A stretch of DNA of 64,000 bases from Podarcis cretensis (taxonomy: Eukaryota), in NCBI GenBank assembly GCA_951804945.1, contig OX638149.1:118420001-118484000 (forward strand). The letters are read 5' to 3'. Every line of letters begins with the position of its first letter. Within the stretch, counting starts at the first letter, position 1. Positions 1 to 64,000 of the stretch are shown here, piece after piece. Both the position numbers and the translations under genes were made by a program. Under the pieces are notes generated by a model. The model was not told where the DNA came from and made no database searches. It saw only the letters and a list, made by a program, of their open reading frames with translations.

Positions 1-11863: not shown

Positions 11864-14800
11864 TGAGATGAAATCTTGTTCGACAACCGGGTTGACGCCA
11901 CATGTTTATGCTTTTTCTACGATGAATGTGAAAGAAAGATATTTGCAAGGGACACTTGGTTGTTGTTTCTAATAAAATATTTCTTTTTCGTTGGCTAAAG
12001 ACGATTAAAGTCATGCAAAAAAAAAAAATTCAAAGGAGCGTCCAATTGTTACAAAGAATGAGAAATATCCTTCATATTTACAAGTGAGAAGGGGTATATG
12101 CCAAGTCCTATATCTTGAATGACGGGGAAATGTTTACAATGACTACACAATGCTGCCTTTTGTTATCAAGAGCACAGGACTTTAATCATAGGGATTTTGC
12201 TTAACCAAAGAAACGACTTCTTTATGCCTAATGAAGTTAGATTAAGTGAAAACACGAACGAGGAAGCACGTTACTGTTCCAGTGCAGTTTGCATAAAACC
12301 AAACCTCCCGTTTCTGCTTCGTCTGTTTCTGTTCTATGCTTCGATTTCAAGCTCAGAAACCTTCCTGCCTTGAACTTGCTTATGTCATTTTATTTCTCCC
12401 TTTCCCCATCGGAGAGCTGGTCAGTTTCGGCTTGCGCACTTACACTTGGAATCATAACAACATCCACGTTTCTGTTTTATTGTGACACTCAACATATCCA
12501 AAAAAGAAACGGACTCAAGCAAATGTTACTCGGCTTATTGGAAGCGGAGGGCTAGTGGTTTGGGGATGGCAGCGTTTCCATGTTTCCAAGCAGATCCAGC
12601 TACATAGCTGGGCTGCAATGGCATTTTGAAATAAATAAACGTGGACTTGGGTTCAAACCTCGGCAAGTTTAGATTCGGTCCCGTTCCAGCCAAGGTGGAC
12701 CTTCCCCAACGCTAAAGTCTCGCCCGTTTCAAGTTCTATGTATTGCCCTAACCTTTACGGGTGTTGTTGCTCTTGCACTTTTTGCACACCAAGATCTTCG
12801 TCTTTTTTGTTTTTTGTTTTCAAAGGAACCCCTGACTTTCTAATATATGGCTACTTCCAGGTCCACTGGCATACCCAGCCGAATTGGTCTTAATCTCCTC
12901 ACTTTTCAGACTTCAGCGGCGTCCAAACTGCTGTCTCGCCCAGCCGGGGTGACATATCGAAATTTATAGTACGGATTTTAAGACCTGGTTTTGTCTGCAT
13001 CGGTGTTCTGTCCTAACAAACGCAAACATCAAAATAAGATGGTCTCAAAGAGAGAAAAGCGCCATCGCATATCGTAAACTCATTAGGTCCAGACGTCTAG
13101 CCTTCTCAATGGTTTTATTACGCCTCGGTTCTTCCTGTTTTAAAAAGAATTATAGGTATAGGGTTGACAATGAATGGGGAAGCAAGGCAACACCTTTTCC
13201 TAGGCCTTAATCGCTGTGGGTCTTTCTGAGGGGAAGGGGGAAGTGATAGCATCTACAGACCCCCAGGTCTCGGTGCCTGTTTCCCTTCACCTTAAATCTT
13301 CTTTCAAATGGCTTGAGAGGCCATGTTTTCCTCGAGACGCTTAATTAAAATGGTGTCGCACACCAGAACAACGCTCCTCTCCTTCTCTAAAATATCCCAG
13401 AAGCCTGCCGCCCACACCTCAATTGCATTGTGTGTGTGTTGGTGTATTTAAATACAATGTACATACATGATTCAGCTAAAGTTTAACACTTGGACATTCC
13501 ATTTATTTCCATCGACGAGTTATGCATGTGCTGAAATCTCTACATCAGGGTGGCTTCAAAGTCCTTATCAGAAATTCACATATGCACACACACACACATA
13601 CAACGCGCATATATCTGGTGATATGTGCCGATAACCGTATGATCGAAAAGGACGTACATACTAAAGCAGCTCTTGACAAATACCGACAGAGCTGATCATC
13701 ATGTCTATCAAGTGTCTTTAAAGGTCCAAGAATTTGAATGAGCGACATGGCGTCATAATTATGAACTAACTTCAGTCTTATTTCCTTACAGATCCCCACC
13801 CCCACCCCTGAAATTGCTACATGAACTTTTCGGGGGTTTTGGGGGGGGGTTGGTTATGTTCCGGATTTATTTTTTTAAGAAAGGCTACGAAGCTTGCGCC
13901 ACGCACCGCCATCAAGTAGGTGCGTCCACCACTCACAATTGCAACCAGGAAATATTCTCAGAAAAGAAGGTCGTAGAGGCTATGAACCCGGGGCAAACGC
14001 TCTCGACCTGTCTTAGGATGTATCTCCGCATATTTAGATCGTGGCTTAAAGACCAGCTCTTTTGCTCGGTTGCTGGCAGAGGTGGGGGGCGGGGAGAGAG
14101 ATTTGGGAGCAAGTCAGGTTCAAATAGAAAATATATCTAGGAGGAGTGGGGAAGGGAAGGAAGCAGGGCGGGCGGGGGTCATGCAGGCCTGCTCTGTACT
14201 ATCTGTTACACAGTTGACCTGCTGAAACCCTTCCTTCATGTCCACGATTTGTATAATAATATTCAGGAGTGGAGAATGATGAACCTGTGTCGATGGAGAC
14301 CGCCTGCCTCTCTAGGAACAGAGGAAGCCTCCCTTCGTCTGCAAATGGCTTCCTGCGGGTTATATGCGAGGCATCTTTATTACAGAGAGTGCAGAAAGAC
14401 TGGGGTTTTCTTTTTTTCTTCTCTCTCTCTCTCTCTCTCTCTCTTTGGAGGGGGCGGCAGTTTCGTTTATAGTCAAGCGCTGTCTGTTTATTTCCACTTT
14501 GCAGAGAGAAGTCAAAGGCAAACCGCGGGCGCGTTTGCACGCACATTACATCTTATTCCCCAGCACACGCAAACCCCCATCTTCCCAGTCAATTTATTAT
14601 TATTATTACTGTTGTTTCACCAGCTCAGCCTTTATTATAATAACCTATGACAATTACATTATTATTATTATTATTTTAAAAATTAAGTCCTTAGGTAGAG
14701 TTCCAGGCCTCGGGCAATGGGGACGGGTGCTCAGAACTGTTAAGCCGCGGGGTCTGTGGAAGTTAATACTGTTTCAAGTACCGCTTTTAATACAGTGCAC

Positions 14801-15505
14801 TGGAGAGGATGAAACGGGCAGCCAGGGGGGAGATAATAAAAAATATTTTATATAGATTTTTTAAAAAAAACATTTCACAGCCTTGATCTGGCAAGACTCT
14901 TGCTAAGCATAACCTGCAGAAGGAAAGCGATGCACAGGGTCTGGAGTCCCCCCTCCCCCCTCCCCGCTTTTCCTTTTTGGAAAGTCCAAGGTAAACGCAC
15001 TATTGCCATCAAGGTAATCCTCGCTGTCATTCAATATTATCGTCTTCATCGTCGCCTTTGCCCCTTGGAAACGCGACTGTCCCCCCTTCTTACAACCCCG
15101 CCACCCTCTCTCTCTCTCTTTCTCTAGTCTAGGGTCACTTGGAAGTAGCATGTCAAACATTTAGTATTTAGTATTTAGATAAATCCCGCCCCCCCCAAAA
15201 AAAAACCCTAACGTGCACTCACAATATCTTAAAACCAAACTGGAGGCGCGGGGAAAGAAGCAACTTTTACCAAATACATTCTCCACACCCAGCCCTTTCC
15301 TTTCCAAAATACCTGACATCGACCACATTACTGCTATCTAAAGAATAAACCCACCAGTTCAATAGGAAGTTTCGAGCCAGTGGACCTGGCAACATAATAA
15401 TATTAATAATGACAATGACAATAATTAATATCGATACTTTTGTGTGTATCTTCATAGAAAGCCCAGCACATTTCCACAAACGCACGCGCACACACCCTCA
15501 AGGCG

Positions 15506-15747
15506 CTAGTCCCCTTTATTCCCTTTTTCCTTGTTCATCTTTTTCATTTTCATTCTTCGGTTCTGAAACCATATTTTAACCTGTCTCTCGGTCAGGTTTA
15601 AAATCCTAGCCACTTCGTAACGGCGGTCGCGGGTGAGGTACATATTAAAGAGGAATTCCTTTTCCAGTTCCAGAGTTTGGAATTTTGTGTAAGGGCAACG
15701 CTTTTTCCTGGTGGAACGAGCGTGAATCCAGTTCGCGGCGGGATTAT
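15506..15747 (-). CDS. HOXD9: Hoxd9 exon 2 (homeodomain); absent from the supplied ORF track
   Basis: Hand translation after acceptor CAG (15750-15748): (N)[82 protein letters not shown] at 15508-15506. Confidence 0.95.
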
Positions 15748-15904
15748 CTGGAGAAGGGAGAGCAAGAAGGGGTGGGGGGGAGAGAGAAGGTCAGGGTTCG
15801 GAGGGAGAAGAAGGGCAGGCATTGAAGTAGGGGAGAGGGTTGGGGAGGGGAGAAAGGTCGTTAAATTAATTTAACGGAGGATGCCTGCTCTTTTCACAAT
15901 TGAG

Positions 15905-16110
15905 GAGGAATTATCATAAAACCTTGAATGGCCCGGTCTGTTTACTGTACAAATGATGTCTTCTTGATGGCCGTAGGTGGTTATGGGGAGCCTTTTTTAT
16001 GGCTGCTTGTTGCCGCTTGCGCTCGAGTAGGCGTCTAGACGTTTTTATAGGTTAGTAAAACTATCGGTTTTGCACATTGGAGCCTTACAGGTTGGGGCAA
16101 TAAATCAAAG
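15905..16110. promoter_or_regulatory. Cdx/posterior-Hox motif cluster in the Hoxd9 intron
   Basis: CATAAAA, TTTACTG, TTTTATGG, TTTTATAG, GTAAAA and CAATAAA within about 200 bp. Confidence 0.4.
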
Positions 16111-16174
16111 CGGGTGCAATTTCTTTTCTTTCTCTCTCTGGCTCGGATTTTTTTTTATTTTTTTTTAAACTTAC

Positions 16175-17156
16175 TTGGGTCAAGTTGCTGCTGAGACTTC
16201 TCCTCCTTCAGATCGCTGCTGGGGCTAGCATTGCGGCTGCAACCAGACGCTGGCTTGGCCGGGGTGGCGGTACTGCCGTTGCTGCTGCTGCTGGTGGTGA
16301 TATTGCTGGTGGCTGCAGCTACGGCGGCCGCAACCGGGTGAGAAGAACCGTTGCTCACTGTTGCTGCCGCCGCCGCCGCCGCCTTCTCGCGGGGCTCTGC
16401 CAGGAAGGAATTGCACGTGTACTCGGGCCCATTGACCCCCGAGGGCTCCCTAGACGGCGCGCACTCAGTTCTTTTGGAAGGAGAATCGGCGCTGCAAGAC
16501 GAGGAGGAAGAGGAAGAGGAGACGGTGGCAGAGGAGGAGGAAGGAGAGGGCCCCACCGGACCGGTGGTGGTGGCGGCGGCGGCGGCTGCCCTGCTCTCCG
16601 GCTTGACGATCCCGTAGTGGCGCGCGCTGGAGGAGCCACCGCCGGCGCCGTTGGAGGCGATGCTGGTCGTCGCCGCTGCAGCAGCAGCAGCAGCAGCAGC
16701 AGCCGCGGCACTAGCGGCGGAGACGTTGCTGTTGCCTCCGCCGCCGTTGCCGGGGCTGCTGGGGAAAGAGGCGAAGGGCTCAATCCAGGTGCGCACGTAT
16801 CTGCCTCCGCCGCCTCCGCCGCCCTCGCCCGGTCCGCCTAAGTGCGGCTGGGGCATGTAAGGGTGGTAAATGCCGGGCATGGGCGCCGGAGGCTGAGGGT
16901 GCACGGCGGGCCACGAGGCTGGGAAGACGGCCGACTTGGGCGCGAAGCTGCAGGAGGAGAAATCCGAGCCCTCGGCCACCACACCTGAGGATGGCCTGGG
17001 GGTCGCATGGTGACCTCCCTGCAGGAACCGGGCAGCCCCGCCGACGCCGCCGACGCCTCCTCCTGCTCCTCCGACGCCGCCACCGTACACCTCCTCGCTG
17101 TCGTGGCCTATGAGGGAATCGACATAGTAGTTACTGAGGGTGCCGCCGGTCGACAT
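16175..17156 (-). CDS. HOXD9: Hoxd9 exon 1
   Basis: [52 protein letters not shown]. Donor A|GTAAG at 16175/16174. An in-frame upstream ATG at 17186 could add 10 aa. Spliced CDS 1224 nt (407 aa). Confidence 0.94.
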
Positions 17157-17282
17157 TTTTGGGAGGCTCCCTCCGTAGCAGGGCATATGATGGGGGGAAG
17201 GCAAAAAAGGTTACTCTGTTAACTGTAGATGATCGCCCGGCCCGGAGAACAATCGTAGTATTTTGCAGGCGGCCAGGCTCAG

Positions 17283-17320
17283 CCATTGGTCCCTCCGCCC
17301 ACGTGATCATATTTACCAAT
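17283..17320 (-). promoter_or_regulatory. Hoxd9 proximal promoter (CCAAT, GC box, CACGTG E-box)
   Basis: CCATTGG 17283-17289, CCGCCC, CACGTG 17300-17305 and a second CCAAT at 17316-17320, about 130-160 bp upstream of the ATG. Confidence 0.6.
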
Positions 17321-18025
17321 ACTCCAAGTAAATCAATCCGCTAAACTGAAGGGGTTGCTGTGATTCAAGCGGAGGTGGTGGTGGGGAAAGAAGGGAGAAG
17401 GAAAAAGGAAAAACCCAAGAAGGCAACAAGCTAAGACAACAACCTCCTCCCGCCTTAAAACAAAACTAAAAAAACAAACAAAAACCCCTCATTCCCATCC
17501 TCTAAGGAAAACACTAGTCTCCAAAACGTGTAATTGTATACAGGCAGAGAGAGAGAGAAAATCCTTCCACTCTCTTGCCTTAGCCTTAGCAGGACTCCAA
17601 GCGGGCGTGGCGCGCTACTAGCAGAAGCAAGTTCGGGGACTATTTGTTCGCCTCCTTTGAGAGGTTCCTGCCATTCATTCCGCTGCCATCAGCCTCAAGC
17701 ACGGAAGTTCTGCGAAGGCTTGGCTTGTCCTTGTCTTTGGAAGCTGCCGAGGAAAACCCCCATTGAAATCATAAGAAGAGAGAGAGAGAGGGAGATGGGG
17801 AGGGGTTGGGAGCCCAGTGAGATCCCCGCCTGTGAAAACAAACCCTGCCAAAAACTGAGAGTGTGTAACGACTCCTCATAAAACAGGGAAATGTTACAGT
17901 AAAAAAAAAAAAAAAGCGCAACAATGCAGGAGAGGGCCACTTTTCCAGAGCAGCTCTTGGTGTCGTTTCCTTTAAAAGGAAAAAAAAAGGAAAAACAGCA
18001 ACACAGGGGCAGAATTGAATGATTG

Positions 18026-18069
<44 letters not shown>

Positions 18070-18099
18070 GGAAGGAAAGAGCTGCCCATTGTGTTGTTT

Positions 18100-18215
18100 T
18101 AAAACAGGTGGAAGACCTCTCCGCAATGATTTTATGCCTTTCAATAAAAATTTTATGAGGTGCATTTGATTATAGATTAATGTGTCCCTCTAATAAAATG
18201 GACTGATGGCACACG
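18100..18215. promoter_or_regulatory. Cdx/Hox motif cluster upstream of Hoxd9
   Basis: TTTTATG twice, CAATAAAA, TAATAAAA and ATTAAT within about 110 bp. Confidence 0.35.
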
Positions 18216-19755
18216 AGGAAAAAAAAATCCTAATCTCTCTCTCTTTCTTTCTCTCCCTCAACACCAGTCTTTACTACAGTTTTCAAACTTTGGATTCAAA
18301 CGGGGGCGTTGTCATTACTTCCAAGGTACTCCAGAGTTTGGGAGGCTGAAATGCACGAAATAATGAATGAATGAGCCCCGAAACGCCGCAGCCCCTTGGA
18401 CAAGATCTCATTGTAAATGGAGCCCGCTTTGCAAACATTCTGTGAGAAAGACAAACTCGAGGCACGAGTGGCTAGAACTTATTCCCCCACCTCAACACCT
18501 TCCATTCCTTAATTTTATTTCCTGGATATTTCCTAGTAAGCACAAACTCCTCCTCCGCCAACCCCCACCCCACTCCCGCACCATAGAAGTCAAGGAGATT
18601 CAATCTGGTTCAACCACCTTTATTATTTACTATCAGAGACTGAGTTATCCACTGTGGGTTTTGAACCTGAAGCAAACGCTACGCCGAGGATTTCAAGCCA
18701 ACTGAGCCATTTATTATCATTCCTCCTTTCCCCCCTCCTACTCCTTCTTCTTCTGTTTGATTCTGAGAAAGCCTAATATGATTGACTGAGGAGTGAACGT
18801 GCAGGGCTACTTCAAATCCAAACCTTTGCTTGGAACAAAACAAAGGAAGGCGAGAAACGCAGCGAGGGAAGGAGACAGGACTGCGTTACATATCTGGACG
18901 CTGGAACCAGATTTGTAGGAACCCATCTCTCTCACTGTTTGGTCTCTTTGGGTTTTATTTATTGTAACTTACTGTTTTCTTTATGTGCGATGGAACTCAC
19001 GCCCCCTTCCTTACCTCTCTCTTTCTCTGTGTGTCTACATACACTCAATGTTCATGCTCACATACCAGTTCAAAACAACCTAAGTATGTGGAAGCCCTCG
19101 ATTTCAGCTGAATATACTTTCAGAGGAAAACGAGTTTGAATCATAGCCGTAAGTGCCATTTTCTCACGGAAACATCACGGAGTGTTTATTAAGAGCGAGT
19201 AAAAAGGAAAGGAAAAAACACCACCAAATATCTGTAGTTGTCACAGTGAGGGAGAGACGCTTTTATACTGAAGTTATGGATATTACAAAACAAAAACACA
19301 AACCCACAGCTCTGCATAACATCTCACAAATACCCAACGACCTGGTGTTAGCAAGGACAGAGAGAGTATACCTATCATCTGTGTACATGACTATATACAA
19401 ATACATGCACAGGTTTTGTGCGCGCGCGTGCATACATGACATCTTTTGTACGCCCTTTGAATTTAGATACACACAGTTTACTATTGGTAAATCAGTACCC
19501 CCCCAAAAAAAGCATCCATCTATATAAGAACAACTTTATCAGACAATTAACCAAAACACTGGGGTCGGGTTGGAGAGATGTGATGTCACTCGTTCTTTCA
19601 TGAACTGTCTGGGTGTCATTAGGTTAGCAAATATTTCCAACATGTTAGAGGCAATTTCCTGATTTGGAAGTCAAGGAGGGGCATTTGTTGTGAGTTACCG
19701 GCCCATTTCTCCAGAAGCTGAGCCGGCAGTTTCTCAAGCTCTCTCTCCCCCCCCC

Positions 19756-19757
19756 CT

Positions 19758-19801
<44 letters not shown>

Positions 19802-19829
19802 TCCTTCTTTCTTTCCTTCTTTCTTTCTT
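19756..19829. repeat. (TTTC)n/(TTCC)n microsatellite
   Basis: Read directly from the sequence. Confidence 0.9.
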
Positions 19830-20226
19830 GAAGGTGAAAGCATTCCCAAGTATTTGGACTTCAGCCTGGAGTCATGTTCATTTGCAAACTCCTTTTAAGG
19901 GACTTTCTGCTTCGGATCTTCCCACCCCACCTCACCCGACCCCCACCCCGCCTTCCTAACCCCTTCCCCAAGATAAAGTGGCTGTGAGCAAGATTTCGCA
20001 GCGATGTCCGGGGAGGGCGTTGCGAGAGTCGTGAACTTCATTATCCTGATGTGGGCTACAACGAAGGAACCACAGAAAACAAACACACGCACAAAGCAAA
20101 ATAACTTGGGATTGTCAGGAAACCAAAACGTGTGAGCGTTTGGAGACGAAGCGGGGAAAGGCCCTGTAGACAGAGACTCGGCAATATGGCTTCCTTTATT
20201 TTTTTACAACACTGCAAGTAGGAATC

Positions 20227-20286
<60 letters not shown>
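20227..20286. repeat. (TAA)20 microsatellite
   Basis: Read directly from the sequence. Confidence 0.95.
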
Positions 20287-20868
20287 GTGTCTAGGGTGCA
20301 TGAAAAGCAAGGGAGGTGAAATGGAATAAAACAACTGAATTTAGTTCGCACGCTGTATTTGTAACGATATATACAAATTGCAGTAAGGATTTGCAATAAG
20401 AGCACATTTAGGCTGGCAATCGGGGCTCTGGGCGAAGGCTCCTTACGGCTTCCGTTTTCCTTCCTAAAAGTCAACTTACCGTTTATGATTGGGTGGGATA
20501 AAGGTGTCCACTTTCGGTCATAACATTTCACTAGCGTTTTGGCGCTCCCTTGTCAAGACTGTCTGTTCCCGACGCTCTAGGCCATTTCCTCGCGACCCTA
20601 GCAATTGCTAAAGGTATTATTAGGACTGACTGACACAGACAAATCTACCCCCCTTAAAAAAAAAAAAAAATCTACGAGCTCCCACACTAGTAGGAGGATT
20701 TGGGTTGGGGGTGTGGGGTGATGGCGGGGTGCGCGGGAGGGAGAGTCTGTGAGCGCAATGGAATGGCAAGGAGAAGCTGCGAAATGGGCGAAATGGTAGC
20801 GTTTTCTGGTTCGGTTTGGATTTGGATTTGTAAAGACCAACCAAAGGAGCCTCGTGAACTTTACAGAG

Positions 20869-20874
20869 TTTATT
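20869..20874 (-). terminator. Probable Hoxd10 polyadenylation signal AATAAA
   Basis: AATAAA on the minus strand about 870 nt after the stop, followed by GT/T-rich sequence (TTTGGTTGGTCTTT). Confidence 0.5.
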
Positions 20875-21380
20875 GCATTATACATGCGAATAGGACATGC
20901 ACAAAGAAGAAGGCGTAGGAAAAAGAAGAAGAAGACATATTGCTTGTTATACCACTACGATTCCACGTATGCACCACAAGGGGAAGAGAGAGAAAAAAAT
21001 GTCTACAGTTGAGGAAGAATGAAGGATTCCATTGCACGCACGAAGGACAAGTTTGACGCACAAGGGAGAAAGGGGAGTGTTACATCTTAAAATGTGCTTT
21101 TTAAAATTCCTTTTCCTCTCACTCTCGCTCTCGCACTCTCACTCGCTTTGCCTCCCTCCCCCCCACAACTCCCAAGGAAGAAAAAATGCTTCTTTTTCTT
21201 TCTTTTAAATAATTATTAAAAGTATTGTCATCTACTCAAAATGGCATGGCCCGTGTAACAGCCGCCCCCCCCATAAATACCACGTGGTGAGTTTAAAAAA
21301 AAACATGGAAAAAGTCACATTATCTGGATGTCCAACAGCTCCAATAAGTTAAGACCAAATGATCATATTGAATCAGTGTT

Positions 21381-21387
21381 TACCCTG
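21381..21387 (-). promoter_or_regulatory. miR-10 seed site (7mer-A1, CAGGGTA) in the Hoxd10 3'UTR
   Basis: The plus strand reads TACCCTG, matching miR-10 nt 1-7. HOXD10 is an established miR-10b target in mammals. Confidence 0.55.
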
Positions 21388-21428
21388 CATTACAATGAGA
21401 AAAATAATAATAAATTACACGTGCTAGG

Positions 21429-21471
<43 letters not shown>

Positions 21472-21743
21472 TACATATATATATATACATATATATACTC
21501 GTCGTAGGAACATACATAAGCACTTGCAGCACTAAAAAGAATGACAAAAGGTCACATTCTATCAGAAATTAAAAAAATGGAAAATGAAGGGGGTCTACTT
21601 TTGTCCCCCCCTCTTTCTGTCTCTGTTCCCCCCAAAGTCTTTCCTACATATATATATTTATTATATATATATATATTTATATATACCAACTGGTGGTAAC
21701 TGAGCCCAGGTCTCAATCCTTTCAAGACCCCAGTTGAACCGGT

Positions 21744-22021
21744 TTATGAGAAGGTCAGATTGGCGGTCAGTTCTCGGATCCGGTTCTCTCTGCTCATCTT
21801 CTTGAGCTTCATTCTGCGGTTTTGAAACCATATTTTGACCTGCCTGTCAGTGAGGTTTACGCTCTTACTGATCTCTAGGCGGCGCTCTCGAGTGAGATAC
21901 ATATTGAACAAGAACTCTTTCTCTAATTCCAGTGTTTGATGTTTAGTATAGGGACACCTCTTCTTTCTGCCACTCTTTGCAGTTAACCAATTGCTGGTTG
22001 GAGTATCAGACTTGATTTCCT
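21744..22021 (-). CDS. HOXD10: Hoxd10 exon 2 (homeodomain)
   Basis: [92 protein letters not shown]. Acceptor TAG at 22024-22022. Confidence 0.97.
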
Positions 22022-23608
22022 CTAGCAACATCAAAGGAGAAGGAAAGAAGGAAGGAAGGGAAAATAAGAAAGAAAAAGAAAAAAGAAACACCTCAGTCTG
22101 TTATAGAGTACCCTTGGCCATGAACCTACTATATCCATTGTGTCTGGCAGATATGGTGGCTTGTGGGTATTAAACATTGCTAACGGAGGTGTGCACATTG
22201 GGGCAGGGCGGTTTTTTTTAAAATATAATGATAATGATACAAAAAATGGTCTCCACATTCGAGTTAAACAATGTCAGCAGCAACACTATTTTCCACTCTC
22301 TGGGTTATTTCTGCAGCTTTCCCAAACATTATCTCTATGCATTCTCCCTGCTAATCCACATATTTCAAAATAGCCTGTGACATTGGGAGCAATATGAATA
22401 CTGTCATCTTCCCACTGGTTCGCATTTTAGTGGATGTGAACTGAACAAACCAACCCCCGCCTTATAAAGCCACTTGTTTGGGAAATGCCTCAGTTAAAAA
22501 TAGTACTATCCCCAATCATGTTGAAAGAGATTCATCTGCATCACTCATGAAATTAAGCAAACACCCAAGGCGGGGGGCGGGGGAGGGAGGGAAGTGGCCT
22601 TTTTAGTCCTCAACTAACACCAATATGGAGGGGGGCGAATACCTAAAAATCAACTGTATTATCGTTTTCACTTTTAATTCCCCATCTCCTATTAGATGCA
22701 AATGCCAGACCTGGGCTTAATAAACATGGTCTGTATTGTTCTGCACTTACTAGGAGTAACCAATGCACAGTAGAGATTGACAAGTTAATTTTTACTAAAG
22801 GCATGGTTGCTGAGGGGCCCCCGCCCCGCTCTTCCACCATATTCTCCTCTCTCCAAACGAAGCCCCTGCGGTCCTCCCCCATCTTGAAATAAACAATGCA
22901 GTTCCTTCCATTATTTCATAACAACCTTCAAAGCCTAGTGAAATTAGGAGACCCAAACTTGTCTTATCTGTAGCACCTTATCCCAAATTTAGACTTCCTT
23001 CGAAGAAAGGGCCTTGCCTTATTCTCCTCATACTTTATATGGGCTGCGGCACCTCCCTGTTTTATTTTATCTCGTCAAAAGAAAAACAACAACCCCACAA
23101 CTTTTTATTACCATGCTTAGCAATCGACTGTGCTCTTCACAGAGAAGATCCACAGGAAATATTTGATCCCAATTTGACCAAGGAGGGGTGGGGGAGAGTA
23201 ACAGTGGGTGTAATTTAAGAACCTCTAATCTGAAGGAGCTGCTGAAGCAGTTATAATGCAGCAGCCTTGGCAAGAGAGAAACGAAAACACCCTTTTCCTG
23301 GCTGAATCTCTGGGATTCAAAAGGCATGAAACGATGGGTATCACCAACATCGCGGCCAGGTCCTAAGGCATCCATGCCCTTCTATTTCCTTTTTGTTTTT
23401 CCAATTGCAAAAACAACACATACCCAGCACCTGCAGCAGCAGAAAGAGGTGACGGGGGGGGGGGACGACCCTGTCTGCTGAGCAGTTATGGCTGAGCTTA
23501 AAACATTAAATGCTCCTGTGGTTTACGAGACTGGCGTGCCCAAGTTAGTCTGCCACCACGTTCGGGTATCTGCCCCCCACAGCCGCCAACTTCTGCGATC
23601 ATACCGAC

Positions 23609-24410
23609 CTTTGCTTTCCTTCTCTTGGGTTTCTGGGCTGGAAACGGAGGCTTCAGCCAGGCAGCTCCTGTCGTCTTGCAGCGTGGACTTAGACTCGGGA
23701 CTTTCCACTTGAGAGACTTTGGCAGAGTTGTCTGAATGGTGGCTGCTGGTGCTGCTGCTGGTGTTGGTGGCGGCGGCGGTGGCGGCGCTGCCGCTGTTGG
23801 GGTTTTCATTCATTTTCTTCTCCATCGGAAGTTGCGAAGCTATCTGCGGTTTGGAAGCGCCGCGAGGGTTTAACTGCAACATGACAGTTGAACTCGTTTC
23901 GGGGCTGTTATGGTACTCTTGGGTTTTCCCAGTGGCGTAGGTCTGGCTGAGCCTGAAATATCCTGGGACGGGGACCTCGGGGTTTTCAATGGAGCACGAG
24001 TCAGAGACCAGCCTCTGGTATGAAGGGACGTCGGACGAAGACACCAGCTTGGAGCGCTTATCAGAATACATGCAGCAATTGGTTTCTTCCTTAATATTTG
24101 TCGTGAAGGAGCAGGTGGGGACCTGCTGAGTAACAGGTTGCTCTATTCGGCAGGACCTGTTCGGATCAGTCCAGTTGTCTACTTGAGGTATATAAGGGTG
24201 TACATTCATACCCATATTTTGATGGTTGACCTCTCTCTTGGCCAGAGACGGTAGAAGTCCACAGGTTTGCATCCCATAAGTCCCAATGTCTGTGCTAGGT
24301 GGCATGTACATACTGGCGCTGTTGGAATAGAAACTATCGCTCCTGCAGGCACTGATCAAGGAATCGACTAGGAAAGTGTTGGCGGCAGGAGAGCTGTTGG
24401 GAAAGGACAT
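23609..24410 (-). CDS. HOXD10: Hoxd10 exon 1
   Basis: [29 protein letters not shown]...[17 protein letters not shown]...QEKESK. ATG at 24410, donor G|GTCGGT at 23609/23608. Spliced CDS 1080 nt (359 aa). Confidence 0.96.
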
Positions 24411-24519
24411 TTTGGGGAGGAATTTGAAGAAGAGAGATTGTGTCCTTTGTAGGCTGACATCTCTACGAAAACATTCCCTGTGTAATTGTGGATGCCTCTG
24501 CACAACCACATGACAGCTA

Positions 24520-24575
24520 AGCCAATGAGATTTGAAAATGGCCTTGAGCCGCTACCTCCCCGCCGGTCACGTGCT
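24520..24575 (-). promoter_or_regulatory. Hoxd10 proximal promoter (CCAAT, YY1-like AAAATGGC, CACGTG)
   Basis: GCCAAT at 24521, AAAATGGCC at about 24535 and GTCACGTG at about 24566-24573. Confidence 0.5.
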
Positions 24576-27500
24576 CCGCGGGACACTCCGGGCTGCGGCG
24601 CAAAGGTGGTCAACAGCGACATCTAGAACGTCGAGGAGAAAGTGCGCGCGCTCCTCCAAGCCAGGGAGCTCCAGCGGCGGCGGCGGCAGCAGCAATATTA
24701 GTAGCAACCTTTTTCTTTTTCTTTTTTTTTGTCCTTTTGCAAAGCCAGCCCTGGCGCACTGCGCTGATTTAAAACAAGGAAATGCGTTGAACTGATCTGA
24801 CACCCCCATACGCCCCCCGATCTCGCAACTCTTTCGTTGTTGCTGCTGGGTTGTTGTTGTTTTGTTTTGTGTGTTTTGTGTGTTTTTTAACACCACAAAG
24901 GAGTTACTGTCCGAATTCAGGCTGATCCTGAGCCATGCGCCTTTGCTCCAATATCAATATATATACATGAGACAGGTACTTCAGGAAAATCCCTGGCTGG
25001 CTTCAACAGAGGCAAGAGGGGTGGGAGATGGACGCAGAGGCGCGCGCAGACACACAGAGAGATGGAGGGAGTGGGAAGGGGAGACGCATGCAATCCTACA
25101 AGGCGAAATATGTGGGTCTTCTTCTCATTCTCCCCACCTGTGAATAGTAATGGTGATGATAATATTGATAAAAGTAGTTTCCCCCATCTCCAGTCCTCAT
25201 GGTTGCCCAACATCTCCTTCAAGTTACATGAATTGGCGGCAACTGACGTCCTCAGAAGAGACGTCCCTAAGTCTCAGCCCTGGACAACACATCCTTCTCT
25301 TCTCCACTACTTCCTCCTTTCACTTCATAATCAAACACTTTCTAAAACAAAAGCCACAACATATAATAAAGGTCCCAAAAAAGTTGTGTGTGTGTTGTTT
25401 ATTTTTTGAGGGTGGACAGCTGACTATGTCTGAAGTGTAGGCGATCTCCCAACGTGTCATAATTTGGGGAAGATACAAAGGGGTGGTGGTAGCGGTGGAA
25501 ATAATGTTACCTTTTATGGATTTTGTAAAAGCATTGGTTCCTGACAAGTGCAAGGTACAAAAGGTTGTGGAATTTATTAATACAGATTAAGAAGAATCAG
25601 AGCGATCAATAAAATTCTCATCTACATTCTTGAGCCACTTGGTAATTTTCTTGCTTCTGAAGCTTTTTCAAGAGTTATACCCTCTGTTGCCACACACGGG
25701 AAGATATTTTATTAACAAATCAATCGAGACTTTGTAAAGGATAAGATTAATAGTTAAGATTTAGCATAATGGTGTTCGCGTTATGAATTATTGAAAATTA
25801 TACTATTGATTTTTCCTCTTCGCTGCTAACCAAGAAGGTCAATTTTTGTTTTAATACAAATCGTCAAATATTAAAAGCTAGAAAAAAAAATTTGGTCATA
25901 AGTTTGGTTTTATAGCTCCAGCAGATTCCTAAAATAAAATAATAAATAAGATGAGGGTCCTTTCTCATAGTACATATGTGAAGAAATTCTCTTTGCCCAC
26001 GAAAATGGCACCAGAGAAAAGGTAAAGTTTTCGTAGACGATGTTGCTGAACTTCACGCAAAAAACCCCCCACATATGCACTCACAACGCGGTAGCCCGCA
26101 TCCCACAACGGAATCTGCTGGCTTCTTACATTATTTCATTACCCAACTTCATATCTATTAAAAAGGGCGATAATAAACACCTGAGTCCACCCCTCCCTAG
26201 TTCTTGACCACAGGAATCGTGGGCAACTCTACCTATGGAGAAATTTGGACGCTTCTTTCAAAATAGATTTCCCCACTTCGATGTTCATCCTTTCTTTTCC
26301 TTATATTTATACCCGCATCACTCCCTTTTCTTGAAACACAAGGGGACACATATCCTTGAAATTAAGGACTGTTCTCCCCCCCTCTCACCTTCGGGACTTT
26401 AAAAACATTCATATTTTCCCTCTCCTCCCCACTTGTTTGGCAGTGTGTTTTTACTCCAAAGGTGTCTCTTTATTCATAAAATGTCACACGCCGCACGCCA
26501 CACAGGAACCATCTACTTGAGGTTAAATGTTGCCTTGAGTCCATCTATTTATTCCAGGCCTCGAGCTCATCCCTATCAGCAAACCTTCCTTCTCTCCTTT
26601 GAAATAAGAACGTCGGGGAAACCAAAACAGACCCTTTGAAATGGCACCCACGGCCTCTCCAATGACTGCAAGAAGCTTAATTTTCCGTCCTGGTTTTTTC
26701 ACCCTTATGTCTTTGGCACTTTGGGGGGGGGGGGTTGCTTCACTTTCCCCCCCTCTTCTTCTTCTTCTTCTTCCTCCCCTATCCATTTGCCGAAAACAAC
26801 CCCCTCACCCCAGTTTGAAATCTCGCTGTGGCAATGAGACAGACCCTTTTTGAAAAAGCTTATCGCAGCTGTTCAAATACAACATCATTGTCAGGTTAAG
26901 AGCCGGTGGGTTTTACGGCTCCAGCCGCCTCTCTTCTCTCCCTCTGTCTCGCTCTCTCTCTCTCTGGCTTCTGTGTTTGCCGGGGAGTCTCCACCTTACC
27001 TTCGTCAAATAAGCTACATTCCACCATCACCACCCCAGATAAACATTTTCTCTCTTTCTTCATGGGCCCCTTTAAATTGCGAGTCCATAAGCCATGCCCT
27101 TGTCCTGGATAGGGGCTTAGAAATAAGGGACACAGCACCGCAAAGAAGCGGTGGTGGTCCCAGTGTAGGAGAGAGGATTTTTGTCCCCCCTCCTTTTCTC
27201 CAATTTGAGATCATTATCAGAGCCATTGCTAAGATTTTGTCTGAGCTGGGGAACAAACAAAAGTGGAGGTCACGATGCTCCCTCTTTGGGGGCCGGCTTT
27301 TTATGTGCTTTCCAGCAATTTCCCTTCCTCCCCCCCCCTCTCTTTCCCTCTCCCCTCAAAACAAGACGCCAGACAACCCACCGAGTTTAAAGCAACCCAA
27401 TACTATTTTGTGGTCTGCATTTTAAGACTTGACTGTGAAATCTAATCAGGTTTTTTGAAAATAATAATAATAATAACAATCCCCCTTCAAACGGCCTTCC

Positions 27501-29330
27501 GTAATTCTTATTTACACTTTAAGAAGTGCCCTAGAAATCTCCCAATGGCCACATCCTCTTTATTTTATTTTATTTTATTTTGGCTATATGTTGCCCAGTT
27601 GTAACATTAAAGCAAGCCAGACTTTCTCCCCCTGTTTTCCATCTCAGGGGTGTGTGTTGTTTAATGAACTGACTCCGAGTCCTCCCTTTAGAGTTAGGAC
27701 ATTTCGCTAGATTTGAGGCGCAAGATACTAATGCCGCCATCTAATGACCTCCAATTATTTTGTTAGATAAACCATGTGTACGGTTAAGGCTCTCCAGTTC
27801 TGAAGCAATCCATTGATCATCACCAATTACTACTTTTAATAAAAAAGAATAAGGGTGAGGAAAGAATTTGAGCAGGCTTGGGCAAATATATTAAAAGTGT
27901 GTGGGGTGGGGTGGGGAATGGCACTGAAAACCGAAAACCTTAAAATTTGTGTGACACATCTAAAGGTTGAATAAACATCTCATTGGGAAATGGGTTACTC
28001 AGACCTTGTGTGTTTAACGCCACTTCAGTTTTAAATCATATTAAGATGGAATTGTAGTAATTAACATTAATAAATAAATCAATATTGTGCCATAAATGAG
28101 ATATACAATCTACATTAATGCAAAGGTTTTCCTCTTTTACTGTCCCATATTTTTTCTTCAAAGGGGGTGAAACCCCCCGAAAAAAGCTCCATTTATAACT
28201 CGATTACTATTTGCAGTAAAATATATGTTGACATCCCCCTTTTCTGTCTTAATAAATAATAGAAAATAAAACCCGAGAGGAAAAGTCGATACTTTAAACT
28301 TTAATTTTAATCCTTCAGATTTATTCGACATTTTGTGCCTGGCCGTTTGATGCCCTTTTGGGCTTTGTTTTGGAATGTATGTAGGGACGTATTCAAAGAT
28401 ATTCCTCCTACCTTTTCCTCTTCTAACTGCAATTTGTTTTATTCTCTTCTCATTATTAAAGGGATGGGGGAGGGGAAGGAGCCTACCCAAAAGTGGGGGG
28501 CAGATATTTCGCAGCTGTGGACTCTAAACTGGACTGACAAATATTGTTCAAAAAAATTGTCATTCAGACGGGCTCCCAGGAAGCCTATCTAAATGTTCCC
28601 TTCCTCCTTTCATCTAAGTATTATTTAATCTGGAGGCGTTTGCACATTGATTCAGTTTATTTCATTCCACACCACTGCAGAGCAGAGGCGCTGAAAGGTA
28701 TTCCTTTTAATTAAGAAAGGAAATTAGTGCCATACAATATCGTGGCTTTTCGTCCCATCATAACACAGCAATTAAATGATTCTGCTTTCTGAGCCTCACG
28801 TTGTTATGCGGAGCAGAGACAACGTCCCAAATATTTGGATTAAAAAGACGAGGGAGATGTGTGATGAGACCATCGCTCTTGGTAATGCACAGAACATAAT
28901 TAACTAATATTAACCATACTACATGAGATATGAGGGAAAAGTCAACACCACGCCCTCCCTTATTTTTGCTCTGCAGATATTATATGCATCTCTATAGCTA
29001 TATAGGTATCTAGGTCTATAGATATCTATAGATGTACCAACTGATTCACGTCATAAACGAAACTCCCCTGAAGAGGATTCCCGTTTTGTCCATTGTTTAT
29101 CATAAGCCTTTTGTACACAAAAGCACGAGTTCAATTTCAGACGCTCGCAGCCTTTACTAGAAGGGTCTGGCCAGGTTAATGTCTTTACAGCATACATCCT
29201 CTACTCTCTCAATTAATTAGAAGCTCCGGAGAGACTTAGTACTGTATACAATAGCATTGGCCATAGTCTTGAGTTACAGTTATTTAAAACATGGAAGTAT
29301 CAATACGGCATAAGCTTTAGCAGATTTGGC

Positions 29331-29487
29331 NNNNNNNNNNNNNNNNNNNNNNNNNNNNNNNNNNNNNNNNNNNNNNNNNNNNNNNNNNNNNNNNNNNNNN
29401 NNNNNNNNNNNNNNNNNNNNNNNNNNNNNNNNNNNNNNNNNNNNNNNNNNNNNNNNNNNNNNNNNNNNNNNNNNNNNNNNNNNNNNN
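29331..29487. other. Assembly gap
   Basis: Run of N. Confidence 1.
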
Positions 29488-31006
29488 ATTTTTTAAATTG
29501 CCAACGTTTTCTGCGCCATCTTAACACTCTCAGATCAAAAAGGCTTTGGGAAATTGCTGAAAATCATAACCAAAATGAACTCCCATCCCCACACCTCCCC
29601 AGGTCCATCACACGTGCGTGAAGGTTCCACAAAGAACAAAGGCGAGATTTTAAATATCCAACTAATTTAATGAGCAGAGTATATATAATACGCATATAGC
29701 CCCAACCACAATGTTACATTTTTTTAATTTTCAAAACAAGGTCTTAATATAAATGGGAGGGGAGGGGAGGGGTGAGGGAGAATTCTAACCGTGTAGTTTA
29801 GTCTTCATGCGGTGTCTGACAAGGCGTGCGTTAATTTAACAGTGGGGGGAAAGCCCCACACCAAACATTAACCTTTTCTACATTATTCTTTCCCAAAATA
29901 GATTCATCTTACACCATCCCGTTTATTACGGATCTTAAATGGCAAATATTAATTTCATTTGTGTTTCAACATAATGTTTTTTTTTTTAAAAAAAACCAAA
30001 CATTTCATTTTATTTCAGAACACTTCCGTTTATTTCAGGCGGAAAGGCTATTCTAGGTAACTGGAGTAACAATGAACTCCTTTTTATTAAAAAAAAATTT
30101 TAAAAATCCACTGGAAAACAATGCGCCCAACATTCATTTGGTAGGGATGACGTTGAATGTGTCTAGTTTATTGGATTACACAATGCCAAATTTCGAATCC
30201 ATATTATGCAGAAGGAGAAAGGCGGAGGAAACCAACTCTGATCTTTGGTGTTTTTACCTAAAAGTGCGTTTTCGGAGACAACTAAGATCTCCCAAATCAG
30301 ATGCCCTTTTTGTGGAAGGGGTTCCGTTTTTGTTTTAAACATTTTAGGGGTCCTTGGAATACATAATTCTTTCTCCGTTTGCATTCTTTCTGTGGAGAAG
30401 GAAAATTAGTTTCACAATATCGGGTCAAGGTGACGAAATGATATCCACCATAAGCAAAATGCCCGACTCTGGTAAATAAAGCTTTCTCTAGAGAAAAGGC
30501 ACCCCCCCCCAAAAAAAATACTCAACAGCCCATTTTCCCACTGATTAAAAGTACACATTCTTTTTAACATTGAACTATCTGCCTGCGTTAGTCTTCTCAT
30601 GAAAAAATCTCGACCTAAATATAAACTGGCTTTGATCACATTGGTATTCTTGGGGCGCTATGATTGCGCTGAAAGAGAAACAATTAGAATTTCGTTCTGT
30701 TGAGGAAATCCAGGAGATAAACTACCCCGTCCTAGAAAATTACTAGTTTTTTAAAAATTCTTATGCATCATATTGTAAAAGATTATGACCCAAAATATTT
30801 TTTTAAAATGAAATACGTCTTGTTCGTGTCATGGTCATGAGTTACTTGTTTAATAAATCCTGTTTATGCTCTATTTTCTCATTTCCCAAGCCCTGAAAAC
30901 TTATAGTTGCTTATATATTAGATATTTTATTAGTAGCAGGGTGATTGGGGACGGGGGTGGAAATACACTTGAACATCAGGACAATTAGACATTCTGGAAT
31001 ATTAGC

Positions 31007-31020
31007 GCGCCCTCTTGTGG
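31007..31020 (-). promoter_or_regulatory. CTCF motif between Hoxd10 and Hoxd11
   Basis: Minus strand CCACAAGAGGGCGC, an isolated GC-rich motif in AT-rich surroundings. Confidence 0.7.
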
Positions 31021-32028
31021 AATTTAGTAGTCCGGCATGCAGGGAATTTTTTATTTGAAAAAAAACCACTGCATGCTTTCTTCTTGCATTTCTGAGACAT
31101 TATTCTGTTAGATTTTTTCTTCGAAAAAAAGCTTTTATATTTCTATTCCTATATATTAAAGCTTTTTTCAAAGAAAAAACCCAACGGAGTTGTCTTATGA
31201 CAACTGTAGTTGGTGAATTTGAATTGATTCGCCTTTTTGGTACATTCCTGACTGAAGAGTAAATGATAAGGAAAGTCACCCCCTTTTTAATAAAACAGTT
31301 TAAGGCATCTTGAAAGGACACAATATTTTCCTATAACGTTGAGAGGATATTTTTTCAGGCGCCTTGAGACTATAAGTTGAATTATTTGGACGTCCTATGG
31401 CCTCCAAATCACAAGTCAATTCTTTTTCGGATAATCTGCGTCACATTGAATTCCATGAACGAATTCTCATTTATTTTAGTGGCACTGAGTTGCAACTGTT
31501 GCTTTTGACTTTATTTATTTATCTATTGGGATTATTATTTTTTTAAAAAAATGTATTGACCTGATTTCTGTATGTATATCACTACCAAACAGTAAAAGAA
31601 AAATTTGGGAAGAAATGGTGGCTTATTCCTTGCGGAGCGGGAGGGTGGCTAGGGACAGAATTCTAAATATGGTTTCAGGAGGAATTAGAAGAGGTTTCAC
31701 AGCAAATAAGCTGTTAGTCTGGAGAGACTGCAATGGCGTTAGTCTGGAGAATTCTGCAAATGCCCCTGGTAAGAACTGATGAAATGAACTATTTCCTAGT
31801 GGAAGTCGAAGCGCTCCAAAGACCTACGTGGTGGATTCGCGGGTGTGGATAGCTATGCAGTAAGAAGTGTGTTTGTGTGTGTGCGTGTGTGTGTGGTGTG
31901 TGTGAGAGAGAAAAGCCAGAGAGCGTGGGGGAGGAAGTAAGAAATGGGGGAAAGAGGCACACAGAGAGAGAGAGTGGGTGGTGGTTGAAAATAAGAGAGG
32001 AACCTTTAAGGCTCCTAATTATTCAGAA

Positions 32029-32072
32029 AGGTTAAAGGTGATGACCTTGACATTTTGGAAGTTCAAAGGCAG
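32029..32072. promoter_or_regulatory. Nuclear-receptor response element cluster downstream of Hoxd11 (candidate region RIX)
   Basis: AGGTTA-a-AGGTGA (DR1) overlapping AGGTGA-TGACCT (IR0), then AGTTCA-a-AGGCAG (DR1-like). Mouse RIX, 3' of Hoxd11, is known to carry nuclear-receptor sites. Confidence 0.55.
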
Positions 32073-33353
32073 ACACTTACTGTTTTCCTTGCTTAAGAGT
32101 TTCAAGTTTTAATTTTTGGCCATGCCTACCTGAAGCCTCGACGCTTAACGTTTGTTTTATATGTTTCGCTCTCATTTTATCCGTCCAGTTTGGCCTTTAA
32201 TTGATGCAAAATGGACCCACCGCTTCTCCCTCCCCCGCCCTGCTCCCCTTCTTTTTTTAAGCCAAATTCTTTTCTCACTCGTCTCCTTTATTGCTCGTTG
32301 CGGAAATCTCTTTTTCTGCCACCAGAAGGTGTACAATATAACCCAATTAAGCTGTTTAGACCCTGAGCTTTTATGGTGTTGTCTAGACAGTTCAAGGTTT
32401 TGTAAACAGCCTAGCTAGGTCGCGCAATATAAAAGTAGAGGCGAGGACCTCCACCAAACCCTTCTCGGAAAAATAGTAATAATTATAAGAATAATAATGA
32501 TAATGAAGAATGGGCAGCCTGGTGGCTAATTAGATTATTTCTCCCGTTCCTTTGTGTGTGTGTGTGAATATAGGGTGGAAGATCAGCAGGCACCTTTTAA
32601 AAGATTTGTTCTCCTTATTCCAGTACCAGTCACCCATCCTTAATTAAGTTCAAGTTTTGGAGTGGGAATTTTCGTTTCGACTGGAACTCGATAAGTCGCT
32701 ATGCTAGTTCGCTTCGCCTCCCCAAAGTTCATTAGAACTTTGTACTACAGTGGATCTGTTATCCACTATAAGTCGGATCAGGATGTGCTTTACAATATAG
32801 CGCATTTTTAAAATACAGGATATGTTCCAGACAGAGTTTTAAAAGCAACACCTTTTAACTCCCACTTATTCAAATGGCATAGATTTACATACATATTTTT
32901 TTTCCCCAGGTTGAGTTTTCCCCTTAAAATAACAAAACCTGGGTAAGCCCGCCGGCGACGTTGCTCCTGTTTTTTTTTGGGTTTTGAAAAAAATTATTCT
33001 CATTATAGCGGAGAAAGAGAGAACGAACAGGTTTTTTTCTTTGAAATGTAGGGACAGGAGGGGAGCACATAAAGGTGGGTCGGGCCACACTCTCAGCTAT
33101 TAGTTGATTTCACTTGACACCAGCAGGGACCCGACTACGGACCTTCAGAGATGGCACTGCTCATAACGCACGCGGAAAAGGCAACTTTAACCTTACTAGG
33201 AACCATTTGTTCACATGAGCAAGACAGTGTCCCGTGCTGCTTCTTTTTAAAAACAACCCCCCCCCAAAAAAGGCAATGGAAGCCAGATATATCTCTCTAT
33301 ACTGGCGTGCGTAAAGGTAGCTACCGAATGCACATGGCCACCTTTTCGACAAC

Positions 33354-33409
33354 GGAAGGAAGGAAGGAAGGAAGGAAGGAAGGAAGGAAGGAAGGAAGGA
33401 AGGAAGGAA
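33354..33409. repeat. (GGAA)n microsatellite
   Basis: Read directly from the sequence. Confidence 0.9.
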
Positions 33410-33990
33410 GGGGGAAGTTGAGAGGAGTCACTCTCTCCTATCTCAGACCCAACAGAAAGCGGGCCCAACACGGCTGCTTCATAACGCGCTTCTTTCTTAA
33501 CTACCGTCTACATTCGAGGTCTAGTAGCGGCCTCCGCCAGGAACTAAGGAGAAGTGGGTGGGGAGGGAATTAAAGCAACACGGTGGGTAGTTTCACCAAA
33601 GAAAAAAAGAGAGGATGGAAAGGGAGTGGAAATCCAGACAAAACGACAACCCCCAAACCCAAAACTCCAACTACACACAACAAGGTTAGAATGGACTATT
33701 GGATTTACCCTCTCGGTTTCTGGTCCCCCTTTAGAGGATTCCTCTCCGCCAAGCGCCCCAAGACATCTCGTGGACACAAGGGCTGTTTGGAAGAACCAGA
33801 TCTGTTGAGCATGGGTAAAATAAAAACAATAAAAATAACAATAAAGGGAACTTGTCCGCAGGGTGGATGTCATGTAAACTTCTTCATTGTTATTTTTTTG
33901 ATTATTATTATTAATTTTTTTGCACTCAGGTGGCAGGTTGGACCAGGGAGGGAGGTCTCCTTCGCCTCCTTCCCTCCGCGCTTAGTCCTC

Positions 33991-34226
33991 TCAAAACAAG
34001 GGGTTCCCCGTGAAATACTGCAGTCGATCTCTGTTCAGTTTCTTTTCTTTCATCCGTCGATTTTGGAACCATATTTTGACTTGTCGATCCGTGAGGTTCA
34101 GCATCCTAGACAGCTGGAGTCTTTTCTCTTTGTTTATGTACACGTTGAAGAAAAACTCCCGTTCCAGTTCTCTTATCTGGTATTTCGTGTAAGGACATCT
34201 TTTTTTCCGGGATCGCTGGGGAAGTG
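33991..34226 (-). CDS. HOXD11: Hoxd11 exon 2 (homeodomain)
   Basis: (A)[77 protein letters not shown]. Acceptor CAG at 34229-34227. Confidence 0.96.
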
Positions 34227-34770
34227 CTGGACATTCAGGAAAGGAAGAAAAAAAAACACACAACCCAATAATGATGATGATAATAATAATAATAATAATG
34301 AGGGAAGAGGGGTGGGAGACAGAAGGGGGAAATTAGGAACGAAGAAATTAAGAAGCTGGCATATGTTGTCCCACTCAGAACACTTTCAAGCAGAGCTACA
34401 CTTCCTAAGGACTTACTGTAACTATTCCCTTACTCCCTGGGAAACCGACCACTGAAACATCCAGGGAGTTTTCTGCCTCACGCTAGTCAACTTTGTCAAA
34501 GTGGTTTTTGGAAGGTGTGGGTGGAAGAAGAAAAGATGGAAATAATCATCATCATCATCATCATCATCGACGTAATCCCAAGCTTATACTGCCCAACTCC
34601 ATTTACAGGACTGAGAGAAGGGCATGAGTGGAATTGTTTGAAAGGAACTTTGCAAAGTACACCTCTACCCGTTCAATTGGGACCCTGGTTTTTTCCCCTC
34701 CCCTTCCACAGTAGAATGGTTTGTGGAAAAGAATCCTGCCTCTCTCAAATGTCAGTCCGAAGTCCAGCCC

Positions 34771-34914
34771 NNNNNNNNNNNNNNNNNNNNNNNNNNNNNN
34801 NNNNNNNNNNNNNNNNNNNNNNNNNNNNNNNNNNNNNNNNNNNNNNNNNNNNNNNNNNNNNNNNNNNNNNNNNNNNNNNNNNNNNNNNNNNNNNNNNNNN
34901 NNNNNNNNNNNNNN
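34771..34914. other. Assembly gap in the Hoxd11 intron
   Basis: Run of N. Confidence 1.
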
Positions 34915-35343
34915 CTGAACACCCCTCCCCAAAACTTTGGGAGCTCTCAGCCTCCCAATCAACAGTTTCGTAACAATTAACATCCTCCTCCAAGAACATC
35001 TATAAGTTACCCTCAATGGGTTTCCTATCGTAAACACGCTTTACAACGGTGAGGGAAACCTTATAGGATATATAAAAGCCCTTCGGATGCTTATAAAATC
35101 TCACATAAAAAAGACCTCGGGCTTGACAAAGTGGTGGCCTCGTGCTCCCTCCCTCCCTCCCTCCCTCTCTCTCTCTCTCCCACCCACCTACTCACCCATC
35201 CTCCCTCCACCCACCCCACCCCTCTCAATTTTTGGCTTTCCTCTCGCTCCCCGCCTCCCCAACTTAACAAATAAATAAATAATCAACAGCTCGGGGAAGC
35301 GGGGCTGGTCGTGTGGCTCTTCGGACTGGGAGCCTCTTCTTAC

Positions 35344-35349
35344 CTGAAG

Positions 35350-35381
<32 letters not shown>

Positions 35382-36115
35382 TCCGGTCTGGCCTCCCCCG
35401 ACGGCGACTCGGCGCTGCCCTCGCTTGTCACTTTCTTTTCCTGGCCGGGCAGCGGGGAAGCTTTGCCACAAGTGTTGCTGGGGAGCTTGAGGTCGCCCTT
35501 GTCGCCCTCTGGCTCCGGGTAGGGGGTGCCTCCTCCGCCCCCGCCGCCTCCGCCATGCGCCGCCTCGTAAAACTGGTCGAAGCCCTGCGGGAGGATCCCG
35601 TTCCTGCCCACTGCGCTGTAGAAGTTGGCGGCGGCGGCGGCGGCCGCAGCAGCTGCGGAAGCGGCGGCGGCGGCGGCGGCCGCCCCGTGGTGGTGGTGGG
35701 CTCCGCACACGGGATCTGCCTTGAAGAGCACGTCTGTCCTGCGGGTGGCCGGCTGCAGAAAGTCCCTGCCGTGCATCACCTCCTCGTAGTAGCTGCTGGG
35801 CGCGTAGCTGCCGCCTCGGTAGGGCCACTTGCCGCCGCCGCCTGCGCCGCCTGCGCCGCCGCCACCTCCGCCGCCGCCGCCTCCCGCGTAGTCCCTGAAC
35901 GCCGCCGCCGCCGCTTCGCGCACCGGTTGCACATGGGGAGGCAGGTTGGAGGCGTAAGGGAAAGTCATTTGACAGGAGGGCGACTGCGACAGGAACGGGG
36001 GCTTGCCGGAGAAATCCGAGGAGGAGACGTAATAGGCGGCGGCGGCGGCGGCGGCGCACCCGGGGAGGTACATGCTGGATGCCCCGTGGCTGCCGCAGTC
36101 GTCAAAGTCACTCAT
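35344..36115 (-). CDS. HOXD11: Hoxd11 exon 1
   Basis: MSDFDDCG...MYLPGC...[11 protein letters not shown]...VQPVRE...[24 protein letters not shown] at 36115, donor G|GTAAG at 35344/35343. Spliced CDS 1008 nt (335 aa). Confidence 0.95.
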
Positions 36116-36284
36116 GTCTTCTCCTCCTCCAGCTGCTGCTGCCTCTGGGCGAGGGCGAGCAGGCAGCGGCAGCGGCAGCAGCAGCAGCCGAGCCAGCGCG
36201 TGGGAGCCGGAGCAGCCCCATCTATCTGCGCGCGAGGCTTTGGGCAGGAGCAGCCACCACCAAGGGGGGAAAAATCCCACCGTG

Positions 36285-36340
36285 TGCTGACGTGCAATTC
36301 ATCTTGATTGATTCGAGTGGTAATTATGTCACGTGACGGC
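36285..36340 (-). promoter_or_regulatory. Hoxd11 proximal promoter
   Basis: TGACGT half-CRE, TGATTGAT (PBX-like), TAATTA and palindromic GTCACGTGAC, about 170-220 bp upstream of the ATG. Confidence 0.5.
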
Positions 36341-39300
36341 AGGCGATGGTAGAAATGTCCTTATATCTAGGAACGGCTCCCCTTTTCGCCCGCCTGCCTT
36401 CGCCAGAGGTTCCTTCTCTCCAAGAATGCCCTTCTTCCCAGAGCTTCCCAGTTCTCTCGCTCACACACACACACATGCGCGCGCTCTCTCTCGCTCTCTC
36501 ACGCGCAAAACAGGCACAGGTTTGTACAAATAGGACCTTTTCCAGCTCTTTCTCTCTCTCCCCCCCCACCTCCCCAAACTCCACACACACACTCCCCTTC
36601 CCCTCCTCCTCCTCCTCCTCCTCCCCCCCGTTTCACCCCCCTTTCCCCAACCAGGAGTCTCGATAAGCTATAGGTAGGGCAGCAAATCACCTGGGAATGC
36701 CATCCTTTGCCCAGATTCCTGCGCGCATACATCTCACATGCACAGCCCAGACCTATATATCCTAGCAAAATCCTCCACAGAACTGGAAGGGAGTCAGGCA
36801 CACAAAGCCTGTGACACCATGTCCTGGTTTGAGACACAAACAGGAATAGTTTGCATTTCTATAAAAAGAACAAGAACAAACAGTCACCGGAAATGCAGCC
36901 AGGAAAGGCTTAAGGGCCAAGAAGGTGTTTAGGCAGAATATCTCTCGCTTTCCAGACTTTGCAAAGCAACCGCCAATATTTACCCTGATTGGAGCATCCT
37001 TTCTCCTTATTAGAAAAAAAAAAAAAAGCATGTAGGAGCTTGTTGCTTCTCTCTCACACACACATACACACATACAAATGCTTGATAGCTAGCTAGCCAG
37101 CCAGGGTATCATGTAGCAAAACCAGGACGTTCCCCCTGTTTCATTTAATACAACGCAGTTTTTCCAACTCGAAATTCTGTTGCTTGCTTCCCTTCCCTAC
37201 TTCGCGATATCATTTTGTACCGGACAGAAAGAAAGAGAGAGCGAGAGAGAGAGGGAGGGAGGTAATATGGAATGAGGACTAGCTCTATCTGTCTAATCGA
37301 TGCAGAGTCTTATATATAGGCATCAGCTTCCACCGCCACCCGCGTTTCATCGAAGTGTGAGCCTCGTTTCCGAGCGCCTGTTGGACTGACAGAACCCTAG
37401 GCTGCATCAGACATCTTAGGGTGGGGCAACTGCCCCAGCACAGTCGCTTACTTCTGAAAAGCAACAATCAGATCCACGCAGAAACACACCGCAGCTTCAA
37501 TGTCACTTGAAGGGGGAAGGGACGGGGGAAAGACACAGTATTTGAGAATTAAATTCCGAAACACAGAACCGCACACAGCACCTTCACCTCGCGGTTGTGC
37601 GGTTGAAATCGCTCCCTCGCCCTCCTCCCTTTCCTTCTCCTTCTACACATTCAAGGCGCATGAAATGAGCGAGGACACATTAAATCAGATACACACCGAG
37701 AATCCCCACGGAAGAAGAGGCGCATTTCTTCTGACAACAGGTAATAACAGAAGATGTGGTTATTTCCTCCCGGTTCTTTCCCTTGGCTGTAGTACAATGT
37801 CAAGTTTAACCCCACAACTTTGTTTCTCCTCCTAGTTGAAAGAGTACCAGAACACCGTCGCTTTACTAAAGACTGAAAGTCCATGTCTCTCACTCCCCAA
37901 CTACTGAGGGCTATTAATAAAAATAAAATAAGATAAAGACGACATCTAAGATACAAGATACTGATAGTAAAATGAGATGGAAATTATTTTCTCTTATGAA
38001 CCGTAGCCAGGAGCACGAAAAAGAAACCAAAAAACCTCGAAAGAAATTGGATTTCAAGGCCATCTAATATGATTTTCTGAAGGGGGTGAAATGATTTTAT
38101 TATTATTATTATTTTTTAAAAAACACGCATTCCGGTTTCAGCCTTGTAACGTCCTATACATTCAATCCTTTAGAAGCACGAAGGCGAATTAAAACAACGA
38201 GGCTAATCATAGTCAGGCGGGTTTAAAAGCCTTAGTTCAGTGTGGGCTTTCGAGTCGGCTAAATGGGTGTAGGATTGGAGCAGTGTGTGTGTGTGTGAAG
38301 ATATGTGTGTAACACACACACATAAATACACCTCCCAAATAGGAAGAGAATACGAGATATTATTATGATATACTTTGTTATATTGTTTTACATTAATGAG
38401 AGGCTTATATGGATATATAACGACACATATTCGTTTGATGTCCTCGATAAACCCCAAAATGACCAAGTATCTTGTACAAGGGTGCCTCCTGATTGACATC
38501 CGCAGTGACTCACAAGTCCTAAGCCGTCTTTTGCACTTAGCTCTAGGAAGGAAGCTGAGAAGGTAGGAGAAATACCTTCATCTCTAAACCCTAACCAAGC
38601 CAAGTCCCAGCTTCCCCATATATGAACCTCTTTCCTAATTTAAAAAAAGAAAACAAAAGGGGTGGGGAAGTAGAAGGAAGGGGAAGATCATATGCCCAAA
38701 TGGTATCCAGATCTCCTTCGAGTGTCCACCATTTAACCTTGGTTGCCTTGCTTGTATGACGCCCATCCAGGAATCACCACTACAAGCTCACACCAAACCT
38801 GCGCAACAGATCCGGGCATAAACCAGCCGCACCACCCAATGTCCATTTAGCCAGACACAGTTCCACCTCCTTTCTTTCGAATGCTCATGCTTGCTTTTAG
38901 GTTTTGCTGCAATGAATGGACTCCCCTCCCCTCCCAAATGTTGACTGCGCAGCTAAAATGGCCCCTGCGTCTCCTATCGCAATGGAGCGAGGCAAAGGCT
39001 TTCTCGCTTGCGCGGTTGTCTCCAATATATCCTCCAGACCAAGCGCCTCAGGATCATGCGGAAAAAGCAGACGATTCCAAAAGCAGACGATTTCCCCCCT
39101 TATTCGCCCCCACCCATCTACGCACCCTCCAGTAACCGCACCACAGGAAATCAACATAGAGCTAATAACCAGCATCCTGTCGACCCCCACCCCCACCTCA
39201 CCTCTCCTTTTCAAAAACCCTTGAATCAGCTACATATCTGGATAGGAGGCAACTAGTTTCCACCATTCCAAGTTCAAGGACACGGTGGTCGTTTGTTAAT

Positions 39301-39829
39301 AAGGAAAAGGAAACGAGCGCGGGGTGGGGGGGGGGAGAGAAAAAGACGCCCTCCACGATTCTTGCAAAAGACCACTTACAGTCTGGAAATGCCTATTAAA
39401 CAAACCACAGCAAAAGAGAAGAATCCGGTGTCCTTGAGCCTCTCAAGGATTCCTACCCTGATTAAGAGGCGAAGAGAAATCTGGGACTTTTCCACAGACG
39501 CGTCTTCAAAATGGGTCGCCTTGTTCTATCCGGCGCGGTAGCATTTCAAACCCGGGAACTAGCAAACCAACACCCCCACCCCGCCGCGCCCGCCTCGCAA
39601 CGCGCAACATAGCACACAGAAGGGTGGCTTTACCGTTCGGCGTCTTGCAAGGTCTGTCGTCGTTGCCTCCTGGAACTAGCCGGTTTTCCCCTGCGAGTGA
39701 CATCTCCAAAGAAGCCTCCGTGAAAAATTAGGACGGCTGGCATAACGGTGTCGGAGCGAGGGGGTGGGGGGTGGGGACGGAAGAGAGAGAAGCAAAATAT
39801 GCCTGGTCCGCCCGGAGAGAAGGCACTGT

Positions 39830-40075
39830 ATATTTGTGCCACCCAAGATAAGACACTAACTTGACCTTAACTTTGTTATGGCGCCCCTAGTATCTGGAGA
39901 ACGTGAACAGACACTGTCTGGCAGCTCTCGTAAAAACTGACTGGAGAAGCGATTCTGAGTCATTTCATTTATGGCCACTACAGTTCTGCAAGAAAGCTTT
40001 TCCTCCCTGCCAAACTTTAATTATTTATGCTCTTTTAGGAAACACAAAAGCGCCCAGAGCCATTTAAAACAATCA
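39830..40075. promoter_or_regulatory. Candidate conserved element between Hoxd11 and Hoxd12 (RX / D11.12-like)
   Basis: Repeat-free block with TGACCT-TAACTT (39862-39873), CTCGTAAAA (39927-39935, posterior Hox/Cdx motif), TTTATGG (39968-39974) and TAATTA. Position matches described mammalian elements; identity not verified. Confidence 0.45.
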
Positions 40076-42885
40076 GAGGGACGTTCCTTTTGCCTTATCA
40101 AACTCCCAGGCATTGCAAAAAGCACCCCCGGCTTAGCCTATCAGAGCGAAGGACTCGTCCCCGCGACGCCAACAAGATGCGGATTTGGGGACTGACTCCA
40201 GGAGGAAGATGTATGTGGACATGTGTGTCGCTAATGAAGCCATACAATCATGTTGGCGGTGTGTGTGTGTGTGTGTGTGTGTGAAGGGGAGGGAGGGAGA
40301 GAGAGAGAACCTTATTTTCTACACACCCCACCCTCCAAATCGCATCACACTACATACGCATACACACACCACACACACAAACACGTACATACACACCCCA
40401 ACGCTGAATGCGGGTCATTTACAACAGCACCATTTCTTTCTGTGTGCGATAAACAGAAAGAGAACAGCAGTCCTGTATTCATCCGGCCAAGGGTGGGAGC
40501 TTTAACTGAGATGCCCCTCACAAAGCATTTAAATAAACAAATAAATGCATGATTAAGCTCTAGGCCAAGTAATGCTGCAATCCTACGCACATTTACCTCC
40601 GAGGAAGCCGTCCTGATGCCAACGGGATTCCAACACGCCTCCATGAACATCGCGTTGATTCCTGCTGTAAGAGGACTTGCTTCCCAGAAAACGTGCTTAG
40701 GATCGGAACCGGGTGCAAATCCCATTCGGAATCCATCATGGGCAATTTGCCTATGGATTCCGACAGCGTGTAAATCGCAGCTGATCAGCATGTGAGGATG
40801 CGCAGATACAACGTTAACTCATGTGTGGATATCGCCATTTTCAGGTTTTTATCCACAGCAGCTATAACTGTTCCGAATTTAATGTCTAGTACCCTGTCTA
40901 TATATATAGATACCTCCAAGATAGCCCCAACCTACCCCGTCCCTATGATCTTTTCCCTAGCTACAGTCATATACACAGGCATATATGATGTCCAACTACC
41001 TAAAGCGGCCATGACACCGAGCGAATAGAATCTGTCGCAATGCGCTTCTCCAGTGATATGCATTTTTGGAGCAGTTTACCGACTATTGTGTGTCTTGAGC
41101 GCTTGTACGCCTGGGAACCAACAGTTGTTGTTTTTTTGAACACGTAAATACCAGGAATATCTATTTCGGTGGCTTAATTAAAAAATACATGGACACACTA
41201 CATATAATGTGCATATACTGATACTGCTTCTTTCTCTCACTCATTTTATTTCACTTCACACAGACTAATTGCAAGTCCATAATCATCCACAAATGGAAAC
41301 CAATTGAACTTAATAAAGAACGCATCGTCATTTCTATATTTTCCGCCGCTAATGGTGTAATCTTGCACAACCGTTGAGCCTGGTGTTTGCAAGGAGTTAG
41401 TGAAAGAGAGAGTAAAATAATAATTATAATAAAAAAGAGGACCATTAAAGGACGCCCTTCGCTTTTGGGTCAGATGTGCTATTTGCGAGGTAAATCGCCT
41501 GTGGATGCTAGCGAAAAGAATCTCAACATGGAAGGAAGTTGGTTGTATTCGTAGGATTGATTTTCGTTAATTCAGTCTGTATTTTATAAACATTTATTTA
41601 GCGACTTAGAAAACTAAACAAGACCTTGATTACCTAATCAGCTCTGTTGTGGCCTCCGTTGTCTAACGGGAAAAATTTGGGAATAGAGATGGAAAGGAGT
41701 TGGCCATATAATTGAAAAAGAATCATTAGCTCCCAGTCATTCCATAACCATCATTGTTATTCTGAGGCATCATTAAATATTTGTCTTATTTTAATTATAT
41801 ATATATTTTAAAAAGTTATCTGTTAGCTTTTTCTCTTTAGCAGTATTCAGATATTTAAAAATATCGATTCCTTCTTAACCATGCTTATCGCCTCAGACTT
41901 CTCCAAAAAAGGGGGGGGGGAATTGTAGACAATAATGCACTGTAAATACCGCATTTCCCCCCTTGCAAAATGGAAATTGTTTAACACATCTGATAAACTG
42001 CTACGGCCACCTACAGTTAAATAACATCTCCGCTCGAAACCATGCCTGGCTGGGAAACATCTGAAGGAGGTAAAGTTCAAACATTTAGTTAAGACTACAA
42101 ATGTAGATAATAAACATGAACGTCGTTTTAATTCCTCATTTGCGGGGGGGGGGGCGTGTGAATGAATGAATGCCCCGCTTTTAGCTCTGGAGAGATCTGG
42201 AAACGTGAAGGATCAAAACAAATCACTGATCAAGGATTTAATTTGAAGATCAGGGAAAACAAATTTCATTTTATCCTTTGTGGGAAAATATATTTCTTTC
42301 CCCATTCGAGGCGTCTGAATTGTGAAATACTCTCTCGCTCTGCTCTCGCTCTTAGAAAACTATTATTACACACAGTTATCAGATGAATATGAAATTATAC
42401 CACAACCTCCACTCAAATAAGCTTCATTAGTGTGTGCCTATAGAATCACGGTGTAAAGGAAAAACAGCCCCCAAGGTAGATCCCTGGCCAGTTGTGCTTA
42501 AAAACTTGCTGGCTTGGCGAGGAGATGTTTGTTTTGTTTTGTTTTGTGATGTGTGGTGTGAGAGTTTGTGAAAGCAGGGACTGGAAACAGGCGGCGGAGA
42601 TGGAACAGAGGATATTCCGATTGAGTCGCATCCTTGATTCCTTTGTGTCTTCCCTCCCTTTATTTTGCGCGCAGCCTTTGGACAAGGCCAAAGTCAAGCT
42701 AAAGAGGAAGGAAGGCTGCGAGCAGCCGAGACAGAGCGCTGAGCCAAGGGCAGCCGGCGAGAGGGGCGAGGGGAGGCAGAACAAAACAGAAACAAACCGC
42801 AAATGGCAGACAGAGGGTCGGAGGGGGGGCGGTAGGGAAAGGAAGCGAAGATGTTTGGATATGCCTTTGGAGGCGCGGGCCTAAG

Positions 42886-43015
42886 NNNNNNNNNNNNNNN
42901 NNNNNNNNNNNNNNNNNNNNNNNNNNNNNNNNNNNNNNNNNNNNNNNNNNNNNNNNNNNNNNNNNNNNNNNNNNNNNNNNNNNNNNNNNNNNNNNNNNNN
43001 NNNNNNNNNNNNNNN
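42886..43015. other. Assembly gap
   Basis: Run of N. Confidence 1.
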
Positions 43016-44530
43016 GCCTCAGGCAGGGCGGGAGGCAGACGGAGAACAAAGAGACCTGTGGCACCGTCAAGATGACAATCCAGACTATTTGGCAAGACGA
43101 AAGTTTCTGTGAAGTGCGGTCTACTTCGCCCAATGTCCTACATAACGATGGTGGTGAAATCTCCTGGGACTCAGGATCCCATTTGGTGTTGTATCTGGCG
43201 AACGGTTAAGAGAGTGGACTGCCTTAAGAAAAGGTGGTCATCGAATAATAGAATTGCAGAGCGGGAGGGACCCCGACGGTCATCTAGCCCAACCCACGGC
43301 AACGCAGGAATCTCAACTAAAGCATACAGAGCAGATGGTCGTTTTTAAGGTGTCACTCTGTTTCCCCTCCTCCCCGCGACAGACTAGCAGGGCGGCCCCT
43401 CCGGAAGCGACTGCAGCGGGAGGCGCGTGGACGCTGGTTATTAGCACACACACGCATGCACAAGTATGCCCTCCGTTTGCTTGTGGCGGAGGCGCCTTCC
43501 GTTCCCGTGCAGCAATCGTGCGAGGACCAAGCGACAATGCCTGCGTCTGGAAACCGAAGCAATAAGGCAAGAATAGTCGTGAAGCCACTCCTCGCTGTCA
43601 AGGGACAAAGAACTCTGAACGGGATCCACTAGGAAAGGCGGATTCCTCCGCCCTCCCCACTGCGGCGCAGGCCCCACCGCCACGCGCAAAATAAGACCCC
43701 AGTAACATCTTCACCGCTCCCCACCAAAATCTGCACGAGAAATACTAACGATCCAGGGAGCCTAACAGCCTAACACCCCTGGAGCATTTTCAATTCACAC
43801 AGATTTTTTGCTTCAGGGCAAGCAGACACAGCCGCGGTTTTGTCACCTCCATCTTCCTTCCATTCCTGGGAGAAACGCGAAAATCTTTCCATCTTCTGCT
43901 CCCAACCACCTCCCATCTCTCTCTGTCCTCTCCCCCCCCCCACTTTTATCTAACAATCAGGGCTCCAGAAGTGGGGGGAAGGGTTGTTCGAGCAATCCAG
44001 AGACCACGGAGGGGACTCAGGCAACGAGGCCAAAACGCTGCAACGCCTTGCGAAGTAACGGAGGGAGATGACAGCCAAACCTTGACTGCGAGGTCACGTG
44101 CCTTTGTCGCAATAAATACATGTGTGCGTGTCTGTGTGTAGCTATTTAAAAAAAATATATACATTTTATTGTGAACCACTTTAAAAAATATATGTTCCAG
44201 CGCTTCCTTGTTTTGTGGTTTTGGTAAAACGACCCCCCACAACAGCCCCCCCCCCCACGCACACTCTGCGTCCTACTGCAAAGTAGCTGGAGCCATACAC
44301 GGATTACCTGCCAATGTAACAATTTTAGGGCCTTTCCCATTCAGCCAGAGTCACACACAATATTCTCCCTTTGCTTTCACGCAGATCCAGGCGGCGGGCG
44401 GGCGGGCGCTCGACGCGTTTCTTCCCCCCAGCTGAAGTCTTGGTGAGGGTGGAATGAATGTTAAAGAACATAACAAAAGAAAGAAACAGACGAGGGGGTG
44501 GGGTGGGGAGAGCTGACGCCACACATTTCC

Positions 44531-44536
44531 TTTATT
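44531..44536 (-). terminator. Probable Hoxd12 polyadenylation signal AATAAA
   Basis: First AATAAA seen on the minus strand after the Hoxd12 stop (about 520 nt), followed by GT/T-rich sequence. Confidence 0.5.
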
Positions 44537-44543
44537 ATAGTTA

Positions 44544-44753
44544 CAGTGGTACTTCGGGTTAAGTACTTAATTCGTTCTGGAGGTCCGTTCTTAACCTGAA
44601 ACTGTTCTTAACCTGAAGCACCACTTTAGCTAATGGGGCCTCCCGCTGCCACTGCGCGATTTCTGTTCTCACCCTGAGGCAAAGTTCTTAACCCGAGGTA
44701 CTATTTCTGGGTTAGCGGAGGCTGTAACCTGAATGTAACCCGAGGTATCACTG
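44544..44753. mobile_element. Tc1/mariner (pogo/Tigger-like) MITE, 210 bp
   Basis: TIRs CAGTGGTACTTCGGGTTA / TAACCCGAGGTATCACTG. TA TSDs at 44542-44543 and 44754-44755. Internal TTCTTAACC(T/C)GA sub-repeats. Confidence 0.9.
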
Positions 44754-45054
44754 TACTTCCTTTCCCCTTCAGCCAAGAAGTGAGGCTTTTGCCGATTTAC
44801 AAAGCCAAGCAGGTTGATTGGGGGGGGGGGGAGCGAATCTGGCTGCTTGGACTAGACCCCTGTCATCGCTCCCCTCCAGATTTTGCCTGCGTTTTCGCCT
44901 GGAATCCGTAGTGGTTTCGCTTCGCTTCGCTTCGTTTCGCGTCGCTTTGTTGTCCCTCTGCTGAGCCGGGAGACAGCCGCTCCGGAGGCAAGTTCATGAT
45001 TAACAGGGAGGAAGAGAGCCAGCCCCAAGACGCCCCCCTCCCTGGGCGGCGTCT

Positions 45055-45293
45055 CTAGTAGAGCGAGAGCGCCTGCTCGCGCATCACCACGCGCTTCTTC
45101 TTCATCCGCCGGTTCTGGAACCAAATCTTCACTTGCTGGTCGCTCAGATTCAGTCTGTTGGACAGCTCTTTCCGCTTTTGCCGGTTGATGAACTCGCTGA
45201 GGAGGAACTCGCTCTCCAGCTCGGTGATCTGTTGCTTCGTGTAAGGCTTCCGTTTCTTCCTCGACCTCCCTGGCGTGGGGCACCAGGGCAAAC
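45055..45293 (-). CDS. HOXD12: Hoxd12 exon 2 (homeodomain)
   Basis: [79 protein letters not shown]. Acceptor CAG at 45296-45294. Confidence 0.95.
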
Positions 45294-45821
45294 CTGCAAC
45301 AGAACAGGACACATCGAGAAGGGGTTTGTGTTTGGTTCGTTCTCGCTTGGCGCGCTTGTTCTGACCGAGCCGGCTCCCCGGTGCTCTGGGTGGTCTCACG
45401 CAAGCGTGGAGGAAGCCGCGCCTATGGCCAGGAGGTGGGGAAGCCTATTTCAAGAAAGCAAGGCACTTTTTAATCCTCTAGGATTTAAGCCTGTAGGATT
45501 ATGCGCTTTGGGGTGGGATGGAAGTCCGAATTTGCACAAGTCCCATCCGGAGCAAGCGCCACTGAACCCAGAGGGACTTACTCCCGACGCAGGAGCAGGC
45601 CTAGGGTGTTGGTGGCTGCGATCCTACTCAGATTTTCATGGAAATGAAATCGGTGAGGCAGATAGGCCTAACAGCTTTACCGTGGAAGTAATCTCACCGA
45701 GTGTACCGGAGTTTGGGTGCAACATTTGTGAAGGCTCAGGGACTGGGGTTTTATTGGCTGGGGAGGGTTGGGTTGGGGGGGGGGAGAGGATTCTTTCCTC
45801 TAGCGGCGAGAAGGCACATAC

Positions 45822-46443
45822 CGTCCTGCAGAGGAGGTCTGAGGTTTGGCTGGGTTGCTGCGGGCGGGAGTGTCAGGTTCAAGTTGATGGCGTGCTTGAG
45901 GTCCTCCTTGATAAAGCCCGAGACGGAAGAATCCGCGTTCAAAAGAGACGCTGATGCGCTGGGCAGGCTTCTCGGCTCATACCTGAGCCCTTTGGCCTGA
46001 GTCGCCGCCGCCGCCGCCGCCGCCGCCATCCCCACCATTCTCCCGCAACTCGAGTCGTCGGTCAAAGCTTCTCGGCTCGGCCTGCCTCTCTCGTCCTGCT
46101 TGGGAGCGGCTTCGTGGGCGGAGTACTTGGGGTGGTGGCCGTCCAAGGCGGCTTTGCTGCCGCTGGGGTTAAGGCTGACGCCGGTGAGGGAGCCAGTAGC
46201 TGCGGCGAGGTAAGACGGAGGCTGCGACGAGCCGCCGAGTACGTGGCTGGACGGCTGAGCCGGGCAAGAGCTGGCGCAAGTCCACGCGATGGGGCTCCTC
46301 GGGTAGGAGAGCGCGGGCAACGAGGCGGCCAGCTGGTGGCTTCCATTAGCTCGCAGGTTGGGGAAATAAAAGGAGTCGGCGGCAGAGGGCAAGTTCAGGA
46401 GGGAGCCCACGTAGCCCGGCCGGCAGAGGCTCCGATCGCACAT
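45822..46443 (-). CDS. HOXD12: Hoxd12 exon 1
   Basis: MCDRSLCRPGYVGSLLNL...DSFYFPNLRANG...LSYPR...INLNLT...LQDG. Donor G|GTATGT at 45822/45821. Spliced CDS 861 nt (286 aa). Confidence 0.94.
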
Positions 46444-47951
46444 TTTCCAACGCGAAGGACGTGGCTTCCTCCGTCTTCATTCAGGGCGGTGTGCGTGGAA
46501 CTGTCGGAAGACGACTCCTTCTTAGCTCGGGGGTGCTCCCAAGCCGGGCATTTCCAGCGCCTCTAGCAGACGAGCCTCCTTCGCGAAAAGTTGCAGGAGA
46601 ACTTCTCGAAAGAAGGAGATGGACCCCCAGTGCAGCGGAGGAGGAGGAGGAGGAAGAGGAGGAGGAAGAGGGCGGGAGCGGAGGGGGGAAGAGATGGTAG
46701 ACTCCAGTCATGGGACGCCCGAGGGCAAGTGGACGGGGATTGCCCTGGTGACAAAGTTTTAGAAGACCCCCCTCCCCCGTTTCAGGGATTCAACCTGCAG
46801 GAACCCCCCGTTCTCTGCTCCCTCCCTGGCAGGCGCAAATTAGTCGGGTTCTGCGTTTTAACCTCCATCATGGCTTCCCTCACCATCATTTATTCTTCCA
46901 AGAGTTAATTAAGACCGTGTGTGTGTGTAATATTACACACGCACACACTTGCATATTTGTCCTTTGCATAAGTAATATACAAACCTTGCCTTGATGAACT
47001 TTGTCTAAGTGCAGTACCTCAATCTGTATACAAAGGAAATTGTTTTGTTATTTTATGCGCGCATATTCCGCACATATTTTGCCTCCTGTCTATTGTGAGA
47101 TAGCAGGAAGAGGAATGAGCTGCTGTCCCTCACATGAGGATTTGAACTTGACACACCGCGTGACTCTAAGGTATTTCTGTAAACATAGATGTGCGGTGCA
47201 ATCTTTACTCAGAAGTAAGGCTTACCGAGGTTTGCTCCTAGGTAAGCAAGCGTTGGGTCACAGGCACAATGCAATTTCGGCAGTTCTGAATTCTGAATTA
47301 ACAGTTCCCATTACTGATATATTATGTACAATATTAATACGTTCTACCTGTATACTGAATGCACGGACAAGTGTCCTATTTATCTGTGAAATCGAATGAA
47401 CACATTAAGGGGCGGGGGAGAGATCTGTTTATTTTATACTTATCCCTTCATACCTAGTGGAGATTGCTTGTCAGAATAAGTTCCCCCCATTTTAAAATTA
47501 CAACTTTTGGCGTCTTTCTACCAGGATTTCCATTAAAAGCGAGTTCTTGCTCCTTCTCATACGCCATTCTTTACAATAAACTGCATATATATGATATAAT
47601 GTATAAATTATATAATGTATATAATGTATAAAATGGATATACATTTTTTTAAAAAAAAATCACAATTCCTGGAAAAAACTTACTGTGCTGAAAGGGAAGG
47701 GAGCTCAATTTTTCCTGTGCTCTCATGGAACCTTACCTAACTCGCTTCCAAACCTTCTGCGTGGTAAGGTGTCTCTGGAAGTTTCTCCCATCGATTTCCT
47801 TGGGACTCACTTTGGCTTACCGATAAAGTAACTCCCCGCAAAGGAGCGGGCCTGCTAAGGAAGCTCTTCCGCGAAGATCGAGGCCTGCTTGCTTTGAAAT
47901 CAACGCTTCGCTTCGCAGGAAGGAAAAGGAGGAACCTACTAACGGTTCGGC

Positions 47952-47965
47952 AGAGCAGAGGGCGC
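47952..47965 (+). promoter_or_regulatory. CTCF-like motif upstream of Hoxd12
   Basis: AGAGCAGAGGGCGC, 12/14 to CCAGCAGAGGGCGC. Confidence 0.45.
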
Positions 47966-47969
47966 GGAT

Positions 47970-48040
47970 ATGCGTAATAGCGGCTATGGCGAGCCTTTTA
48001 AGTAATGACCGCCTAATGGACAGTGCTAATTTGCATGGCA

Positions 48041-48045
<5 letters not shown>
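47970..48045. promoter_or_regulatory. Octamer/TAAT-rich element upstream of Hoxd12 (candidate RXI)
   Basis: Perfect octamer ATTTGCAT at 48029-48036 with several TAAT cores, 1.5 kb upstream of Hoxd12. Confidence 0.35.
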
Positions 48046-48075
<30 letters not shown>

Positions 48076-51000
48076 GGCCCTTGGTTAGAAGTAGTGAAGC
48101 TGGAAGGGGCCTTCCAACCTATCTTCCTTTGGGAGGCAGGAGCAACAACAACAAATGACTGCGGGACTTCCGCGTTTAAGGCTGAATCTCCACCTCACCC
48201 ACCCCAAGCAGATCCCCTTTGTTGGCTATTTGGACCGTACCGTCAATGGACCGGAAAGGAAGGACACAATTCCTCAGAGAGTGCCTTACTCTTTAGCCAT
48301 TTGAGGCAGGTATATTTTTACTTAAGAAAACTTTGTGACCGGCTCTATAACGGAGACCCGACGTTGTTTTGGGAGACGCCTTTTTAAAAAATCGTCCCCA
48401 AGTCGTCCGCAGCAGCCATTTGTCACCAGACCGGTCTCATTTAAACGCGGTGCGTTTAAAAACGGAATACGAGGGTCACCCTTAAGAAGTGCCAGAAATA
48501 GATTCGCAAGGAATACCGGGCTGGCTTTGTCCCCTGTCCGCGGAGGCCCTGATTCTGCGCTGCTGGAATCGACCGAGCCGTCGAGGACGCAGACGCTCTC
48601 CAGCTTCGTGGCTGTGGCCGGTGGCCTGCGAATGATGGCCCCTTCCTGACCGAGGAATTTGGAGCGCAGGAGAGCCCTATCTAGAGGCTGACTGAACATT
48701 TGGGGGAAATAATTAAAATCTGGAACAATTCGAACTTTTCGCTTCAGGCACCAAAACAGGCATCAAAATAGTGTAAGACCGGTTACAGACAGCAGTTCGG
48801 CCTCCAAGATGCATTTCTGAACTGCGTAAGGATCTCACCCTGCGATATTCTGAATTTCAAACTTTTAGCGCATTCAGCTTCTATCCAATCTTTTGGAAAG
48901 CGAGAGAGAGCATTGGTTCTTACTCGTCCTGTTGCTGTTCGCTTGCTTGTCTGATTGTTTTAATTTTTTATTTAAAAAAAAAAAACACCTGGAAGATTTA
49001 ATTCCTTATTTTGTATTATCTTATTGGTCCAAGTTCTCTTGGATTTTCCCTTGGAGATCACAGGCGCGGCTCTTTCCTCTCTGCTTTGATGGAGAGGCAC
49101 CCCCAGCCTAAGAGCACCCCCGCCAGAGAGCAGCAAAACAAAACAAAATCCCTCGGCTTTGAAATAAATCTTTAAATCATTAATCCCCACATGATGCTGC
49201 AGACCACACCAGACCACACAGGCACCGCCGGAGGATATTGCTCACCACTCACATTTAATTTTTATTGTTTGACTTATGTCTACCAATTGAGTTTCTCTTA
49301 TTAACTTGGGGGTTTTGGCTTTCTCCAGCAGGTCTCATCCAACCGGGAACAGAGCTCAGAAGTTTCTGGCAAAAAAATTACTCTAAAAGACAACTTGTTA
49401 CTGTTCTGCTACTTAAGAAAATGTGCGTTTGTTTGTGTGTGTCTCTCTCTGTGTGTGTATTTTAGTTCCTCTCTCTCTAATGCTAGGTAGATAGAGCAAC
49501 AGATAACCCTCTGGTGCAAAGAGGGGGTGCAATCAATCACAGAAATTTATTTTAAACGGCAGAACAGATATAACATATAATGCCCTCAGTTTTTCATATA
49601 CACAAATGACTGCACACTTAAAACTATGGCTATGCAGCGCGGCTCTTTCAGTATGTTCTTGAAAATAAATCCCACTTTATTCGTTTTTTTAAAAAAATTG
49701 TTTATGCGTTATTGCAACTTGTATATACATAATACAATACCCATCCTTTATCCCTTAACCTCGGACTTCCCAGTCTATCTCTCCATGGCATTCTAGGTAC
49801 AGTAAACCTTTGTCGGCAGCATATTGTATTATTCCACCCATTTCCGTCTCAAATCTTCCTTTATTTAGTATTATCTGCTGCTCATATGTTCATTCCTACT
49901 TGTAGGTTAAGTTTACTATTGTGCCCTCTAAGATATTCTCCAAAACGCTTCCACTCATCCCTTATCCGTGACTAAATCCCACTTTATTCCATCGGAACTT
50001 ACGCCAAAGCCATTACTGCCTTGCGCTTCTGCCGCCTTCACATCGGAGAAGCCTGGAGCGGAGAGGGCTCGCTGTCCAAGACAGGATGAGTCCCTGAAAC
50101 CCCTCGAAGATATTGCCACAATAGCAAGTGGTCCGTGTTACTTAACTATGAAACTTCAGGAATTGATAGTGCAAGCCTATACGTGTTTTCTCAGTAGCAA
50201 CCCCTCACGGTTTTCAAGAAGTGTGTAGGGTTACAGCCTTAATGGACAGCAATTCTCCCCCCCCCCCCTCGTTACGCTTACAGAAATGGAAAATTTCCAC
50301 CTATGCCTTAAATACACAGGTACAAAAAGGCGCACTCACCTCTGCCTTACATACTCTATCAACGTCCTATGCCATCCTCTATCCTTGCTCAAAACAAAGG
50401 AGGCCAAATCGATGGAATGGTGAAGTTCCACGCAGGTCTACTGAGAAGTAATACCCATTGAGTTCCATAGTAGGGGCGCAAAGGGGTGCAGCCTTAATTC
50501 TTCTATCTAAACTATGTGTGTTATATTTTGGTACCGAACTGACCAAATTTTGCTTCCTTTGACTCCCATGAATAACCGCGGGAGTTATTCGTGGGAATCC
50601 TAGGACGATGGTCGGAAGGCACGCGAGAGGCACTCAGTTTGCTGAGTAGGTCTGGTCTATGCCCAGCTGGGAAACCTCCTGGCAACCTCCCGTCTTCCTG
50701 TTTGGGCTCACGGCGGAAGGTCGGTGGGCTATAGAACGGCATGGAAATTAGCCAATGGACTGAGTGATAAAATGGGAGAGCCGAGAAAGCCCTTAGCAGT
50801 GCTGAAGTCCCGAATAAGTGTGCGTAAGGCTGTCACCACTAAGCCTTTCCCATTGAAATCAATTGAGATGTTTGACTTTGGGTGCGTCGTATCGGTGGCC
50901 TCTAGACTGGAAATGCCGATGAGAAAATACTGATGAACTCCTAATTAAAACAAGTTAATTACACTCTCGAGAAATCTCCAAGCAAGAGAGACTATTACCA

Positions 51001-51543
51001 TACACTCACAGTGTAATGTTGAACGAATTCAGAGGTAGTAATGGTTCAGTCCCAGGAGAGACGTGTGTTTATTAGATAGATAGAGCCGCTCTATCAGAAG
51101 GGAAACAGAAAGGGCTGGGTGTTAAGATGCGGTGAAATGATGTCACTATTAAGAGGTCCCATAGCATTACCCTCAAAATGTGGATCATTCTAGCAGAAAG
51201 GACAATGCAAATAGAAATAATAAAACCTTATACTTGAATATATACCGGTACAGCAGTGAGGACGCAGCTAAAAGATAAGTATCAAACCATTTCCAGTGTA
51301 GTAGGACAATGCAGTCCTACTCCTGTCTCCTCAGAAAAAAGTCCCATGGAAAGGGTGTATAAGATTGCAGTCTTCCTTCTACTTTGCTTTTTTAGTTCCC
51401 GAGTTCAGTGAACTAGCGATCAAACTGAGCCAAAGGGGTGGGTGAAGGAGGTTCTTTATCCCCCCCCCTTTTTGTACACACACACACACACACGAACATT
51501 CATGGAAGAGGAAAGGACAGAGGGTGAAGAAAGAGCTGTAGTT

Positions 51544-51679
51544 CAGGCATGGCCAAACTTGGCCCTCCAGATGTTTTGGGACTACAACTCCCATCATGCC
51601 TAGCTAACAGGACCAGTGGTCAGGGATTATGGGAATTGTAGTCCCAAAACATCTGGAGGGTCATGTTTGGCCATGCCTG
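51544..51679. mobile_element. hAT (Charlie-like) palindromic MITE, 136 bp
   Basis: TIRs CAGGCATGGCCAAAC / GTTTGGCCATGCCTG. Inner inverted arms CCCTCCAGATGTTTTGGGACTACAA / TTGTAGTCCCAAAACATCTGGAGGG. 8-bp TSD CTGTAGTT / CTGTAGTA (7/8). Confidence 0.9.
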
Positions 51680-52019
51680 CTGTAGTAGAGGGGGGCCCTT
51701 TCCCCATCCTTTGGACCTCTTCCCTCTGGGAAAGTCAAGAAACCTGCTGCACCTGGAACTGGGTGTGGAGAGTACAGATGAATGGGACACGTCTATGGGC
51801 AGATTGAGGGTGCCCCATCAACTCTGGGGGTGCCCATAAATACCAAGTAAGATGGCAGCGTGGTGTCTGCAGTCTCCAGGAACGCTTCTCGTGAGACTTT
51901 TGTGGGTGAGCTAAGAGTTTGTTTGGACCCTGGGTGAGAACCCGCCAGCTGAGAGGGAGGATGTGTCAGAAGGAAAATGAATTGATATTAATGTGCATGT
52001 ATTAGTATTATTAAGCTAA

Positions 52020-52145
52020 CGTTTTTATATGTAGCTGTGCATTTTTGTAATATTTTGTGGCCTGTTGTCTGTTGTTGCTTCAGTTTTTTTGTACACCGCT
52101 TAGATGTATTTTTAATATATTTAGCAGTATAGAAATTAAATAATC
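52020..52145 (+). mobile_element. Decayed L2-like 3' tail
   Basis: T/G-rich run ending in tgtacaccgcttaga...tagcagtatagaaattaaataa, a decayed terminal stem-loop plus AT tail. Confidence 0.4.
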
Positions 52146-52826
52146 AAAGCCCAATAAAAATTCCCCTCCCCAGTGCACATACCAATGAACTACCTAGTCC
52201 GCTGCCAGAAAGAAAATGACTCACTCTTCAAACTATTTTTATAGGTCTGAAAAATCACAACCCTTAAGGAATCAGTAAACTCTTAGCTAACCAATTCAGG
52301 CATAATATGTGAAGGAAATATAGGCTGATCCAAGGACTTGGGTGAAATAACACTATTAGTGAAATGTTAACTATAGTTGTAAGCAAACCGTAAAACCTAC
52401 GCCCGCAGATAGCAAAATTAGGCTGACACTCTCGGGAAAAACAGCATGCATCAGAGTAAAGCTATTTTATTTCCTAACCTGGTCAGGATCATGGCCCGGC
52501 CATATTCCTGACCATATTCGGAAGTAATTCTCAATGAATCAAATGGGCCAATTACAGAGCCTCAGTTATCTAAGCTGAGGCTTCAGAATGAAGAATCTCA
52601 TTATTGGGCCGTTTGGAGTGTTTATTTTAATATTACAGTTTAAAATGTGTTGGCTATCCAGGAAACCAAGCGCGAACATTCCACAGGAATCCATCTTTCC
52701 CCCTTTTCCCGCTTTCATTTTACGGGCATATCCTTTCAATTACGACATGAAAGTTGTGTTCATACATTGCGTGGAGTGTTGCGAATAGAGTTTCTCCTCA
52801 GCTCCCCGGGCTATGCTGCACTTCGT

Positions 52827-52840
52827 CCAGCAGATGGCAG
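52827..52840 (+). promoter_or_regulatory. CTCF motif between Hoxd12 and Hoxd13
   Basis: CCAGCAGATGGCAG, a full core match, preceded by CTGCA resembling the upstream U motif. Confidence 0.75.
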
Positions 52841-54895
52841 TATTGTTCTACACATTGAACTGTCTCGCTACGCCGCTGCAGGAAACCAGCGACCAACCCC
52901 ACGCAGCCGCAATGGCGGTCTTTGTGTAATTTGCCCTACAAAACATGGTCCACGATTCCCGATTACAAGCAAACGACCGTGCATTTTCGGACGGCTCCCA
53001 CCCTCCCTCCCCGCCGCCTCCGCTTAGGCGCTAGCTGCCCACACACTTAACACAAAAGACGTTACTCCAGATAGTTAAGACTTCAGCCAATTTTTAAGGA
53101 ACTGGAAAGGAGGTCAAGAGCTGCTAGATTTGGCGGCCCTGGATAATCCCGAATTGGACTTGAGCGCTGCAGTCCACGCTTAAACTCGCGAGCAGACCTA
53201 TTCAAGTCAATGGCATTTCTCTGGAGTAAAGCACGCTGTGTGTCTCTTTGCAGCCGAAGCACAGTGCTCGGAGAGAGGCCTTAATTCTGTACAGTACTTT
53301 ACTAGCTTTCGTGTGGGGGTGGGGAATAGAGATTATATATATATATGATTTAACCCGTTAGCGTCCCCCGCCTCCAGCTCTCTCCCGCCAGCCTTTCTTA
53401 TTAAATTTGGCATTTGGTACACTTTCGGTTCCTTTATGAGCAAAGAGGGTGCGGGTAGCCCTTTGGACGCTGTTGATTCAGCAGCCAGTTCAAAGTTCAT
53501 TCCCCAGGGTTCCCTCCGCGTTTGCGCAGCACACTGCCCACAGTTGCTCTGGACTGAGTCGTCCCGGGGCTTCCTGCGCTGTGATTCTGAGACGAGGGCA
53601 ACCTTATACATATCCACTCAGAAGCCAGCCACGCCGAAATGAACGGCACTCATTAATTCCTGAAAGGGGGGGGGGCGCGTTTTGCAGCCTAAAGTGATTT
53701 TAGGACCCCAGCTACGGCTTGCATTTACAGTAGCGCATGGCACGAGTAGAGAGCGAATCACTTTAGCACCCCAAAAGTTGTTTGAAAGTCAGTTTGACCA
53801 TTGACCTCAATGGAGCTTCTTCCCACAGAATTGCAACTCAATTCTGGATGTTAAAGAGGTGAGTTAGCGCAGTACGAAAACAGGTCTGGATTTATTTCAG
53901 TGACAATAAGGGTTAACACTATCTTTTGCATAAGAGGGGATTTCAAAACTCAGCACGCCGAGCAGTGATTTCATTTGCTTACGAGTATTTGTGTGTGTGT
54001 GTGTGAAAATATTGTTCACCCTCCAAAGGAGGAGATACCAGAAATTTAAAAAAAACAACACTATTATATTATTTACTTCCACTACGAATACCTAAGCCTT
54101 CTCAGACTAACCTCCACCAACTGCTGCTACATAATATGGACAGTATCCAGTCAAAGTAAGAACGTCCGGATCATATGCTACGGAGAGTTGGACGCGTCTT
54201 AAGGACCACAGTGGAGCAGTTGCTGCGTTACAATTTAAGGTGCATCGGCCTAATCTAATTTTCTATTGCAACTTTTGTTACGTAAGTTCATATACAATGT
54301 AATATAGCACAACACATATTTATTCCATCAGTTTAATCTTTTGCAGCAACTTATTTCAGGAGTATGTTTACCTGTCTGCATTAACATTAAAAAAAAACCA
54401 AAAACATTTGTTCATGCCTTGGAAAACTTTTCATCCGCTCTAGTTGAGTGTGCTATTATTTTGTGGGGGATTTAAATCGAGAGAGGTGTCAGAATCTAGG
54501 GAGGAAAGGAAAAGATGACAATAGAAAGATGCTCTTCCTCTCTTCTCTTCTCTTCTCTTCTCTTCTCTTCTTTTTTAAAGAAGAAGCTATTTGCGTCCAG
54601 CGCCAAACCGCAGACCCCAAGGAAAGGCGTCCAAAACGCGGCGCGGCGAAGGAAGTGGGGCAGCGCACACGTTGAAGATTTCCAAAGACCCAAATCTTTG
54701 TAGTGAACTGAAATACACGGACACGGCCCTTGAAATATAATACTTGCATTTCAAGTGTTCGACATATGTGCTTGGACTCATCTATTACTTCAGCATAAAC
54801 CGAAGGATAAGACATATTACACTGGCATGGCTTTAGATACTTAAAAACAGAACAAAACCCCAACATCACACACGCTCACTGTTTGAAAACAGACC

Positions 54896-54951
54896 CTTTT
54901 CTTTTCTTTTCTTTTCTTTTCTTTTCTTTTCTTTTCTTTTCTTTTCTTTTC
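54896..54951. repeat. (CTTTT)n microsatellite
   Basis: Read directly from the sequence. Confidence 0.9.
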
Positions 54952-56734
54952 AGGCCCTTTCTGACAAATACACACACACACACACGTCGTTTTCTTTCCC
55001 TCTGGGCATCGAAAATAAATAAATTCGTTTATTCGGGGTAGTGTAGGAAGAACATGTCTATCAGCTTGTGAGATCAAGTCTTTTAACCAAGTAAAAACGA
55101 AAGTTAGCCGTAGAGCAAGAGTTTGAGAGCAGGATGGGAAACGATTTTGAAACGCAAGGGCCAAAGTTCAATACTTCCTTTTCCCCTTCCCGCCCACTGG
55201 ATTCAATGATCCTTTATCATTAAATGAGTTCAGGGGCTTCTGCTCCAGAGGGCTGTGTAGCCTTAAGTCCCTTGAAGTGCATTCAAGAAAGAGATCACTC
55301 TCTCCCTGCCCCTGGCGCTTTCCTCAACTACACTATCAGCCCGTGAGATCTGCATGTATTCCAAAAGCAAAGCAGAGCCAAACACGAGGTCTCAGTTTAA
55401 CCAAGTAGTTAAGTATGGGAGCAGCAGGAAGGAGTGCGGGTCGCAGGGCTTTCGTTTCCTACCCGAACCTAAAGAAAGGAGACCGACAACAGGGAGTCGG
55501 ATTCAGATTCACTCCACAGCAAACTTTCCGCCTCTAACCAGGCGGGCGCCAAACGAGTTTCCCTTTTTGAGGTTTTGCGCAAATCTGCTGCGACGCAACA
55601 ACCCACCTGGAAAAAGAGATACTTCGCCATTGTATCTCCTCCGCGGCGCCTGGAATTTTTGCTCGATTATGTGCACTCTCTTGTTGCAACCGGGAGAGGA
55701 AATAAACACCAAACTCTTGGGACTACTTAAGGCACTAGGACTCTTTTTTAAAAAAAAAACATAACCTATTTTTTGTCATTTATTGCTTCTTTCACTAACA
55801 CCCGTTTCATTTACTGTAGTTAACAAAAGCTACCAAACCCCAGCTCCCACTCTTCTGAGCAGAAGCCTGTCCGTTCCCAGGAAGGGTTAAAAGCGAATGC
55901 TTTTTTGTGATTGTGGAGGAGGAAACAAAACAGAAGAGTTAACAGAACGTCCCGATATTTATATAAAAATACGCATCGATTTATACACACCTTTATACAA
56001 ACTAAACATGTTAGGCACAGTCGGTTTAAAAACCCCGGAACTCCAGGCCACTGTACTAAGTTGAGAATTCAGCCCAGCGCGTGAGGTGCCCTAGCTCTTA
56101 GTACGACAATAATAGAAAAGAGCTTACGTGTTAAGCCTCGCTTGCAGACTGCGTGCAACAGCGAGCAACCCAACATCACCACTTCCACTTCACACACGCC
56201 TACACACACGCACCCCTCAAAAAATTGCAGGCAGGATCCGGCCAAAATTTAAAGCACTTAAAAAACCACGTTTGGTTCCAATAATCCAGCATACATGGCA
56301 GCAAACCGACACGAGACTTAGTGGAACTAACTTTACCGTGCGCAAAGTAGGTTTCCTTTCGGTCGGATCTTGCCTTTCACTACTGCAGGAAATCAGACTC
56401 CATTGACTGTACATAAAGCAACCGATTATTTCCCCCCACTACCCGCAGAAAATGTGTGGGAGGTGGGCTACCTAATCACAATGCATTTTGGGTTTGGTTT
56501 CAAAAAGATTATTTATAAACCTAAGAACCGCCCCATTCTAAACAGATGGACTTGGGACGAATTTCGAACTCGTTTCTACAGTGTATACTCCCCTAAATGA
56601 ACTTTGCTTAAGCCTGGAACGGTAGGTCTTCAAAACTGGGACCCCCTGACTCCGGTTTAAGCTCAGTGGGGATCGGTTTCGAGGAGGCGGAAGGAAAAAT
56701 GCAGTCCTCTTTTTTAGAAAGCAATTTCACATTA

Positions 56735-56787
56735 AGGTCAGAGGTCAGTGGCGACCCTCGACTTCATTTACCTTGGCGTTGACGTCA
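56735..56787. promoter_or_regulatory. Perfect DR1 plus CRE in the Hoxd13 3' region
   Basis: AGGTCA-g-AGGTCA at 56735-56747 and TGACGTCA at 56780-56787. Confidence 0.45.
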
Positions 56788-57271
56788 TCATCACAACTCC
56801 CTTGCACATAATTATTGTCTTCTGGTCCATTATGAAAATTCGGGAGATTGATGATAAGGATAGACTATATATATATAGATAGATTATACATATCTATCTA
56901 TAATCACACCTTTTAGCACTTAGCATATTCTTAAGGCTAGTTTAGCGGTTTTTCAGGAAGGCCTCGTGGGAGGGGGAAGGGAACAGAACCTACCAAAATA
57001 CAATGAAGGAGAATGACCTTTTTTTTAAGGGGGGGGAGAGGAAATTTAACACTTGCAAGTAAATCCGAAAAAGAAATTGCGAACCTTTTTCCTATAAGTA
57101 CTTCAACAAGGTTCCTCCCTTCCCCCGGGGGGAAATATTAAATATATTTCAAGTCTTTCCAAAAGTCTTTTTGAGCCGATAGTGGATGGTTTGCAATTAA
57201 TATATATTTATATATATATTTATAGATAGAGATAGATCCCCCCCCAAAAAAAACACCGATTTGGGCCCGGA

Positions 57272-57550
<279 letters not shown>

Positions 57551-58242
57551 TTAAAATAAAAAACCATTTATTTATTTTTAATTTTTACCATTACAGTACC
57601 TTAACTTAATAGCCGACAACTCTCTTTGGAGACAATGCAACACAAGAGCTGGTTTGCAGCTATTTCAGTGAAGATTTCTTATTTGGTTTACTCTAACTCC
57701 TCAAGTGCATATGGTTCGAAAGGGAAAGGGCACACTTGCGCTCTCAAGCAAGGAAACAAGCAAGCGCACACAGGTTCCTAAGTTGCAACTTCGACATATC
57801 TTCCTTGCTTAATTTGCATGTGGCTGGCGATGGGTGACACGGGATACTCGGCGCCCCCCGCGGCTTGAGGGCTCTGGGGCAAGTTTGCAGCAGCCAACAA
57901 TAGTAAAACGATCACGGCCAGCCTCGGAGAGGCCCGTCTTCATTAAGGCCAGAAGTCGTCCCCGTCCCCCGCCCTCCCTCATTATCCTCAACTCATTTCC
58001 TCTCCGGCTTTCAGTCCCTCGGATTACTTTCCAGCGGATCTGATTTTATTTTAAAGTTGAAGGCTGCAAGAAGCCCGCGAGGGACTTTCTGAGAGAGTAA
58101 CGTAAAGGGTGAGGGGCGGCTTTACTTCCGAGAAAATACGCCTCGGATCAGGCGGCAGGGCTGAGATCCTCACCCAGTCTGCTCAGAAATAAATGGCGAG
58201 TATTTTAGTGGAACTCGTTCCGATGCTTTTTCTGGAAGTTAA

Positions 58243-58248
58243 AACACA

Positions 58249-58290
<42 letters not shown>
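58243..58290. repeat. (CA)n microsatellite in the Hoxd13 intron
   Basis: Read directly from the sequence. Confidence 0.9.
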
Positions 58291-58291
<1 letters not shown>

Positions 58292-59009
58292 AATGCAAGC
58301 CTAGGGGACCTTCCTGGATTTGGGTTTTCGGTTTGGGGTGTTTGGGGGAAGGAAATGCTTTCACCCCGACATATTGCCGTGTGGCTTTTGTAAGGGCAGT
58401 GTCTACATAATGACAATGATTGCACTAATAGTACAATCTTACCCAGAAGTAAATCGCATTGAGCTCAATGGGTCTGCTATTCTCCCTGGAAAGTGGGTAG
58501 GAGAATTGCAGACCAAGTCCCATAGATTTCATAGGACCCTGGGGAGGGTGTACAAATAAAAGCCGGCCGTCGAACAGGCTTACTGGGAAGCTAATGCCCA
58601 CTGAGTTCAACAGAACTCTCTACAGCCTAAGACTAAGTTACTGGGTCGGAAGTTCTTTTGAAAGTCAAGGCGATTACAGGCTAGGCGTGCCGGAGACCCC
58701 TGCAGCCCAGGAGCAAAGACGTGAGAACATGGAGAGCGCAGACCCTTAAGGGATCCGCTCCACGGCTTTCTGTGGGGCTTCCTTGAGGGTCTCTGGGAGC
58801 TGCAAAAGAGAGCAGGCCGTTCTCTGGCTCCTGGTAGGTCTAGCGCGTAGCTAACCAGCTGGAGGAACTTCCCCCTCCTCTCCTCCTTCCCCTCCCCTCC
58901 CTGTGGTTTTAGGTGGGCAGCTACTTCTCCCAGATGTCAGCTTCCTGTCCGGTTGACCTTCTCCTCCTCCTGCTGCTGCTGCTGCGATCACCACCTGGCC
59001 GTGCCGTAC

Positions 59010-59742
59010 CTGGGAAGGAGGACTTCCAAAAGTGGGAGCCCTGGGCCTGGTCTTTGGCGCAGTACACCTGGCCGTTCCACCCGTTGGCCAAAGTCCACGA
59101 CTGGTAGCCCTCCATGGAGATGTACGTCTCGTGCCTGGGCTCGCCGCCCGCCGCCGAGCCGAAGGTGGAGACCACGTCCAGGTAGCCGGCGGGCACGTGC
59201 TGGTAAGGGCCGGCGGCGGCGGCTGCAGCGGCGTAGCCCTGATAGAAAGAGACCTCCTTGGCTCGCGAGGAGACGTCGCTGCCCGACGGGACGCTGGTGC
59301 TGGCCAGGCCGGCCACGTCCATGTACTTCTCCACGGGGAAGGCGGCGTGCGGGGAGGCTTTGAGCGCGGCGTTCTGCTGCAGGCAGCTGTAGTAGCCGTT
59401 GCCGAAGGGGTGGTAGCCCGGGTGGTAGCCCAGCGCGGCGGCCGCGGCAGCCGCGGCCGTGGCCGTCGGGGGCCCGCCGCTGGAGCAGTCTTTGGAAGGG
59501 GCCGCCTCGGACGACGACGACGACGAGCGCGCCCCGGCCGACGAGCCCGAGCGCTCGTAGGGGAAGCCCGAGGAGGAGGCGGGACCCGCGGCTCGACCCG
59601 ACGGCGGCGGCGCCGCTCCGAAGACCGGCGGCGATAGGAAATTGCGGCACTGCCCCCGGCCGCTGCTGCTCCCGCCGCTCCCGCCGCCGCCGGCGTCTGC
59701 CCGCAGCGCCTCCATCTCCCAGCCGCTGCCTGCGCGGCTCAT
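59010..59742 (-). CDS. HOXD13: Hoxd13 exon 1
   Basis: [16 protein letters not shown]...GQCRNFLS...FGNGYYSC...FPVEKYMD...[11 protein letters not shown]...[23 protein letters not shown]...[11 protein letters not shown] at 59742 (second in-frame ATG at 59715), donor G|GTACGG at 59010/59009. Spliced CDS 984 nt (327 aa). Confidence 0.94.
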
Positions 59743-59879
59743 GCTGCCTGCGCCAAAGAGCCTCGCTGAAGGCGGGCGCGCCGCCGATGCTGCTGCTGCT
59801 GCTGCTGCTCCTTCTCCTCTTCCTGGCCTCCCTCCTCCTCGCCTCGGCCCAGCGGCGGCGGAGGCCCCCAGCAGCTCAT
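59739..59879 (-). other. Hoxd13 upstream ORF (46 codons) with stop overlapping the main ATG
   Basis: gcgcgccATG at 59879 encodes [46 protein letters not shown]. The TGA at 59741-59739 shares ATGA with the start at 59742. Confidence 0.6.
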
Positions 59880-59967
59880 GGCGCGCCAAGCCACCGGGGC
59901 CGGGGCGACTGGTGCCTAGGACGGAGCGCTGGACGGGGCGGCCTCGCTCGCCCCCAGCTCGGGATGG

Positions 59968-60067
59968 TTTATAAAAACTAAGGCCACGCTGGGAGGGGGG
60001 ACGCGGCGCCTGGCTTCGCAGGGAGGGCCAGCAGGGAGCCCCCATTGGCTCCTCACGCCCACGTGAT
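59968..60067 (-). promoter_or_regulatory. Hoxd13 promoter: TATA, CTCF-like site, CCAAT, GC box, E-box
   Basis: TATAAA (minus, 59973-59968), CCAGCAGGGAGCCC (plus, 60028-60041), CCATTGG 60042-60048 and CGCCCACGTG 60056-60065. Confidence 0.6.
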
Positions 60068-60111
60068 GGTAACCCGGCCACCGGGAAACTGAGCCTGCCA
60101 GAGAGGGGGGG

Positions 60112-60113
<2 letters not shown>

Positions 60114-60173
<60 letters not shown>
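60114..60173. repeat. (GA)~30 tract upstream of the Hoxd13 promoter
   Basis: Read directly from the sequence. Confidence 0.95.
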
Positions 60174-60177
<4 letters not shown>

Positions 60178-61911
60178 TCACCCCTCCCTCCCTCCCTCCC
60201 ACCTCCTCTCCTCTCCCTCTCTAAACTTTGTTTCCCTAGGTAGTTACGGTTCTCAGATAAGGGGTTTTGTTCTATTTTTGGGAGGCGGGGGTGGAGAAGA
60301 GGAGCATTAATAGGAGGGGGCAGGGAAAGAGGGGTTTGAATAAGACTGAAATATTAATAAATGCCGACCACCCTCCTCCTTCGTCCTTCTCTTTGACAAT
60401 CTCGGGCGAGGGGGGGGGGCGCTGACTTCAATTTCGAACCAGTTCACAAGGAGAAATTCCAGTTTGGGATCCTGTTTACAGAATATCAGAACGCACACGC
60501 GCGCACATTTCGGCCCTGGATAGGACCTCTGTAGAATTATCTATTCATAGATAACGAAGGAGACTGAGGCGGGAAATACCGTATATACCCTATCTACGCT
60601 GCGTTTAAATGTTCTGTGGACATGGTTCTCAGCTCCAGGTCTCCCAGGCCAGCTCAGATACCAGGCGGTCATTTGAGGGGGGAAATGTTCTCAACAACAG
60701 CTCATCTGTCCTAGTTCTGCTTTCCTCTGATGCCTCGACCCAAACTGTACTCTTCAATGGGGTTTTAATGGTAGAGGTGCTTACCAGAGTTTCCTGAAGC
60801 GTAACTTGTCCGAAATGCACCGGTGGCGCCACGATCTGAAGCTGAACACCGATCCTAACCCAGTTTGCACCTAAGTAAGTTGCACTGGTTTCATTAATTC
60901 CCCGTCCCCCAATTTGTTTCACTAAGTGCTTTCGAGCTGCAGCCTAACTTAATTGTTAAGAGCACGAGAACGTGTATAGGCGTGAGAGGCCATTATACAT
61001 TAATTGGTATAACATTATATATGTATTTTGAATGATAGACATATCTCTGCACAGCAACACTGAATTGCACAGGCACAAACGGCAGCAGGTCTACCTCTCA
61101 GTCCGCAGTATCCCTGCATTAGCAACCAAATCTGAGATTCACTTTCTTGGGCTTTGGATTTGAATCACTGGGTTCTAAGGAACCGGTGAGTTTGCTTAGT
61201 TCCCAGATGGGTTCAGCCCTGGGTCTAAAAGCAACAAAAGAGTTGTCTTTTGAGTGTCACAAGTCTCTTCGTCGGGCTTCTTTAGTGCAGCTTTCAAGAG
61301 GGTGAAGATTAAGGATAATTTTCCTGCTGCTGAGCAGGAGCTGGAGCTCAGAAAAGTTAAAATGCGAGTGTGCGCACCGGTTTCATACAGTGAAAACAGT
61401 GCCAGAGCTCTCTATTTATTTATGCGGTTACGGGCGAGGTAGGGCTCTGTTTACGCCTTCCTTACACCTCGATTCTCAGAAAGCTACCTGGGAGCAAGCC
61501 CCGTTGAACGCAGTGTCAGCTTCTACTCAGTCGACCTACGTGGCTGCAAACCTCCCCGGGACTTTAGTCCAGAGACAAAATTCGTAGGATCGAGCTGCTG
61601 TGCTTCAGCTGTGATCCTAGGCATGGTTGCCCGCGAGTAAATCCCGGTAACTTTAACCTTAGCAGCCTTACTTCGTCCCCTTGGCTTTCCGGAGTTGCCG
61701 GGGATCTTCCTAAAGTCTGCTCTTTAAGCTGCAGTTCCCACGAGCATCGCGCAGATATGCGGGTCTGGGGTGTTAGATGCGCACAGAATCGAATAAACCC
61801 CCTCGCTTATTTTACCCTCCCTGGTCGATGGACTTTCTGGTTGTAGGAGCTTATCAGCAGGCTATAGAATAGGAAAGAAGGAAGGTAGGAAGGTAGGAAG
61901 AATGAGAGAGA

Positions 61912-61944
<33 letters not shown>

Positions 61945-62339
61945 AATCCCTGGAATATAGCAAAATGCTTTTAAAAGGCACTCAAGTCTTAAAACATGTC
62001 TTAAAAGTGCTTAAACCATTGTAAGGAAAAGGGGGGTGGCTCCTTTCCCCCTGAGTGGAAAGAGATATTTATATCCAAGCAGAAAGGCTAAAATAGGACT
62101 GCGAAAAGACTCCAGCAAAGGGTGTGGGTGGACAGGCGCTTGGTTCGGCTTCGGATCCGAAAAGAATTCGCGACGAGGGAAAGAGGCCGCCTTGTGCAAC
62201 AGGAGAAGAAAGAAACCTGCAGCCGCGGCTTCTGAGAATCACTCGGCAAATGGAAGCAGCAACCGGCCGGGCGGGTCATGAGAGGTCTATTCGCCATGGT
62301 TTGCAGCCCTCCTAATAACTCTTGGCAGTTTCCGAGGCA

Positions 62340-62580
62340 AGAGCGAGGAATGACAAAGCCGTGCCAATAACGACAGCAGCAACCGGCTGGGAGCAAACAC
62401 AAGTTCACGTTCATTAAGTCTCGATCGCTTAACTTCACTGACTGCCGATCCTCCTAATCAACGGAGCGCGCCAGTAAGTGAAACTGACAAAGGTCACGAA
62501 GTTCACTCCTGTCTAAACCCGATTTCTGTTTGTTTCCAGGACGTGTAAAGGAGTCGGTAATTAGGAAGTGGTTACTAAGG
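62340..62580. promoter_or_regulatory. Candidate conserved element between Hoxd13 and Evx2 (RXII-like)
   Basis: Repeat-free block with TGACA, CCAATAA, AGTTCA-CGTTCA, AGGTCA-cga-AGTTCA (DR3, 62491-62505) and TAATTA. Position fits; identity unverified. Confidence 0.35.
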
Positions 62581-64000
62581 GCACGACGTAAAAAAAAATA
62601 TTTTTAAAAAATCTACTCGGCTGAACTCCACCCCCCCCCTTTTCTTTCTTAATTGCATACAGTTAAGGAAACATTTATATCCCGAAATAATAGAAATATC
62701 GGAACAGAATAAGGTTGCCACCAAATTCAAGCTGCAGCCTTTCTACGGCTTGCCTGGACGTACGTGGTTAGGATAAAGGTGTTTATGTAATCCAGTTGCA
62801 ATCCTGCTCAACATTTGAGTCAGAAGTAGGATAAATACATTCCGGACACGATGCAGCCAGAGGTGGGCCTTTGAAAAGGATTCAGCCGGCTTACTCGGGG
62901 ACAGTATTTACTAGGACTTAAATATTTCCCATTGTGTTCAATGGTGCTTCCTCCTGGGGCATAAGGACTGCAGTCTTCCTTGGAGAGAGTTACTTTCCTC
63001 CAATGGAATCATTAGGCTTCCCAGAGAGTTAAATTGTGTCTGGATCGTGTCTTATCATTTTGCTATACGTTCTTCAGTGTTTTTCATTGCAGGAGAGTTC
63101 GTCGCTGCCAGCGGTCGTGGTTGGGGGAGTCATTCCCCGCACCCACACTTTTTGGGGGGACCATCTATTCCATCTATTCCGAACACGGCTTGACCTCATC
63201 CATTCCAGCGAGGTGATAAGGTAGTTTTATGAGGTGTGGGGAGAACTGAGGGTCTGACGACGCGGGTGCGGGAGACCGCGAATGGGAATCAAAACAATGA
63301 GGTCAACCAGGCAAAGGTACTTCGTAAGGTAGGTAGGAAAAGCACCCTGCCGCCATTCTCATTTGAGCAAAACCTGTTGCTCGGACTGGGGCTGAGGCTC
63401 ATTCCAGAGGAGTCGACAGCCGCTGCAGTGATCCACAGGTTACTGCTGCAGAATGACAGACCGGGTCGTGTTGACCTATGGTTCTGCGCGCGCAAGGAAT
63501 GGGGATGGCTGGCTGAGATTACGAGGAGGCGGCAATGCTCGGAAAACAACTTGTCTAACAAGACTGGCATATTTGAAGAGGCACCAGGGCATTCTGGCGG
63601 AGCTTTATTCCGTTTGCAACACCCCCTTTCGGGAATCCCTTTCCGTCCCCTCCCTCTCCCCTTTGGCATTAAGTCAACGTGTGTGCAGCTGACATCATAT
63701 CTGCCTTACATTTTCCATTTGCAAATGGCGCAGGCATCAGAAGAAACGATTTTGTTGGGGACGCAGTGAAAGGAACGAGGGGCTTCCTAGGAAAAGAGAA
63801 ACACACACACACCCGCGAAGAAGTTGTGATTTGTGCTCCGAGGAGAAATTACCTCATTTTCCCTCCCTAATATCTGCAGCGACCTAATCCAATCACTATG
63901 CAGAGCCATTTCCTAATTAAAGGCTGTTTTAAGTCTTTTGGCGACCCACCCTAAGCACATCCCCCGGCTTTTATCTCCTAAGCACAAGTTCCCAATGGCT

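Follow-up and report, generated by a model that had tools for sequence, protein, structure and literature searches.

An upstream reading frame that ends on the Hoxd13 start codon in lizards, a likely member of the inhibitory uORFs of Hox leaders

The leader of Hoxd13 in the lizard Podarcis cretensis carries a 46-codon upstream open reading frame (uORF), whose TGA stop overlaps the first codon of HOXD13 in the four letters ATGA. Judging from the sequences compared here, we take it to be a real, transcribed uORF that is conserved among lizards, and likely a new member of the class of inhibitory uORFs found in Hox leaders. On balance we favour a reading in which the uORF brakes HOXD13 synthesis and is bypassed by leaky scanning.

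Anatomy of the Hoxd13 leader

The window (the whole stretch of 64,000 nucleotides analysed here) contains Hoxd13, d12, d11, d10, d9 and d8 of the HoxD cluster, all on the minus strand, and its uORF region is 96% identical to HOXD13 of Podarcis raffonei, which marks the DNA as that of a lacertid lizard. The features of the Hoxd13 locus are as follows:

57272..57521, minus: Hoxd13 coding exon 2 (homeobox)
59010..59742, minus: Hoxd13 coding exon 1 (splice joint 59009/57521)
59713..59715, minus: Met10 (gagATGg), a second in-frame start and the most widely common Met of HOXD13 models
59739..59742, minus: ATGA, the HOXD13 Met1 overlapped by the uORF stop
59739..59879, minus: uORF, 46 codons plus TGA, off-frame to HOXD13, start gccATGa
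59790..59807, minus: (CAG)6 run within the uORF, a triplet-repeat tract where leader length likely varies
59877..59889, minus: GC palindrome overlapping the upstream ATG (uATG), with TTGGCGC at 59889, GGCGCGCC at 59887 and CGCCAT at 59883
59968..59973, minus: TATAAA, with a transcription start predicted ~30 nt downstream, at ~59945
60043..60065, minus: E-box CACGTG at 60065 and CCAAT at 60048, with an ATG at 60045 inside the CCAAT

A long CT dinucleotide repeat (60115-60173) lies directly upstream of the E-box and CCAAT of this promoter. Within exon 1, the RMAHGVG segment that other lizards carry (~59380, minus strand) is absent here and from Podarcis, Rhineura and Salvator models; its loss removes an internal in-frame Met and looks like a deletion shared within that lizard group.

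The uORF runs from an ATG at 59879-59877 through 46 codons to a TGA at 59741-59739, laid over the HOXD13 ATG at 59742-59740, just as a preliminary description of this DNA had claimed, without naming the strand; all of it is on the minus strand. That description is also right about the surroundings: uATG and Met1 are 137 nt apart (2 mod 3), the TATAAA at 59973-59968 is upstream of the uATG, a (CAG)6 run is present, and Met10 lies at 59715, 27 nt past Met1. The uATG is the only ATG between TATAAA and Met1; the (CAG)6 run provides six CAG codons, read as Gln6 in the uORF and as poly-Ala in the main frame; and Met10 has the best context of the three starts (gagATGg, vs gccATGa for the uATG and agcATGa for Met1). 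The good context attributed to gccATGa was a generous assessment, since the purine at -3 is present but +4 is an A. In Ivanov 2022 a uAUG counts as suboptimal if it lacks a purine at -3, a G at +4, or both (PMC8892498), and that of Hoxd13 falls under this definition.

A stop overlap of this kind arises easily. Dinucleotide-preserving shuffles of the leader produced a uORF with the same overlap at rates from 16.5% (2000 shuffles of 200 nt) to 20.9% (1000 shuffles of 150 nt), because stops are rare in this stop-poor leader of ~75% GC, and because an ATG followed by an AGY serine always gives TGA in that frame. Taken as a single case, the overlap is not beyond chance and is weak evidence alone. 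Folding of the leader is weaker than that of its shuffles (z +2.05; 197 of 200 shuffles fold as well), so the leader should be scanned; a stable hairpin was rejected on the same figures. The ATGA overlap keeps stop and start within the about 20 nt expected of TURBS-type reinitiation. An 18S-complementary motif in a structured upstream element, also expected there, was not found: folding is weak, and TGGGA, which we take to be the letters of that motif, is absent upstream of the uORF stop, with its sole copy at 59721, past the stop.

Transcription and promoter

The leader had been described as probably transcribed, and two studies of a relative, organism F, bear this out with spliced contigs (both of the two RNA-type contig runs examined for it). 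The contigs join 59009 to 57521 across a GT-AG intron and span the uATG, extending 5' to 59955 (depth 81) and 60043 (depth 15). The record's RNA label is itself guesswork, yet the splice joint establishes that the contigs derive from RNA. Since they include 59879, the AUG of the uORF lies within an mRNA leader, as do those of Ivanov 2022. Contigs cannot map a transcription start. The deeper one stops directly downstream of the TATA; since the other reaches a point 70 nt upstream of the TATA, some longer transcripts may exist. A raw RNA run (X23) gave six reads, all less than 90% alike, and yields no start site. In the Hoxd13 intron, run X15 has low-depth contigs at 57992-58237 and 58569-58951 (depth 3-4 vs 81 for the spliced contig), which may be pre-mRNA, DNA or an intronic transcript.

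The ATG at 60045, inside the CCAAT box and in frame with HOXD13, is used by lacertid models of 421-430 aa. It is likely the cause of these over-long Podarcis and Lacerta HOXD13 models, which would then start in the promoter.

Conservation in close relatives

Eight of 24 listed runs of related organisms were compared, among which organisms B, D, E, G and F cover both the uATG and the ATGA. In all five no change is listed at either element. Single contigs over both elements show net length changes of -3, -6, -6 and 0 in B, D, G and F respectively (leader plus exon 1); those of organism E break at the CAG repeat, and organism H (run X19) is without coverage of the uATG and Met1. The read tables skip the repeat stretch 59775-59826 and do not list indels inside repeats individually, and for organism G they list 13 of 15 differences. 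The leader's length changes fall in triplet repeats, which hold the frame without selection. As the five relatives are close to the reference (9-18 differences per kb) and triplet repeats slip in threes, retention of the frame among them is expected even in the absence of selection.

The peptide has changed in a neutral-looking manner. Seven of the eight distinct substitutions in the uORF alter its peptide, where 76% is the neutral expectation; in exon 1 the proportion of amino-acid-changing substitutions is 5 of 24 (Fisher p 0.0016). Read in the main frame, four of the eight leave the residue unchanged. The uORF peptide is therefore not selected. Its length varies from 42 to 48 codons and it has no match in the ESM Atlas, so the purifying selection that marks a conserved-peptide uORF is not seen here, and the (CAG)6 run was rejected as a functional poly-Gln because the peptide is unselected. 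The earlier proposal that frame rather than peptide is selected thus stands in part: the peptide is unselected and length varies at 2 mod 3, but triplet slippage also keeps the frame. From these comparisons we infer that the start codon has been kept, together with an unproductive frame, and that the peptide has not.

Comparison across vertebrates

Beyond the lacertids, the evidence comes only from gene models whose main frame happens to run on through the leader, and hence from back-translated protein rather than DNA: cgcCATGag appears in them as Arg-His-Glu, whose His could also be CAC. This signature is found 42, 43, 42 and 47 codons before Met1 in four of four lacertid models, and 48 codons before it in Varanus komodoensis; if His is CAT, the uATG-Met1 distances are 125-143 nt (143 in Varanus), all 2 mod 3. 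VALVFINHP, from the TATA region, is in the main frame in the Varanus model and in the uORF frame here, and the TATA-to-uATG segment measures 96 nt in Varanus vs 86 here. A frame-changing indel would therefore have been fixed upstream of the uATG and not between uATG and Met1, in a comparison of a single species for which the chance expectation is one in three and CAC is possible. On these models the uORF may be conserved beyond lacertids. The 2 mod 3 spacing predicted across species is found in lacertids and probably in Varanus, but not in the python (Liasis) model, where 42 codons upstream are read and show no off-frame ATG signature, with Leu in place of Met1 and, farther upstream, an in-frame Met. 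The other snake models examined start at Met10 or downstream, with the exception of Naja (in-frame Met 11 codons before Met10), and a joint loss of Met1 and the uORF is possible in snakes. Arg-His-Ala lies 44 nt before the Met1 equivalent in four galliform-type ORFs (CAC also possible). A fox model opens with MVSCA before jumping to exon 1; it gives no frame, and its start would fit an upstream ATG in mammals. The human leader may have a uORF of another length that ends in the same ATGA overlap.

The HOXD13 start appears to have moved across vertebrates. Of 178 proteins that carry the HOXD13 exon-1 signature, surveyed by annotated rather than measured starts, 37 have Met at Met1 without an upstream MCKA (an extra start 4 codons upstream of Met1 in birds, turtles and frogs), 20 have Met with MCKA (birds, turtles and one caecilian), 20 have Leu with MCKA (frogs), 39 start at Met10, three show other states and 59 have no match to the Met10 pattern. 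Models start with MTA in sharks, as is typical of group 13, with MSR in lizards, an alligator and mammals, and at Met10 in snakes and salamanders. On these sequences frogs cannot have this exact AUGA design, and Met10 is the position common to the models. A search for longer HOXD13 proteins returned five matches, two of them bird models with N-termini unrelated to the leader, and the mammalian HOXD13 models examined contained no leader read-through. Vertebrate HOXD13 DNA was not found in metagenome contigs (300 pattern matches, none confirmed, and none at all in a second search) nor in viral contigs (no matches).

Paralogues and other Hox genes

The other group-13 genes of this genome suggest a pattern. 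In Hoxa13 a uATG 14 nt before Met1 opens a 5-codon uORF, and in Hoxc13 one 5 nt before Met1 opens a two-codon uORF (Met-Ile-stop), both ending in an ATGA overlap; the same is seen in Hoxc8 (11 nt, 4 codons) and Hoxa7 (74 nt, 25 codons). Hoxb13 was rejected as a fourth group-13 case, since its uATG at 29 nt faces a start in ATGG, with no stop at the overlap; this off-frame uATG may be a frame-shifted remnant of the ancestral MTTS start kept in fish Hoxb13. We scanned 39 Hox genes over 150 nt upstream of the start, regardless of transcription start, with Hoxd1 left out because its start was not placed, and with start codons chosen from the N-termini expected of each gene. Among the 21 genes with an ATGA start, an overlap-ending uORF is present in 3/3 of group 13 vs 2/18 of the others (Fisher p 0.0075), in a post hoc test on paralogues that share ancestry; the two others are Hoxa7 and Hoxc8, where shuffles predict 2.85. 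The HoxC cluster of this genome also has an intact-looking Hoxc3 gene.

The uATGs of Hoxa13 and Hoxc13 are near a TATA-like word and may lie outside the mRNA or at its very 5' end. Read-through ORFs of teleost type (Hoxb13, Hoxa13) and bird type (Hoxc13), their clades judged by likeness and their codons ambiguous, would fit ATGs spaced 14 and 5 nt from the start. A uORF stopping on AUGA could be an ancestral group-13 design, rebuilt at Hoxd13 after the tetrapod start shift and lost together with Met1 in snakes, a speculative scenario that we hold to be rather improbable. The Hoxc13 uORF is recorded as mammals only in Ivanov 2022 (PMC8892498), and that of the lizard, if it is the same one, may be older than this record.

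Translation data and catalogues

In mouse E11.5 mesoderm, Hoxd13 has a log2 translation efficiency (TE) of -1.32 (adjusted p 2.4e-4), the eighth lowest among the 28 Hox rows listed of 39 and outside the threefold TE-low class; all seven HoxD rows listed are negative, and Hoxa13 (+1.06) and Hoxc13 (+0.97) are both high (PMC5316868). The Hoxd13 value fits a brake and equally a cluster effect, and is circumstantial only. Values of about +1 for mouse Hoxa13 and Hoxc13, although their lizard orthologues share the overlap, argue against a group-wide brake in mouse.

The catalogues searched are silent on Hoxd13. HOXD13 is missing from the rows of the GENCODE Ribo-seq ORF table (PMC10032668) and from the Ji 2015 files (PMC4739776), both of limited tissue coverage, and a HOXC8 uORF row likewise did not appear. 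Ivanov 2022 surveyed 39 mouse Hox leaders for suboptimal-context uAUGs present in at least 90% of placentals; it reports conserved inhibitory uORFs in 13 genes (Hoxa1, a6, a9, a11, b9, c4, c8, c9, c10, c13, d1, d10 and d11), among which neither Hoxd13 nor Hoxa13 is named, and its Dataset S3 has no HOXD13 row (PMC8892498). Hoxd11 and Hoxd10 are recorded there with tetrapod-conserved uORFs (PMC8892498); in the window, off-frame uATGs overlap the starts of Hoxd11 (36221, minus) and Hoxd10 (24460 and 24511, minus). Literature searches, judged mostly by title, turned up no account of a uORF in Hoxd13 or of a group-13 AUGA overlap, with subscription literature mostly outside their range.

A proposed brake and its alternatives

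In the reading that we favour, scanning ribosomes would reach gccAUGa first. Those that start there would cross the leader and end on AUGA, already past the Met1 start point, and after 46 codons reinitiation at Met10, 27 nt on, is predicted to be poor. According to a review of reinitiation, the restart codon after short uORFs is always downstream of the stop, gaps of 39-140 nt are preferred, and leaky scanning is how ribosomes get to a main ORF that is overlapped (PMC10275272); longer uORFs allow less reinitiation, according to Ivanov 2022 (PMC8892498). From these rules, the missing TURBS motif and the scannable leader, it follows that ribosomes starting at the uAUG would be lost to HOXD13. 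The protein would come from those leaking past the uAUG to Met1 (agcAUGa) or Met10 (gagAUGg), and its output would hence depend on start-codon stringency (eIF1/eIF5), like that of other Hox uORF mRNAs (PMC8892498). Because ~730 nt separate the uORF stop from the only exon junction, which lies downstream, a degree of decay would also be expected for mRNA on which the uORF is translated. The isoform choice ascribed to the uORF in the preliminary description is unlikely, because 46 codons and a 27-nt gap make a poor reinitiation substrate and Met10 can be reached by leaky scanning.

This would likely be a new case of a known mechanism rather than a new mechanism. Like the uORFs of Ivanov 2022, that of Hoxd13 is AUG-started, in a short Hox leader and in suboptimal context (no G at +4), with repression and a response to stringency predicted; it differs in having 46 codons vs 7-21 in the three tested there, in ending on Met1 and in being absent from the list (PMC8892498). 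The TIE elements of Hoxa3 and Hoxa11 also block cap-dependent Hox translation through uORFs, but the Hoxd13 leader is without their start-stop element or stable stem-loop (PMC8172242); long Hox leaders are themselves disputed (PMC9456764). In the TURBS reinitiation of caliciviruses and influenza B (AUGA or UAAUG), the upstream stop overlaps the downstream start at AUGA, as here (PMC10275272), whereas Hoxd13 has a short cellular uORF with no TURBS-like motif upstream of its stop. At Hoxd13 the overlap is more likely to block the main ORF than to feed it.

Other forces could have kept the same letters. If a GC palindrome resembling E2F and YY1 sites were what is preserved at the DNA level, the ATG and the overlap would be by-products with little translational effect, an account that we find unlikely and yet worth weighing. 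TTGGCGC, the palindrome itself and CGCCAT all overlap the uATG, and a second copy, TTTGGCGC, is found at 59757; in the Hoxb13 leader the word gcgcgccat recurs downstream of a TATA-like element, followed by C and so with no ATG; and Varanus keeps Arg-His-Glu while the flanks diverged. The E2F and YY1 sites are however putative, an ATG with a purine at -3 should draw in ribosomes if the leader is scanned and folds weakly, no matter what preserves its letters, and neither the Varanus frame nor the paralogue pattern is explained. We think it quite improbable that the uATG is near-neutral and simply tolerated, in a GC-rich, stop-poor leader where the first stop is the TGA made by an ATG and an AGY serine. 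The overlap in 17-21% of shuffles, the few stops at ~75% GC, the absence of the uORF from published catalogues and its apparent absence from the python model agree with this idea; its apparent retention from lacertids to Varanus despite a frame shift directly upstream, and the 3/3 group-13 genes vs 2/18 others, do not.

Two further readings assign the leader a productive role, and we give them little credit. Ribosomes ending the uORF might restart at Met1 or Met10, feeding HOXD13 or setting the ratio of long to short isoform, which we deem very improbable. Three paralogues do share the exact stop/start overlap, Met10 has the best context, and caliciviral AUGA overlaps support reinitiation, a viral coupling that needs an upstream TURBS element (PMC10275272). 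No TGGGA precedes the uORF stop, the reinitiation rules on position, gap and uORF length given above run against such a restart, and the MCKA start of birds, turtles and frogs, 4 codons upstream, and the frog Leu at Met1 do not suit it. Highly implausible, in our judgement, is that the leader itself is coding, with HOXD13 starting at the in-frame ATG 60045 (or at TTG 59889 or CTG 59874) and the uORF reduced to an internal off-frame ATG. The main frame is open from 60045 here and in four lacertid models, one spliced contig reaches 60043, and half of the eight leader substitutions are silent in that frame; but ATG 60045 sits within a CCAAT box upstream of the TATA and the deeper contig ends at 59955, the extension aligns with that of Varanus only in its last few residues, with the Varanus TATA region in the other frame, and squamate HOXD13 models mostly begin at MSR. 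The brake by leaky scanning is the reading that we retain.

Significance

HOXD13 dose shapes digits and tail, and studies of HOXD13 control are mostly transcriptional. If the present reading is true, it adds Hoxd13, and perhaps the whole of group 13, to the Hox mRNAs controlled by uORFs. Such a brake, in a leader whose length depends on triplet repeats, would be a site of HOXD13 control not yet examined, and if the human uORF is real, leader variants could bear on unexplained limb malformations. Should the group-13 overlaps prove to be of one ancestral design, their uORFs would act as one shared translational throttle on genes with roles in ending the body axis and in digit patterning. In lizards and snakes, if the brake is real, one-base indels or loss of the uATG could alter the level of HOXD13 in evolution.
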